A stretch of 64,000 nt of DNA, from contig CAZTAK010000001.1 in NCBI GenBank assembly GCA_964611585.1, positions 11,132-75,131 on the forward strand. The letters are read 5' to 3'. A program made the translations under genes and the position numbers. Position 1 is the stretch's first letter, and each line of letters opens with the position of its first letter. Shown here one piece after another: positions 1 to 64,000 of this stretch. Source of the DNA: an uncultured Alphaproteobacteria bacterium (GTDB taxonomy: Bacteria > Pseudomonadota > Alphaproteobacteria > SHVP01). Under the pieces are notes generated by a model, which had not been told where the DNA came from, made no database searches, and was given only the letters and a program-made list of their open reading frames with translations.

Positions 1-170
1 ATCTACCGGTGCCGGTGATCAACCCGGGTCCGCTGAGCTACAAGATGGCCGAGGCGGTACTGGACCTCGGGTTGACCCATGCGCGCGCCGCCTTCCCGAA
101 TCCAACGGTCTGGAACAAGGATATGACCCACGCGATGATGGACGGCGCCGCTAAAATGGTCGCCAGCTAG
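1..170 (+). CDS. Asp/Glu/hydantoin racemase family protein, C-terminal fragment (5' end lies outside the window)
   Basis: The frame starting at nt 3 reads LPVPVINPGPLSYKMAEAVLDLGLTHARAAFPNPTVWNKDMTHAMMDGAAKMVAS and ends at TAG 168-170. It resembles the C-terminus of Asp/Glu/hydantoin racemases and of the paralog at 32768-33586. Confidence 0.45.
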   Translation, partial: LPVPVINPGPLSYKMAEAVLDLGLTHARAAFPNPTVWNKDMTHAMMDGAAKMVAS

Positions 171-276
171 CGGCCAGGTCTGCGCAACGAAACGCAACGC
201 GGGACCTGAATACTTACGGCAAGGTTCCGCGCTGGCCGGTCTCGGTTGGAGGCGTATACCGGCGAAAGGATCGACA

Positions 277-1260
277 ATGGGCGTGCTGGTGAATGGCATC
301 TGGACCGAAGACGAATCGGCCCTTACCCGTGCGGCCGAAGATGGCCGCTACCGCCGCGCCGGATCGGCGTTCCGAAACTGGGTAACGCCAGACGGCGACG
401 CCGGGCCAAGCGGCGTGGGCGGATTTGCGGCCGCCTCCGGGCGCTACCACCTTTACGTCGCGATCAACTGCCCGTGGGCGCACCGCACCATGATCTTGCG
501 CCGCCTCAAGGGGCTGGAAGAAGTGATCTCGATGTCGGTGGCGCTGCCGAAGCGCGACCCCCGCGGCTGGGTGTTCGGCACCGGCGATCCGGCGTTTGCG
601 GATCATCTGTTCGGCAAGGAAGCGCTCTACGAAATCTATGCCCTCGGGCAGTCCGATTATTCCGGCCGGGTCACGGTGCCGGTCCTGTGGGACAAAGAGC
701 GCGGCGTCATCGTCAACAACGAGTCTTCTGAAATCATCCGAATGCTGAGTACCGCGTTTGTGGAGTTCACCGACGACGCCACCGATTACTACCCCGAAGA
801 TTCGCGCGATACGATCGACGCCTGGAACGAACGAATCTACGAGACCGTCAATAACGGGGTCTATCGCACCGGCTTTGCCCGCAGCCAGTAGGCCTACGAG
901 GAGGCGTTCGAAACGTTGTTAGACACCCTCGATGCGCTCGACGCCCACCTCGCCTCGAACCGCTACATTGCGGGGTCCCGTCTGACCGAGGCCGACTGGC
1001 GCCTGTTCCCGACCCTGGTGCGGTTCGATGCCGCCTATTACGGCGCCTTCAAGTGCAATAAGCGGCGGATCGTCGATTACCCGAATCTGTGGGGCTATAC
1101 CCGCGAGCTCTATCAGACGCCGGGCGTGGCGGAGACCGTCGATACCGAGGTCTACAAGCAGGGCTATTACTCGATCAGCGCGGATCGGAATCCGCTCGGC
1201 ATCGTGCCCAAGGGGTCCGAGATCGACTTCACCGCCCCGCACGGGCGCGAGGGCATCTAG
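277..1260 (+). CDS. yqjG: glutathionyl-hydroquinone reductase (GST Xi class, YqjG-like); reading frame interrupted by an in-frame TAG at 889-891
   Basis: ORFs 277-891 and 916-1260 share one frame. The joined 327-aa product aligns end to end with YqjG (CPWAHRT active-site region, GRVTVPVLWDK, NESSEIIRM, VNNGVYRTGFA..SQ*AYEEA, TEADWRLFPTLVRFD). An RBS (GAAAGGA) is present. Confidence 0.8.
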
Positions 1261-1262
1261 CG

Positions 1263-1536
1263 CGGTCCGGTTTTGATCGGAACCGCTCTCATTTTTTTGT
1301 CGCTCACGGCAACGGACCTAAGGGTCAACGCCTGCGCGCGCGCCGGTCAAGCGGCGGCCCGCCTGGAGCAATATCCGCAGGGATTGAACCGGCGCGGCTC
1401 AAGCCCTTCGGGAAAATTGCTCTACTTTTCAAAAAGTTAGAGCAGCCTTATCCGTACAGGTATCGCCGAAAGCGATTCCACCTGAACGGATGCTGCTCTT
1501 GCGGCCAGAAGCGATTCCAGACGAACTGGAATCGCT
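1263..1536. repeat. intergenic REP/MITE-like repeat element, copy A (includes a ~145-bp internal insertion)
   Basis: About 100 bp plus the terminal 23 bp are near-identical to 12314-12457 (..cggaacc.ctctc.ttttttgtcgctcacggca.cggacc..cgcctgcgcg.gcgc..aagcggcgg.ccgcct..gattccagacgaac.ggaatcgc). It contains a hairpin plus T-run and lies between convergent genes. The extra 1366-1510 segment carries nested inverted repeats and a GGGATTGAACC (tRNA T-arm-like) motif. Confidence 0.6.
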
Positions 1537-2442
1537 TTAGTGCTGCGATTCGATCAGTTCGACCAGCCAGCCTTCCGGGGCGCGGATGGTCAACGCCGCA
1601 CGCCCGTCATAGGGCGCCGCGGCCGGACGCACCGGCGCAGACAAGGCCATTCGCTCGAACGGTTCGACCGACGGCACCGCGAGGCTCGCCAGCGCAAAGC
1701 CGGGCGGCAGCGCCCCCGGAGAGACCGGGCGATCCGCGGCGCGATGCGGATACTCGTCCACCTGAATCAGACTTTGACCGGTCAGTTGAAGTGTCGTCAT
1801 CGACAACGGATTGGCGCGCACATGGCCGTACCTGTCGCCTTCGTGGTAGACGCCGCGCTCATGCGCCGGCCGCGGGGAAATCGCGAATTTCACCGAGAGC
1901 CATTCGAGGGTTTCCTCGAACGAACGGGTCGCCAGCACCGCAATGAAGACCCGGTCCACCAGAGAGGCCGCGGCGGGCAAATCAAACCCCTGCACCGATT
2001 CGGGCAACGTCGTCAGGTAAAGGACTTCGCCGGCGGGCCCGATGGCTTGGGTGGCGCGGATCTCGGGAAAATTCTTGAGGCTTTGCGGCGGACCGATGAT
2101 CTCGAACGGCGAATCGATCAGCCGCGCGGCAACGGCATCGGTATCGCGAACCAGAATCTCGATGGCGGACCAGCCCGGGGTCGCCAGCGGCCGGTAAGCG
2201 GGATCGGCGGGTTGCTCGACCAGCCGGATGCCGCCGGGAGCGCCGCTTGCGGGCTGCATCCACACCGTGGCCGCGCCCGCCGCTTGCGGCGCGCCCCACG
2301 ATTCCGCCAGCTCGACCGGCACCTGTCCGGCGGACGTTTCGACGTAACCGAAGATGCGGGTATAGAGCGCTGCCGCTGCCGCCGCGTCCGGCACAGCGAC
2401 CGTCGCGGCAACGATCGGCCCCGCCCCGGCAACCGAATTCAA
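1537..2442 (-). CDS. VOC (glyoxalase/bleomycin-resistance/dioxygenase) superfamily protein, two-domain
   Basis: 301-aa ORF with GC-biased third positions typical of genes here. It shows two glyoxalase-like halves and no overlap conflict apart from antisense artefacts. Confidence 0.5.
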   Translation of the reverse strand: MNSVAGAGPIVAATVAVPDAAAAAALYTRIFGYVETSAGQVPVELAESWGAPQAAGAATVWMQPASGAPGGIRLVEQPADPAYRPLATPGWSAIEILVRDTDAVAARLIDSPFEIIGPPQSLKNFPEIRATQAIGPAGEVLYLTTLPESVQGFDLPAAASLVDRVFIAVLATRSFEETLEWLSVKFAISPRPAHERGVYHEGDRYGHVRANPLSMTTLQLTGQSLIQVDEYPHRAADRPVSPGALPPGFALASLAVPSVEPFERMALSAPVRPAAAPYDGRAALTIRAPEGWLVELIESQH

Positions 2443-2605
2443 GGGCCGCCCCTTTCAAACGCCGTCATTTCCACTCGTACCCATTGGCGTGGTCCGGCGT
2501 CGATCATTTACCATCGCGCCATCAATTTCAATTCACCGTGAAGATTCGTTGGCTTTGGCCGGAATTTTGCTATCTATCGCCAGGATGTTTAAGGGAAAGG
2601 TATCG

Positions 2606-3013
2606 ATGAAAGTTCTTGGTCTAGCAATCTCGTTCGGCATGGTTCTGTCGATTCTGAATTTCACCGGAGCAACGGCACAAGACGACGCGGAGCCATCGTT
2701 TGGCCAGCCCGGAGACATCGCGTTTGCCACCGAGTTGTGGCGCGAGCTCGAGGCAGCACGCCTGGTCGGGCCGCGGTCGATCATCGCGCAGCCCTACGAA
2801 GGCAGCGATCCGCACGGCGTCATTCTGATCACGCTCGATTCGACGGTCACGATGGAGGGTCGCGAAGACACCGTGATCGTGAAGAAGAACTACGCCGGGG
2901 AGGATATCTCGATTGAATCGGTCGCCACCAAACCGGATCAGTTTCTCGACGCGATCACGGTCATGTTCCGGCGTGAGCAGTCTGGGCGAAATTCTCCGCC
3001 GACGGAACGTTGA
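2606..3013 (+). CDS. secreted hypothetical protein with signal peptide; may continue through TGA 3011-3013 into an in-frame 43-codon segment with a CXXCH motif
   Basis: An RBS (AGGGAAAGG) sits 7 nt before ATG 2606. The product begins MKVLGLAISFGMVLSILNFTGATAQDD (signal peptide). ATG 3014 follows the TGA in the same frame and reads MINPRGLQLAGRVAKNPEDGCIACHRL... Confidence 0.5.
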   Translation: MKVLGLAISFGMVLSILNFTGATAQDDAEPSFGQPGDIAFATELWRELEAARLVGPRSIIAQPYEGSDPHGVILITLDSTVTMEGREDTVIVKKNYAGEDISIESVATKPDQFLDAITVMFRREQSGRNSPPTER

Positions 3014-3174
3014 TGATCAACCCGCGCGGCTTGCAGCTGGCCGGGCGCGTCGCCAAGAATCCTGAAGACGGCTGCATCGCCTGCCACCGCCTCGCCCCGG
3101 GCGAGGATCTCGTCTTTTTGCACGACCGGTTCGCGGTCGAGTAGGGTTTCGACAGACGCAGTGGGGGACAGAGA

Positions 3175-3783
3175 ATGTGGGACCAAACGAAGCCGGTCCG
3201 GCTCGCACTCATTGCCGCATTTCTGACTGCGGCGCTGGTGCCCGGTGCCTGGGCGGCGGATATGATCGACGGGCTGGCCCCGATCTCGCCCCAACCCCAG
3301 GCCGGCCAACTTCAACCCGGTCTCGCCGTCACCTATTATTTTCATATCTTCAATCATGTGAACGAAGTGATCGAGTTCGCCAAGTCGAACCCGGGGCAAA
3401 AAGGCGCGCCGATTCTGGCACTCGATTACAAAGTTGGTTCCGGGCCGATCCTGACCAGCGGGCGCACCAACGGGATCGGAGCGGCGATCAGCGGCCTGAT
3501 CCGCTTTCCCGCGACCGGCCTCTACCGCATGGTGGTGCAGTCGAACGACGGCGTCCGAATCACCATCGACAGCCAGATTGTCCTCTCTGACCCCGACGTC
3601 CACGCCGACCGCTTCTCGAAGATCATTCCGGTCCGCATTGACACGCCCGGCTGGTACCCGATCTCCGTCGATTACTTCGAAAGAAGGAACACCGCAACGC
3701 TCAGGCTCTATTGGCTGCCGCCCATGACCCGCGGTGGCCTGCGCTATGTGCCGGCCGATAATCTGGCCCATCTACCGGAATGA
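3175..3783 (+). CDS. secreted PA14-domain protein
   Basis: An N-terminal signal peptide (LALIAAFLTAALVPGAWA) is followed by a PA14-like pattern (YYFHIFNHV..GLYRMVVQSNDGVRITIDSQIV..GWYPISVDYFER). Confidence 0.55.
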   Translation: MWDQTKPVRLALIAAFLTAALVPGAWAADMIDGLAPISPQPQAGQLQPGLAVTYYFHIFNHVNEVIEFAKSNPGQKGAPILALDYKVGSGPILTSGRTNGIGAAISGLIRFPATGLYRMVVQSNDGVRITIDSQIVLSDPDVHADRFSKIIPVRIDTPGWYPISVDYFERRNTATLRLYWLPPMTRGGLRYVPADNLAHLPE

Positions 3784-3935
3784 CGCCCCTGATTTAGTCC
3801 GCCTGGACGGCGATTCATCAATTCTTAGGCACCCCAGCCGCAAGATTCGCCGCACCCCGCGATTTTTTGTATGGACTGTGGTGGCGACTGTTTCCGGCCC
3901 CGGCCGGACAGGAGTGTCCGCTTTGGGAGGAGCGA

Positions 3936-4370
3936 ATGCCGAACCCCTTCGATTACATGCAATTTATCAGCACCGATCAAGGCCGCGCCAAAGAATTCTA
4001 TTCGTCGTTGTTCGACTGGAGGACCGAAGACACTCCGATCGGAAATGACATGGTGCAGACCGTTATCCGCCAGCCCGACGGACCGTGGGGCGGGATCATG
4101 CCGTCAACCAATCCCAACGCGCCGTCGATGTGGCACGTCTATGTGCAGGTCGTGAACATGGACGAGACGCTGTTGAAAATAGTGCAACTGGGGGGCCAGA
4201 TTATCGTTCCCAAGACGCCGGTGGCAGGATCCGGATATATCGCCTTCATCCAGGACCCGACCGGTGCAATGCTTGGCGTGACCCAGCGCGACGAGATCGC
4301 AATCCATACCGCCAACCAACTGCTCGGCGCGTCGGACGCCGCCGCGCGCCCGCCACCCGGCAGCGACTAA
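3936..4370 (+). CDS. VOC/glyoxalase family protein
   Basis: An RBS (GGGAGGAGCGA) precedes ATG 3936. The product MPNPFDYMQFISTDQGRAKEFYSSLFDWRTED..WHVYVQVVNMDETL..GAMLGVTQ is typical of a small glyoxalase-fold protein. Confidence 0.6.
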   Translation: MPNPFDYMQFISTDQGRAKEFYSSLFDWRTEDTPIGNDMVQTVIRQPDGPWGGIMPSTNPNAPSMWHVYVQVVNMDETLLKIVQLGGQIIVPKTPVAGSGYIAFIQDPTGAMLGVTQRDEIAIHTANQLLGASDAAARPPPGSD

Positions 4371-4401
4371 CCGGAACGCGCTCGCAGCGTAAGGCGGCCC
4401 C

Positions 4402-5079
4402 TCAAAACGCCGGTTTGAAAAGACCGATTGCGGTATTCGCCACCACGATCGCCCAGAACGCCCAAATAACGGGTTTTGACCTGTCGATCGTGCCCTTGAT
4501 AATGGCCTCGACTTCGGGACTCGATCCCTCGCTCAAAAGGCGCGCGAATGCCGGACCGAACGGTGTCAGCATTTTGTTGACGGCGATCAGACCGGCGAAC
4601 GTGAATCCGTAAAGAAGCACTTTGAGCGCAAGCCAGGGTTCGGAAAATGGCTTGCCCGCCACGAACGAGCCGACCGCCGCCGCCAACACGACGACCAGCA
4701 GTACCCAGTTTATCGCCGAATCGAGACCATGCAGTTTCTTTCCCCAGTCGGGCGCCGTGGGACGGTGGATATTCCAGACCAGAAACAGCCACGCCGCCGC
4801 AACCACCCACACCAGGATCAGCCAACCCCCCTCGACCGGCGACAACCCGGTGCGCGCGGCCAGCGTCATGCCGGTCGGCAGCACCAGCACCATCGACAGG
4901 CGCGGAAATATATCAACTCCCTGCATGACGCGCGCCAGGACGGCGCGGGTCTCGGGCGAATACTCGGTGCGCACGAATAACTTCGCCGAATAGTAGGCGC
5001 CCATGTCGCCGCCGAGCCAGAACGCCATCACCAGAACGTGGATAAAGATCCAGAACGTGGTCCAGTCCCAAAAATCCAT
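4402..5079 (-). CDS. integral membrane protein of unknown function (about 5 predicted TM helices)
   Basis: 225-aa ORF with multiple long hydrophobic segments (FWIFIHVLVMAFWLGG, WLILVWVVAAAWLFLVW, VLLVVVLAAAVGSFVAG). Confidence 0.5.
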   Translation of the reverse strand: MDFWDWTTFWIFIHVLVMAFWLGGDMGAYYSAKLFVRTEYSPETRAVLARVMQGVDIFPRLSMVLVLPTGMTLAARTGLSPVEGGWLILVWVVAAAWLFLVWNIHRPTAPDWGKKLHGLDSAINWVLLVVVLAAAVGSFVAGKPFSEPWLALKVLLYGFTFAGLIAVNKMLTPFGPAFARLLSEGSSPEVEAIIKGTIDRSKPVIWAFWAIVVANTAIGLFKPAF

Positions 5080-5266
5080 GCCGCCCCTCCCGCACCGCTT
5101 TAGCCCCCGCCACAGAACCTAGCGCAGGACCCTCGGGCGGCGCAAACTTGGCGGAGGCCGATGCGTCCCTGACTTTCGCGCCACGGCGCCGCCGCGATTG
5201 CCATTGACGCCCATGCGTGCACCCGCGCACAGTGCGCAACGTGCAAGTCAACGTCGAAAAACCGGA

Positions 5267-6094
5267 ATGGACGCGCCAGACATGCCCACCTTGAAAGGAA
5301 AGTGCGCATTGATCACCGGCGGAGGACGCGGCATCGGCCGCGCCATCGCCGAACGCCTCGCTGCCGACGGCGCCGCCGTCGTGATCGTCGATTTCAACGG
5401 AACCACGGCCAGCGAGACCGCCCGGGCCCTCAGCGAATCGGGCGCGCGAGCCGCGTCGTTATGCGCCGATGTCGCTAATCCTGAAGCCGCCGCCGAGGCG
5501 ACGGCCCTTGCGGTAGGCACCTTTGATGGGCTCGACATTCTGGTCAACAACGCCGGCATCGCGCCCAACCGCCGCGTCCTCGACACCACTCTCGAGGAAT
5601 GGGAACGCGTCCTGCGCGTCAACCTGACCGGAACGTTTCTGTTTTCCAAAGCGGCCGCGCCGGCAATGGCTGATCGCGGCGGCGGAAAGATTGTCAATAT
5701 TGCGTCCGTTTCGGGGCAGCGCGGCGGCGTCGGGCGCGGCGCCTATGGAACCTCCAAGGCCGGCATCCTGATGCTGACGCGGATCATGGCGGTCGAATTC
5801 GCGTCCCTGAACATTGCCGTCAACGCCATCGCGCCCGGGCCGATCCGGACCGGCATCACCGATCACAGTGAAGGCACGGTAGCAGGCTACCTCGACCGGA
5901 TACCGATGCGGCGCTACGGCACCACGGACGCGGTGGCCGCCGCTGCCGCCTATCTCGTGTCCGAGGATTGCAGCTATACCACCGGGACGACGCTCAACGT
6001 GGACGGCGGGTTCGACGCCGCCGGGCTGATTTTTTCGCAAGACGAGCTGCGTGCGGCGGACCCGGCGCCGCGCGGCGCGGAAGGGATTCGATGA
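5267..6094 (+). CDS. SDR-family oxidoreductase (FabG-like)
   Basis: It has the TGGGRGIG Rossmann motif, NNAG, and the S...Y..AYGTSK catalytic tetrad. Its stop TGA overlaps the ATG of the next gene (ATGA). Confidence 0.85.
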   Translation: MDAPDMPTLKGKCALITGGGRGIGRAIAERLAADGAAVVIVDFNGTTASETARALSESGARAASLCADVANPEAAAEATALAVGTFDGLDILVNNAGIAPNRRVLDTTLEEWERVLRVNLTGTFLFSKAAAPAMADRGGGKIVNIASVSGQRGGVGRGAYGTSKAGILMLTRIMAVEFASLNIAVNAIAPGPIRTGITDHSEGTVAGYLDRIPMRRYGTTDAVAAAAAYLVSEDCSYTTGTTLNVDGGFDAAGLIFSQDELRAADPAPRGAEGIR

Positions 6095-7782
6095 CCAGCA
6101 AGATCACCGACGAAAATGCATTCTGGCGGACGCCACCGGGGGTTCAACGCGGCTACACGCAGGCGCGCTTCGGGCAGATTCATTACCGTTTCGCCCGCCC
6201 CGCCGAGGCGACCCAAACGCCGCTGATGTGCTTTCACCTGAGCCCGAGTTCGGGCCGGATCTACGCCCGCTTCCTGGCGGAAATGGGCAAGAACCGCCTG
6301 GCGATTGCCCCGGACACGCCGGGCTTCGGCGATTCGGACGTTCCGGCGGAGCCGCCCGAGATTGCCGACTACGCCGCCGCGATGGGCGAGGTTCTGGACG
6401 CGCTGGAAATCGAGACGGTCGATCTGATGGGCTATCACACCGGGTCGAAAATCGCGCTCGAACTCGCCCAACAACGCCCGGCACAGGTTCGCCGCGTGGT
6501 ACTGGTTTCGGCGCCGATCTATTCCGACGAGGAACTCGAAAGCCAGAAATCCCACTACGCCGGGCGCGAGGCCGACGACGCGGGCGATTTTCTCAAAGCG
6601 GCATGGGACGGACAGAAGCGCTGGCGCGCCAAGGACGCCCCCGACATTTTCGTTCACCGCGAGGTGGTGGAGGCGCTGCGGGGCGTCGACCATTCGTGGT
6701 GGGGCCATCGTGCCGCATTCCGCTATCCTCACGCCGACGCCCTGCCCAAGGTGCGCCAGCCGGTAACAATCCTGTGCCCGAAGGACGATCTGTACGAGCA
6801 AACTCTGCGCGCGGCGGATTACATCGACAACGGGCGGCTTCTGGAACTGCCGGACTGGGGCGGCCACGGCATGCTCGACATGCACACGGGCGAGGTCGCG
6901 CAAATCGTGCGGACGGTGCTGGACGGCCCCGAAGAGGCGCACCAACCGGCCGCCGCAAAGCTCGCCCCCGATCCCAGGCCGGGTGCCGACACCGGCTTTC
7001 GCAAGCGGTTCATCGACGGGCCCTACGGGCAGATTCATTTGCGCTATTCCGGGCCCGGAGCGCCCGCAGCGGCACCGCTTTTCTGTTTCCATTCGAGCCC
7101 CAATTCGGGCCTCAAATACAGCGCGATCCTCCGCATGCTGGGGCAGGAACGCACTGTCGTCGCCGTCGATACGCCCGGCTTCGGCGAATCCGAGGCCCCG
7201 GCCAAACCGCCCGAGATCGAGGACTATGCCACCACCATGGCCTACGTCATCGAAACCCTGGGCGCCGGGCCGGTCGACATCATGGGCTATCACACCGGAT
7301 CGGAAACCTGCATCGAGCTCGCGCGCCAGCGCCCCGACCTGGTGCGCAAGATCGTCATGAACTCGGCGCCGATCTTCAGCGATGAAGAACTCCAAGGGTT
7401 CCGCGATCTCTACGCGCCCGATCCGATTGCCGCGGACGGGTCGCACCTTGTCAGGTTCTGGCAACGGATGATCCCGTTCTACGGACCGACGGTGCCGCAC
7501 CCGATTCGGCAACGGAATTTCGCCGAAGGTCTGCGCGGCGGACCGATGTCGCACTGGGGCCACCGGGCCGCATTCAATTATCCGCTGGCGAAGAAGATGG
7601 CGGAGGTCGAAAACGAAATCCTCGTTATCAATCTCGACGACGACTTGAGAGAGCAGACCAAGCAAGCCGAAGGCATATTGCGCAACGGCCGCATTCACAC
7701 CATCGAAAAATACGGTCACGGCTGGTTCGACATCATTCCCGACGAAGCCGCGCGCATCCTGCGCGAATTCCTCGACGCTTGA
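6091..7782 (+). CDS. tandem-duplicated alpha/beta-hydrolase-fold protein (two ~280-aa repeats) with a non-canonical nucleophile elbow
   Basis: There is a clear internal duplication (LMCFHLSPSSG..DTPGFGDSD..DLMGYHTGSKIALELA // LFCFHSSPNSG..DTPGFGESE..DIMGYHTGSETCIELA). The HGXP-like and GxNuxG elbow positions read G-Y-H-T-G, with His where the Ser/Asp nucleophile normally sits. The gene is translationally coupled to the SDR gene. Confidence 0.8.
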   Translation: MTSKITDENAFWRTPPGVQRGYTQARFGQIHYRFARPAEATQTPLMCFHLSPSSGRIYARFLAEMGKNRLAIAPDTPGFGDSDVPAEPPEIADYAAAMGEVLDALEIETVDLMGYHTGSKIALELAQQRPAQVRRVVLVSAPIYSDEELESQKSHYAGREADDAGDFLKAAWDGQKRWRAKDAPDIFVHREVVEALRGVDHSWWGHRAAFRYPHADALPKVRQPVTILCPKDDLYEQTLRAADYIDNGRLLELPDWGGHGMLDMHTGEVAQIVRTVLDGPEEAHQPAAAKLAPDPRPGADTGFRKRFIDGPYGQIHLRYSGPGAPAAAPLFCFHSSPNSGLKYSAILRMLGQERTVVAVDTPGFGESEAPAKPPEIEDYATTMAYVIETLGAGPVDIMGYHTGSETCIELARQRPDLVRKIVMNSAPIFSDEELQGFRDLYAPDPIAADGSHLVRFWQRMIPFYGPTVPHPIRQRNFAEGLRGGPMSHWGHRAAFNYPLAKKMAEVENEILVINLDDDLREQTKQAEGILRNGRIHTIEKYGHGWFDIIPDEAARILREFLDA

Positions 7783-7799
7783 CGGGACAAAGCCGCCCC

Positions 7800-9470
7800 A
7801 TGACACGAATTACCCGCCATTTCGTGACCGTGGGTACGCGCCGGGTGCATTACCGGCGCGCGGGATCGGGGCCCCCGGTAGTGATGCTGCACCCGAGCCC
7901 AAGCTGTTCAGGCAGCCTGACTGGCACCATCGATGTGTTCGCGAAGGCCTTCACCGCCATTGCGCTCGATACGCCCGGTTATGGGCTCTCCGATCTGTTG
8001 CCGATGGAGCAGCCGGAGATCCCCGATTTCGCCGAAGCGCTGGCCGAAACCCTCGATGCGCTGGGCATCGAACGCTGCGGCGTGTTCGGATCGCACACCG
8101 GCGCCTCTATCGCCATCGAATTTATCCGGCGCTATCCCGAACGCGCCTCGATCACGGTGTTCGACGGCTACCCCGGCTATACCGACGACTATCGCGCCGA
8201 CATGCTGGAATCCTACCTGCCGCCCTACGTTCCGAAGTGGGACGGGACTCATCTGTTGACGACGTGGATGAAGTACCGCGAGCAATTCCTCTATTCGCCC
8301 CCCTTCCGGCACCACAAGGAAAACCGCTCCAACGCAGTGCCGCGCGATCCGGTCACGACTCAGGCCGCTGTGACGCCCCGGTTGATGACGGGACGGAACT
8401 ACAACATCGGCTACTCGTCGGTGTTCCGGTACAAGAGCCTTGAGGCGCCGTACGACCTCAAATCTCCCACCTGCTTTGCCGCGCGTGAGGACGATTCGCT
8501 GGTCAGGTCGCTCGGCCTGCTGGACGATTTGCCCGAGGGCTGCTGGAAGGAAGTGCTGGGACGCGACGAGGCCGCCGCCGCCGAACGCTATGCGGAGATC
8601 TTGGCCGAGCGGCTGGAACCGGGCGATACGCCGGCCCCGCCCGACCCGGAAAACCTGCCCGGCCGGGTGCAATACTCCTACACCGATTTTGGCGCCGGCC
8701 AGGTGATGGTGCGCCGCGCCGGCAATGGCGACCGGCCCCTGGTGATGATGCCGCCTCTGCCGGGCACCTCGGACCTTCTCGAGACGCTGATGCTCGCGCT
8801 CGCGCCCGCGCGCGCGGTTATCGCGTTCGACCCGCCGGGCAACGGCGATTCGGACGACTTCCTGCCGCACACGATCGAAGCGTGCGCCGGCGCGCTGGGC
8901 CAGGTTGCAACCAAGCTGGCGGTGGGCGAATTCGACCTCTATGGCCGCAATGCGGGTGCTTCGGTGGCAGCCGCGTTCGCGCACGCCAACCCGGACCGCG
9001 TCGGCAAACTGATTCTCGACGCGCCGCTGGCCCTCGACACTGCCACGGCGGAGGCCTGGCAGGCCGGCTACGCCCCCGCCATCGAACCGAAATGGGACGG
9101 ATCGCACCTGATCGCGCTCTGGCATCAGCTCCGGGCCGAACAATTGTTCTCGCCGTGGTTCAACGAAACAGCCGCAGGCATTCGCGACGTCGAACCCGAA
9201 ATCGACCCCGATTTTCTGTCGCAAAAACTAACCGGCATCCTCAAGCATTACGGCACCTATCACGAATTCTGGGATGTGGCGTTCGAGTATCCAGGGCTCG
9301 ACACGCTGTCTCGTATCGGCCACACGACCCTCGTTTGCGCGCGCAAGAACGACCTGTTCGCCGCCTTCGCCGATGACGCCGCCGAAGCCGTTCCGAAGGC
9401 ATCGCGCGCCACCCTTCCGGCGGAAACACAGGGTGCCGCGCGCGTCATCGCGGAATTCCTGGATTCCTGA
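7800..9470 (+). CDS. tandem-duplicated alpha/beta-hydrolase-fold protein, paralog of the upstream gene
   Basis: It has the same two-repeat architecture (VVMLHPSPSCSG..DTPGYGLSD..FGSHTGASIAIEF // LVMMPPLPGTSD..DPPGNGDSD..LYGRNAGASVAAAF). Alternative TTG start at 7779 overlaps the upstream stop; ATG 7800 was chosen. Confidence 0.75.
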   Translation: MTRITRHFVTVGTRRVHYRRAGSGPPVVMLHPSPSCSGSLTGTIDVFAKAFTAIALDTPGYGLSDLLPMEQPEIPDFAEALAETLDALGIERCGVFGSHTGASIAIEFIRRYPERASITVFDGYPGYTDDYRADMLESYLPPYVPKWDGTHLLTTWMKYREQFLYSPPFRHHKENRSNAVPRDPVTTQAAVTPRLMTGRNYNIGYSSVFRYKSLEAPYDLKSPTCFAAREDDSLVRSLGLLDDLPEGCWKEVLGRDEAAAAERYAEILAERLEPGDTPAPPDPENLPGRVQYSYTDFGAGQVMVRRAGNGDRPLVMMPPLPGTSDLLETLMLALAPARAVIAFDPPGNGDSDDFLPHTIEACAGALGQVATKLAVGEFDLYGRNAGASVAAAFAHANPDRVGKLILDAPLALDTATAEAWQAGYAPAIEPKWDGSHLIALWHQLRAEQLFSPWFNETAAGIRDVEPEIDPDFLSQKLTGILKHYGTYHEFWDVAFEYPGLDTLSRIGHTTLVCARKNDLFAAFADDAAEAVPKASRATLPAETQGAARVIAEFLDS

Positions 9471-9491
9471 CCGCTCGCCGTCGCCACTCCC

Positions 9492-10487
9492 TTGAACGAT
9501 CCCGGGCAACAAGAAGTTCTCGTCATCAAGCACGGTGCGCTCGGCGATATGGTGCTGGCGACCGGCCCCTTCGGCGCCATCCGGGCGCATCACGCGCGCG
9601 CGCACATCACCTTGCTGACGACCAGCGCCTACGCGGAAATGATGCAGGGCTCGGGTTGGTTCGACGAAATCTGGATCGACAGCAAACCCACGCTCTGGCA
9701 ACCCGGCGACTGGTTGCGGCTGAGGCGGATGCTGCGCGGCGGGAACTTCGCGCGGGTCTACGACCTGCAGCACAGCGATCGAACTCATATGTACTACCGC
9801 CTGCTCGGCCGGCCGCGCCCGGAATGGTCGGGGATCGCCAAAGGTGCCTCGCACCCCCACACCAACCCCGACCGCGATTCGATGCACACCATCGAACGCC
9901 AAGCCGAACAACTTGCCCAGGCGGGAATCGCGAAAACCCCGCCGACCGATATTTCTTTTCTTGCCGCCGACCTGACGCGGTTACGGCTCGGGGACCGGTA
10001 CGCGCTGCTGGTCCCCGGCGGCGCCCGCCACCGGCCCCGCAAGCGCTGGCCCGCGGGCCGTTACGCGGCGCTGGCGGGTTGGCTGGCCAATCGCGACGTG
10101 CGGCCGGTGCTGATCGGGACGCTCGAGGAACAGGATGTCCTCGACGAAATCGCCGACCGCGTGCCCGCAACTCTCAACCTGTGCCAGGACACCACCTTCG
10201 CCGAGATTGCCGAACTCGCCCGCCACGCCATCGCCGCCGTCGGCAACGACACCGGCCCGATGCACCTGATCGCGGCCGCCGGATGCCCCACGGTGGTGCT
10301 GTTTTCGGCGGAATCGGTGCCGGCGCAAACCGCGCCGCGCGGCGAGGCCGTGACGATTCTCGAGGCGAAAACGCTGGAAACGATGGCGGTCGCGCGGGTT
10401 CTTGTGGCGCTCAAGGATTTCGATCCGGCCTTTTCGCGCGAAGCCAAACCAGGCGAGACCCTGGGGGAGAGCCCCGAGACCGGCTGA
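9492..10487 (+). CDS. glycosyltransferase family 9 (ADP-heptose:LPS heptosyltransferase-like)
   Basis: VLVIKHGALGDMVLATGPF at the N-terminus and the C-terminal GNDTGPMHLAAAAGCPTVVLF motif are characteristic of GT9. The probable start is TTG, 22 nt after the upstream stop. Confidence 0.8.
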   Translation: MNDPGQQEVLVIKHGALGDMVLATGPFGAIRAHHARAHITLLTTSAYAEMMQGSGWFDEIWIDSKPTLWQPGDWLRLRRMLRGGNFARVYDLQHSDRTHMYYRLLGRPRPEWSGIAKGASHPHTNPDRDSMHTIERQAEQLAQAGIAKTPPTDISFLAADLTRLRLGDRYALLVPGGARHRPRKRWPAGRYAALAGWLANRDVRPVLIGTLEEQDVLDEIADRVPATLNLCQDTTFAEIAELARHAIAAVGNDTGPMHLIAAAGCPTVVLFSAESVPAQTAPRGEAVTILEAKTLETMAVARVLVALKDFDPAFSREAKPGETLGESPETG

Positions 10488-10561
10488 CCCGCCGCTGCGG
10501 CCTTGCGCCCACCGGCTCGCACGGGCCACAATCGGCGCATCAACCGCCGGAGGATTGAACC

Positions 10562-11134
10562 ATGCCGAACCCCGTATTGCCGCGCGTTGCGCGCGAGGAC
10601 ATGCCCGAAGTCTTGCGGCAGGGCTATGACACCGCGAAAGAGGTGCGTGGCGACGCGACCTTCTTCGAGATCGGCGCGCACGCCCCCGAAATCCTGGACT
10701 GGTATCACAACAGCTTCTATTCGCGCGTATTCTACGGCGGCAAGGTGGACGTGAAGATCAAGGAACTTCTGCGCTACCGCCTGTCGATGACCCATGGCTG
10801 CGCGTTCTGCAACAAAGGCAACCGGCTCGCCGCCATCAAGGCGGGCGTAACCGAGGACCAGTTCCACAACATCATGAACGAATCGAGCGATGTGTTTTCG
10901 GACGGCGAGCGTGCGGTGCTGAAACTCGCCGATCAGATCGCCATTCCCAACATGCACGGCAATCTCGACAAGGCGCTCTATGACGCCCTGCGGCCCCACT
11001 TTTCCGACGGTGAAATCTTCGAACTCGGCGTGACCGCGGCGGTTCTCACCGGCATGGCGAAGTTCCTGTTCGTGTTCGATCTGGTCGAAAAGGAAGCAAA
11101 CTGCCCGATCGTGCCGCGCCAGGCGGCGGAATAG
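10562..11134 (+). CDS. carboxymuconolactone decarboxylase / AhpD-like family protein
   Basis: It carries the CMD-family core with a HGCAFCN (CxxC) motif and is about 190 aa. Confidence 0.8.
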   Translation: MPNPVLPRVAREDMPEVLRQGYDTAKEVRGDATFFEIGAHAPEILDWYHNSFYSRVFYGGKVDVKIKELLRYRLSMTHGCAFCNKGNRLAAIKAGVTEDQFHNIMNESSDVFSDGERAVLKLADQIAIPNMHGNLDKALYDALRPHFSDGEIFELGVTAAVLTGMAKFLFVFDLVEKEANCPIVPRQAAE

Positions 11135-11135
11135 A

Positions 11136-11207
11136 CCCGCGCACTCGTAATCCCGCGTACTCGAAAACCCGCGCACGGACACACCCGCGCACAAATAGAC
11201 CCGCGCA
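11136..11207. repeat. five direct repeats of CCCGCG(C/T)A phased at exactly 16 bp (starts 11136, 11152, 11168, 11184, 11200), ending 13 nt before the RidA start codon; candidate operator array
   Basis: The repeats were read directly from the sequence gacCCGCGCActcgtaatCCCGCGTActcgaaaaCCCGCGCAcggacacaCCCGCGCAcaaatagaCCCGCGCAtaggagg. The last repeat abuts the AGGAGG RBS. Confidence 0.7.
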
Positions 11208-11220
11208 TAGGAGGCGCCCC

Positions 11221-11610
11221 ATGAACCGGCATTTCAATCCCGCCACCTCGTTTCCGCCGCAGGGGGCCTATAGCCACGGTGTCGATGTGCCGCCGGGATC
11301 GCGCATGGTGTATGTCGCGGGCCAGGTGGGCGTGGACAAAGACGGCAACACGCCCGAGGATTTCGCATCGGAAGCCGACAACGCCTTCGCCAACGTGGTG
11401 CGCGTTCTGGCGGACGCGGGCATGGAACCGACCGATATCGTCAAGCTCAACACCTACCTGACGCGCCCGGAAGACATGGCAACGCTGCGGCCGATTCGCG
11501 AGAAGCACTTCGGCGATCACGCCCCGGCCGCAACGCTGGTGTACGTCGCCGGCCTCGCCGCGCCGATCTGGCATATCGAGATCGAGGCGGTGGCGGCGAA
11601 GAAGGATTAG
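11221..11610 (+). CDS. RidA/YjgF/TdcF family reactive-intermediate deaminase
   Basis: The 129-aa product has RidA-family motifs (PPQGAYSHGV, YVAGQVGVD, NTYLT, HAPAATLVYVAGL). A strong RBS (AGGAGG) is present. Confidence 0.85.
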   Translation: MNRHFNPATSFPPQGAYSHGVDVPPGSRMVYVAGQVGVDKDGNTPEDFASEADNAFANVVRVLADAGMEPTDIVKLNTYLTRPEDMATLRPIREKHFGDHAPAATLVYVAGLAAPIWHIEIEAVAAKKD

Positions 11611-11632
11611 ACACCGGGCAGTGCCAGCCGCG

Positions 11633-11664
11633 AAGAAAGGCCCCGGTGACGGGGCCTTTCTGCT
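11633..11664. terminator. bidirectional rho-independent terminator hairpin between convergent genes
   Basis: The GC-rich stem AAAGGCCCCG-gtga-CGGGGCCTTT is followed by CTGCTG on the + strand and flanked by an A-run on the - strand side. Confidence 0.45.
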
Positions 11665-11686
11665 GCGCGCGGAAAACTCGCTTTGA

Positions 11687-12118
11687 TTAGCCGTGGTGGA
11701 AGTCGTGCATCTCGGCCATGTCGTTCCAGACCCATTGCTCGGCGAACTTGCCGCCGCGGATCAGGAAGCGGTCGATGTAGCGGATGCCTGAATACGGCGA
11801 TCCGTCGAGCCATTTCCCTTGCAGGGTGCCGATACTGAAAACAACGGTGCCATCGGGTGTCTCGGCCACCTCGAAGCGTTCGAATGTCTTGCTGGTGCCG
11901 GTGTAGCGGCTTTTTGAAAACGCCGCCAGGTCTTCCAGTTTCGTGTAGCGCCGCGCGCCCGGGAAAAGCATCTCGAAGTCCGGCGCCAGCATCGTGCGCG
12001 CGGTGTCGAAATCGCGCGCCTCCATGGTCCGCAAATATGTCGCGACCATGCGTTCCGGCGAGCCTTCGGGCAAATCTTCGGGTTCGAGGGATTTCTGTTT
12101 CAGCGCGGCTTCGGCCAT
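11687..12118 (-). CDS. SnoaL-like / NTF2-like fold protein
   Basis: The 143-aa ORF has an NTF2-like pattern (VATYLRTMEARDFDTARTMLAPDFEMLFPG..RFLIRGGKFAEQWVWND). Confidence 0.55.
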   Translation of the reverse strand: MAEAALKQKSLEPEDLPEGSPERMVATYLRTMEARDFDTARTMLAPDFEMLFPGARRYTKLEDLAAFSKSRYTGTSKTFERFEVAETPDGTVVFSIGTLQGKWLDGSPYSGIRYIDRFLIRGGKFAEQWVWNDMAEMHDFHHG

Positions 12119-12285
12119 GGCGGTTCCTCCCAGTGGGTTGTCGCTTCAGGGTAGCGTCCTTCGCCCCAGAGGTTCAATTCCGACTTTGCGGCGCGGTGAT
12201 ATTGGCGCCAAACACCGATAAAAACTAAACATAATCAGATGGTTAGCCGAATTGTGCGGATCGCCATCGAGGTGCCGAAATGCGC

Positions 12286-12457
12286 GGAATCGAACTGGGG
12301 GGTCGCGCCCCAAGAGCGGTTCCGTTCTAATCGGAACCACTCTCGCTTTTTTGTCGCTCACGGCAGCGGACCGATTGGTCCGCGCCTGCGCGGGCGCGCC
12401 GCACAAGCGGCGGGCCGCCTCGCGGCCACGGGCGATTCCAGACGAACCGGAATCGCC
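12286..12457. repeat. intergenic REP/MITE-like repeat element, copy B
   Basis: It shares about 120 bp with copy A (1263-1536), including a hairpin (GAGCGGTTCCG..CGGAACCACTC) plus T-run and the terminal GATTCCAGACGAACCGGAATCGCC inverted repeat. Short terminal inverted GGAATCG motifs are present. It ends exactly at the stop codon of the minus-strand ORF. Confidence 0.6.
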
Positions 12458-12694
12458 CTAGTCGTCGAGATCGACGCGCAGAAGCCCCATCGACCAGACG
12501 AACAGCCGATACCACACGAACCCCAGTCCAAACAGCGCCGCCAGCACCCCCGGCAACATCACCCAAGCCAGCCCACGCGCCTCGAGCCACGCAAAGCCCT
12601 GGACCTGAAACCACCACAGTCCGCCGACCGCCGCCGCGAAAACGACTGCGCCCGCAAATGCGAGCGAAACCAATATCTTGTAGCGTACCGCCAT
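12458..12694 (-). CDS. small hypothetical membrane protein (2 TM)
   Basis: The 78-aa ORF has two hydrophobic helices. It abuts repeat copy B. Support is weak. Confidence 0.3.
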   Translation of the reverse strand: MAVRYKILVSLAFAGAVVFAAAVGGLWWFQVQGFAWLEARGLAWVMLPGVLAALFGLGFVWYRLFVWSMGLLRVDLDD

Positions 12695-12939
12695 CGCTGC
12701 CTACTGGCCTCCCCTCGGCCCACACGTGGCCGATCGCAAAGCGCCGCCTGGGTGGCCCCTCCCGGAACGGCCCCCTTGGCGCCCCCTGATCCGCCCTTGG
12801 CAGCATTAGCGCGCGGCAGCGCGCGGTCAAGGCGCGCGTATCGAACGGGCTTGTCGCGGTTGCGGGCAGTCTCTAGGTTTGAAGGCGGTGGCGCCAGTCC
12901 GGCGGGCGCCGAACCCGCCACAACCCTAGGGCCCGTTTC

Positions 12940-14217
12940 ATGGGAATGACGCTTTCCGAGAAGATAATCGCCAGGGCCTGCGGGCAGGATTCGGTGCGGC
13001 CGGGTGAAATCGTGACCTGCAAGGTCGATCTCGCCATGACCCACGATTCGAGCGGGCCGCGCCGCCAGGCGCCGCGCCTGAAGGAACTCGGCGTCAAGGT
13101 GTGGGACCCGGACAAGGTGGTGATCCTTACGGATCACTACGTTCCGGCGGTCGATGCGCTGAGCGCGGAGATCCTCAAACTCACACGCGACTGGGTCAAA
13201 GAACAGGGGATAAAGAATTTCTACGACATGCAGGGCATCTGCCATGTCGTGCTGCCCGAGCGCGGCCACCTGCACCCGGGCCAGTTCGCCGTCGGCGGTG
13301 ATTCCCACTCGCCCACCGGGGGCGCGTTCGGGACCTTCATGATCGGGGTCGGCGCCACCGATATGACCGGCGTTCTGGCGACCGGCGAAATCTGGGTCAA
13401 CGTACCGCCGACCATCCTGGTGCGCTGGACCGGCGATCTTCCCGAATACGTCACCGCCAAGGACATGATGCTGCGGCTGTGCGGCGAGATCGGCCTTAAC
13501 GGCGCCAACTACAAGGTCGTTGAGTTCGCCGGCAATGGCGTGAGCGCGCTCTCGATGGACGAACGCATGGTGCTGCCCAACATGACCGCCGAAGTCGGCG
13601 CCAAAACCGGCATCATTGCCCCCGACGCGGTGACGGTGGAATGGCTAAAAGCCGCGGGCGCGGAAACAGCGGGCGCGCTGGACTGGTTTTCGGACGAGGA
13701 CTGCGAGTACGAGAGTGTGTTGGAATTCGATGCCTCCACACTGTCACCACAGGTGGCGGCGCCGCACAGTCCGGCCAATGCCGCGCCGGTAGAGGACTTC
13801 AAGGACGTTGCCGTCGATCAGGCCTACATCGGCGCCTGCACCGGCGCGAAACTCGAAGACCTGCACATGGCGGCCGAGATCGTCCGCGGCCAGACCGTCG
13901 CCGAGGGAACGCGCTTTCTGGTGGCGCCCGCCTCAACGCGAATTACGGCGCAAGCCGCCGCCGACGGGACGCTGGCGACGCTGACCGCGGCAGGTGCAAT
14001 CTTGCTGCCGTCCGGTTGCGGCGCGTGTGCGGGCCTCGGCGCGGGCGTGTTGTCGGCAGGCGAGACCTGCATCTCGTCCACCAACCGTAATTTCAAGGGC
14101 CGCATGGGCCCCTCGGACGCTTCCGTTTATCTGGGATCGCCCTATGCAGTGGCGGCCGCGGCGGTGGCCGGGCACATCGCCGATCCCCGCGACATCAGCA
14201 ACCGGAGGGCATCATGA
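12940..14217 (+). CDS. aconitase-family dehydratase large subunit, archaeal-type LeuC-like (LeuC/homoaconitase/dimethylmaleate hydratase family)
   Basis: The 425-aa product aligns along its length with small-type LeuC (MGMTLSEKI, VDLAMTHD, GGDSHSPTGGAFG, the Fe-S cysteines in SGCGACAG and ISSTNRNFKGRMG). Confidence 0.85.
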   Translation: MGMTLSEKIIARACGQDSVRPGEIVTCKVDLAMTHDSSGPRRQAPRLKELGVKVWDPDKVVILTDHYVPAVDALSAEILKLTRDWVKEQGIKNFYDMQGICHVVLPERGHLHPGQFAVGGDSHSPTGGAFGTFMIGVGATDMTGVLATGEIWVNVPPTILVRWTGDLPEYVTAKDMMLRLCGEIGLNGANYKVVEFAGNGVSALSMDERMVLPNMTAEVGAKTGIIAPDAVTVEWLKAAGAETAGALDWFSDEDCEYESVLEFDASTLSPQVAAPHSPANAAPVEDFKDVAVDQAYIGACTGAKLEDLHMAAEIVRGQTVAEGTRFLVAPASTRITAQAAADGTLATLTAAGAILLPSGCGACAGLGAGVLSAGETCISSTNRNFKGRMGPSDASVYLGSPYAVAAAAVAGHIADPRDISNRRAS

Positions 14218-14720
14218 GCGGTACGGACGGCGGCGGCACCGCCTGGGTCTATGGCGACGACATCGACACGGATTCGCTGGCGCCGGGGCTCTATCTCAAA
14301 GGGTCGATGGAGGAGATGGCGAAGCATTGCCTCGAAGCGATCGACCCCACCTTCGCCGCCGAATCCAAGGAAGGCGACTTCGTGGTGGCGGACGAGAATT
14401 TCGGCATCGGTTCGTCGCGCGAACAGGCGGCGCAGTGCCTGTCGATATTGGGCGTCAATGTGGTGCTGGCCAAGAGTTTCGCGCGTATCTTTTACCGCAA
14501 CGCTTTCAACGTCGGTGTCGTGCCGCTGGTGTTCAAAGACGCGGACAAAATCAAGAAAGGCGACCGCCTGCGGGTCGATGCGGCTGCGGGCACGATCGAA
14601 AATCTTACCAGGAACGAGACCTACACCTGCGAGACCGTACCACCGCACCTGATGGAAATCGTTGCCGACGGCGGCCTGATGCCGCATCTGAAAAAGAAAC
14701 TGAAAGGAAAAACGACGTGA
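14214..14720 (+). CDS. aconitase-family dehydratase small subunit (LeuD-like)
   Basis: ATGA overlap with the upstream stop. The product has the LeuD-like swivel domain (VYGDDIDTD, GIGSSREQA). Confidence 0.85.
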   Translation: MSGTDGGGTAWVYGDDIDTDSLAPGLYLKGSMEEMAKHCLEAIDPTFAAESKEGDFVVADENFGIGSSREQAAQCLSILGVNVVLAKSFARIFYRNAFNVGVVPLVFKDADKIKKGDRLRVDAAAGTIENLTRNETYTCETVPPHLMEIVADGGLMPHLKKKLKGKTT

Positions 14721-15601
14721 CCGATTATCAATCGCTCAAGAGCCAGCTTGCAGGCGATGACATCATCGTCGCGCCCGGCTGCTATGACGCCTATTCGGCA
14801 ATGATGATCGCCAAGGCCGGCTTCAGCGTGGCCTACATCTCCGGCGCCGGCGTGTCGTTTACGCGCATCGGACGTCCCGATATCGGCCTGGTCAGCATGC
14901 ACGAAGTGGCCGAGACCGTGAGCGCGATCGCAGAATTCAACGACATCCCGCTGGTCATCGACGGCGATACCGGATTCGGTAATGCGCTCAACGTAATGCG
15001 CACGGTGCGCCTGTTCGAACGCGCGGGCGCGAGCGCGATTCAGCTCGAAGACCAGACCATGCCCAAGCGCTGCGGTCACCTGAGCGGAAAGTCGCTGGTG
15101 CCGGATGCGGAAATGGTCGGCAAGATCAAGGCCGCGACCGACGCACGGCGCTCGGACCAAACACTGATCATCGGCCGCACCGACGCGATCGCGGTCGAGG
15201 GGTTCGAACGCGCGCTCGAGCGCGCCGAACGCTACGTCGAGGCGGGCGCGGACGTCCTGTTCATCGAGGCGCCGCAGACCGACGATCAGATGAAGGCCCT
15301 GACGGCGCAGTTCAAAGGCCGGGTCCCGCTCCTGGCGAACATGGTCGAGGGCGGCAAGACGCCGCTGAAAAGTGCGGCCGAGTTGCAGGCGCTCGGCTAT
15401 TCGCTGGTGATTTTTCCGGGCGGGCTGATCCGGGCCTATTCGTTCATGGCCGCGGAATACCTGAAGAGTTTACGCGAAAACGGCACCACGGCGCCCTACC
15501 GCAACCGGATGCTGGATTTCGATCAGCTCCAGGAGGTGCTGGGAACGGCCTCGGTGCTGGAGGCGGGCGGGCGCTACGACGCCGAGAACTTCGAGGCCTG
15601 A
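14717..15601 (+). CDS. isocitrate lyase/PEP mutase superfamily lyase (2-methylisocitrate lyase / 2,3-dimethylmalate lyase-like)
   Basis: The GTG start overlaps the LeuD-like stop (GTGA). The product carries the ICL/PEPM signature KRCGH plus DGDTGFG and IEDQ. Confidence 0.8.
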   Translation: MTDYQSLKSQLAGDDIIVAPGCYDAYSAMMIAKAGFSVAYISGAGVSFTRIGRPDIGLVSMHEVAETVSAIAEFNDIPLVIDGDTGFGNALNVMRTVRLFERAGASAIQLEDQTMPKRCGHLSGKSLVPDAEMVGKIKAATDARRSDQTLIIGRTDAIAVEGFERALERAERYVEAGADVLFIEAPQTDDQMKALTAQFKGRVPLLANMVEGGKTPLKSAAELQALGYSLVIFPGGLIRAYSFMAAEYLKSLRENGTTAPYRNRMLDFDQLQEVLGTASVLEAGGRYDAENFEA

Positions 15602-15629
15602 CAAGCGAGGCATACGAAGCGGACGCGCG

Positions 15630-16496
15630 ATGACCGAACGCTTCACGTTTTCGAGCCCGGACGCCCTGGCGGCACGCATCCCTGACGGCGCGCACCTGGC
15701 GATCCCGGCCGACCGGCGCGGCGTGTCGATGGCAACGACGCGCGCCCTTATCCGCCGCAGCGCGCGCGATCTCCGGCTCGTCGCCGTCCCCACCAGCGGG
15801 CTTCAGGCTGATCTCCTGATCGGCGCCGGCGCAGTCGCCGAAATCGAAACATCGGCCGTCTCGCTGGGCGAATACGGCCCGGCGCCGCGGTTTGGCGAGG
15901 CCGTCGAGCAGGGACGCATCGTCATCTTGGACGCTACCTGCCCCGCCATTCACGCCGGATTGCACGCCGCCGAAAAAGGCATCCCGTTCATGCCGCTCAG
16001 GGGAATTCTGGGCTCGGACCTGCTGGTCCACCGCCCCGACTGGACAGTGATCGAAAATCCCCTGGGGCCGGTGCCGGAAGAACGGCCCGGCACCACGGCA
16101 GAGGACTTTGCCGATCCCATCGTCATTCTGCCGGCGATCCGGCCCGATTTCGCGCTCTTTCATGTGCCGCTCGCCGACCGGGCCGGCAATATCTGGGTCG
16201 GGCGCAACCGCGATCTCATTACCATGGCGCATGCGGCGCGCGAGACCCTGGTGACAGTGGAAGCAATCGCCGATCACGATCTCATGGCCGATCGCGAATG
16301 GGCGGCGGGGACGCTTTCGTCGTTCTATGTGAGTGGCATCGCCGTTGCCGAGAAGGGCGCCTGGCCGACGGCGATGCCGGGCACCTACGAAGAAGACGCA
16401 GAGCACATGCGCCGCTACGCCGAACAAGCCCGCAGCGGCGAGGGATTCGCGGCCTACCTCGAGGAATTCGTTTTTCAGGACCTTTCCCTCGGGTAG
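15630..16496 (+). CDS. CoA-transferase family I, subunit A
   Basis: The 288-aa product resembles glutaconate/3-oxoadipate CoA-transferase A subunits. It sits immediately upstream of the B subunit. Confidence 0.7.
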   Translation: MTERFTFSSPDALAARIPDGAHLAIPADRRGVSMATTRALIRRSARDLRLVAVPTSGLQADLLIGAGAVAEIETSAVSLGEYGPAPRFGEAVEQGRIVILDATCPAIHAGLHAAEKGIPFMPLRGILGSDLLVHRPDWTVIENPLGPVPEERPGTTAEDFADPIVILPAIRPDFALFHVPLADRAGNIWVGRNRDLITMAHAARETLVTVEAIADHDLMADREWAAGTLSSFYVSGIAVAEKGAWPTAMPGTYEEDAEHMRRYAEQARSGEGFAAYLEEFVFQDLSLG

Positions 16497-16501
16497 CGCT
16501 C

Positions 16502-17224
16502 ATGGATGCCGGGCCCGAAGAGTTCCTGATCTGCGTCATCGCGCGGCTTCTCGCCGGCACGCGCCATATCGCGGTCGGCGCCCTGTCGCCGATACCCGGA
16601 TCGGCGGCGCTGTTGCACCAGGCTGAGAGCCGCGAGCCGGTTCGCGTCTCGGTTCTCGACAGCCGGCGCAATTTCTGGTCGGACGGCAGCAAGGAACTGT
16701 TCGACTGCGCGGCGCAGGGACGCATCGACGCCTTTTTCCTCGGCGGCGCCCAGATCGACGGCCAGGGCAACGTCAACCTCGTCGGCGTCGGTGGTTATCC
16801 CCGGCCGAAGACGCGCTTTTCGGGATCGTTCGGATCGGCCTATCTCTATTTTCTCGTGCCGAGGGTGATTCTGTTCCGAGAGGAGCACACGCCGCGGACG
16901 CTGGTCGATAAAGTCGATTTCATATCGAGCCCCGGAACGAGCCCGGACAACGTCTATCGCCGCGGCGGGCCCTCGGCGCTGGTGACGGGAAAAGCGCTGT
17001 TCACCTTCGATGAGGCGGGGCGCCGCTTTCGCCTCGCCAGCAGCCATCCGGGATACACCGCGCCGGACATCGAGGCGGCGACAGGATTTGCCTTCGAGAC
17101 GCCTGCCTCGGTCCCGGCAACAGCGGCCCCCGATGCGGCCACGCTCAATCTGTTGCGGGGACCCGTGGCCCGCGAGATCGCCGAGACCTACCCCCGCTTC
17201 GCCGCACGGGTTTTCGGCGACTAA
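16502..17224 (+). CDS. CoA-transferase family I, subunit B
   Basis: The ATG lies 6 nt after the subunit A stop. The B-subunit-like sequence (GGAQIDGQGNVNLVGVG) is present. Confidence 0.65.
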   Translation: MDAGPEEFLICVIARLLAGTRHIAVGALSPIPGSAALLHQAESREPVRVSVLDSRRNFWSDGSKELFDCAAQGRIDAFFLGGAQIDGQGNVNLVGVGGYPRPKTRFSGSFGSAYLYFLVPRVILFREEHTPRTLVDKVDFISSPGTSPDNVYRRGGPSALVTGKALFTFDEAGRRFRLASSHPGYTAPDIEAATGFAFETPASVPATAAPDAATLNLLRGPVAREIAETYPRFAARVFGD

Positions 17225-17377
17225 CCGGCGATTGAGGCAAAAAGTCCCCATTAATTGAGGGTTTTGGCGGCGGGGTACGCGTTCGTCCGGATCGGTCATA
17301 ATGATTCTAATTCTCGTCCCGCGAAAGGAACGTGCGCCATGAGTGAAGCAACCTAGTCCGGATTCGGCGAACACGGC

Positions 17378-18496
17378 ATGCGCGCCGATATGACCCACGA
17401 CGAGACCGCGCAGATGGATTTTATCATGAGCCTCTACCGGCACCTCGGGCGCAACATCGTGCCCGGGCACCGCGAGGTTTATGACGGGCGCGTCAAACCC
17501 GCGTTCGAACGCAAGAACGGCCGGGCGCCGAAAACCCGCCACGAAGTTCGCAAGGCAATGCTGGACGACCCCTACTTTCAGTTCTGGAGCCATCTGCGCC
17601 TTTACAGCCAGGCCAAGAGCTATGACCTGAGGCGCGAGATCGTCGACCGGCAATTGGACGACCTGATCGAGCGCGCCAAACCACGCGCGTCCGACAAGGG
17701 CACGGTGGAACTCGATGCCGATTTCGAGATTCCGAAATATCAGGCGGCGTTCGACATGCACTGGATGCCGGGCAGCTTCTACACCGAATTCGCCGAGGAC
17801 GACGTCGCCGCGGGCGTCATGTATGACACCGGCGGGCTCTATATCGCGCTGTCAGGTTCGATCGGCGCCTACAACGACGGCGCCGGCCATGCGGTGGTGC
17901 ACTGGCTCAACGAAAATCACCCGGATTTCAAACCGAAGCGCGTGCTCGACGAGGGCTGCACCGCAGGCGGCAATACATTGCCCTTCAAGTATGCCTAGCC
18001 CGATGCGGAGATAACCGCCATCGACATCGGCGCACCGGTACTGCGCTATGCCCACCGCCGGGCCGAGAGCCTCGGCTATGAAGTCCATTTCTCGCAGCAG
18101 AATGCCGAAGAAACGAGATATGAAGACGAGAGCTTCGATCTTGTGGTTTCGACCATGTTTTTGCACGAAACCTCGAACAAGGCGGTGCACAACATCGTTG
18201 CCGAATGCCACCGGCTGTTGAAACCGGGCGGGCTGATGGTGCATGTCGAGCAACCGCCGTTCGCGCGCTTCGACGATCCCTTCGATCAGTTCGTGCGCGA
18301 CTGGGACACGCACAACAACAACGAGCCGTTCTGGGGCCCGATGCACGACATGGACCTGCCCCAGGTAGCGGTGAAGGCGGGCTTCGCGCGCGATGACGTC
18401 ATCATGGAAATGGCGAAATATTGCGCCCCCACCAAAGAGAACCCCTACCGCGAGGCGCCGGGCGGCTGGTTCATCTTCGGTGCCTGGAAACGGTAA
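17378..18496 (+). CDS. class I SAM-dependent methyltransferase; reading frame interrupted by an in-frame TAG at 17996-17998
   Basis: ORFs 17378-17998 and 18143-18496 are in the same frame. Methyltransferase motif I (VLDEGCTAGG) is followed by KYA-TAG-PDAEITAIDIG and then by DLVVSTMFLHE and LLKPGGLM (post-I motifs) after the stop. Confidence 0.6.
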
Positions 18497-18518
18497 GGGC
18501 TGCCACAGGATTGAACCA

Positions 18519-18550
18519 AGGCGGGCGCCTCAAGGGGCGCCCGTTTTTGT
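18519..18550 (+). terminator. rho-independent terminator after the methyltransferase gene
   Basis: The stem GGCGGGCGCC-tcaag-GGGCGCCCG is followed by TTTTTGT. Confidence 0.5.
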
Positions 18551-18592
18551 CTGGCCCGCCCCGTTCCGACCGGCGTGCCCGACCGCTTGCGC

Positions 18593-19075
18593 TCAGTAGT
18601 CCTCGGCGTCGTAGACCCGGCCCTTGGCGTCGCCGGGGCTGCGGATCAGGCGCATGCGCGCTTCACCGCGCGGCTTTTCCGACCACGTCGAATAGCCGGG
18701 AACGTATTCGGTGCGGCTCTCGCTGGTCAGGTTCCCTTCCTTGGCACTGCCGGAATAGGTCGTCGTGGTGCGCTCGTAGCCCGGGTGGTAGTCCTCGACG
18801 GTTTCCGACCATGCGTTGAAGAATTCGAACGCGAAATAATCGTAGCCTTCGCCGCGGGCGATCTCGGCGGCGCGGCGGTACAGGTAGCTTTCGATGGTCG
18901 CGACGCTGGTATAGGCGTTGCCATAGGCCTCGATGTAGAAAGTCTGCGGCCCGGTTTGCGAGTGACTGACGCCGCCGAATATCCCCGGCGGCCCGTAGGG
19001 CGTCGCGCAGGCGGCGAGCAACAGAAGAAGCGCGAGGACCGGGGCGGAACGGAAATGCAGCCGGGCAGATGCCAT
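18593..19075 (-). CDS. lipoprotein of unknown function
   Basis: ATG 19075 gives MASARLHFRSAPVLALLLLLAAC (signal peptide plus lipobox Cys). The product is Tyr/Glu-rich. Confidence 0.5.
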   Translation of the reverse strand: MASARLHFRSAPVLALLLLLAACATPYGPPGIFGGVSHSQTGPQTFYIEAYGNAYTSVATIESYLYRRAAEIARGEGYDYFAFEFFNAWSETVEDYHPGYERTTTTYSGSAKEGNLTSESRTEYVPGYSTWSEKPRGEARMRLIRSPGDAKGRVYDAEDY

Positions 19076-19264
19076 AGCTATGGGGCCTCGCTGGCGCCGG
19101 GTGCGGCGTCGGCCGGATCGACCGGCCGCGGCGTCTGCCGGATCGGCCGGGTTCCGCCTCGCGAGGGCGCGCCCCCGCAACCCCGAAGCCTCGATTCGAA
19201 GACTGGGGCGGCCGCCGGTGCCGTGGTTCTAGGGCCGATGCGAAGACAATAGCGATCCGCCCGC

Positions 19265-19490
19265 CGGGCCGTTACGCGGCAAATTGCCGCCCGGCGGCGG
19301 GGCGGCGGCGCCGGCGACGGTCCGATCTCTACGGTTTAGGCGGCGCGCCAAGCGCGCATCAAGTTCGACCGGTTTACGCGGCGCGCCCAGCGCGAATCAT
19401 GTTCGACCGGCTTACGCGGCGCCACAGGCGCCACGGTCCGGTCTCTCGGCTTACGCGGCGCCTCGGGGCGCCACGGTCCGGTCGCTATTG
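19265..19490. repeat. tandem array (about 5 units) of a 38-39 bp GC-rich repeat containing GGCGCC...GGCGCC palindromes
   Basis: The units cggtttaggcggcgcgccaagcgcgcatcaagttcgac, cggtttacgcggcgcgcccagcgcgaatcatgttcgac, cggcttacgcggcgccacaggcgccacggtccggtctct and cggcttacgcggcgcctcggggcgccacggtccggtcgct are contiguous. The array lies between the 3' end of a deacetylase gene and the 5' end of a lipoprotein gene. Confidence 0.7.
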
Positions 19491-20450
19491 CTGGCTCTTC
19501 CAGCTATCGAGGATTTCCGATGCGGTCGCGGTCCACACGCCCGACTTGCTGGTCAAATAGTCGAGCACCTGCTCCAGGAACCGGATGCGGTGCGGCTGGC
19601 CCGACATCCACGGATGAATGGTAAGCGCCATGATGCGCCCGCCCTGGGTCCCGGCCTCGGCATGCAGGGTGTCCAGCTGGTCCTTCACCTGCTGGACGAA
19701 TTCATCGCCCGTCTGCTTGTAGAAGAACAGGATCGTCGCATCCGAAATCCAGTGCTGGTGCGGCATCGCCGTCACCTCGCCCGATTTGGTGCGGAACGGG
19801 TAGGGCATGTCGTCGTTGATCCAGTCGCACAGGTAGTCCACGCCCTCGGCCGCCACCAGGTCCGGTGTCGCCCAGGATTCCGAACGCGCCGGCGAAAGCC
19901 AGCCGCGCACGGGCTGGCCCGACATTTCGCGCAACGTCGATAGCGATTCCTGCACCTGCACCTTTTCTTCCGATTCGTCGAGGCCGGTGTAATGCAGTTT
20001 CGCCATGTTGACACCGTGGGCCATGATTTCCCAGCCGCGCCGGGTCACCTCGTCGACCAGGAACGGGTTGCGTTTGGCAACGTCGGAATTCATCGCCACC
20101 GTCGCCTTGATGCCGCTATCGTCCAAGGCCTTGGCGACGCGGTAGAACCCGACCCGGTTGCCGTAATCGCGCAGCGTATAGTGGCGCAGGTCCGGGTAGG
20201 GCGTCACCATGCTGCCCTGGGCCTTGAACGGTTTTACCGGCGTATCGAGCGGGAAGAATTCCAGCACCGGCGTCACCCACAACGCGATGCGGGCGCCATT
20301 CGGCCAAACGACGGGCTTGCGCCGCGGCAGGATCGACCAGTCGTAACGGTCGTGATCCATGCCGTAACTGCGGTGATCGTAAACGAGATAGCTGTCCGGC
20401 AGCGAATGAGTGTGCTGGTCGTCGCTGGTGGCATCAATCGGCGGGCGCAT
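19485..20450 (-). CDS. polysaccharide-deacetylase-fold hydrolase of the PuuE (allantoinase-like) family
   Basis: The product is paralogous to the upstream gene (WPNGARIALWV..YGNRVGFYR..HG.N). The start is 2 nt after the upstream stop. Confidence 0.7.
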   Translation of the reverse strand: MRPPIDATSDDQHTHSLPDSYLVYDHRSYGMDHDRYDWSILPRRKPVVWPNGARIALWVTPVLEFFPLDTPVKPFKAQGSMVTPYPDLRHYTLRDYGNRVGFYRVAKALDDSGIKATVAMNSDVAKRNPFLVDEVTRRGWEIMAHGVNMAKLHYTGLDESEEKVQVQESLSTLREMSGQPVRGWLSPARSESWATPDLVAAEGVDYLCDWINDDMPYPFRTKSGEVTAMPHQHWISDATILFFYKQTGDEFVQQVKDQLDTLHAEAGTQGGRIMALTIHPWMSGQPHRIRFLEQVLDYLTSKSGVWTATASEILDSWKSQQ

Positions 20451-20452
20451 GG

Positions 20453-21394
20453 TCAGGTCCTCGGCGGGTGTTTCTTGTTGAATTCGCTGGTCGCGTTGAC
20501 CCATTCGTCGTAGCCGTGCTCGAAGAAGTGTTCGGCGATCTGGGTGCCGGTAGTGACCCACACCTTGTCGTGGCCGGTAATGTATTTGAGCGCCTCGTCA
20601 AGGGCGCCGATGCGGTGTGCCTGACCGACCGCATAGGCGTGCAGCGGAATGCACATGATGGTGCCCGAATTCTCACCCTCGGCGTAGAGGCGGTCGAAGT
20701 TGCCCTTGAGCCAGTCGAAATAGACCCGCGGCGGCACGAAGTGCTGGTTGTAAACGATGATGTCGTTCATCTCGAGGGAATAGGGAATCGAGATCAGGCG
20801 GCCTTCCTTGACGTTGACCGGACACGGCTGGTCGTCGTGGAACAGATCGCAGGTGTAAAAAAAATCGTTCTTCGCCAGCAGATCCATCGTGCGCTCGGTG
20901 TGCGTTAGCGCGGGCGCGAGATAGCCGCGGATACGCTGGCCGGTGTGCTGCTGCACCGACTTGATCGAGTCATCGAGGATCGCCTGCTCCTGCGCCTCGT
21001 TCATGTTGTAGGAATAGCGCGTGTTGTAGATGCCGTGGGAATAGAACTCCCACTCGCGCTTGACGCATTCCTCGACGATTTCGGGGTGGTGGTCCAAAAG
21101 CGCCACCGACAGCGAGATCGACCCCCTGACACCGTACCGGTCCAACACCTCCATCAGGCGCCAGTGGCCGACGCGGTTGCCGAAATCGCGTTCGGAATAG
21201 GGCACCAGATCGGGCCGCGGCTTGGGCCACGGCTGTCGTGCCGGGTTGGAGGGCCCGTCGAGTTCGTAATACTCGATGTTGGGCGCTACCCAGAAAGCGA
21301 TGCGCGCACCGTCCGGCCATTCGATCTTGGGACGGTTGATATATGGCAGATAATCGTAAAGCCCGAGGTCGCTTTTCACGGACCGACTCCCCAA
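20453..21394 (-). CDS. polysaccharide-deacetylase-fold hydrolase of the PuuE family (paralog)
   Basis: The 313-aa product has WPDGARIAFWV, DFGNRVGHWR and HGIYN motifs shared with PuuE-type cyclic amide hydrolases. Confidence 0.7.
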   Translation of the reverse strand: MGSRSVKSDLGLYDYLPYINRPKIEWPDGARIAFWVAPNIEYYELDGPSNPARQPWPKPRPDLVPYSERDFGNRVGHWRLMEVLDRYGVRGSISLSVALLDHHPEIVEECVKREWEFYSHGIYNTRYSYNMNEAQEQAILDDSIKSVQQHTGQRIRGYLAPALTHTERTMDLLAKNDFFYTCDLFHDDQPCPVNVKEGRLISIPYSLEMNDIIVYNQHFVPPRVYFDWLKGNFDRLYAEGENSGTIMCIPLHAYAVGQAHRIGALDEALKYITGHDKVWVTTGTQIAEHFFEHGYDEWVNATSEFNKKHPPRT

Positions 21395-21413
21395 TAATTG
21401 ATGACTCGCCCGG

Positions 21414-22088
21414 TCAGTTGACCGGCTGATAGTTGTTCAGATAGTCGCGCACAGTTTCGAACGATTCTATATCGCCGTACTTGAGCTGCATGTCGGCAAG
21501 GTTGGCAAAGTGCGGGATTTCGTGTTTGTCGGCGACGCCTTCTTCGCAGACGATGGTGCGATAGCCGTGCGACAGCCCGTCCACGCAGGTGGCGCGCACG
21601 CAGCCCGAAGTCGAGCCGCCGTTCAGGATCAACGTATCGATACCGTGGTACACCAGCAGCGAGGCCAGCGGCGTTTCATAAAACGCGCTCGCCATACGTT
21701 TGAGGTAGATCAGGTCGCGGCCGCGGTCGATCTTGAGGCGGTCGTCGAATTCGTTCCGCTCCGAGCCGATCTTGATGTTCTGGAGCGAATCCGGGGTATC
21801 GGTGCGCGTGCCCCAGACACCGCAGTCCTCGCCCGAATCGGCATAGCCGACGTGGGTCCACACCACCGGCAGGCCCTTGGATCGGCAGATTTCAGCCAGT
21901 TCGTTGACGTAATCGAGCTGTTTGGGGTCGGTTTCGTAAGCGGTCTTGAACAGGTCGGTGCGGGTGTAGGCCTTTTGCAGGTCGATGTTCACCAAGGCCG
22001 CCTTGCGACCGAATCCGAATCTAGCCCGGTCCGGATTGGCTTTGATGCTGGCGAAATACTCTCGTGGCGTGAGATCCGACGCTTCCAT
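21414..22088 (-). CDS. isochorismatase-family cysteine hydrolase (amidohydrolase)
   Basis: ATG 22088 has an RBS. The product carries the isochorismatase-like fold signature (ALVNIDLQKAY, the catalytic Cys in GGSTSGCV, and TIVCEEG). Confidence 0.7.
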   Translation of the reverse strand: MEASDLTPREYFASIKANPDRARFGFGRKAALVNIDLQKAYTRTDLFKTAYETDPKQLDYVNELAEICRSKGLPVVWTHVGYADSGEDCGVWGTRTDTPDSLQNIKIGSERNEFDDRLKIDRGRDLIYLKRMASAFYETPLASLLVYHGIDTLILNGGSTSGCVRATCVDGLSHGYRTIVCEEGVADKHEIPHFANLADMQLKYGDIESFETVRDYLNNYQPVN

Positions 22089-22187
22089 GGGTTTCCTGCC
22101 TGATTGATCTTTTTGAAAGGACTTTGAGCTAGATTCGGGGAGCGTTCCGGGATTGTCAAGCGGGGTTCGAATCCGGTCGGCGCTGCA

Positions 22188-22538
22188 TTGCAACCCGCGC
22201 GCCCTCTACGAACCGGCGGACCGCCCGGCGGGTTTTCGGTCCGCACCTGCACCTCCGGAGCGGAGGCGCTGACGGCGCTTGATGAATTCAAGCCCGACCT
22301 GGTTCTGCTCGACGTCATGATGCCCGGGATGGACGGCCCGGCGACCCTGCGCGCCATCCACGATATCAAAGGGTACGCCGACCTCCCGGTCGTCTTCTTG
22401 ACGGCGAAATTCCGGCCGCACGAGATCGGGCACTACGTCGATCTCGGCGCCATCGACGTGATCGCCAAACCGATCGACCCCCTGGACCTGCCGGCGCAAC
22501 TACAGGCGATTTGGACGCGCTATCATGCAAACGCCTGA
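22188..22538 (+). CDS. response-regulator receiver domain protein lacking the N-terminal beta1/alpha1 (acidic-pocket DD) region; TTG start
   Basis: It retains the phospho-acceptor region (LVLLDVMMPGMDG), T/K positions (VVFLTAK) and the C-terminal AKPIDPLDL. No upstream frame supplies the missing N-terminal residues. Confidence 0.5.
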   Translation: MQPARPLRTGGPPGGFSVRTCTSGAEALTALDEFKPDLVLLDVMMPGMDGPATLRAIHDIKGYADLPVVFLTAKFRPHEIGHYVDLGAIDVIAKPIDPLDLPAQLQAIWTRYHANA

Positions 22539-22872
22539 AGCCCGCGCCGAACTCTCCGAAGCGCTTGCGCGCCTCAACAAGAAATTTTCCGAATCGCTGC
22601 CGAAACGGATTTTGGCGCTTGAAAACGACCTCGCGGAATCGCGGCGCACCGGCTATGCCGCCGAATCGTTAGGGAAACTCTACCGTGCCGCCCACAGCCT
22701 TGCCGGGGCGGCAGGAACCTTCGGACGACCCCAACTCAGTGCGGTTGCGCAGGTGCTGGCGGAATATCTGAACCGGCACGCCGATGGTGGCGCCGAGTTC
22801 AGGAGCGCCGAGGCGGATCAAATCGATGCCCTGACGGCGAGCGTCATCAAGGTCGCCAACGCCGACCGCTAG
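22525..22872 (+). CDS. Hpt (histidine phosphotransfer) domain protein
   Basis: The HxxxG motif AHSLAGAAGTFG is present. The gene overlaps the upstream receiver gene end by 14 nt. Confidence 0.6.
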   Translation: MQTPEARAELSEALARLNKKFSESLPKRILALENDLAESRRTGYAAESLGKLYRAAHSLAGAAGTFGRPQLSAVAQVLAEYLNRHADGGAEFRSAEADQIDALTASVIKVANADR

Positions 22873-22901
22873 GCCACCTGCTCGGACTGAAGCGTCTTTC
22901 G

Positions 22902-23597
22902 TCAGTTGCGCTCGATCCAAGACCGGGCGCGCTGCACGCCGAGGGCAACCTGTGCCGGCGTCAGGCGTTCGCGCACGGCATCGCGATTGGCCGCAGCTCC
23001 CGGGTACCCGCGCTGCGCCAGGACTTCGAACCAAGTAAAGGATTCGATCATATCCTCGGGAACCCTACTGTTGCCGAGCAGGACGGCGACGATGTACTGC
23101 GAGCCCGCAAAATCTTGATAGGCGGCGAACCGCGCCCAACGCAGGGCCGCGGCCGGATCCTTTTCGACACCATCGCCGCGGAGGTACATCTGGCCGAGCA
23201 GGTGGCGGGCCGCGACGACGCCCTGGCCGGCTGCAAGCCTGAACCAGCGCGCTGCTCCGGAATAATTCTGCGCGACGGCGCCGCCGTTGGTGCCGGTACC
23301 GTTGTAGAGCATGAATCCGAGGCTGAATTGGGCCTCGGCGTAGCCCTGATTCGCAGCTTGGCGATACCATTCCGCGGCTTGGGCGTAGCTGCGCGCCACC
23401 CCCTGCCCGTGATCGTACATGGCGCCAACGATATATTGAGCCTCTGCGTCGCCTCCCTCAGCGAGGCCGCGCAGACTGGACCACGCAGCCGGGTAATCGC
23501 CCCGCAGATAGGCGGCCTGCCCATCGGCGAGGTCGGCGCGGACGCCCGATGCCGTCCCGATCAGGAGTAGTGCCGCCAGCAGGACAAGCTTCTTCAT
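22902..23597 (-). CDS. Sel1-repeat secreted protein
   Basis: A signal peptide (MKKLVLLAALLLIGTASG) is followed by multiple Sel1/TPR-like units (AEAQYIVGAMYDHGQGV, AEAQFSLGFMLYNG). Confidence 0.8.
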   Translation of the reverse strand: MKKLVLLAALLLIGTASGVRADLADGQAAYLRGDYPAAWSSLRGLAEGGDAEAQYIVGAMYDHGQGVARSYAQAAEWYRQAANQGYAEAQFSLGFMLYNGTGTNGGAVAQNYSGAARWFRLAAGQGVVAARHLLGQMYLRGDGVEKDPAAALRWARFAAYQDFAGSQYIVAVLLGNSRVPEDMIESFTWFEVLAQRGYPGAAANRDAVRERLTPAQVALGVQRARSWIERN

Positions 23598-23983
23598 GCC
23601 TGGTCCTCCATTACGGAACCGAACAGCGCCGGCCCGTCTAAAACTGGTTCGCGTATTATATCGTCTGCGGAACCACCGGCGAAGCCGCTAAGACGGCTCG
23701 CGGGTGCGACAAATCGTGGCGGGGCGGGGCAGCGGCTATCGGCCAGCGCCGGACTTGAACGAGTTCAGGGCGTCGGCGGCAGACCCTTGCGGCCAGCGCC
23801 GATTCGCGGTGCGGATGGCGCCGGTGTCCGGAATCCGGCAACCGCACGGTTTGCTCTAGGTCGTGGACTCACAAACAACGCAAGGCATTGAAACGACTTG
23901 TTTCTTCGCCAGCCACAGTTTGTTCCAAACAGGTCAGTAACCCTCTGATCTGTTTTGGTTTTCTGGACCAATGGGTACGTGAC

Positions 23984-24532
23984 CTAATTTGTCCGACTGA
24001 ACTTTTCGATCGCCAGTTCCAGCGCCTCGATCAGTTCGGCGCCCGTCGTGCCGCCGTCGCCCTCGATCCGCTCGCGGATCACGACGTTCATCGTGTCGAT
24101 GTGCGCCTTGACGATTTCGACATGGTCGTCGGTGGTTCCCGCACTGCGCCCGGTAAACTGGTGCAGCGACTTGGCGAACGTTGTAATCAGCGGATACCCG
24201 AAAGTACCGCCCTGCCCGCGCATGTCGTGGGCGATCTCGTTGATCTTGCGATAGGGCCGGTAGCGCTCCTTTTCGGGCGCAGACTGCGCCACCTTGAGGG
24301 CGGCGACGAGTTGATTCACCGAACCGCTGACCCATTCGGGATAGCCTTCCGAGAACTTGGAGATTTCGGCCATCGCCTCTTCCAGGGTTTCGCTGGCAAA
24401 GCCCAGGCTGCCGCCGGCAACGCCGCTGCCTGCCTTGTCCTTGAGCTTGTTGCGCAGCCGGAAATACCGCACCTTGGCCTTTTTCTTGGCTCGCATGCCA
24501 GGTGCGGTCGGGCGCCTGTTTTCGGAGGCCAT
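23984..24532 (-). CDS. Hpt-like domain protein with a basic N-terminal region
   Basis: The motif IAHDMRGQGGTFGYPLITTFA fits the Hpt HxxKG..G pattern. The start is 3 nt downstream of the (readthrough) receiver gene stop. Confidence 0.45.
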   Translation of the reverse strand: MASENRRPTAPGMRAKKKAKVRYFRLRNKLKDKAGSGVAGGSLGFASETLEEAMAEISKFSEGYPEWVSGSVNQLVAALKVAQSAPEKERYRPYRKINEIAHDMRGQGGTFGYPLITTFAKSLHQFTGRSAGTTDDHVEIVKAHIDTMNVVIRERIEGDGGTTGAELIEALELAIEKFSRTN

Positions 24533-24535
24533 CGG

Positions 24536-25093
24536 TCAGAAATTCCCGTCGTCGTAAATGACTTCCGCTTCCTTGTCGGTGATGATGCGGCGCTCGCCTT
24601 TGCTGGTCTCGGCACGGCGGCGCCGCCGGTCCGGACCAAAATATACCGGTGTCAGCACGTACTGACGCGGCCGTTCGATCAACTGGCCAAGTATCCGGGT
24701 CAAACTCTGGATCTAATAGGGCTTGCCAAGAACTTCGGTGGCGCCGAGATCGCGCGCCTCGCGCACCTTTTCCATATCGGCGTGGCCGGTGACGAGGATG
24801 AAGGGCATGAACTTGTCGGGAGAGTCCTTGTGCCGCCGCAGCCACTTCAACAGCATAATGCCGTCGACGGGCGACATCTCCCAGTTCGACATGATGAAAT
24901 CCACGCTGCTGATTCCAGCCTTGCGTGGATCATCTTGCATGAGCTTGAGAAGTTCGATCGCCTCGCCGCCGTCTCCGGCAATTACGACGTTTCCGCTACC
25001 GAGGCGCAACAATATCGAACGCAACAGGTTGCGCATGCACGAATTGTCGTCGACAACGAGAACCGTAAACAGGCTCAGGTTGTAACCATCCAT
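24536..25093 (-). CDS. CheY-like response-regulator receiver; reading frame interrupted by an in-frame TAG at 24713-24715
   Basis: The N-terminal 126 aa form a canonical REC (LVVDDNSCMR, the acceptor Asp in FIMSNWEMSPVDG, FILVTGH, GKPY). The frame continues after the TAG as IQSLTRILGQLIERP (alpha5) for 58 codons to TGA 24536-24538. Confidence 0.65.
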
Positions 25094-25209
25094 CTACAGT
25101 TCAATCCCTTCCCCATCGCGCCCCCAATTGTGGCGTAGGAGAAACGAAGGCTAACATTTTGTTTTCGGCGTGAACAGGCTCGGCGGTCTCGTTGCAGTTG
25201 AATTCGGGT

Positions 25210-26238
25210 TCAGTTTTCTACCGCCCAGGTATGGCCCTGCCGCAGCATGGCGTTGAGACCGGCACTGGATTTGGCCGTGCGGGCGCTGTCGATCTGGGCC
25301 CAGACTTTGGTTTCAAAGCTGGCCGAAGGATCGCAGTACAGGACCCCCAGCGCGACCGGAAATTGCGGCCGCGGCATTGCCGCCAGCAGCGCGGCAAGCG
25401 CGTGGTTGGTCTCGTCGTGAACGAGAAGGTCGTCCTCGGTCATGCCGTTTTCGCCGATGACAACGCTTTCGAGGTCGAGCGTGCCGGGCTTCAGCCTCAG
25501 GCCGCGTTTGCGTTCGGTGCCAAAGATCAGCGGCGCCCCGTGCTCGACGAACAACTGGTTGTCGGCGGCAATATCTTTTTCGATGAAGTCACCAAATACA
25601 TTGTCGTTGTAGACGATGCAGTTTTGAAAAATCTCGACGAAAGATGCCCCGTCATGAGTGTGCGCCCGTTTGAGAATTTCCGGCAAATGAGTCTTGCTGG
25701 TATCGATGGAACGGGCCACGAATTGCGCCCCGCAACCGAGCGCAAAGCTGGCCGGATGCACGGGATTGTCGAGCGAGCCTTCGGGTGTCGAGGGCGACTT
25801 CGTTCCCGGCCGCGAAGTCGGCGAATATTGACCCTTGGTAAGACCGTAAATTTCGTTGTTGAACAGAATGATCTGCAAATCGACGTTGCGGCGCAGGGCG
25901 TGAAACAAGTGATTGCCGCCAATCGATGTGCCGTCGCCGTCGCCGGTAATCACCCACACGTCGAGATTTGGATTGGCGAGGCGGATACCGGTGGCGACCG
26001 CGGGCGCGCGCCCGTGGATGGTATGAAAGCCGTAGGTGGCCATGTAATAGGGAAAGCGCGACGAGCAACCGATACCCGACACAAAGACGGTTTTTTCAGG
26101 GTCGCCCCCGATTTCGGCCATCGTCTTCTGCATCGCCTTGAGAATCGCGTAATCGCCGCAACCGGGACACCAGCGGACTTCCTGGTCGCTGGCGAAGTCC
26201 TTGGCGGTACGCTTCTGCACAGCAGGAACAACGTTCAT
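25210..26238 (-). CDS. korB: 2-oxoglutarate(2-oxoacid):ferredoxin oxidoreductase, beta (TPP-binding) subunit
   Basis: The product has WCPGCGDY and GIGCSSR together with the TPP-binding motif GDGDG..NN.IYGLTKGQ. Confidence 0.85.
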   Translation of the reverse strand: MNVVPAVQKRTAKDFASDQEVRWCPGCGDYAILKAMQKTMAEIGGDPEKTVFVSGIGCSSRFPYYMATYGFHTIHGRAPAVATGIRLANPNLDVWVITGDGDGTSIGGNHLFHALRRNVDLQIILFNNEIYGLTKGQYSPTSRPGTKSPSTPEGSLDNPVHPASFALGCGAQFVARSIDTSKTHLPEILKRAHTHDGASFVEIFQNCIVYNDNVFGDFIEKDIAADNQLFVEHGAPLIFGTERKRGLRLKPGTLDLESVVIGENGMTEDDLLVHDETNHALAALLAAMPRPQFPVALGVLYCDPSASFETKVWAQIDSARTAKSSAGLNAMLRQGHTWAVEN

Positions 26239-26239
26239 G

Positions 26240-28120
<1,881 letters not shown>

Positions 28121-28268
28121 TGTCAGCCTTCTTGACTATTGCCGGAGGGGTCGGAGCCTTCGCAAGGAAAACACTAACCCTGCGGCCAGCACGTACGCCC
28201 AACGGAAATTAGGGCCCTGCCGGCTCCAAAATCAAGGGAATTCCCGGTCTCTCGGGGCGAAAAACCGC

Positions 28269-29615
28269 CTACTCGGGATCGGACCCCGACACCGCCAGCG
28301 CTGGCGCGGCGGGCGCCTCGAGGACCGACAACATGGCCGCCACGGTCTCGAATTTGCGCCGTGGCGCGGGCGGCACGGCGGCAGCAATTTCCGCCGCGTC
28401 GATCGCCTCCCAGTCGGCAAACGACACCGGCCCGACCCCGCGCCCGGCCAGCAACGACCGCAACCGGTGGCCCGCCGGTTTGCCGCTGTCCCGGCAGTCC
28501 GAAACGATGTGACCGGCCACTTTCACGCCGTCCGGACGGTTGGTGCCAATCACGCCGCTGGGGCCGCGCTTGATCCAGCCAACCACGTAGATCCCCGGCT
28601 CAACTCGGCCGTCATGGTTGGGTATGGTGGCCGATTTTTCATCGAAGGGCAGGCCTTCGACCGCTATCGACCGGTAGCCCACTGCCGGAATTACCAGGCC
28701 GCACGGGATCTCAAAAAATTCACCGGTGCCGACGGCGCGGCCCGCGACGACCCGGGTCCGTTCGAGCCGCAGGCCCTCGACCCGGTCGCCGCCAAGGATC
28801 TCGACCGGAGTCGCAAAAAACGCGAAATGGGCCCGCCGCGCTACCTCACGCCCGGCCTGGGCCGCGAACCCCTTGAGCGTGGCGAGATTCTTTTCCTTGA
28901 GACGGCGGTCGCGGCCTTCCGGCAAATCGCCGACGTCGTCTGGAAGTTGGGCCGGGTCCACCACCGCCAGGGCATCTTCCAGGTGCCCCATTTCCCTCAG
29001 TTCGACGTTGGTGAATTTCGCCTCGATGGGGCCCCGCCGCCCGAACATGTAGACATCCCGAAGCGGAGATCGCGCGATCGCGTCGGCGGCATAGGGTGGC
29101 AGGTCCGATTCCGCCATATTCTCGCGAGTCTTGACCAGCACCCGCGCAATGTCGATGGCGACGTTGCCGTTGCCGATGACGGCGGCGGCGGTGCAGCCCA
29201 GGTCGGGGTCGAGGTCCCGCATATCAGGATGGGCGTTGTACCAACCGACGAAACTGGCCGATCCGATGACGCCACCCTTGTCTTCGCCGGGAATCCCGAG
29301 GGAACAGTCGTGGGCCGCCCCGGTGGCGAACACCACGGCGTCATAGGCGGACCGCAGTTCGTCGAGGGTGACGTCGCGGCCGACCTCGACGTTGCCGAAG
29401 AACTCCACTTCCTCGCGGCGCAGAATCTTGGTGTACACCCGGGTAACGCGTTTGGTGGTCTGGTGGTCGGGCGCCACCCCATAGCGAACCAAGCCAAAGG
29501 GCGTCGGCAGCCGGTCGATCATGTCGATGCGACACTCGGCATCGCTCTTGAGCAGGGCCTCGGCAGCGTAAAACCCGGCCGGGCCGGTCCCGACGATGGC
29601 GACCTGAATCGTCAT
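28269..29615 (-). CDS. NADPH:ferredoxin/adrenodoxin reductase (FprA-type)
   Basis: The product has the FAD motif VAIVGTGPAGFYAA and a second NADPH motif VIGNGNVAIDIARVL, typical of the FprA/adrenodoxin reductase family. Confidence 0.8.
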   Translation of the reverse strand: MTIQVAIVGTGPAGFYAAEALLKSDAECRIDMIDRLPTPFGLVRYGVAPDHQTTKRVTRVYTKILRREEVEFFGNVEVGRDVTLDELRSAYDAVVFATGAAHDCSLGIPGEDKGGVIGSASFVGWYNAHPDMRDLDPDLGCTAAAVIGNGNVAIDIARVLVKTRENMAESDLPPYAADAIARSPLRDVYMFGRRGPIEAKFTNVELREMGHLEDALAVVDPAQLPDDVGDLPEGRDRRLKEKNLATLKGFAAQAGREVARRAHFAFFATPVEILGGDRVEGLRLERTRVVAGRAVGTGEFFEIPCGLVIPAVGYRSIAVEGLPFDEKSATIPNHDGRVEPGIYVVGWIKRGPSGVIGTNRPDGVKVAGHIVSDCRDSGKPAGHRLRSLLAGRGVGPVSFADWEAIDAAEIAAAVPPAPRRKFETVAAMLSVLEAPAAPALAVSGSDPE

Positions 29616-29752
29616 GGCATGGCTCCGGAGTGTTCAGATGGAGGGGGCACGGCAAGTTTCTCCGCGCCGCACGTTTGCGACCGCCGGTCCCCGACTAATC
29701 GGTCTCTATATACGCGGTTTGGCCCGGTCTGCAATACCGGACCGCGCGACGG

Positions 29753-30589
29753 TCAGATCAGGTTGAGTCGCATATTCTCGCGCGCGACGATGGCGCCCGA
29801 CCACATGGCGCGGGCTTCGCTCTCGAGTTTCTCCATGAACCCGTCCGCGTGGTCCGGATCGTGGTGGAATATCGCCAGCGTCTTGGCGTTTGCGGCCCGG
29901 CACAACCGCACACCTTCCTCCCATGTCGAATGACCCCAGCCGACCCGCATGGGAAATTCCTTGTCGGTATAGGTGCAATCGTAAATCACGAGATCGGCAC
30001 CTTCGATCAGGCCGAGAATCTTTTCGTCGGATTTGCCGACCACATGTTCGGTATCGGTCACATAGCAAAACGCCTTGCCCGCATGCTCCACCCGGTAGCC
30101 GGTGGCGCCGTTGGGATGATTGAGAGGCACCGTGACCACACGCGTACCCGAAAACGGTGAAAAGGTATCGCCCGCACGGAAGTCCTCGAAATCGAGCCGC
30201 GCGCCCATGAATTCCAGCGGCACCGGAAACGTCGGTTGCGACATCTGCCCGGATATCACTTTTTGGATGCCGCCCTGATCCATAAGGTGCCCGGCGCTAA
30301 TAAGAAAATGGTTGTCTTTGGAAAACGCGGGCGAGAAAAACGGGAAGCCGTCGATGTGGTCCCAGTGGGTATGGGACAGGAAGATCTTGGCGTGCTTTAC
30401 GTTTTTGCGTTTGAGCCAGTGGCCGAGATTCCGCAACCCGGTGCCGGCGTCAAAAATGATGCGATTGCCGCCAAGTGAAACTTCGATGCAGCTGGTATTG
30501 CCGCCAAAAGCAACGTGCCGGGGAGAGGGGCACGCGATGCTACCGCGCACGCCCCAGAACTTGATCTTGAAGCTCATTCGATTTGTCAC
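29753..30589 (-). CDS. MBL-fold metallo-hydrolase
   Basis: The HxHxDH motif (SHTHWDHIDG) and downstream His/Asp ligands are present. Confidence 0.75.
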   Translation of the reverse strand: MTNRMSFKIKFWGVRGSIACPSPRHVAFGGNTSCIEVSLGGNRIIFDAGTGLRNLGHWLKRKNVKHAKIFLSHTHWDHIDGFPFFSPAFSKDNHFLISAGHLMDQGGIQKVISGQMSQPTFPVPLEFMGARLDFEDFRAGDTFSPFSGTRVVTVPLNHPNGATGYRVEHAGKAFCYVTDTEHVVGKSDEKILGLIEGADLVIYDCTYTDKEFPMRVGWGHSTWEEGVRLCRAANAKTLAIFHHDPDHADGFMEKLESEARAMWSGAIVARENMRLNLI

Positions 30590-30742
30590 CCGTTGCGAAC
30601 AAGCGCACTCCCCAAAGTACTATCGGTTGCAGGTATTCAGCAGCAGTGTGTGCAATATCCAGGGTTCAGCGTCAATGGCAAAGACGGGGACCCGGCGGCA
30701 TCCAAACTTTGTTTCTAAAGGGCTTTCGGCGCCCTCGGCCTC

Positions 30743-31567
30743 TCAATGCGACATCAGCACGGGGACGGTCATGTGATGAAGCAAGCTCCGCGTGACGCCA
30801 CCCAGCACCACCTCGCGGAAGCGCGAGTGGCCGTAAGCGCCGAGAACCATCATGTCGGCGCCAATATCGCTGGCGGCATCGAGCAGCACATCGGATACGC
30901 CAATGCCGTCGCTGTCGCGGTTGTGGGTCTCGACCGCGACCCCGTGGCGGGCGATATGGGCCGAAATATCACTGCCCGGAATATAGTCTTTGCTCGGCGC
31001 GTTGACCCCCAGAACCACAACCTTGGTGGCGCGCTTGAGAAAAGGCAGGGCGTCGTGGGTTGCCCGGGCGGCTTCGCGGCTGCCGTTCCAGGCCACCAGG
31101 ATCCGTTCGCCCATGGTCTTGAAATTCCCCGAATAGGGGATCGCCAGGAGCGGGCGCGACGAGCGCAGGGCCAGTTCTTCGGCCAGGTCATATTCGGCGT
31201 CGGCCTCGGGCGAGTCGGGGTCGCGCCGGCTTGCGACAACGAGATCGGCGTACCGAGCCTGGGTGATCACGGCGCCCAGATCGTTTTCACTACTCTCGCG
31301 CCATTCAAACGGGATGTCGGCACCCTCGGCACGGTCTTCGAACATGTCGCGCACCGATGCCATGTCGCGCTGCATCTCGGCGCGGCGCCCCGCCAACATC
31401 TCTTCAGTGAAATAGGTTTTGATGTAGCCGGGCAGCACATGGGCGACCGGAACGAACAAGCCGATCAAATGGGCGTCGAATTTCTGCGCCACCGATATGG
31501 CGGCATCTAGCCGCTGTATTTTGTGGGCGTCGTTGGCAAGATGCACCAGAATATCCTTGATACCCAT
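30743..31567 (-). CDS. universal stress protein with tandem UspA domains
   Basis: Two Usp domains start MGIKDILVHL, each ending with G.YGHSR....GGVT-type ATP-binding motifs. Confidence 0.8.
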   Translation of the reverse strand: MGIKDILVHLANDAHKIQRLDAAISVAQKFDAHLIGLFVPVAHVLPGYIKTYFTEEMLAGRRAEMQRDMASVRDMFEDRAEGADIPFEWRESSENDLGAVITQARYADLVVASRRDPDSPEADAEYDLAEELALRSSRPLLAIPYSGNFKTMGERILVAWNGSREAARATHDALPFLKRATKVVVLGVNAPSKDYIPGSDISAHIARHGVAVETHNRDSDGIGVSDVLLDAASDIGADMMVLGAYGHSRFREVVLGGVTRSLLHHMTVPVLMSH

Positions 31568-31671
31568 GACCGGCCTCGTTTTCGCTTGCGCGGGGCACAC
31601 TGCCCCATACCGGAAAGGTAGTCGGCGCGCCGCTACCGGCAAGGCCGCAATTTGTCGCACCGTTCGGACTT

Positions 31672-32367
31672 CTACTGGCCCGGAATGACGGACTCGCCGA
31701 ACAGCCAAGGGTGAACCCCAAGGAGGATGGCGTACAGAGCCAGGGCGGCGACGATTCGAATCCATCCGATCTCGCCCAGGCTGACCCGGGTACGCCGCCC
31801 GATCAGGGCGGCCAGCGGCACGAAACTCGTCTGGGCGGAAAACTGGGCCCATTGGTAGGGCTTTTCCCGCTTGCGCTTGAGGTCGATCTGCCACGATCCG
31901 ACCATTGCGAGAAACGCCAGGGCGCCAAAGAAAATCAGCGACGGTACGTCGCCGTTGGCGAGCATGTGCGCCCCGGCCCACATCGCGATGCCCCAGTTTA
32001 TCGGGTGGCGGGTAACGTGGACGATGCCGTGGACGGACCGGTCCGCTTCCAGCATCCCGATCTGGCCCACCGACATTGGATTGCGCGTGGTAGAGCCGGC
32101 CACTGCCAGAATCAATGCAAACGGCATCACCACCAGCACGATGTCTTCTAGGAATTGCGCCTCCCACAGGACCGGGCCGGTCACACTGCGGTGGGCCAAC
32201 ACCATCCACAGCAAGCCGAGCGCGGCCAGCACCGAGAACAGGCCCTGGAATGGCCGTTCGCCGGTGACCCGCACAATCGACCGCCGAAGCCCGGTTCCCG
32301 AAAGAACGACGTGAAGGCCGACAAAGAATACCGATGTAGCGACAAGCGTAATCAGACCGGCGGACAC
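31672..32367 (-). CDS. NnrU-family membrane protein (tentative)
   Basis: The 231-aa polytopic membrane protein has an RHPINWG motif. The family assignment is by recollection only. Confidence 0.45.
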   Translation of the reverse strand: MSAGLITLVATSVFFVGLHVVLSGTGLRRSIVRVTGERPFQGLFSVLAALGLLWMVLAHRSVTGPVLWEAQFLEDIVLVVMPFALILAVAGSTTRNPMSVGQIGMLEADRSVHGIVHVTRHPINWGIAMWAGAHMLANGDVPSLIFFGALAFLAMVGSWQIDLKRKREKPYQWAQFSAQTSFVPLAALIGRRTRVSLGEIGWIRIVAALALYAILLGVHPWLFGESVIPGQ

Positions 32368-32400
32368 ATGCAGACCTCTCGCGTGGTTGCGGACGGAAGT

Positions 32401-32649
32401 TCAGGCGGTCGTGGAGCGCCGGCCGGTGACCGCGCGCCGCCCGCCGCCGGTCAACTTGCACACCAACCAATCCGGCTTGATCGGGTTATCGAACCAGGGT
32501 TCCGCCCACCCTTTGAGAATGCAGGCGCGAATGGTTTTGGTGCTGATTTTCTGGCCCTCGCGGTCGAACAAGGGAAGCTTGCCGCCGGGCTGGTCGAGCC
32601 CGCGCTTGAGGTAGCGCGCCTGAGAGGAGGTCGGCCTAGTGTCGCTCAT
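32401..32649 (-). CDS. small hypothetical protein
   Basis: The 82-aa ORF starts MSDTRPTSSQARYLKRG. Codon bias is consistent with coding, but no family was recognised. Confidence 0.3.
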   Translation of the reverse strand: MSDTRPTSSQARYLKRGLDQPGGKLPLFDREGQKISTKTIRACILKGWAEPWFDNPIKPDWLVCKLTGGGRRAVTGRRSTTA

Positions 32650-32767
32650 CGCGAAACTGTAGCCCAAACCGCGGGACTGCGCCACGGCGCAGCCCGAATC
32701 ATGACAAATAGCGCGGCGGTTGGTAGGTTGGCGCCTTGCTTGGACGCACGCCGACAAGGGAGCGGAC

Positions 32768-33586
32768 ATGAGAATTGCCGTTATTGGAACAGGATTCCGG
32801 CGCGAGGGTCACGACACCCCGCCGCAGCAGATTGTCGATATTGCCGGGAGCGGTTTCGATCCCCGATTGTTCGAACAGCGCCTGCCCGCGTTTCCCGTCA
32901 ACCAGATCAATCGAAACTTGTCCGCGGTCAGCAACATCGAAACGGGCCTGAGGGCGGCCGCGGACGGGTTCGACGCCATCTTCATCAATACCGTCGGCGA
33001 CTATGGTCTCGGCTCTTTGCGTTCGGCCTTGACAATTCCGGTCGTCGGGGCAGGCCAGGCGACGATGCACGCGGCGGCGCAACTGGGCGAGCGGTTTTCG
33101 ATCGTTACCATCTGGCCCGAGTCGCTTCGGTTCATCTATTCGAACTTGCTGCGACTCTACGGCATGAACGGGCATTGCGTTTCGGTGCGGTGCGTTTCGC
33201 AGGACGAGGAATTGCCGACTCTCTCGGACGACGAGAACTTCGTTACCGAAATGCGTCGCGGCGAGGCGAGCCAGCAGGACCGTATCGTTGCCGAATGCAT
33301 GAAGGCGATCGAAGAAGACCGGGCCGACACCATCATGTTGGGCTGCACCTGCATGGCTCCGGTCGCGGACGAGATTGCGGCGCGTTGCCCGGCCCCTGTG
33401 CTGAACCCGTTGACGACCGGCTACATGGCGACCGAGATGCAGCTGGCGCTCGGCCTTGGCGCCAGCAACCTCGCCTACCAGGATATCGGCGGCGACCGCC
33501 TCGCCCAGTACGCAGCGATGGCCGATGCCGTTCTGGCGCTGGAAGAGGAAGACGAGTTCCGCGGCACCGCCACAGCCGCCGAATAG
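32768..33586 (+). CDS. Asp/Glu/hydantoin racemase family protein
   Basis: The product MRIAVIGTG...DAIFINTVGDYGL...IMLGCTCM matches the two-cysteine racemase family pattern. It is a paralog of the fragment at 1-170. Confidence 0.65.
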   Translation: MRIAVIGTGFRREGHDTPPQQIVDIAGSGFDPRLFEQRLPAFPVNQINRNLSAVSNIETGLRAAADGFDAIFINTVGDYGLGSLRSALTIPVVGAGQATMHAAAQLGERFSIVTIWPESLRFIYSNLLRLYGMNGHCVSVRCVSQDEELPTLSDDENFVTEMRRGEASQQDRIVAECMKAIEEDRADTIMLGCTCMAPVADEIAARCPAPVLNPLTTGYMATEMQLALGLGASNLAYQDIGGDRLAQYAAMADAVLALEEEDEFRGTATAAE

Positions 33587-33612
33587 GGAATACGTGGTGC
33601 CGGGTGCGCGGC

Positions 33613-34254
33613 TCAGCCGCCGCGGCCCTGCAACGCCTTTTCGCCCTCCTCAAGGGTCCACCGGACCACGTCTTTGAGAACATCACCGAGCGCCTCGTCG
33701 AAGGTTTCGATGATGATCGGCATCGACGTGCCGGGAGCCCGCAACAGCGCCTCGAAGTTCTGCGAGGCGACGATTTCACGGCGCGGCTGGCGGATCAGCT
33801 TGACGTTGAGGCGCACGCGCACATTGGGTGCGCGATCTTGTCCCTCGAAGTATTCGGCCTGAAATTCCCGTAACTCGCTCTTGACGTTGATATCCGACCG
33901 AAGCCCGATCACCTGGCGGCCGACGGCCACGATCTTGCCGGTGTTCTCGAACGATTCGACCAGTAGCGTCTGGACCAGCCGCGTGGCCCGCTCCGTCCAG
34001 CGCGCGCCGGCGAAGTAGGCGAGCTCCAAATGGGTTTCGCGCAGCGCGATACTTTGCGTGTTGAGCCCGCCCGCGGCGACCGGCTCTTCGATCACAAGTT
34101 GCCAGTTCACCCGGGGAAGCGTGCCCGGATAGGTACTTTTCGGCGTCAGCGTATAGAGATCGGGCGGCGGCCCGGTCCCCGGCAAGACACCGGTGCAGGC
34201 GCCGAGCAGACTCGCCAGCACCACGGACAGCAGGATCAGACGTTTTCGTTTCAC
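33613..34254 (-). CDS. ABC-transport auxiliary lipoprotein (PqiC/YmbA-like)
   Basis: A signal peptide plus lipobox (LLGAC) is present. The gene overlaps the upstream MCE gene by 4 nt. Confidence 0.6.
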   Translation of the reverse strand: MKRKRLILLSVVLASLLGACTGVLPGTGPPPDLYTLTPKSTYPGTLPRVNWQLVIEEPVAAGGLNTQSIALRETHLELAYFAGARWTERATRLVQTLLVESFENTGKIVAVGRQVIGLRSDINVKSELREFQAEYFEGQDRAPNVRVRLNVKLIRQPRREIVASQNFEALLRAPGTSMPIIIETFDEALGDVLKDVVRWTLEEGEKALQGRGG

Positions 34255-35270
34255 TTCGCCTCAAACCCCCGTTGGGCGCCCCCGAACAAGAACTGCGCCG
34301 GATCCGATTCGATTTGGTTGGTGAGCCGCGCCAGGCTCCCCATCAATTGGCGCAGGTCGTGGATCAGACCCGAAAACTCATACAAACCATCGGCGGAAAA
34401 ATCGGCGAGCGGTTGCTGGGTGTCGGCGACCAGAATGTTCAGCCGATCCGACACCTGAGTCACCGATTGAGCGGTGCGCTGGGCATCCGTCAGCAACGTC
34501 CGCACATCGTTTTCGACCACCGCATCGACGCCCGAAATCGTACCGCGCAGCGTCGACAAGGTAGCCTCGGCGCCATCGGCCAGCAGCGCAACCTGCGAAT
34601 CGAGACCGACGATCAGGTCGTTGAGCGATTCCGCCGCCTTGCGCATTTCGACCGAAGTGCGGTCGATGTTGGACATGATGCTGCCGAATTCGTCGGCGCG
34701 CGCGCCAAGCTCGCCGGTAACGGCCTGGGTGTCTTCGAGAATCTCGGTGATCGTCAGAATATTGTCGTCGTTGACCAGCGCCGTCACCTGTTCGATCAGT
34801 ATGGTGGCCTGATTCAAGAGCTCGGGCGCGTCGGCGAACAGACGCTGGAACTGCGACGGCGCCGAATCGATCTCCGCAAGCCGTTGGCCGGGCCGCGGGC
34901 GCAACGGCGGGCTGTCGGCACTGCCGCCGGTAATCTGAACCAGCGAGACGCCGGTAATGCCCTGTAGCTGCAAGGTTGCCACCGAATCGGATTTGATCGG
35001 CGTATTGGTGGCAACTTCGATGACAACGCCGACGCGGCTGGGATCGTCCGGATCGAGGGCGATGTCCTGCACGGTGCCAACCGGTATTCCGTTGTAGAGC
35101 ACGCTGGAGGCTGTCGAGAGGCCGGCGACCGAGCCCTCGAAAAAGATCTGATAACGCGTGAACTCACGGTCGATTTCGATCTTGGCGAGCCAGATCACGA
35201 ATCCGAACAGACCGATGATGATTACCAGGACAAAGGTCCCGACCAGCAGATGGTGTGCGCGCGTTTCCAT
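34251..35270 (-). CDS. MCE/MlaD-family protein
   Basis: An N-terminal TM helix is followed by an MCE domain (YQIFFEGSVAGLSTASSVLYNGIPVGTV). Confidence 0.85.
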   Translation of the reverse strand: METRAHHLLVGTFVLVIIIGLFGFVIWLAKIEIDREFTRYQIFFEGSVAGLSTASSVLYNGIPVGTVQDIALDPDDPSRVGVVIEVATNTPIKSDSVATLQLQGITGVSLVQITGGSADSPPLRPRPGQRLAEIDSAPSQFQRLFADAPELLNQATILIEQVTALVNDDNILTITEILEDTQAVTGELGARADEFGSIMSNIDRTSVEMRKAAESLNDLIVGLDSQVALLADGAEATLSTLRGTISGVDAVVENDVRTLLTDAQRTAQSVTQVSDRLNILVADTQQPLADFSADGLYEFSGLIHDLRQLMGSLARLTNQIESDPAQFLFGGAQRGFEAK

Positions 35271-35291
35271 GGTCGATCCTCGGCAGCCGCT

Positions 35292-36050
35292 CTATCCGGC
35301 CAGCGCCGCACGCCCGCGCGGGCCGTGGAAGTATTCCCGAATCCACGGATGATCGCTCTGCAGCATTGCGTCCATCGACCCCACGACCTCAACGCGCTTT
35401 TCCGCCAGAACCGCAATACGGTCGCAGATTGTATGCAGGCTGTCCAGATCGTGGGTCACCATGAAAACGGTGAGACCAAGCGAGCGGTGCAACTGCAGAA
35501 TCAACTGGTCGAAGGCGGCCGCGCCGATCGGATCGAGCCCGGCGGTCGGTTCGTCGAGAAACAGAATGTCCGGATCCATGGCCAGTGCCCGGGCAAGGCC
35601 CGCGCGCTTGCGCATACCGCCCGACAGTTGCGACGGAAACTTGAGTCCGGCGTCGGCGGGCAAACCGACCATCGCCACCTTCAGCGTCGCGATTTCGTCG
35701 AGCAACGCCGGTGACAGTTTGGAATGCTGTTTTAGCGGCGCCTGGATATTTTCAGCGACCGTCAGCGAACTGAACAGCGCCCCGTCCTGAAACAAGACGC
35801 CCCAGTGTTCTTCCAGGCGGTGCAATTGTCGCGACGATACGCCTGTCACCGGATGGCCCAGCACCTCGATCGACCCGCTGGCCGGGCGCTTGAGTCCGAC
35901 TATGGAGCGCAACAACACCGATTTGCCGGTGCCCGATCCGCCGACCACACCCAGAATTTCGCCCCGCATCACGTCGAGATCGAGGTTGTCGTGGACCGCC
36001 TGCAAACCAAACTGGGTGCGCAGGCCGCGAATCCGGATGGCGATGCCGTT
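35292..36050 (-). CDS. ABC transporter ATP-binding protein (MlaF-like)
   Basis: The GTG start has an RBS. The product has Walker A (GGSGTGKS), the signature LSGGMRKR and Walker B (ILFLDEP). Confidence 0.85.
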   Translation of the reverse strand, partial: NGIAIRIRGLRTQFGLQAVHDNLDLDVMRGEILGVVGGSGTGKSVLLRSIVGLKRPASGSIEVLGHPVTGVSSRQLHRLEEHWGVLFQDGALFSSLTVAENIQAPLKQHSKLSPALLDEIATLKVAMVGLPADAGLKFPSQLSGGMRKRAGLARALAMDPDILFLDEPTAGLDPIGAAAFDQLILQLHRSLGLTVFMVTHDLDSLHTICDRIAVLAEKRVEVVGSMDAMLQSDHPWIREYFHGPRGRAALAG

Positions 36051-36070
36051 ATCGTGCGCCACGACCGCCC

Positions 36071-37204
36071 TCAAACGCCGACGATCTGGAAAAAGATCGA
36101 GAACGCCGCATCGACCACGATCACCAGGAAGATCGACTCGACGACCGAACGAGTGGTGCGCTGGCCCACGCTTTCGGCCGAGCCCTCGACTTGCAACCCC
36201 TCGTAGCACCCGACCATCGCGATCAGAAACCCGAAAACCGGCGCCTTGATGATGCCGACCCAGAACGACCACAGGCCGACCGCATCGTTGAGGCGCTCGA
36301 CGAAGGCCGCCGGCGAGATGCCGAGCACGATCCACGACATCAGGCCGCCGCCGAGAAGACCCATGATATCGGAGAAGAACGCCAGCAGCGGTAGCGTTAT
36401 TACCAGCGCCAGGAGGCGCGGCAGCACCAGCACCTCCATCGGATCGAGGCCGAGCGTCTGCATGGCATCGACTTCTTCGTGCACCTTCATCGATCCGATT
36501 TGGGCCGTAAAGGCGCTGCCGGAACGGCCGGCGACAACGATCGCGGTCAGAAGAATCCCGATCTCGCGCAACACCGAGACCGCCACCAGATTGACGACGA
36601 ACACCTCGGCACCGAAGCGGACCAGCTGGCTTGCGCCCTGAAAGGCCATCACGACGCCGATCAGGAACGAAATCAGGGCCACGATAGGGAGCGCGTTCAG
36701 GCCAACCTGCTCGATGTGATAGATCAGCGGCGTCACCCGGAGCCGCCACGGCCGTACCGCAGTGCCCGCCAGTGTCGTCACGATCCGGCCGAAGAATCCC
36801 AGCAACGCCACGCCCTCGCGCGCAACCTCTTCGCTGGCAGCACCGACGTGGGCGATCATTTGCAAAAAGCCGGTGCCCTCGCCAGTTTCCGGTTCGTGCG
36901 GCTTGTCGCTGCGGCTGACGGCGTCGAACAACGATTGCTGATCGGCGGACGCGCCTTCGACGCGCACGGTCGCGCCGGCCGCCGACCAGTCCCGCGCCGT
37001 CCGGTAGAGCACCCATGCGCCGGCGGTATCGAGGCGTTCAAGCCGACTGAGATCGATGCGGACCGACCGCGCTGCCGGAACGCTGACGCGTTTCAGTTCG
37101 CCGTCGAGGCGACCGATGCTGGCAACATCCCAATTGCCACCGGCCGAGAGGACGAATTCGTCCCCCTCGCCGCCCGTTTCCAACCAGCCCTGATCCGCGA
37201 CCAT
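36071..37204 (-). CDS. MlaE-family ABC permease with a fused N-terminal STAS domain
   Basis: The N-terminal 100 aa are STAS-like (anti-sigma antagonist fold). The C-terminal region is the MlaE permease core. Confidence 0.8.
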   Translation of the reverse strand: MVADQGWLETGGEGDEFVLSAGGNWDVASIGRLDGELKRVSVPAARSVRIDLSRLERLDTAGAWVLYRTARDWSAAGATVRVEGASADQQSLFDAVSRSDKPHEPETGEGTGFLQMIAHVGAASEEVAREGVALLGFFGRIVTTLAGTAVRPWRLRVTPLIYHIEQVGLNALPIVALISFLIGVVMAFQGASQLVRFGAEVFVVNLVAVSVLREIGILLTAIVVAGRSGSAFTAQIGSMKVHEEVDAMQTLGLDPMEVLVLPRLLALVITLPLLAFFSDIMGLLGGGLMSWIVLGISPAAFVERLNDAVGLWSFWVGIIKAPVFGFLIAMVGCYEGLQVEGSAESVGQRTTRSVVESIFLVIVVDAAFSIFFQIVGV

Positions 37205-37437
37205 AGTTTCATCTTATTTGGCTGGCAGTGTCGGTATCGGTGCGGTCCTGCCTCGGCGCGGGAAAATCATGACATGGCACGAATTTGTGATCAAGAAGCC
37301 CTAATTGCTCCGAATTCGGCTTTTATTAAGCGGTTTCGGGTATTGCTGCGGTGCCGCATGGTCAGTAATGTCGCCGTCCAACAATTCGGCGCCCCCGGCC
37401 CAAACCCGGGGGGGAACCCCTGATGAAGGAGAAATAA

Positions 37438-37842
37438 ATGAATTTGGCGAAATCCCTTGCACTCAGTACAGCGTTTGCCATCGGCCTCGGTGCGGTCCCG
37501 GCGCTTGCGCAGGATACCGCAAAGGGGAAACGGTTGTTCAAGCGCTGCGCCGCGTGCCACACACTCGAAGAAGGCGGCAAGAACAAGGTTGGGCCCAACC
37601 TGTTCGGCATCCTGGGGCAGCAAATCGCGACTGCCGAGAACTTCCGTTTCTCGAACGCGTTCAAGGAGCTGGATTTCGCATGGGACGAGGCGAAAATGGA
37701 CGAATTCATCCTGGCGCCGAAAAAGATGATTCCGGGCACAAAGATGGCTTTTCCCGGCTTGCGCAAGGAGCAGGACCGGGCGGACCTGATCGCCTACCTC
37801 ATGGAGGCGACGACAACCAGCACGGCGGATGCAACCGACTGA
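37438..37842 (+). CDS. class I c-type cytochrome (c2/c550-like)
   Basis: The product has a signal peptide, the CAACH heme-binding site and a distal Met region (GTKMAFPGL). Confidence 0.85.
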   Translation: MNLAKSLALSTAFAIGLGAVPALAQDTAKGKRLFKRCAACHTLEEGGKNKVGPNLFGILGQQIATAENFRFSNAFKELDFAWDEAKMDEFILAPKKMIPGTKMAFPGLRKEQDRADLIAYLMEATTTSTADATD

Positions 37843-37884
37843 GCCCGTGCCGGCCCGGAAAATCGAATAGCGGCGCCTGCGGGC

Positions 37885-37918
37885 GAAAAACGACGTCTTT
37901 GGACGCCGTTTTCTTTTG
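37885..37918 (+). terminator. rho-independent terminator after the cytochrome c gene
   Basis: The stem AAAACGACGTC-tttg-GACGCCGTTTT is followed by CTTTTG. Confidence 0.5.
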
Positions 37919-38050
37919 CCGCCAATCCGGACTTTTTGACCGACGACCCGGGCGGCGCCCCGTCCCGGCGCGCGGCGCGATTGCGGTCGAGCGCCTTTCG
38001 CCCGTAGGATCGATATCCGCCGCGCGGTACCCAATCCATGCCTTGCTGAT

Positions 38051-39283
38051 ATGAGCCTGGTTCTCGAGTTTCTCGAATTCGTCGAAAAGAAAGCGCCGCC
38101 ATCGGTCTCGGCGCTGTTGGCCCGAATTCTGCTCAAGTGCCGCGAAACGACCGGCGCCGAAGCGGGCACGGTCCATGTGGTGCGCCGGCGCGGGCGCCAG
38201 ACCCTGCTCGAAATGGTGCAACGCCAGAACGACGCGGTTCCGGTGGCCCCGGCAGCAGATGACCGCGCCAGCCCCGTCAATACGGCAACCATCGTCGGAT
38301 TCGCCGCCGCCACCGGCGAGCCCGTGCGCGAGTCCGACGTACGCCGGATTCGCTCGAACAAGCCCTACGCATTCAACCGCAACCTGGACCCGCCCGGTTA
38401 TGTCACGCGCTCGGTTCTGTGCTTGCCGGTAAAGAACTTTCAGGGCGACGTCGTCGCCGTGGTCGAACTGATCAACCGCCGGCTAAAGGGGCGCGAGGTG
38501 CCCGCTGCCTTTACGCGCGACCAGGCCAACCTGCTACTGCCGGTGATGCGGGTGCTGTCTGGATATATCGAACGCACCGACAATCTCGAAAGGATCGCGG
38601 CGCAAAACGTCAAACTTCGCCAGCGCGCGCGCACGCTCGCCAAGCAGCGCGCCAAAGTTGCCGACCTTCAGGAACAGACCGAAGACGCCTTCAAACTTTC
38701 GATCAGCCTGCTGGCGCGAGCCGCAGAAATTCACGACGAAGGCACCGGCAACCACATCGTCCGGGTCAACGAGTACAGCTATTACCTAGCCGACAAGCTG
38801 GGGATGCCGCGCGCGTTCTGCAACGAAATCCGCTACTCGGCACAACTCCACGACGTCGGCAAAATGGTGGTCGATGCCGCCGTGCTCAAGAAGGGCGGCA
38901 AACTGACCAACGACGAGCGTCAGGAAATGAACAAGCATCCGATCTACGGCTATCAGATTCTGTCGCATTCCCACCGCCTCAAACTGGCCGCAGGGATCGC
39001 CCTGTTTCATCATGAAAAATGGGACGGCAGCGGTTACCCCAACCGCGTAAAAGGCGAAGAGATTCCGATTTCGGCGCGTATCGTCGCAGTCGCCGATGCC
39101 TACGACGCGCTGCGCTCGGCGCGTCCCTACAAGCCCGGCTACAGCCACGAACGGACTGTTGAGATCATCGCCAAGGGTGATGAGCGCATCGACCCCAAGG
39201 GCCATTTCGATCCGACGGTGATCGACGTGTTCTCGCAGCATCACCGTGGCATGGCAAAGATCTGCCAGAAGTTTGTCGACTGA
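38051..39283 (+). CDS. GAF-domain / HD-GYP c-di-GMP phosphodiesterase
   Basis: The product has an HD motif (LHDVGK) and HHEKWDGSGYP (HD-GYP) after an N-terminal GAF-like region. Confidence 0.85.
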   Translation: MSLVLEFLEFVEKKAPPSVSALLARILLKCRETTGAEAGTVHVVRRRGRQTLLEMVQRQNDAVPVAPAADDRASPVNTATIVGFAAATGEPVRESDVRRIRSNKPYAFNRNLDPPGYVTRSVLCLPVKNFQGDVVAVVELINRRLKGREVPAAFTRDQANLLLPVMRVLSGYIERTDNLERIAAQNVKLRQRARTLAKQRAKVADLQEQTEDAFKLSISLLARAAEIHDEGTGNHIVRVNEYSYYLADKLGMPRAFCNEIRYSAQLHDVGKMVVDAAVLKKGGKLTNDERQEMNKHPIYGYQILSHSHRLKLAAGIALFHHEKWDGSGYPNRVKGEEIPISARIVAVADAYDALRSARPYKPGYSHERTVEIIAKGDERIDPKGHFDPTVIDVFSQHHRGMAKICQKFVD

Positions 39284-39589
39284 CGGCGCCGTGCCGTTTT
39301 TTTCGGAGAGCCGCCCGACCGGCCGGCGCCCGCACGCCGCAACAGGGATTATCAGCCGCGAAAAACGGCACGGAGTGCAACTGCGTTGACGAAATCGGGC
39401 CGCTTCCCTACGGGAAGGTGCCCGCCCGCCCGGCCCGCCACTGCGGGCTGTAATGACGACGTGCAGCCGCGACGAACGGCATCGGTTACGACCGCGTTGA
39501 CATTCCCTCGGGCATTCTCAATACTTTGGAGGTCGGCTCCTGACACTGGTAGAAATACTAGTCGTTTATTGGCGCCGACCTTTTTTTTA

Positions 39590-39660
39590 TTAATTGCGTT
39601 GACTTGTTTAGTTGCATGGCGATTTCAATAAGTAAAAGTATCAATACTAGGGTGCAAATA
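39590..39660. promoter_or_regulatory. AT-rich segment inside a long structured intergenic region; probable promoter of the downstream ABC importer operon
   Basis: Local AT content is far above the window average. TTGACT (39599-39604) and TATCAAT-like hexamers are present but with ambiguous spacing. Confidence 0.3.
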
Positions 39661-39786
39661 ATGGGCGGCACTATTGTCCAGCCAAGTATTGTGACCGCGA
39701 ATTAGCGCGGGGGAAAGAACGGTCGGTGCGCCGGATTGAATCGTCGCGGGGAACCGTAACGGAGGCGCTAACAGATGGAGGAAACC

Positions 39787-41487
39787 ATGGCGCACACCAA
39801 AGACCCAAAACTACACGCCTACATTCCCGAGCTGATCGAACAGTTTCGGAAACGCGAAATCAGCCGCCGCGAGTTCCTGCGGACGGCAACGCTTCTGGGC
39901 GTCTCGGCGACCGCCGCCTATGCGGTTGCGGGCCGGATCGACGGCCAGACCTTCGTACCGCAGGCCCGCGCCCAGATGAAGAAGATGGGCGGCCACCTGC
40001 GTTTCGGCATGAGCGTTCAGGAAGTCACCGACCCGGCAATCTTCGACTGGACCGAGAAAGGCAACGGCGCACGGCAAATCGTCGAATCGCTGGTTCGAAT
40101 CGGAAACGACAATATCGCCCGCCCCTATCTGGCGGAACGCTGGGAGGCCTCGGAAAACCTTAAGACCTGGACTTTCCATCTTCGGCGCGGCGTCAAATGG
40201 TCGAACGGGGACACCTTCAACGCCGACGACCTGATCTTCAATATGGAACGCTGGCTCGACCCTGCCACCGGTTCGTCGAACCAGTCCCGGTTCGGCACCA
40301 TGACGACGACCGCTGACACCGGCAAGAAGGACGACAACGGCAATCCGGTTATGTCGACGACCATGACCGGGGGCGCAATTGAGCGGATCGACGATCATAC
40401 CGTGCGCTTTCACCTCAATACGCCGAACGTAGCGATCCCGGAAAGTTTCGGCGACTACCCGGCGTTGATTGTGCACCGGCGGTTTTCGGACGAAGGCGGC
40501 GATCTTTCGAAAAACCCGGTCGGGACCGGCCCCTATCGTCTTGCCGAGTACGTCGTCGGCGAAAAGCTGGTGCTGGAAAAGCGTCCGGCCTCGGAATACT
40601 GGGGCGACGAATTCGCCCTCGACAAGATCACCTACATCGATACCGGCGACGATCCGGCGGCCTCTCTGGCGGCGCTTGCCTCGGGGCAGATCGACATCAA
40701 CCACCAGTTCGGCGTCGAACTGATCGACGCGGTGCAGCAAATTCCGACGCTCAACCTCAATGAAACGCCGACCGCGGCAACCGGCGTCGCCCGAATGCAC
40801 GTTACCGAAAAACCGTTCGATGATCCGCGCGTGCGCAAGGCGATCCGGCTGACCGTCGATCATCAGCGCCTGGTCGATATCGTCTTTCGCGGCCATGGGT
40901 TGCCGTCGGAAGACCACGCCGTGGCGCCCATTCACCCCGAATACGCGGCCCTGCCCGAGGTCAAACGCGACATCGAGCAAGCCAAGGCGCTGTTGCACGA
41001 GGCCGGATTTGATAATGGTCTCGACCTGCAAATCAACTGCGTCGCCAACCCGACCTGGGAGCAGAATTCGTGCACGGCGCTGGCCGAGATGGCGAAGCCC
41101 GCGGGCATCAACATCAAAGTCAACGTCATGCCGGGCGGCAGCTATTGGGGCAAGTGGCTGACTTGGCCGTTCGGTTTCACGTCGTGGGGCCACCGGCCGC
41201 TGGGTATTATCAACCTCGGTCTCGGCTACCGGACCGGCGGCAAATGGAACGAAACGGGGCACAACAACCCGGAGTTCGACAAAGCGCTGGATGAAGCGAC
41301 CGGCATTCTCGATCCCAGGGAGCGCAGCGTCGTGATGGCGAAGGTTGAAAAGCTCTTGCAGGACGACTCGGTGATTTCACAGTCGCTGTGGCGGTCGCTG
41401 TTCAACGCCAACAACAAGAAGGTGAAGGGCTGGACACTCGGCAACGCATTGGAGCATCACCTCAACGACGTGTGGATCGACGCCTGA
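39787..41487 (+). CDS. ABC transporter substrate-binding protein, family 5 (DppA/OppA-like), Tat signal
   Basis: An RBS (GGAGGA) is present. The twin-arginine motif SRREFLRTATLLGVSATAAYA is followed by the SBP_bac_5 pattern. Confidence 0.85.
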   Translation: MAHTKDPKLHAYIPELIEQFRKREISRREFLRTATLLGVSATAAYAVAGRIDGQTFVPQARAQMKKMGGHLRFGMSVQEVTDPAIFDWTEKGNGARQIVESLVRIGNDNIARPYLAERWEASENLKTWTFHLRRGVKWSNGDTFNADDLIFNMERWLDPATGSSNQSRFGTMTTTADTGKKDDNGNPVMSTTMTGGAIERIDDHTVRFHLNTPNVAIPESFGDYPALIVHRRFSDEGGDLSKNPVGTGPYRLAEYVVGEKLVLEKRPASEYWGDEFALDKITYIDTGDDPAASLAALASGQIDINHQFGVELIDAVQQIPTLNLNETPTAATGVARMHVTEKPFDDPRVRKAIRLTVDHQRLVDIVFRGHGLPSEDHAVAPIHPEYAALPEVKRDIEQAKALLHEAGFDNGLDLQINCVANPTWEQNSCTALAEMAKPAGINIKVNVMPGGSYWGKWLTWPFGFTSWGHRPLGIINLGLGYRTGGKWNETGHNNPEFDKALDEATGILDPRERSVVMAKVEKLLQDDSVISQSLWRSLFNANNKKVKGWTLGNALEHHLNDVWIDA

Positions 41488-41596
41488 TTGGGCGGATGCG
41501 CGGGGCCGGCACCGGCCGGACCCGCGCACCCCGCGCGCCCGCCGCAAGGCCGAGGCGGCACGCGGCGTCTGACGCCGATCTGGCCGGCACCAAACT

Positions 41597-42529
41597 GTGA
41601 CGCTTTTGCTGCTCAAACGCATCGGCTACCTGGTGCTGACCATGGTGGCGGTGTCGATCCTGGTATTCTTGCTGCTCGAAGTCTCGCCCGGCAGCGTTGC
41701 GGCCAAGGTACTGGGACCCTATTCGACACTGGAACAGCGCGAACTGTGGCTCGCCGCCCACGGCTACAACGAGCCGGTCTTGCAGCGTTATCTCGACTGG
41801 TTGTGGCGGTTCTTCACGGGCGATTTTGGCGAATCGACGCGCTTCAAGGTTCCGGTCGCCGATGTCCTGTGGCGCCGCCTCGGCAACACCGCCATCCTCG
41901 GCCTGACGGCGCTTGCGATCATCGTGCCGCTGTCGCTGGTGCTGGGCGTTCTGGCGGGTATGCGCGAGGGGTCCAAGCTCGACCGCGCAATTTCCATTGG
42001 GAGCATCTTCACCACCTCGATCCCCGAGTTCGCCAGTGCGGTGTTCGTCGCCGCCATCTTCGTCTTCTGGCTGGGCTGGCTGCCGGGAACCTCGGGCATG
42101 ACCAACGGTTGGAATCCGATCGAGCTGATTCTTCCGGCCCTGGTACTGGTGCTCTACGACTTCGGCTATGTCACGCGCATGACCCGCGCCTCGATGGCCG
42201 AGGTGATGACCACGCCCTACATCCGGACCGCGGTTCTAAAAGGTCTGCCCTATCGCCGCATCATTACCCGGCACGCGCTTCGCAATGCGCTGATCGCGCC
42301 GTTCACGATCATCATGTTGCAGATCAACTGGCTTTTGTCGGGAGTGATCGTGGTCGAGTTCTTCTTTGCCTACAAAGGATTTGGCGCGCTTCTGCTCGAG
42401 GCGTCGCTCAACCAGGACATTTTCCTGATCGAAGCGTGCACCATGGTCGCCGTGTTCGTGGCGGTGACCACTCAGACGGTTGCGGACGTGGGGTACACCT
42501 ACCTCAATCCGCGCATCCGGTTCAGTTGA
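41597..42529 (+). CDS. ABC transporter permease (DppB-like)
   Basis: The product is a 6-TM permease with the EAA-like loop (MAEVMTTPYIRTAVLKGL). Confidence 0.85.
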   Translation: MTLLLLKRIGYLVLTMVAVSILVFLLLEVSPGSVAAKVLGPYSTLEQRELWLAAHGYNEPVLQRYLDWLWRFFTGDFGESTRFKVPVADVLWRRLGNTAILGLTALAIIVPLSLVLGVLAGMREGSKLDRAISIGSIFTTSIPEFASAVFVAAIFVFWLGWLPGTSGMTNGWNPIELILPALVLVLYDFGYVTRMTRASMAEVMTTPYIRTAVLKGLPYRRIITRHALRNALIAPFTIIMLQINWLLSGVIVVEFFFAYKGFGALLLEASLNQDIFLIEACTMVAVFVAVTTQTVADVGYTYLNPRIRFS

Positions 42530-42601
42530 GGTACCGGCGATGGCAGACTCACGAAGTGTTCAATCCGCCCCCGCGGGGTGCGCAGGGCGTTGGTGCGAAC
42601 G

Positions 42602-43432
42602 ATGAAGTCGTTCGCGTTGTTGCGGGAATCGCCGGTCGGCATGATCGGCACGGCGATCATCGTGCTGTGGATCGCGATTGCACTGCTGGCGCCGCTGATC
42701 GCGCCCTTTCCTCCCAACGCGCAGATCCTCCCGTTCGCAAGGCCGCTCGCGGCGGCGCCTGACGGCGGTACATTCTGGCTCGGCACCGATAATCTCGGGC
42801 GCGACATTCTCAGCCGCATCATCTGGGGCGCGCAGACGGTGCTGACCTATGCCCCGGCGGCGACCCTCAGCGCCTATGTCGTCGGCGTCGCCATGGGCCT
42901 TGCCGCCGGTTACCTGCGGGGCTGGATCGACGAAGTGCTGTCGCGGTTGAGCGACGTGATTCTGTCGTTCCCGATCCTGGTCCTCTACATCATCATCATC
43001 GCCACCGTCGGCGCTTCGGGCCTCAACATCATTCTCGCCGTCACTTTCGCCAGTACGCCCGGCATCATGCGAATCGTGCGGAGCCTGGTTCTCGACCTGC
43101 GCAACCGCAACTATGTCGCCGCGGCCGAGACCCGGGGCGAATCGACATGGCATATCATGCTGGTCGAGATTCTGCCCAACGCGCGCGGACCGCTCATCGT
43201 CGACGGCTGCCTGCGGCTCGGTTACGTCACGATAACCATTGGCGCGCTCGGTTTTCTCGGGCTTGGGCTTCCGCCGCCCGATCCCGACTGGGGCACCATG
43301 GTGAATCAGGGACGGCCGATGGCGATGGTATTCCCGCACATGGTGCTTTACCCGTGCGCCGCGATTACCTCATTGGTGCTGGGCTTTAACCTGTTGGCCG
43401 ACGGCCTGCGGGAAATCTCGCTCAAGGATTGA
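42602..43432 (+). CDS. ABC transporter permease (DppC-like)
   Basis: The binding-protein-dependent permease signature is present. An alternative GTG start lies at 42578. Confidence 0.8.
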   Translation: MKSFALLRESPVGMIGTAIIVLWIAIALLAPLIAPFPPNAQILPFARPLAAAPDGGTFWLGTDNLGRDILSRIIWGAQTVLTYAPAATLSAYVVGVAMGLAAGYLRGWIDEVLSRLSDVILSFPILVLYIIIIATVGASGLNIILAVTFASTPGIMRIVRSLVLDLRNRNYVAAAETRGESTWHIMLVEILPNARGPLIVDGCLRLGYVTITIGALGFLGLGLPPPDPDWGTMVNQGRPMAMVFPHMVLYPCAAITSLVLGFNLLADGLREISLKD

Positions 43433-43434
43433 CG

Positions 43435-45534
43435 ATGGACGCGAAGGCTTCCAGGGCAACAGCGGAACCGCTTCTCGACATACGCGATCTGTGCGTGTCG
43501 TACTTCACGCGCGCGGGCGAGGTTCCCGCGGTCGAAGATTTTTCGCTGTCTCTGGCGCCGGGCGAAGCGGTCGGCCTGGTCGGCGAATCGGGGTGCGGCA
43601 AGACCACCGTCGCCATGGCGATCATGCGGTATCTGGGCCGCAACGGCCGCACGGTCGGCGGTGAAATCCGGTTCGGCGGGCGCAACATGGAAAGCCTCGC
43701 GCCGCTTGAGTTGCGCGCCGTCCGCGGCGGTAAGATCGCGATGGTGTATCAGGAGCCGATGTCGGCGCTCAACCCCAGCATGCCGCTCGGCCAACAGCTT
43801 GCCGAGGTGCCGCGATACCACGATTCGGTTGACGATGCCGAGGCGCGCGACCGCGTGCTGGAGGTGCTGATCGACGTCAAATTGGCCGATCCGGAACGTG
43901 TTTTCGACGCCTACCCGCACCAGATTTCGGGCGGGCAACAGCAGCGTGCCGTCATCGCCATGGCTCTGCTGGGACGGCCGTCGCTATTGCTGCTGGACGA
44001 GCCGACCACCGCCCTTGACGTCACGATCGAAGCCGGCATCGTCGATCTGATCGCCGAGATTCGCGCCAAGTACGGAACCAGCATTCTGTACATTTCGCAC
44101 AACCTCGGCCTCATTCTCGAAACCTGCGATCGAATCAGCGTGATGTACTCGGGTGAGGTGGTGGAAGAGGGATTGGTGCGCGATGTTTTCTCGGCCCCCC
44201 GCCATCCCTATACACAGGGTCTGTTCCGCTGCATTCCGACAGTCGCCGCCGATAAGTCCGAGCGGCCGTTGCGGCCGATCCGGGGCCAGCTTCCGTTGCC
44301 GCACGAGCGCCCCGCGGGATGCAATTTCGGCCCCCGGTGCGATTTTTTCTCGCCAGGTCTGTGCAATACGCCCGATCTGCCGCTGCAAACCACCACCGCA
44401 GACGGCGGGGCGCCCCGTGTGCGCTGCCGTCGCTGGCAGGATGTTGCCGCCGACGAAGCGGTCCTGCCGGCCCGGGCGCGCGGTTTACGCTCCGGCGAGG
44501 GCCCCGCGCCAATCCTCGACGTCCGCGGCCTTCACAAGCGCTATCCCGTTCAGGACCGCACCCTGGGAGCGCTCCTTTCCGGCCAAGGAAAGCGGTACGT
44601 CCAAGCCAACGAAGGCCTGACCTTCAGCGCGCGGCGCGGCGAGACGCTGGCCGTGGTCGGCGAATCCGGATGTGGCAAATCGACCTTCGCCAAGGTTCTG
44701 ATGGGGCTGGAAACGGCGACCGCGGGCGAGGCCCGGTTCAATGGCGAGGAGATCGGGACACGCCCCGTCCGCCGCCGCCAGCCCGAACAACTGGCGGCCA
44801 TGCAAATGGTGTTTCAGGATCCGAGCGAAACCCTGAATCCCAGCCACACCGTCGGCGGCCAAATTGGGCGCGTCGTCCGGCGGCTGGGCGGGCGCACCGA
44901 CCGCAGCGAAATCCGGGCCGAGGTCGCACGTCTGCTCGATCTGGTGAAGCTGCCGCAGAACATGGCGAATCGGCTGCCGCGACAATTATCGGGTGGGCAG
45001 AAGCAGCGAATCGGAATTGCGCGCGCCTTTGCCGGCAGTCCCGGTCTGGTGGTTGCCGACGAGCCGGTGTCGGCACTCGACGTCTCGGTTCAGGCGGCGG
45101 TGACTGAACTGCTGATCGACATTCAACGCGAATTCGGAACCACGCTCTTGTACATCAGCCACGATCTCGGTGTGGTGCGATATCTTGCCGACCAGGTCGT
45201 GGTGTTGTACCTCGGGCAAGTGATGGAAACCGGGACGACCGATCAGGTGTTCGGTCCGCCACATCACCCCTACACCGAGGCACTGTTGTCGGCGGTACCG
45301 GTGACCGACCCGCAAGCGGAACGCCGCCGTATCGTCCTTGAGGGAAGCCCGCCCAGCGCTCTCGATCCGCCACACGGTTGTCCTTTTCACACCCGGTGCC
45401 CGCGAAAAGTGGGAGCCCAATGCGAAACCGGGCGGCCCGCCGAACAGTTGGCCGCGTCGGGACACCGGATCGCCTGTCATATCCCCGTCGAAGAGCTGGC
45501 CGAGGTCCGGCCGTTGAGGAAGCGCGGTTTCTAG
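43435..45534 (+). CDS. ABC transporter ATP-binding protein with two fused ATPase domains (DppD-DppF fusion)
   Basis: There are two complete Walker A, signature and Walker B sets (GESGCGKTT/LSGGQQQR and GESGCGKST/LSGGQKQR). Each half has the oligopeptide-type C-terminal extension. Confidence 0.85.
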   Translation: MDAKASRATAEPLLDIRDLCVSYFTRAGEVPAVEDFSLSLAPGEAVGLVGESGCGKTTVAMAIMRYLGRNGRTVGGEIRFGGRNMESLAPLELRAVRGGKIAMVYQEPMSALNPSMPLGQQLAEVPRYHDSVDDAEARDRVLEVLIDVKLADPERVFDAYPHQISGGQQQRAVIAMALLGRPSLLLLDEPTTALDVTIEAGIVDLIAEIRAKYGTSILYISHNLGLILETCDRISVMYSGEVVEEGLVRDVFSAPRHPYTQGLFRCIPTVAADKSERPLRPIRGQLPLPHERPAGCNFGPRCDFFSPGLCNTPDLPLQTTTADGGAPRVRCRRWQDVAADEAVLPARARGLRSGEGPAPILDVRGLHKRYPVQDRTLGALLSGQGKRYVQANEGLTFSARRGETLAVVGESGCGKSTFAKVLMGLETATAGEARFNGEEIGTRPVRRRQPEQLAAMQMVFQDPSETLNPSHTVGGQIGRVVRRLGGRTDRSEIRAEVARLLDLVKLPQNMANRLPRQLSGGQKQRIGIARAFAGSPGLVVADEPVSALDVSVQAAVTELLIDIQREFGTTLLYISHDLGVVRYLADQVVVLYLGQVMETGTTDQVFGPPHHPYTEALLSAVPVTDPQAERRRIVLEGSPPSALDPPHGCPFHTRCPRKVGAQCETGRPAEQLAASGHRIACHIPVEELAEVRPLRKRGF

Positions 45535-45705
45535 GTCGCGGAATCCGTCGAACTCTTTCACCAGTTCTTTACTTTCACAGGTTCTAATGCATCCCGAAAT
45601 TGTGCCATCTCGGGTGCAGTTCCGGCGCCGGACGTTGGGCCCGAACTCAAGCCGGATACGCAGGTTCCGGCGGAGCAAGCAAAATAGATTCGAGGCGGTC
45701 CAAAC

Positions 45706-47478
45706 GTGGACAAAGAAGAACTGAAGATTCTAGTTGCAGTCCCCGCCGTCGACATTAGGGCGGTCGCCCAGGCATTGACCGAGGCAGGTTTCCGGTATTC
45801 CCTCCATACTGCGAATACCGCCGAGGCTGCGAGCGACGGTTTAGGCCAGATCGGGTTCGATTTTGCGATTCTCGGTGAAACCCTGCCGGACGACGGGGGC
45901 GAAGCCTTACTTCCCCACATTATCGGGCACGGGATCGAAGTGCCCGTCATCTTCATTTTCGACGGCGACATGGACTTGTCGCGCGCGACGAATGTAGTTC
46001 GCTTGGGTGTCGCCGACTGTTTTCACCAGTCGGAGCTCTCGTCCGAGCGGTTGGAGCGTGCCGCACTGACGGCGCTCCGGTTTTACCGCGCCCAGTCGAA
46101 AGCGATCCGAGCCCAGAAGCAGCTGACCATGCGGGCTTTGTTCGACCCCCTGACCGATTTGCCGAACCGGGGCTTGTTCTTCGCCCGGGTGAACCGGGCG
46201 CTGGCGTTGTCGGAGAAAGATAATCGCGAAGTCGCCATACTGGCGATCGATCTGAACCGGTTTCGAGACGTAAATAACGTGTTGAGCCATGCTGCCGGTG
46301 ACGAACTGTTGCGGCTGGTAACGACACGCCTCAATAATGTGGTCCGCACGACCGATACACTGGCGCGCCTGGGTGCCGACGAGTTCGCGATCCTGATGCC
46401 GAAGAACGCATCGATTCCAGCGGCCGAGAGCATGGCGCGACGTGTGCACGACGCGATGCTCCCGCCCTATACCATCGAGCGCCAGAACCTCGGCGTCGGT
46501 TCAAGTATCGGTATTGCCGTATCGCCCCATCACGGATCGGACAGTTCGGCGTTGTTGCGCCATGCCGATCTGGCCCGCCTCGCGGCCAAACGGGGCAAAC
46601 AAGCGTTCGTCGTATTTGCTGGCGACGATACGAATCTGACACTCCACTCGATGTCGCTCGCCAGCGATCTCCGCAACGCCGTTCCCGAGAAACAACTGGT
46701 TCTCTATTACCAGCCGAAGATCAGCACCGAGGACGGAACCGTCTGCGGCGTCGAGGCGTTGACGCGCTGGAACCATCCCGAACACGGCATGGTACCGCCC
46801 GACACCTTTATCCCGTTGGCCGAGCAAACCGGTCTGATTGAACCGCTAACGCAGTGGCTTCTTGAAGAGGCCGCCGCCCAACACCGGTCCTGGAAGCGGA
46901 CCGGTAACCACATCCCGATTGCGGTCAATATTTCTGCCATCACGCTGCAAAATTCGAACTTTCCCCAAGTAGTCGGCGAACTGCTGGGGAGGCACTCGCT
47001 GTCGGGCGGCAGCGTCATGCTGGAGATCACCGAAAGCGCGATCATGTCCGATGTCGCCCAGGCCGCGCGGACGGTGAATGAACTCGCTGAAATGGGCGTT
47101 GGATTCTCGATCGACGATTTCGGAACCGGCTATACGTCGTTTTCCTACATCGGCAAACTGCCGATCCGCGAGATCAAGGTCGACAAATCGTTCGTCTTCA
47201 ACATGCTCAAAATCAACGACGACGCCGCCATCGTCCGGACCATCGTCGAAATGGGCAAGAACCTGGGCGTCAACGTGGTCGCCGAAGGGGTCGAGGACGA
47301 AGAGACCTGGAATGCCTTGGGGACACTTGGCTGCGACACCTGCCAAGGATACTTTTTCAGCAAGCCGGTGCCGCCGGATGAACTGGTGACGTGGCTGGAT
47401 ACGGCGCCCTGGCCGGTGCGCCCGCGGACCAAAATGATTGACGATGGCCTGCTCCGCGCCGACGGCACTACCGGCTGA
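45706..47478 (+). CDS. GGDEF (degenerate, GADEF) - EAL domain protein with an N-terminal receiver-like domain
   Basis: GTG start. The GGDEF A-site reads RLGADEF. The EAL motifs (EALTRW, DDFGTGYTSF, EGVE) are intact. Confidence 0.8.
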   Translation: MDKEELKILVAVPAVDIRAVAQALTEAGFRYSLHTANTAEAASDGLGQIGFDFAILGETLPDDGGEALLPHIIGHGIEVPVIFIFDGDMDLSRATNVVRLGVADCFHQSELSSERLERAALTALRFYRAQSKAIRAQKQLTMRALFDPLTDLPNRGLFFARVNRALALSEKDNREVAILAIDLNRFRDVNNVLSHAAGDELLRLVTTRLNNVVRTTDTLARLGADEFAILMPKNASIPAAESMARRVHDAMLPPYTIERQNLGVGSSIGIAVSPHHGSDSSALLRHADLARLAAKRGKQAFVVFAGDDTNLTLHSMSLASDLRNAVPEKQLVLYYQPKISTEDGTVCGVEALTRWNHPEHGMVPPDTFIPLAEQTGLIEPLTQWLLEEAAAQHRSWKRTGNHIPIAVNISAITLQNSNFPQVVGELLGRHSLSGGSVMLEITESAIMSDVAQAARTVNELAEMGVGFSIDDFGTGYTSFSYIGKLPIREIKVDKSFVFNMLKINDDAAIVRTIVEMGKNLGVNVVAEGVEDEETWNALGTLGCDTCQGYFFSKPVPPDELVTWLDTAPWPVRPRTKMIDDGLLRADGTTG

Positions 47479-47481
47479 GAC

Positions 47482-48006
47482 TCAGATATCCTCCCAACTG
47501 CACTCGAGCTGAAGCTGTTGCGCCGTATTCGACACCGCGGCCAGGCACGCCTCGGCCCGGTCCGGATTGAGAGCGACATCGAAGTGGGTCGTATAGATCT
47601 GCCGGCCGCCGGCAACATGATGCTGTGAATTGAGGCGGACGATGTTGGCGTCGAATTCGACGAACGCTTCAGTAAGTCGCGCGATCAGACCCGGCTGATC
47701 GCCGCCGGAAACCCGGATCCGGTGGGTCCGCCGTGCCGTTGCAGTGTGGCGCGTGTCGTACCGGAATTCAGAAACGTCAAGCGTGCAACCTTGCAATTCG
47801 TCGAGCGTCTCGAGGGCTGCGGCTACATCCGCATTTTGAATGTCGGTTGAAGTTTCGGCGATGGCGTTGAATTCGAACGCGGTACCCAGGACGGCAAACG
47901 AGGTGTCGCCCAGATTGAGACCGAGATCGAACAGCCGCCCGGTCAGGGCCGCGACGACGCCGACCCGGTCGGGGCCGCTACAGGAAATCAACAAGGTTCG
48001 TGTCAT
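47482..48006 (-). CDS. ACT-domain protein (GcvR-like, two ACT domains)
   Basis: The product has two repeats of the ACT fold (LLISCSGPDRVGVVAALTG / IRVSGGDQPGLIARLTEA). Confidence 0.6.
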   Translation of the reverse strand: MTRTLLISCSGPDRVGVVAALTGRLFDLGLNLGDTSFAVLGTAFEFNAIAETSTDIQNADVAAALETLDELQGCTLDVSEFRYDTRHTATARRTHRIRVSGGDQPGLIARLTEAFVEFDANIVRLNSQHHVAGGRQIYTTHFDVALNPDRAEACLAAVSNTAQQLQLECSWEDI

Positions 48007-48146
48007 CCGGCCCTCCTGGCGGCGATGGTTCCAGCGTCTCTATCACGGCTCGCGCGCGCCGCAAACCGTCGGCGCCTGATTGCCCGAATCGGGTTGGGCC
48101 GGTATGTTCGGGCGCCCCAACCCTTCGCACCCAAAATCACGCCATG

Positions 48147-49343
48147 GACGATCTCAAAACCCTCGATGATCTCGACGTTGAGGGACGGACAGCGCTGGTC
48201 CGCGTCGATCTCAACGTGCCGATGGAGGAATTGACCCTTCTCGACGGACTGCGGATTGAACGCCTCAAGCCGACGGTAATGGAACTTCTTTCGCGCGGCG
48301 CCCGGGTCGTCCTCCTTTCGCACTTCGGCCGGCCCGGCGGATCGTTTCAGGCAGACCTGTCTTTGAGGCGCGTCAACGAAGTGTTTGGCGAAGCGCTGGG
48401 ACGCCCGCCGCTGCCGTTCGCCGAGGATTGCATCGGCCCCGAAGCCGCGCGCGTGGTTGCGGACCTGGAACTGGGCGAGGTCGCCCTGCTGGAGAATCTT
48501 CGGTTCCATCCCGGCGAGACCACCAACGACACCGAATTTGCAGCCGCGCTTGCCGCGTTGGGTGATGTATACGTCAACGACGCCTTCAGTTGCGCCCACC
48601 GGGCACACGCTTCGATCGAGGCGATCGCGCACCTGCTGCCCAGCGCCGCCGGCCGCGGCATGGCGGCCGAGCTGATGGCCCTCGGACAGGTGCTGGACAC
48701 ACCCGAGCGCCCCCTCGCCGCGGTCATCGGCGGTGCCAAGGTATCTTCCAAGCTGGCGCTCTTGTCGACGCTGGTCAAACAGGTGCAGGTCCTGGCGGTC
48801 GGCGGCGCCATGGCGAATACGTTCCTGCTCGCCAAAGGGATCGGCATCGGAAGCAGTTTATGCGAACCGGACCTGATGGACATTGCCGGCGGGATTCTCG
48901 CCACCGCGGGGGTCGCAGGATGCGAGATCGTGCTGCCTGAGGACGTCGTGGTCGCGGCCGAGCTAGTTCCGGGCACCGCCACCCGGACGGTCGGCGTCAC
49001 CGCAATTCCAGACGGGATGATGGTTCTCGACGTCGGGCCGAAATCGGCAGATGCCCTCGCCCGGCGCCTGGCCGACTGCCGTACGCTGGTGTGGAACGGG
49101 CCCTTGGGCGCCTTCGAAACCGAGCCCTTCGACCGGGGCACCTGTTCCGTTGCCCTGGCGGCGGCCAAACTGACGCGCGGGGGCAAAATGATCAGCGTCG
49201 CCGGCGGTGGCGACACCATGGCAGCACTGGCGCACGCGGGCGCCGCCCAAGATTTCACTTATGTCTCGGCGGCAGGCGGCGCGTTCTTGGAATGGCTGGA
49301 AGGAAAACGCCTACCCGGGGTCGAGGTGCTGCGGAAACGCTGA
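48147..49343 (+). CDS. pgk: phosphoglycerate kinase
   Basis: The 398-aa product shows full-length Pgk similarity (RVDLNVP, SHFGRP, GGAKVSSK, GGGD). Confidence 0.9.
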   Translation, partial: DDLKTLDDLDVEGRTALVRVDLNVPMEELTLLDGLRIERLKPTVMELLSRGARVVLLSHFGRPGGSFQADLSLRRVNEVFGEALGRPPLPFAEDCIGPEAARVVADLELGEVALLENLRFHPGETTNDTEFAAALAALGDVYVNDAFSCAHRAHASIEAIAHLLPSAAGRGMAAELMALGQVLDTPERPLAAVIGGAKVSSKLALLSTLVKQVQVLAVGGAMANTFLLAKGIGIGSSLCEPDLMDIAGGILATAGVAGCEIVLPEDVVVAAELVPGTATRTVGVTAIPDGMMVLDVGPKSADALARRLADCRTLVWNGPLGAFETEPFDRGTCSVALAAAKLTRGGKMISVAGGGDTMAALAHAGAAQDFTYVSAAGGAFLEWLEGKRLPGVEVLRKR

Positions 49344-49399
49344 CCGCCGCGGCACGCCGGCGCGCGCCAGGAACCCTGCGCCAACCCTTTCCCTGAAGT

Positions 49400-51775
49400 C
49401 TATTTCGAGGTCATCACCCAGACGCCCTCCCAGTCGTCGCCTGGCGGTTCTTTCTTCAGGTGCTCGCAGCGTCCGATGTACGTCTGCGAAAGGGCGTCGT
49501 CGGGATTGAGCGCGAGACATTCCTTGAACGATTTAACCCCCTTGTCGAAGGCGCCCTTGCGGTAATGATCGACGCCCGCCTTAAAGTAATTCACCGCCTC
49601 CATCAGATTGGGAAAGGTCTCGTCGGTGTGATAGTCGAGCACCTCGTAGACACCCACCGGTTGGGTCTTGCCCTTGACGACGACCCTGTCGATGTCGCGC
49701 ATCCGATAGGTTCCGCGCAGCTTCTTCACCGTGTTCTCGCTGATAAGGATGCGCGCCGAATACTGTTTGCAGGCACTCTCGAGCCGCGCCGCCAGGTTCA
49801 CGCCGTCACCGATGATGGTGTAGTCCATGCGTTTGGGCGATCCGATGTTGCCCGACACCACCACGTCGGTATTGAGGCCGATGCCCATATCGACCGGAGG
49901 CAGGCCGTGGGCCTGGCGGTCGGCGTTCCAAACCCGGAGAGACGAGATCATGTTGATTGCTGCACGGACGCCGCGGTCTTCATCGTCGTCGTGGGCGACC
50001 GGTATTCCGAACGCCGCCATAATGGCGTCGCCGATAAACTTGTCGAGCATCCCTTCCTCGGCGGAAATACAATCGACCATCAACGTGAAGTATTCGTTGA
50101 GCAGGCTGACTGTGCCCTGGGCGCCGAGTCCCTCGGTGAGCGTGGTGAAGCCACGAATATCCGAGAACAGCACTGTCGATTCCGTGGATTGACCGCCAAG
50201 CAGGTCTTCACCACCGCCCAATACCTGATCGGCGAGGCCCGGATCCATGTAGCGCGCCATCGTCGATTTGACGCGCTTTTCACTTGAGATGTCTTCCATC
50301 ATCAACAGCGTGCCGAGTTGTTTGGCCTCGCCGCTCATCAGCGGCATGACCGTGAGATTGACCGACACCGTTTCGCCGCCGAATGCCATTTCGGCATCCA
50401 TGGTGATGTCGTGTTCCTGGGTCTCAGCGACCCACCCGATCTTTTCGAGCAGGAACATGTTATCGCTTTCAAAGAATTCCTGGGCCTTCTTGTCGATGAT
50501 TTCGTCTACAGATACCTTCATGATGCGCAGTCCAGCCGCGTTGCAAGTAACGATCTTGCCGTCTTCATCCGTTGTGACAACCGCATTCGACATGCTTTCC
50601 AGCATGCTTTCGTTGTAGTTCTTCATTTGCTGAACGTCGTCGAACAGCTTCGAGTTTTCGAGCGCGATCGAAACCTGCGCCGTAAACGCCTTGAGGCGCG
50701 ATTCGTCCTCGTCGGTAAACGGCCCGCCGCGCCGGTTCAGCACTTGGGTAACACCGATGGTCTTGCCGTTCTTGTTGACCACCGGCACGCACAAGATCGA
50801 ACGCGTAAAATAGCCGGTCTGCTTGTCGAACGAGGGATTGAAGCGCAAGTCGGCATAGGCGTGCGGGATGTTGACGGATCGCCCCGAAGTGAAAACCGCG
50901 CCGGCAATACCGGCATTGTTGGGCAGCCGGATTTCGCCGATCGACTCGCCCATGGCGACCCGGGAGAACAATTCGCTGGTCTTTTCGTCGTACAGAAACA
51001 GTGTCGAGCGGTCGGCCTGAAGCATCCGCGTGGCTTCGGTCATGACCCGCTGCAGCAGCGTCCCGAGTTCGAGCTCGGAGGTCACGTCGGAGACAATGTC
51101 GAGGAACTCCATCTCCTTTTCGCGGGTTTTCTTCATGCGCTCGACGAACTGGGTGCTTTGCAGTGCCACCGCGGCCTGCGACGTCATCGCCTCGATCAGC
51201 GCCAGATCGTCCTTGGTGAACCGGCCCTTCTTCTTGTTGAGGACCTGCGACACGCCGATGACTTCGCCTTTGACGGTGCGCACCGGGCAGCAGACGATAC
51301 TTTTGGTGTGAAAGCCGGTCTGCTGATCGACATTGGGGTTGAAGCGTTCGTCTGAATAGGCGTCATGGATGATGGCACCCTCGCCGTTGCTGAACACCCA
51401 GCCGGCAACGCCGCTGTCGTTGAGGATGCGGATTTCGCGTTTGAAGTTGCCTTGGGCGACCCGGGAATAGAGTTCGCCCGAGGCTGAATCGTTGAGGAAC
51501 AAGGTGCCGCGCTCGGCCCCCAGTTCCCAGGTTGTCATCTCGACCAGGGTTTCGAGAATCTCGTCGAGCGATTCGATCGCCACGCACCGCCGCGACACGT
51601 TGAGAAGCATCTCCGCCTGACGCAACCGTTGCTCGAGCTGGTGCTGCGAGGGCGCGCGGCCGGTGCCTTTTTTGCCTTTTTTTGTCCCGGCGGCGCTCGC
51701 TCGTCCGCGGGTTTCACCGGCCCGCCGTCCCGCCTGTCCGCTCCGCGCCAACCTGCCGCTACCTTCGCTAGCCAT
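49400..51775 (-). CDS. class III adenylate/guanylate cyclase with GAF-GAF-PAS sensor region
   Basis: There are two GAF-like segments (FLNDSASGELYSR.. / FLYDEKTSELFSR..), a PAS-like region, and a C-terminal CHD catalytic domain (LFSDIRGFT, FIGDAIMAAFG). Confidence 0.85.
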   Translation of the reverse strand: MASEGSGRLARSGQAGRRAGETRGRASAAGTKKGKKGTGRAPSQHQLEQRLRQAEMLLNVSRRCVAIESLDEILETLVEMTTWELGAERGTLFLNDSASGELYSRVAQGNFKREIRILNDSGVAGWVFSNGEGAIIHDAYSDERFNPNVDQQTGFHTKSIVCCPVRTVKGEVIGVSQVLNKKKGRFTKDDLALIEAMTSQAAVALQSTQFVERMKKTREKEMEFLDIVSDVTSELELGTLLQRVMTEATRMLQADRSTLFLYDEKTSELFSRVAMGESIGEIRLPNNAGIAGAVFTSGRSVNIPHAYADLRFNPSFDKQTGYFTRSILCVPVVNKNGKTIGVTQVLNRRGGPFTDEDESRLKAFTAQVSIALENSKLFDDVQQMKNYNESMLESMSNAVVTTDEDGKIVTCNAAGLRIMKVSVDEIIDKKAQEFFESDNMFLLEKIGWVAETQEHDITMDAEMAFGGETVSVNLTVMPLMSGEAKQLGTLLMMEDISSEKRVKSTMARYMDPGLADQVLGGGEDLLGGQSTESTVLFSDIRGFTTLTEGLGAQGTVSLLNEYFTLMVDCISAEEGMLDKFIGDAIMAAFGIPVAHDDDEDRGVRAAINMISSLRVWNADRQAHGLPPVDMGIGLNTDVVVSGNIGSPKRMDYTIIGDGVNLAARLESACKQYSARILISENTVKKLRGTYRMRDIDRVVVKGKTQPVGVYEVLDYHTDETFPNLMEAVNYFKAGVDHYRKGAFDKGVKSFKECLALNPDDALSQTYIGRCEHLKKEPPGDDWEGVWVMTSK

Positions 51776-52565
51776 TACCCTTCTCCAACCGTTCGCGTAG
51801 TTCCTCGATCATAGCCTGCAAATGCGCATTTTCATTGCGGGTATCGCGTTCGAGAGTCTGAATTCGTTCCTCGTACCGGACCGTGGTGCGGTCGAGTTCG
51901 TCGCGCAAGGCGCCCACCGTGCTGCGTAATTGGGCAAGTTCGTCGGCCGAGGCCGCAATCGTCGCCTGAACTTCCGCTTCTTTGTCGAATCGCAGTTGTT
52001 CGAGTTCAGCGCGCAGCGACGAAGCGGTTTGCTTGAGTTGCCGGATTTCGTCACTGGCCGCCGCCACCGCCGCCTGAACGGCGGCTGCTTTGTCATAGCG
52101 CAGTTTTTCGAGTTCGTCGCGCAATGTCGAGGCGGTCGCCTTGAGTTGCACGATCTCGTCGTTGGCCGCCGCCACCGCGGCTTGTACCGCCGCTTCCTTT
52201 TCATAACCGAGTTTTTCAAGTTCCGAGCGCAGCGTGGCTACCGTCCCCTTGAGCTGAACAATCTCGTCGTTGGCCAAGGCGACCGCTGCCTGTATCGCCG
52301 CCTCATTTTCGAAGCGCATCTTCTCGAGTTCACCGCGAAGAACCGCCGCAGTCTTGCGAAGCTGCATGGTTTCGTCGGTGGATTCGGCAACGGCGCGCTG
52401 CACGTCCGCTTCCTGCCCGTACTGGGTCGCTTCGAGTTGTTCGCGTAGGGCGGCGATGGTGTTCTTGAGGTGGCGCACCTCCGTTTCGGCCGCGAGCAGG
52501 CGGCCCGGTGTCTGCGGTTCGGCCAAGTCCGGGGTCCCGGCGAGATCCGTCATCGCCGCCGCCAC
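51768..52565 (-). CDS. coiled-coil protein with about 5 tandem 38-aa repeats; translationally coupled to the cyclase gene
   Basis: The repeat unit is IVQLK.TVATLRSELEKL.YEKEAAVQAAVAAANDE. The underlying DNA carries 114-bp tandem repeats. The stop overlaps the cyclase start by 8 nt. Confidence 0.55.
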   Translation of the reverse strand: MAAAMTDLAGTPDLAEPQTPGRLLAAETEVRHLKNTIAALREQLEATQYGQEADVQRAVAESTDETMQLRKTAAVLRGELEKMRFENEAAIQAAVALANDEIVQLKGTVATLRSELEKLGYEKEAAVQAAVAAANDEIVQLKATASTLRDELEKLRYDKAAAVQAAVAAASDEIRQLKQTASSLRAELEQLRFDKEAEVQATIAASADELAQLRSTVGALRDELDRTTVRYEERIQTLERDTRNENAHLQAMIEELRERLEKGNG

Positions 52566-52743
52566 GGCGGCACCGGCTGGCCGGTATCAGAGAAATAGGC
52601 AATTTCGTTCATGTCCCCACCGCAGTCCGGGCACAGCCAATTTCCCGCAAGCCGGCCGCGCCCAAGCGTACCATGACCGGGAGGGTTTTCGGGAAGTCGG
52701 AAATCGCGCCTCCCGCAAGCCCCGACCCCGGCCCGTAAGGCCG

Positions 52744-53790
52744 CTAGCGGTGGATTAGCGCGAGCGTCCTGTCTTCCAGCCCGACCGCGATTGCGGGCCA
52801 CCGTGAATCGCCCGGAAGGGGCACCAGCGCCGTCTGCACGCGGGCCGGCAACGGCAACCTGGCGATCTCGGCGAAGACGCCGCCGGCAAAGGTGACGATC
52901 CGGATCGCGCGGCGCCGGGCGTCCGGCACCATCATATCGGGCACGCCGTCGCCGTTGGCATCGACAATGGCCGAAAGCCCCAGTTCGCGAGAGCCGATGG
53001 CGTGATTCGAGAAGCCTGGCGCTGCGCCCATTTCGACCAGAACTGCGCCACGCAGCGCGTAGATTTTGAGAACCCCGCCGATGTGCAGCGTGATGACCGC
53101 GGCCGCCTCGGGCGCCCCGTCGCCGTCGAAATCGGCGACGCCGACCGGGTTGAGCCAACGGCTCGGCCGCCCGATGGGCGGCGCCTCGGCGATCCGGACC
53201 AGCGCCCCGCCGCGGACCCCATAGACGCTCAACGCCGCTCCGGCCGAGAGATAGGACCGAACGATCATGATCTCGTCTTCGCCGTCGCCCGTAAGGTCGG
53301 CAAGCCGCGCGAGCCGGTCCTCGAAGACGGATTCGGTATCGAGGACCGCTTCAAGCGTGCCGCCGCTGGCCGTGGTGACGCGCACGCCCGAGCCTTCGAT
53401 GGCGTCGCCGAGGACGCCATGGCCATAGCGCCCCGTCGGCCCAATCAGCCACGCCTCGCGAATGACGCCCTCGCCATGAGAGACCACCGCATCCGGCAGG
53501 CTATCCGGGCGCGGCTCGGGGGCCGGCCGGGCAAACCCCGGCACCAGGCCGAACCGGACATTGCCGTTCGAAATCGACACACCGAGAAAGTGCCCGGCGC
53601 CGGTTTCCAGAACCAGACGCCGCCCCAACTCTGTTGCGGCGATGAACAGGCTGGTGGTTTCGTCGCCGGCAGCGAAAGTGTCGACTCGCCAGACCGGTTC
53701 CGATTGCGCCGGCGCGCCCGCAACGGCAAGGAGGCCCGCAGCCGCCAACGCGGCCGGGCGCCGAAACAGGACAGAACGCAGTCGAACCAT
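52744..53790 (-). CDS. FG-GAP / VCBS-repeat secreted protein
   Basis: A signal peptide is followed by multiple DxDGDG calcium-binding-like repeats (DLTGDGEDE, DFDGDGAPE, DANGDGVPD). Confidence 0.6.
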   Translation of the reverse strand: MVRLRSVLFRRPAALAAAGLLAVAGAPAQSEPVWRVDTFAAGDETTSLFIAATELGRRLVLETGAGHFLGVSISNGNVRFGLVPGFARPAPEPRPDSLPDAVVSHGEGVIREAWLIGPTGRYGHGVLGDAIEGSGVRVTTASGGTLEAVLDTESVFEDRLARLADLTGDGEDEIMIVRSYLSAGAALSVYGVRGGALVRIAEAPPIGRPSRWLNPVGVADFDGDGAPEAAAVITLHIGGVLKIYALRGAVLVEMGAAPGFSNHAIGSRELGLSAIVDANGDGVPDMMVPDARRRAIRIVTFAGGVFAEIARLPLPARVQTALVPLPGDSRWPAIAVGLEDRTLALIHR

Positions 53791-54056
53791 GAACAACTCG
53801 GCGAAGGGAATCCGGGGCACGGGTTGCTGGCGCCGGGCCCGAGGAAAAGTGCGATTGGGAAGTGCGATTAGAAGGACCGTGGCGCCCGCCCGCAACCGCC
53901 TTGGCGACACGATTGCGTGGGCCCGGCAATCACCGGGAGGGGAGTTAAAGGGGTGTGGAGTAGCGTCGAGGAACGCACCTCACGCTGCGGGTTTGCAGTG
54001 CGGCCAGTGCGGGCGCGCAGGCATTGTCGCCCGCATTGCCCCGGCGAGCCCGGATC

Positions 54057-54998
54057 TTATCCGCCGTCCGGCGGAATCGCGCCGGTGCGTTCGACGATCA
54101 GGCCATAATGCTCGGGCCGGCGGTGTTTATCGAAGGCGAACCAGGTCTCCTTATAGGAACGGCACAGATCGAGGTCGCATTTGGCGACGATCAGCTCGTC
54201 GTCCATGGTCGAGGTCATGGCGGTGATTTCGCCCGACGGCGCGATAATCGAACTCTGCCCCAACAGGTCGCAGCCTTCCTCGCGCCCCGCCTTGGCCACG
54301 CCTACCATCCAGGTCGCGTTCTGGTACGCGCCCGCCTGCATCGAGAGATGGTTGTGAAACGACGTCAGGTGGTCGTGTTGCGGCGCGGGCGGATTGTGGA
54401 CCGGCGAATTGTAGCCGCACATCACCAGTTCCACGTCCTGCAGGCCCATGACGCGGTAGGTTTCGGGCCAGCGGCGGTCGTTGCAGATGCACATACCCAT
54501 GTTGCCGTCCATGGTGCGCCACACCGGAAAGCCGAGGTCGCCGACCTCGAAATAGCGTTTTTCAAGATGCTGGAAAGGACGGTAGTTTTCGTATTCGGCG
54601 TGACCCGGCAGATGGACCTTGCGGTATTTTCCGGCCAGATTGCCCGCCTTGTCGATAAGGATCGACGTATTGAAGTGCCGCGTGCGGCCGTTTTCTTCGA
54701 CCAGTTCCGCGTAGCCGAGATAGAACCCGATGCCGAGGCGCCTGGCCTCGTCGAACAGCGGTTGCGTCGCCGGGTTCGGCATCTCGCGCTCGAAATAGGC
54801 GTCAATCTCTGCCTGGTTCTCCATAAACCAGCGCGGGAAGAAACTGGTCAGCGTGAGTTCGGGAAAGACGACGATGTCGCACTTCATCGACGCCGCCTCG
54901 CGCAAAAGCTCCAGCAGACGCGCGACCACCGTCTGCCGCGATTCCGCGCGCGCGATGGGGCCCATTTGCGCGGCGCCGAGGGTGAGGATACGGGTCAT
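54057..54998 (-). CDS. N-carbamoyl-D-amino-acid hydrolase (nitrilase superfamily)
   Basis: The product has near full-length similarity to D-carbamoylase (VFPELTLTSFFPRW, GKYRKVHLPGH, the catalytic Cys in GMCICNDRRWPE). Confidence 0.85.
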   Translation of the reverse strand: MTRILTLGAAQMGPIARAESRQTVVARLLELLREAASMKCDIVVFPELTLTSFFPRWFMENQAEIDAYFEREMPNPATQPLFDEARRLGIGFYLGYAELVEENGRTRHFNTSILIDKAGNLAGKYRKVHLPGHAEYENYRPFQHLEKRYFEVGDLGFPVWRTMDGNMGMCICNDRRWPETYRVMGLQDVELVMCGYNSPVHNPPAPQHDHLTSFHNHLSMQAGAYQNATWMVGVAKAGREEGCDLLGQSSIIAPSGEITAMTSTMDDELIVAKCDLDLCRSYKETWFAFDKHRRPEHYGLIVERTGAIPPDGG

Positions 54999-56257
54999 GA
55001 CGACTCCTCGTTCGCAAGGGCAACCAGTGCTTCGGCGAGAACCCGGGCGCCGGCGGCAAGGTCCTCGGGTGTCGCGCTTTCGGCCTCGTTGTGGCTGAGA
55101 CCACGGGCACACGGGACGAAGATCATCCCCGACGGCGCAATGTCGTTCATGTATTTGGCATCGTGCAGCGCGCCCGAGATCATATCCATGTTGGGCAGCG
55201 CGAGCTCGGTGGCGGCTGCGCGGACGCGCGCGACGACGCTGGTATCGAAGGTGGTCGGCGGCACCGAATAGGTCTCTTTCACCGTCAACGGCAGGCCGCC
55301 CGCATGGCGCTCGCAAATGCCTTTGATGGCATCCCCCTTCCCGGTCAGCACGGCGAGATCCGGATGCCGGAAATCGACCGTAAAGAAGGCGCGCGCCGGC
55401 ACCGTGTTGGGTGAATTGGGCGATACCTCGAGGCGCCCGATGGTGAACCGCAGCACGTCGGTTTCGTCAGCCATCAGGTCGTGCATTTCGCTAATCATCG
55501 CCAGTGCAGCCTTCAGCGCATCCTTGCGCGCCGCGTTCGGCGTGGTGCCGGCGTGCGCCTCCTCGCCCAGAACCTCGACCGCAAACCAGCGGCAACCTTG
55601 AATGCCGGTGACGACGCCGACGGTCTTGTCTTCGTTTTCGAGACGCGGGCCCTGTTCAATGTGGGCCTCGATGTATGCCGCGACGGGGCTCCCGAAGGCG
55701 CGCGGCGTGGCGCCGGGCGTCGCCGCCAGCGATTGCGGCAGGGCGTCGCCGACCCGCACCCCGTCCCGGTCGCGTACGTCCAGCATTTCGGCAAAGTCCA
55801 TATTGCCCGCATACACGCCCGAGCCCATGGTCGCCGGCTGGAAACGCCCGCCTTCCTCGTTCATCCAGGCGACAAATTCGAGTGGCCGTCTGGTTTTTAG
55901 GCCGATGTCCTCGCACGCCTCAAGGACTTCAAGTCCCGCCATCACGCCGTAGGCGCCGTCGAACTTGCCGCCAGTCGGTTGGCTGTCGATGTGGCTGCCG
56001 GTGACGACCGGCGCCGCGTTCGGGTCTTCGCCCGCGCGGCGGAAAAAGAGATTGCCGATTTCGTCGATGTGGGTCGTAAAGCCACGCGCCTCGGCCCAGC
56101 CGCGGATCAACGCCCGCGCCTCGGCATCCTCGGGCGTCAGTGCCTCGCGGTTGACCCCGCCCTTTTTGGTGGCACCGATGGTGGCCAGGTCCATCAGGCG
56201 CTGCCACAGGCGGTCCTGCTGGACCGCCAGCGAAATCGGGCGATTGGATGGGGACAT
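54995..56257 (-). CDS. M20-family Zn-dependent amidohydrolase (N-carbamoyl-L-amino-acid hydrolase / allantoate amidohydrolase / beta-ureidopropionase type)
   Basis: The AmaB/AllC-like pattern is present (GSHIDSQPTGGKFDG, the His/Glu metal ligands). A 4-nt overlap links it to the downstream D-carbamoylase gene. Confidence 0.8.
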   Translation of the reverse strand: MSPSNRPISLAVQQDRLWQRLMDLATIGATKKGGVNREALTPEDAEARALIRGWAEARGFTTHIDEIGNLFFRRAGEDPNAAPVVTGSHIDSQPTGGKFDGAYGVMAGLEVLEACEDIGLKTRRPLEFVAWMNEEGGRFQPATMGSGVYAGNMDFAEMLDVRDRDGVRVGDALPQSLAATPGATPRAFGSPVAAYIEAHIEQGPRLENEDKTVGVVTGIQGCRWFAVEVLGEEAHAGTTPNAARKDALKAALAMISEMHDLMADETDVLRFTIGRLEVSPNSPNTVPARAFFTVDFRHPDLAVLTGKGDAIKGICERHAGGLPLTVKETYSVPPTTFDTSVVARVRAAATELALPNMDMISGALHDAKYMNDIAPSGMIFVPCARGLSHNEAESATPEDLAAGARVLAEALVALANEESS

Positions 56258-56510
56258 AAACGGACGACCTTTCGTGGACTTGGTGCCGCGCGGCACAGAA
56301 AACCGCCGCACCCCGGCAGAGCAGACAAGCTCCACCCGTTTCTGGACGCGGTAAGAGTGGGTCCCTATTATTCCGCCCCAAGGCGTGTTGTCCACCGCCA
56401 AACCCGGAAGCCGGAGCCGCATCGGCGCTCGTCCTTCCGGGCTGCCGTTTCCGGGCGCTACCGGAACACAGGCCCGGGTCGGGGCCGCGCCGCCAGGGAG
56501 GAATCAGTCG

Positions 56511-58589
56511 ATGCAATTGGTTGGTGTCGATGTCGGGGGCACGTTTACCGACATCGTCTATACGGATACGGACGATAACCGGACCATCATCCACAAGGTC
56601 CCGACGACACCCGAGGACCCGTCGAAGAGCGTCATGCAGGGGCTTTACGAATTGTGCGAGCGCAATGGGATCGACCGCAACGGGGTCGATCATGTGCTAC
56701 ATGGCACCACCATTGCCACCAATGCCGTGCTCGAAAATGACGGCGCGCATACCGGCATGATCACCACCAAGGGCTACCGCGATATTCTGCACATCGGCCG
56801 GCATCAGCGCCCACAGCACTATTCGATCATGCAGGAAATCCCCTGGCAGAACCGGCCTCTGATCCGGCGCCGCCACCGCAAGACCGTGACCGAACGTATT
56901 GCGGCGCGGGGCGACGTGCTGGCGCCGCTGAACGAAGACGAAGTGCGTATCGCCGCCCGCGCGCTGAAGGACGAAGGCGTCGAGTCGATTGCGGTGTGTT
57001 TCCTGTTTTCCTATATCGACCCCGGCCACGAAGAGCGCGCCGCCGAGATCGTGCGCGAGGTGTACCCCGAAGCCTTCGTCACGACCTCGTCCTCGGTGAC
57101 GCCCCAGTTCCGCGAGTTCGAGCGCTTTACCACCGCGGCGATGAACGCCTTTGTCGGCCCCAAGGTACGGACCTACGTCTCGAAACTCGCGAACAGCATC
57201 CGCGACGGCGGGATGAAGGCCGATCTGCATATCATGGGCTCGAACGGCGGGATCGCAACGGCGGGCCTTGTCGCCGAACGCCCGGTGCTGACGCTGCTGT
57301 CGGGACCGGCGGCGGGCGTCCTTGGCGGGGCGTGGTGCGGCGAGGTCGCGACACGCGAAAAACTCATCACCTTCGATGTCGGTGGAACTTCGGCCGACAT
57401 CGGTATCGTCACCGAAGGGCGGTTCGGCGAAGCGACCGCGCGCGATACCTGGATCGCAGGATTTCCGTTGATGGTGCCGATGATCGACGTTCATTCGATC
57501 GGCGCCGGCGGCGGCTCGATCGCGTGGCGCGATTCGGGCGGCACCTTCCGGGTCGGCCCGCGCAGCGCCGGATCGCAACCGGGCCCCGCCGCCTACGGGC
57601 GCGGCGGCAAGTTGCCGACGGTAACCGACGCCAACGTGGTTCTGGGACGGCTCAGCGCCGACAATTTTCTGGGCGGCGAAATGGACCTCGATGTCGAGGC
57701 GGCGACGCGGGTGATTTCCGCCTTCGCGAAGGAACTCGATCTCGGACTGCATGACTGCGCCGAAGGAATATTGACAATCCTCAACGCCAATATGGCGAAC
57801 GCGATCCGCTCGCGTACCGTTCAGAAGGGTATTGACCCGCGCGACTATGCGCTGGTCGCCTTCGGCGGCGCGGGGCCCTTGCATGGGGTGGCGGTGGCGG
57901 CGGAAATGGGAATCCAGGAAGTTTTGATTCCGCCTTACCCGGGTATCACCTCCGCGGTCGGCCTGTTGACGACCGATCACAAGTACGATGCGATTCGTAC
58001 CGAATTCCAAGTCCAGGGCGAAGTCGATACCGCCCGCCTCATGCGCGACTTTGAGGCGATGGAATCGGGGCTCGCCAACCAGTTCCGCGAAGAGGGCCTC
58101 GATGCCGATCAGGTAAGCTTCCTCCGTTCGGGCGATTTGCGCTATCTCGGCCAGGGCTATGAGCTCCGGATCGACCTTTCCGAAGGCGACCTCGACGCGG
58201 CCGCCCTAAAGGCCCTGTGGGCACAGTTTCATGGCTCCCATCTCAAGGACTACGGCCACAACTACCCCGATACGGAAATCGAAATCGTCAATATCCGCGT
58301 TTCGGGCGTCGGCACCATGCCCAAGATCGGAACCCCCTCGCTCGATGGTGCGAAACGGTCATTCGAGGCGGCGCTGGTCAAGCGCGATGCCTGCCACTTC
58401 CGCGTGGACGGCGTGCTCGACAGTTTCGAGACCGCGTTCTACCAGCGCGAGACCCTGCCGCTGGAACAGGACATCGCCGGCCCCGCCATCATTTTGCAAA
58501 AAGACACCACCACCGTAGTGCCGCCTGGCGCCACCGCCCGCGCCGATACCGGCGGCAACCTGTTCATTCGCCTGGGAGGAACACCATGA
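56511..58589 (+). CDS. hyuA: hydantoinase/oxoprolinase family, subunit A (ATP-dependent N-methylhydantoinase A-like)
   Basis: An RBS (GGGAGGAA) is present. The product begins [16 protein letters not shown] and has the hydantoinase_A domain. Confidence 0.85.
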
Positions 58590-60388
58590 CCGGCCCAAGC
58601 CCCGTCGCCGGGCGCGGCGACAACGGCCCTGCCGTCGATCCGATCACGGCGTCGGTAATTCAGGGCGCGCTTGAAAGCATCGCCATCGAGATGGGCTACA
58701 AGCTGATGCGTATGGCGTATTCGTCGATCATCCGGGAATCGGAAGACTTCGGCGCCGCGCTCGTCGATACCAAGTGCCGCCAGTTGTGCGAAAGCAAGCA
58801 GTCGACGCCGCTGCAATCGGGTCCGATCCCGGGTTACATCAAGGGCATTCTGAAAACCCTGAAGGCGCGCGGCGAAGCGATCGAGCCCGGCGACGTCATC
58901 ATGCACAATGACCCCTACGGTGGTTCGTCCCACGGCCCGGACGTGCTGTTCGCAGTGCCGGTGTTTCACGACGGTTCCCTGATCGGATTTGCGGCCACGA
59001 CCGCGCATCATCTGGATATCGGCGCGCTGTCACCCGGCAGTTGCGGCATCGTCGATGCGATGGACGTCTATGCCGAGGGCCTGCAGTTCAAGGCGATCAA
59101 GGTGTACGACCAGGGCGTCAAGAACGACATGGTGTGGCACATGTTGCGCGACAATATCCGCGCCTCGCACCTGGTGGTAGACGACATGGAAGCGCAGATC
59201 GCCGCCGCTCGAATCGGTGGCGAGCGGTTCCTGGAACTTGCGAACCGATATGGCATCGACACCGTCAACGCCGCCGCCGAGGCATTGATGGATGCATCCG
59301 AGCGCATGATGCGCGACGCCATCGCCAAGATTCCGGACGGAACCTATTCGGCCACCGGCCATATCGACGGTTACGAACTGAGTGACAATCCGAAAGAAAA
59401 GGAACTTCCCATCGTCGTCACCGTCACCGTCGAGGGCAATGATATGACCGTCGACCTGACCGGCACGGCGGATCAGATCGACCTGCCGATCAACATGCCG
59501 CTCGAGGGCACGGTCGATGTCGCGATCTGGCTGACGGTGCGCTCGATCCTGGTGGATACTGCCGTCTACGGCCATGTTCCGCAAAATTCAGGACTTACCC
59601 GGCCGATCAAGATCATCGTGCCGCCGGCGACGCTGGCCAACCCGGAATTTCCGGCGCCGGTCATCGCGCGTTTCTCGCCCGGCGTCATCATTGCCGACAC
59701 CCTGATGCGGGCGTTGGCGCAAGCCGTGCCGCGACAAGTCTCGGCGGGGGTCGGAAATCTCAAGGTGATCGCGTTCTCGGGCCTCGAAAAGGGGCGCCAC
59801 TGGGTCCACATGGAAATCTTCGAGGGCGCCTACGGCGGGCGCCATGGCATGGACGGGATGGATGCGGTCGATACGCTCTATGCCAACACTCGCAACAACC
59901 CGATCGAAGACATTGAGACCCACCTGCCGCTGCGGGTGGATCGCTATGAACTGCGCGAGAACATGGTGCCGGCCGGCGAATGGCGGGGCGGCATTGGTGC
60001 GATCCGCGAGTTTTCGTTCAAGGCCGACGGCGGCTATTCGGTCGAGGGCGAAGGCCACATGTTCAGGCCTTGGGGCTTTTCAGGCGGCGCCGAAGGCGAT
60101 CCGGCTGAACTTCAGTTCCGCACCGCGGCCGGGGTGGCGTCGGATCTGCCCTCGAAGCTCCCCTACCAGCCGGCTACCACCGGCGATACCTTCCTCGCGG
60201 TCGGGCCCTGCGGTGGCGGCTACGGCGACCCGCTGGCGCGCGACCCGGAGAAGGTCCGCGACGACGTGCTCGACGGGTATATCGGGACCGAGACCGCGCT
60301 TGCCGATTATGGCGTTGTCCTGACCGAGGCGCTTGAAGTCGACGCCGCCGCCACCGAAACGACCCGCAGCGAACGCCGCGCCGCGTGA
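58586..60388 (+). CDS. hyuB: hydantoinase/oxoprolinase family, subunit B
   Basis: ATGA overlap with the hyuA stop. An RBS (GGAGGA) is present. The hydantoinase_B domain is present ([12 protein letters not shown]). Confidence 0.85.
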
Positions 60389-60518
60389 ATCATGGGCGGC
60401 CCGGCGGGGGGGGCGGGAGGCAGGGGATAATCCTGCTGCTGGAAGGTAGAATCGCCGGGCTCTTGCGTTCGGCCCATCTTGTCCTTCATGGTTCCCACAC
60501 CCGGGCTCCCGGGCCGGA

Positions 60519-62315
60519 TTGGCTTGCCGAACGATGACCTTCGATCAAACCGCAATATTCGTCATTCTTGCGCTCGCCCTCGCCGGATTCATCTGGGGGC
60601 GGTGGCGCTATGACGTCGTCGCCTTTGCGGCCCTGATCGCCGCGGTTCTGGTGGGGGTGGTGCCGTCGGGCGAGGCCTTTCTCGGTTTCGGCCATCCCGC
60701 CACAATCACCGTGATCGGTGTGCTGATCATGAGCCGGGCCCTGCTGAATTCAGGCGCGGTCGATCTTCTGGCCGACCGCCTGACCCCGGGGACCCGGACC
60801 CCGGCGACGCATATCGGCACCCTGATCGGGATTGGCGCGCCGTTGTCGGCGATCATGAACAACGTCGGGGCGCTGTCGCTGCTGATGCCGGTGGCGGTGC
60901 AGTCGGCGATCAAGGCCAAGCGGTCGCCTGCGGTCATCCTGATGCCGCTGTCGTTCGGAACCATCCTCGGCGGGCTGGTAACGCTCATCGGGACGCCGCC
61001 CAACATTATCGTCGCCACCTACCGTGGCCGGGTCGCGGATGCGCCGTTCGGCATGTTCGACTTTACGCCGGCCGGTGCGGCGGTGGCGGTGGCGGGCGGG
61101 CTGTTTGTGGCATTGATCGGCTGGCGGCTGATTCCGAAATCGCGCCGCGCCGCACCGCCGCCGGGCGAACTGTTCCACATCGAGGACTACGTTGCCGAGG
61201 CCAAGGTGCCCGCCGGGTCGCCCTCAATCGGCAAATCGTTGGGCGAAATCGACGATGACGCCCGCGAGCAGGACGTCGTTGTCATCGGCCTGATTCGGGA
61301 CCGCATGCGCATTTTCGCCGCCGCACGCCACCAGCACATTCAGGAAGGCGACATTGTGGTGCTCGAGGCGGCGGCCAAACGAATCGACAAGTTCGTCACC
61401 GAAAGCGGGTTGGAACTGGTCGGCACCGAAGAGGAAGCGACCGCGTTCCTGAAAGCCGAACACATGACCGTCGGCGAGGTGGTGGTTTCGCCGGGCGCCC
61501 GCATCGAAGGCCGCAACGCCCGGGACCTGCGTCTTGCGGGCCGTTATGGGGTCAACCTGCTGGCGATTTCGCGCCAGGGCCAGCCCATTACCGCCCGCCT
61601 CAATTCGGTTCGATTCCGGGCCGGCGATGTGCTCCTGTTTCAGGGCGAACCCGAGCGCCTCAATCAGGTGAACTCGGCACTGGGATTGCTGCCGCTGGCG
61701 GAGCGGTCGTTGCAGATCGGCCGCGCCCCGCAGGCGGGCCTGACGGTGGCGATCTTTGCCGCCGCCATTCTGGCCGCAACATTCGGGGTGATGTCATTGC
61801 AGATTGCCTTGGGCCTTTCGTCGATTGCGGTCGTGGTGCTGCGGATCGTTCCGCTGACGCAACTCTACGAGGCGATTGACTGGCCGGTAGTGGTTCTGCT
61901 GGGGGCGATGATGCCGATTGGCGAAGCGCTGGAAACCACCGGCGCCACCCAAATGATGGTGGGCGCGATCGGCGGCCTGTCGGAGGGGGTTTCGCCCCTG
62001 CTGATTCTCGCGCTCCTGTTGATCGTCACCATGACGCTTTCGGATGTGATGAACAATGCGGCGACAGCCGTGGTCGCGGCGCCCATTGCCTTCGGCGTCG
62101 CGCAATTGCTGGGACTCAACCCGGACGCCTTCCTGATGGCGGTTGCGATCGGCGCGAGTTGCGCGTTCCTGACCCCGATCGGCCATCAGAACAATGCGCT
62201 GATCCTCGGCCCCGGCGGCTATCATTTCGGCGACTACTGGCGCATGGGGCTGCCGCTGGAGGTGCTGATCGTGGTCGTCGCGGTGCCGATGATCGCCTGG
62301 GTGTTCCCGCTCTAG
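60519..62315 (+). CDS. SLC13/DASS-family anion permease with two internal TrkA-C domains
   Basis: Two membrane halves with SLC13-type hairpins (NNVGALSLLMP / NNAATAVVAAP) flank two TrkA_C-like regulatory domains. Confidence 0.8.
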   Translation: MACRTMTFDQTAIFVILALALAGFIWGRWRYDVVAFAALIAAVLVGVVPSGEAFLGFGHPATITVIGVLIMSRALLNSGAVDLLADRLTPGTRTPATHIGTLIGIGAPLSAIMNNVGALSLLMPVAVQSAIKAKRSPAVILMPLSFGTILGGLVTLIGTPPNIIVATYRGRVADAPFGMFDFTPAGAAVAVAGGLFVALIGWRLIPKSRRAAPPPGELFHIEDYVAEAKVPAGSPSIGKSLGEIDDDAREQDVVVIGLIRDRMRIFAAARHQHIQEGDIVVLEAAAKRIDKFVTESGLELVGTEEEATAFLKAEHMTVGEVVVSPGARIEGRNARDLRLAGRYGVNLLAISRQGQPITARLNSVRFRAGDVLLFQGEPERLNQVNSALGLLPLAERSLQIGRAPQAGLTVAIFAAAILAATFGVMSLQIALGLSSIAVVVLRIVPLTQLYEAIDWPVVVLLGAMMPIGEALETTGATQMMVGAIGGLSEGVSPLLILALLLIVTMTLSDVMNNAATAVVAAPIAFGVAQLLGLNPDAFLMAVAIGASCAFLTPIGHQNNALILGPGGYHFGDYWRMGLPLEVLIVVVAVPMIAWVFPL

Positions 62316-62348
62316 CCAGCGTCACCGCGGCGAAGACGACGCCCCCGG

Positions 62349-62975
62349 TCACAGATCGATAGTGCGGCGCGCCAGCGCCCGGTCCCATTTCGAATCGATT
62401 GCCGGGTCGAAAAGGAATTCGGCGTCCCCCGGCAGGACGAACCAGCCGCCTTGGTCCAGTTCGCGTTCGAGTTGGCCCGGCCCCCAGCCCGAAAACCCGA
62501 ACGCCAGCAGACGGTCCCGCGGCCCCTCGCCGCGAGCGATCGCTTCGAATATTTCGCGCCGCGAGGTCATGGAAACCGCCTCGCTCACCTCGACGGTCCC
62601 GTCCTGAATGTAGTCGGTCGAATGGATCACGAACGCCGCCTCCGGCTCGACCGGTCCGCCGTAGTGAACCCGAACGATTTCCCGGTTGTCGCCGGCATCG
62701 ATCCCGAGATTCCGCATCACCTCGGCGACGGGCCAGCGGCCGACCGAGCGGTTGATGACAATCCCCATCGCACCGCCCGCGTCATGGCGCACCATGTAAA
62801 TTATGGTGTGAAAAAAATTGGCGTCCCGCAGTTCGGGCTCCGCCACCAGAAAACGCCCGCGCAAACTCTCGGGTGCCTCCTGCGCAGGGGCGGGCTCCGG
62901 TGCCGACAGCAGGACGGCAAGGCCAAGACCGAGAACGGCGGCGAGACGACGCCATCGGATGCGCCCAGTGATCAT
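62349..62975 (-). CDS. YqgE/AlgH (UPF0301) family protein with signal peptide
   Basis: The product LRGRFLVAEPELRDANFFHTIIYMVRHDAGGAMGIVINR is characteristic of the family. Confidence 0.75.
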   Translation of the reverse strand: MITGRIRWRRLAAVLGLGLAVLLSAPEPAPAQEAPESLRGRFLVAEPELRDANFFHTIIYMVRHDAGGAMGIVINRSVGRWPVAEVMRNLGIDAGDNREIVRVHYGGPVEPEAAFVIHSTDYIQDGTVEVSEAVSMTSRREIFEAIARGEGPRDRLLAFGFSGWGPGQLERELDQGGWFVLPGDAEFLFDPAIDSKWDRALARRTIDL

Positions 62976-64000
62976 GGCACAGCGTTAGACCAGCCCCGGG
63001 ACCAGCACAAGGCGCACTGACGCGGTCCACCGGGCAAAAGCGGCGCAGCCCCTTCCAGACCCGCCAATCCGAGGCGGCGATACCGACAACCTGGCACCGC
63101 AGTCAGCGTTCCACCGGCCCAATCCACAACATGTTGGGTAGATATCCCGAGAGAACACAAAAATCGGTTGCAGGTCCGATTCGGGGCGGGTAGGATTCGT
63201 ACAAGCTGAACGCCAGGGCTGCACAGGTAATGGGACCCTGCGCACTGACCTCCCGCGAGAGGCACACCCTGACGTTCTGGAGCCGCTCAAGCCCCTGACA
63301 CGCGCAAGTGGACGGGGTTTTTCCGTTTCAGGGCCCCGCGGCGCCGTTGCCGGTACCGCACAACCCCTTGCGGGAGCCTGCCAAAGACCGCCCTCCCAAC
63401 CCGTGGCCGCAGTCGCCCGAAGACAACGCCGACCCAGACCCGGAAAGGTAGCCCGCCCGACCGCCTGCCGCCCGAACCCGGCCCCCGAAAGAGTCGGACC
63501 CCGGCACAGGCCCCGTTGCGTCCGCCCGGCTGGCGGCCGGACCTTCCCGAAGGAAGGGCCGAACCGGTCACCGAACCCGAAACCCTGCCCCGGCCCCAGC
63601 AACTGGCGCCCGAAGGCGTCCAAGACTGAAACCCGGACCCGGATCCCGGCCGACGGGCCCGACCGGCCAGCGTACGCTCCAAAGGAGGGACCTCCCCAGA
63701 AACGCACGACCAAGCGTTCGAAGCACCATCGCGGTGGAGACCCACCGGTCCCCGAACGAACATTCCACCTAGCAGCGAAGTCGTCCCCTCGGAAACCTCC
63801 CCGATCCGCGCGGCCGCCAAATTCCCCGAAAGAAACCCGCCGACCACTCCGAACCAAGGACCGTCACGCTCACGCGTGCATGGAAAGTGTGCAGAAGCGA
63901 AGCCGCGCTGGCAACGAAATTCGTCATTCTGGGTGAAAAAAACTGTGTAAAACCAACGGCTTATATCACATAACACAAACAATTTTTCCACAGCCTTGTA

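Follow-up and report, generated by a model that had tools for sequence, protein, structure and literature searches.

Large, intricately folded orphan RNAs are rare in bacteria, with OLE (RF01071), GOLLD (RF01998), ROOL (RF03087) and the raiA motif among the few, and any addition to them may turn out to have unusual biochemistry. Analysis of the window (the whole 64,000-nt stretch of DNA examined here) indicates that the minus strand of 63152-63957 probably encodes a transcribed, structured non-coding RNA of about 0.8 kb. If true, the locus adds such an RNA from an uncultured alphaproteobacterial lineage, with a clear domain plan, set positions at which expansion hairpins are inserted, and constant gene neighbours as candidate partners.

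Like OLE, GOLLD, ROOL and the raiA motif, the candidate is large (0.6-0.8 kb here) and has a multi-domain, heavily paired architecture with short invariant loops, lineage-variable insertions, a narrow phylogenetic range and apparently its own start and stop signals, which are predicted here. It differs from them in its host, an uncultured alphaproteobacterial lineage rather than Firmicutes or phages, in having no matches in phage or viral collections, and in being strongly G+U-rich and A-depleted; it is known here from sequence alone. It also differs in lacking any sequence or structure match to them. The original prediction had called for an Rfam covariance scan, and a cmscan of 62000-64000, 63140-64000 and two related loci (L007 and L012) against Rfam 15, whose families include OLE, GOLLD, ROOL, HEARO, raiA, 6S, RNase P, SRP, alpha_tmRNA and riboswitches, returned no known family for window or relative, even at E≤10. 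The only hits, all noise, fell far below the gathering thresholds (mir-936, 26 bits versus 110; CRISPR-DR30, 16 versus 50; PhotoRC-I, 12 versus 45).

Other searches were also negative. ARAGORN found no tRNA or tmRNA in the window, in L001 (a contig of the same organism), in L007 or in L012, and blastn against plasmids and phages gave no match. A tmRNA had been considered on the resemblance of GCUGCUAG to a tag end and was rejected, since there is no in-frame stop, no tRNA-like domain and no alpha_tmRNA match. Exact matches of two invariant 15/16-mers in viral contigs were likewise set aside as chance, the contigs being unrelated phage genomes with no similarity beyond the word and no covariance model match. 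In the literature, no RNA motif was linked to DUF179, and one ncRNA survey of 50 genomes had none linked to yqgE, algH or DUF179. The family is new to the catalogues searched, and its kind, the orphan large structured ncRNA, is already known.

The candidate RNA lies upstream of, and co-oriented with, a yqgE/algH-family gene. Beyond the window end the locus could be followed for 834 nt in L001, where all features lie on the minus strand.
62349-62975, minus strand: yqgE/algH-family gene (DUF179), with Pfam PF02622 on the called gene
past 64000 (in L001), minus strand: some 0.5 kb in which no gene is credible, a called 113-aa ORF looking spurious
past 64000 (in L001), minus strand: gene for a 75-aa two-helix membrane protein
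L001 1-57 (window about 64778-64834), minus strand: 3' part of tRNA-Leu(UAA), with variable arm, T-arm and a ...GCACCA end

The suggestion that an rRNA operon might lie downstream of 64000 did not hold, the gene-poor 0.5 kb, the membrane-protein gene and the tRNA-Leu fragment being found there instead. The contig end truncates this tRNA gene, which is why ARAGORN did not call it. The ends of L001 and L005 lie no more than about 30 nt apart at tRNA-Leu(UAA), which suggests a repeat or an assembly break there.

The same organism is present in six further assemblies at 99.5-100% identity, and a DNA pattern scan of metagenome contigs found only this organism and a strain 99.5-99.6% identical to it. 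One further lineage only was recovered, an alphaproteobacterial MAG species (L007, L012 and L017-L025) with YqgE 54-58% identical; the ten P0122 loci examined are one species, and each of the two lineages is represented by near-identical strains only. The order of small membrane protein, long gap with the RNA, and yqgE is common to the window organism and to L007, L012 and L017-L024, and a profile search with the small membrane protein (75-78 aa) recovered the same two lineages only. OLE RNA works with the membrane protein OapA, and the candidate RNA likewise lies near a small membrane-protein gene restricted to the same two lineages, a loose parallel that we take as a lead only. A YqgE protein search for more homologues found one other lineage only above 55% identity. 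The element was absent upstream of yqgE at nine other loci from eight other lineages (L008-L011, L013, L014 and L063-L067); the loci of P0003, P0004, P0080, P0009 and P0035 lack it.

Comparison of the window with L007 and L012 revealed invariant blocks of 12-21 nt, unchanged in strand and order. Shared with the relative are an AT-rich block, a 5' multibranch domain, the segment UUCGGGGGCCGG and a 3' domain. In the direction of the proposed transcript, the elements are as follows.
63930-64000, continuing about 12 nt past the window end, minus strand: AT-rich promoter/operator-like block, near-invariant against L007 and L012
63992-63984, minus strand: 9-mer TGTGGAAAA of the AT-rich block
63970-63960, minus strand: extended -10-like element TGTGATATAAG, with hexamer TATAAG
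63952-63944, minus strand: 9-mer TTTTACACA of the AT-rich block
63942-63936, minus strand: T7 run
63635-63957, minus strand: 5' domain, conserved against L007, with invariant stretches including GAGCGUGACGGU and UUCGCUGCUAGGUGGA
63957-63942, minus strand: small 5' hairpin of the 5' domain
63878-63865, minus strand: hairpin CACGC-GUGA-GCGUG of the 5' domain
63863-63847, minus strand: 5' strand of the long-range closing helix, pairing with 63490-63479
63845-63803, minus strand: hairpin of the 5' domain
63797-63747, minus strand: long hairpin whose apical 16 nt, UUCGCUGCUAGGUGGA (63779-63764), are invariant
63746-63635, minus strand: irregular hairpin of the 5' domain
63634-63491 and 63478-63382, minus strand: GC-rich hairpin expansion of the window lineage only, seen as gaps in the L007 and L012 alignments
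63490-63479, minus strand: conserved 3' strand of the long-range helix (...UUUCGGGGGCCGG...), interrupting the hairpin expansion
63190-63381, minus strand: 3' domain, 84% identical to L007 over 138 nt, including UGCCUCUCGCGGGAGG and AGGGUCCCAUUACCU
63317-63292, minus strand: hairpin with internal loop, part of the 3' domain
63290-63197, minus strand: three-way junction with invariant hairpin GCCUCUCGCGGGAGG
63238-63226, minus strand: invariant 9-nt loop within GGGUCCCAUUACC, part of the three-way junction
63182-63152, minus strand: terminator-like hairpin GAAUCGG-ACCUGCAA-CCGAUU followed by UUUUUGUGUU, the sole such site in 62300-64000

From these elements we propose a highly structured, G+U-rich and A-poor RNA of about 0.8 kb in the window and about 0.6 kb in the sole known relative. 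It would take its start signals from the AT-rich block, where TGTGATATAAG lies between the inverted TGTGGAAAA and TTTTACACA, and would run first through the 5' multibranch domain, closed by the predicted long-range helix, and then through the 3' domain, with its internal-loop hairpin, three-way junction and invariant loops. It would end at the hairpin and U-run of 63182-63152, about 185 nt ahead of the co-oriented yqgE.

The MFE of the 811-nt sequence was -411.5 kcal/mol (z -2.76) on the minus strand and -293.4 kcal/mol (z +1.76) on the plus strand, and single-sequence MFE z-scores for the 3' domain were -1.5 and +0.78, respectively. RNAalifold of the window with L007 on the minus strand gave 59 pairs in the 5' domain, 16 of them changed on both sides and still paired and none broken, and 40 in the 3' domain, with 10 one-sided G.U-compatible changes and none broken; at full length it gave 176 pairs, 27 compensatory on both sides and none broken, although these counts come from one pairwise comparison of two lineages, with structures predicted from the same two sequences, and so lean towards structure. 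When the 3' partners of the 5'-domain pairs were slid by 1-3 columns, 36-54% instead of 100% stayed paired and double changes fell from 16 to 0-5, and the same alignment on the plus strand yielded 29 pairs at -17.7 kcal/mol. Several window G-U pairs in the 3'-domain helices are A.C mismatches on the plus strand. Column-shuffled controls gave alifold z-scores of -4.52 (minus) versus -1.14 (plus) for the 5' domain and -4.26 versus -0.53 for the 3' domain. Structure that is compensated, strand-specific and beyond shuffled controls, which is expected of structured RNAs in general, was found on two independent sequences. We conclude that the alignment indicates a strand-specific conserved secondary structure with compensatory changes on the minus strand, as the original prediction anticipated in proposing a structured ncRNA or long leader read on this strand and conservation and covariation in relatives as a check.

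Polymorphisms among strains are few and gave a mixed outcome as a test of the structure. The 63283 G>A change converts a pair of the 3'-domain consensus helix to A.C, breaking it. In the single-sequence MFE fold, pairs are lost through the changes at 63452 and 63184 but kept at 63279 and 63308, where C-G becomes U-G. Such broken pairs would fit a region with no functional RNA, in which fast-evolving intergenic DNA or a decayed gene conserves only DNA signals (promoter or operator and DnaA-box-like sites) and the hairpins are a by-product of skewed, GC-rich composition. This reading, which we consider improbable, would also account for the best conservation falling in an AT-rich, DNA-motif-like segment, for the restriction to two lineages and for the lack of conservation in the motif-rich part. 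However, two further domains are conserved more than 600 nt from the AT-rich block, 27 double compensatory changes occur with no broken pair between the lineages, and the strand asymmetry of the alifold z-scores (-4.3 and -4.5 versus about -1) is not predicted by constraint at the DNA level.

The feature that first drew attention to the region, an enrichment of CCCGAA with CCGAA some 10 times in about 450 nt, proved real. The stretch 63380-63860 has 11 copies of CCGAA and 8 of CCCGAA, versus 2.7/kb and 0.81/kb across the whole window, and the densest 480-nt sliding windows for both motifs all fall within this region. The rest of the 64-kb window lies far below, with no other 480-nt stretch near these counts, showing that the enrichment is not typical of DNA in the window; no 480-nt stretch of the window has more than 5 copies of the reverse complement, TTCGG. 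From the region's own composition, 1.1 (order 0) or 3.8 (order 1) copies of CCGAA and 0.5 or 1.9 copies of CCCGAA are expected, and the observed counts were matched in 0-2 of 2000 simulations at these orders. Under an order-2, trinucleotide-preserving model, the CCGAA excess is weak (6.7 expected, with 11 or more in 129 of 2000 simulations) and that of CCCGAA is still unusual (8 of 2000).

The hairpins described with these motifs fared unevenly. CCTTCC-CGAA-GGAAGG (63541-63556) forms a perfect hairpin as claimed, whereas GGCGCC-CGAA-GGCGTC, also put forward as perfect, carries a G.T on the plus strand that becomes an A.C mismatch on the minus strand. Similarly, the minus-strand MFE fold bears out the claim that this strand presents the motif in UUCG tetraloops for 4 of the 11 UUCGG copies (loops at 63830, 63614, 63551 and 63421), three of these four predicted tetraloops being cUUCGg, but not for the other 7, which are buried within stems.

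Most of the CCCGAA/UUCGGG copies fall in the hairpin expansion, together with three predicted cUUCGg tetraloop hairpins (loops at 63614, 63551 and 63421), and the alignments indicate that the motif-rich part is largely a lineage-specific insertion and not conserved core. We propose that CCCGAA is enriched because this lineage has added some 250 nt of GC-rich hairpins to the core, several of them capped by very stable cUUCGg tetraloops; on the plus strand, UUCGGG reads as CCCGAA. The short segment 63490-63479 is conserved beyond the insertion, presumably because it pairs with 63863-63847. In placing lineage-specific GC-rich hairpins at fixed points of a core, the candidate resembles the cUUCGg-capped expansion segments of rRNA, RNase P RNA and other large RNAs, and differs from them in that its core is not rRNA, RNase P, tmRNA or SRP RNA by Rfam and ARAGORN. 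A repeat-rich region, another of the original suggestions, found no support. Tandem Repeats Finder detected only a trace in the insertion (23 nt, 2.7 copies), 63380-63700 had no significant match elsewhere in the 63 kb, and a covariance model of the 3' domain found no second copy in the window and none at eleven other yqgE loci. Both a dispersed repeat (REP, BIME or MITE) and a tandem array were rejected, there being no copies within the window and only that trace.

The region is non-coding, in agreement with the original reading of its ORFs as having poor third-position GC bias, and its long ORFs are artefacts of composition. Three of them, of 290, 234 and 177 aa, are open across the region. 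The plus-strand core is 43% C, 27% G, 23% A and 7.7% T, and all frames on both strands are open because stops need T (or A, for the other strand) and T is scarce. GC1/2/3 of the long ORFs is flat (0.63-0.69), versus 0.66-0.72/0.45-0.47/0.76-0.82 in three neighbouring real genes. The 290-aa ORF has no homologue but itself among 5.8 billion predicted proteins, and a search with it for mis-called ORFs over homologous RNAs also returned only itself. Mismatches between the window and L007 are spread equally over the three codon positions with no 3-periodicity, and each frame of the L007 5' domain is broken by 4 stops. A conserved coding frame in relatives, the outcome that would have spoken against the original prediction, was not found, the 290-aa frame not being kept in L007. 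A conserved frame, codon-position bias and homologues, the marks of a protein-coding gene, are all absent. It is accordingly hardly credible that the region encodes a low-complexity protein, whether a plus-strand product rich in Pro, Glu and Arg (with CCC-GAA read as Pro-Glu) or a minus-strand one rich in Gly and Arg (the 290-aa ORF). Several frames do hold long ORFs, one frame is common to 5 of the 8 CCCGAA copies and gene callers annotate the 290-aa product in L003, but open frames are predicted by a T content of 7.7% anyway, and flat GC1/2/3, the absence of homologues, the loss of the frame, the non-periodic substitutions and the stops in every L007 frame all argue against a protein.

Public gene calls over the non-coding stretch, all on the minus strand, comprise a 113-aa ORF (L001 447-788, window about 64047-64388), the 290-aa ORF (window 62985-63857) and a 312-aa product (L004, cut by the contig end; window 63287-63991). 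Having no Pfam match or homologues, these look spurious, and they carry a lesson for annotation, as at least the 290-aa ORF and the 312-aa product cut by a contig end are already in public protein sets as called genes.

The AT-rich segment noted at the end of the window is real; it is the best-conserved part of the whole region in the relative and lies at the 5' end of the proposed RNA. Its minus-strand layout is TGTGGAAAA - N13 - TGTGATATAAG - N7 - TTTTACACA - G - T7, in which TGTGATATAAG fits an extended -10 (TRTGnTATAAT) save for the last base. A promoter scan called no canonical σ70 promoter at the block because the -10-like hexamer ends in G. This base, 63960, is polymorphic among strains, changing TATAAG to TATAAA in L005, and the base after the hexamer, 63959, is C in the window and A in L003 and L004. 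In L007 the upstream 78-aa gene has a good terminator behind it, ahead of the conserved AT-rich block. In one strain of the window organism, an IS element with an rve integrase (L003 80-778) has its junction at about window 64075, some 60-70 nt upstream of the block, and separates the RNA from the upstream membrane-protein gene. From the L007 terminator and the L003 insertion we infer that transcription starts at the AT-rich block, which would be the promoter or start region of the minus-strand RNA.

The two 9-mers, TGTGGAAAA and TTTTACACA, are inverted copies of one another and match the DnaA-box consensus TTWTNCACA, which has 3 matches in 64.8 kb, two of them these 9-mers. Both are conserved in L007, which has a third copy. 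These sites raise the very slight chance that the block marks a replication origin, or a locus that titrates DnaA or is regulated by it, with the G-rich transcript serving an R-loop or as primer. Such a role would suit the concentration and conservation of the boxes, the AT-rich stretch adjoining the DnaA-box-like sites in L007 and the G-richness of the RNA-like strand. Nevertheless, there are only 2-3 boxes and no CtrA sites, no GC-skew switch occurs within the window (which ends at this locus), the few neighbouring genes examined include no dnaA, hemE or par, and the compensated RNA helices would be left unexplained.

At the other end of the proposed RNA, the terminator-like site at 63182-63152 was also called in L001. 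The hairpin and U-run form a modest terminator in the window and are not conserved in sequence in L007, whose equivalent is a weaker hairpin with a U-poor tail. The site is likely the 3' end of the RNA, or else may act as an attenuator ahead of yqgE, which starts about 185 nt past the hairpin. Because the L007 counterpart is weak, termination may be partial and read-through into yqgE is plausible. Between the window hairpin and yqgE, 63112-63088 (minus strand) reads GGAAC-N16-GGTT, which is not conserved in L007. The consensus of alphaproteobacterial general-stress (EcfG) promoters is GGAAC-N16/17-CGTT, from which we take this sequence to be one mismatch removed.

These features allow the possibility, to which we give less weight, that the same structured RNA is a cis-acting and very long 5' leader for yqgE, the 3' three-way junction serving as a riboswitch-like or protein-binding sensor and 63182-63152 as a conditional terminator that tunes transcription into the gene. 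As in riboswitch and attenuator leaders, a structured three-way junction and then a hairpin with a U-run lie upstream of a co-oriented gene; the RNA is on the same strand as yqgE and directly upstream of it in both lineages, as a 5'-UTR element should be, and the terminator-like hairpin directly follows the conserved 3' domain. A leader would also be consistent with the weak L007 terminator, at which read-through is likely, and with the lack of any canonical σ70 promoter called from the hairpin to yqgE. On the other hand, 0.6-0.8 kb far exceeds known riboswitch leaders, being 5-8 times the typical length, a second large conserved domain lies 400-600 nt upstream, and no Rfam riboswitch matched. 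We found no alternative anti-terminator pairing, and the stretch between hairpin and start codon is not conserved. Finally, the association with yqgE is seen in two lineages only, rather than recurring with the gene family across many, with nine other yqgE loci from eight other lineages being without the element.

Weighing these points, we lean, tentatively and at somewhat less than even confidence, towards a stand-alone ncRNA of scaffold or RNP type with partial read-through over a cis-acting yqgE leader. A more specific version, which on present evidence is unlikely, is that the stand-alone RNA belongs to a new class of bacterial ncRNA, large (0.6-0.8 kb), ornate and G.U-rich, and acts in trans as an RNP scaffold with its constant neighbours. 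Its partners would be the 75-78-aa membrane protein and/or the signal-peptide-bearing YqgE homologue, and its expression would be tied to the DnaA-box-like operator.

In L007, a cUUCGg hairpin and U6 run (GUUCCCUUCGGGGGGCCGGAUUUUUU, 1619-1644) lies between the 5' and 3' domains and is terminator-like; the place in the window aligned to it is without a U-run. In the L007 lineage, the 5' and 3' domains might be made as separable transcripts.

Over the stretch from the transporter gene (window 62006) up to and including yqgE, the window has a 99.3% match in a contig binned as Pirellulaceae (JASLRI010000917.1, L068). Similarity ends within a few bases of the yqgE start codon (L068 2085-2100 versus window 62972-62978). 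Beyond this junction, at which both sequences have a short ATCACT, the contig carries unrelated genes of methyltransferase and glycosyltransferase type. The contig is probably a chimeric assembly, the alternative being a real rearrangement that removed the RNA region.

In both lineages the YqgE/AlgH homologue itself (62349-62975, minus strand; L007 1951-2604) is extended at its N-terminus by a hydrophobic stretch resembling a signal peptide (MITGRIRWRRLAAVLGLGLAVLLSAPEPAPAQE...), and many YqgE homologues in the protein search are also 200-240 aa. This pattern suggests that exported forms may exist in a family usually annotated as a cytoplasmic 'putative transcriptional regulator'.
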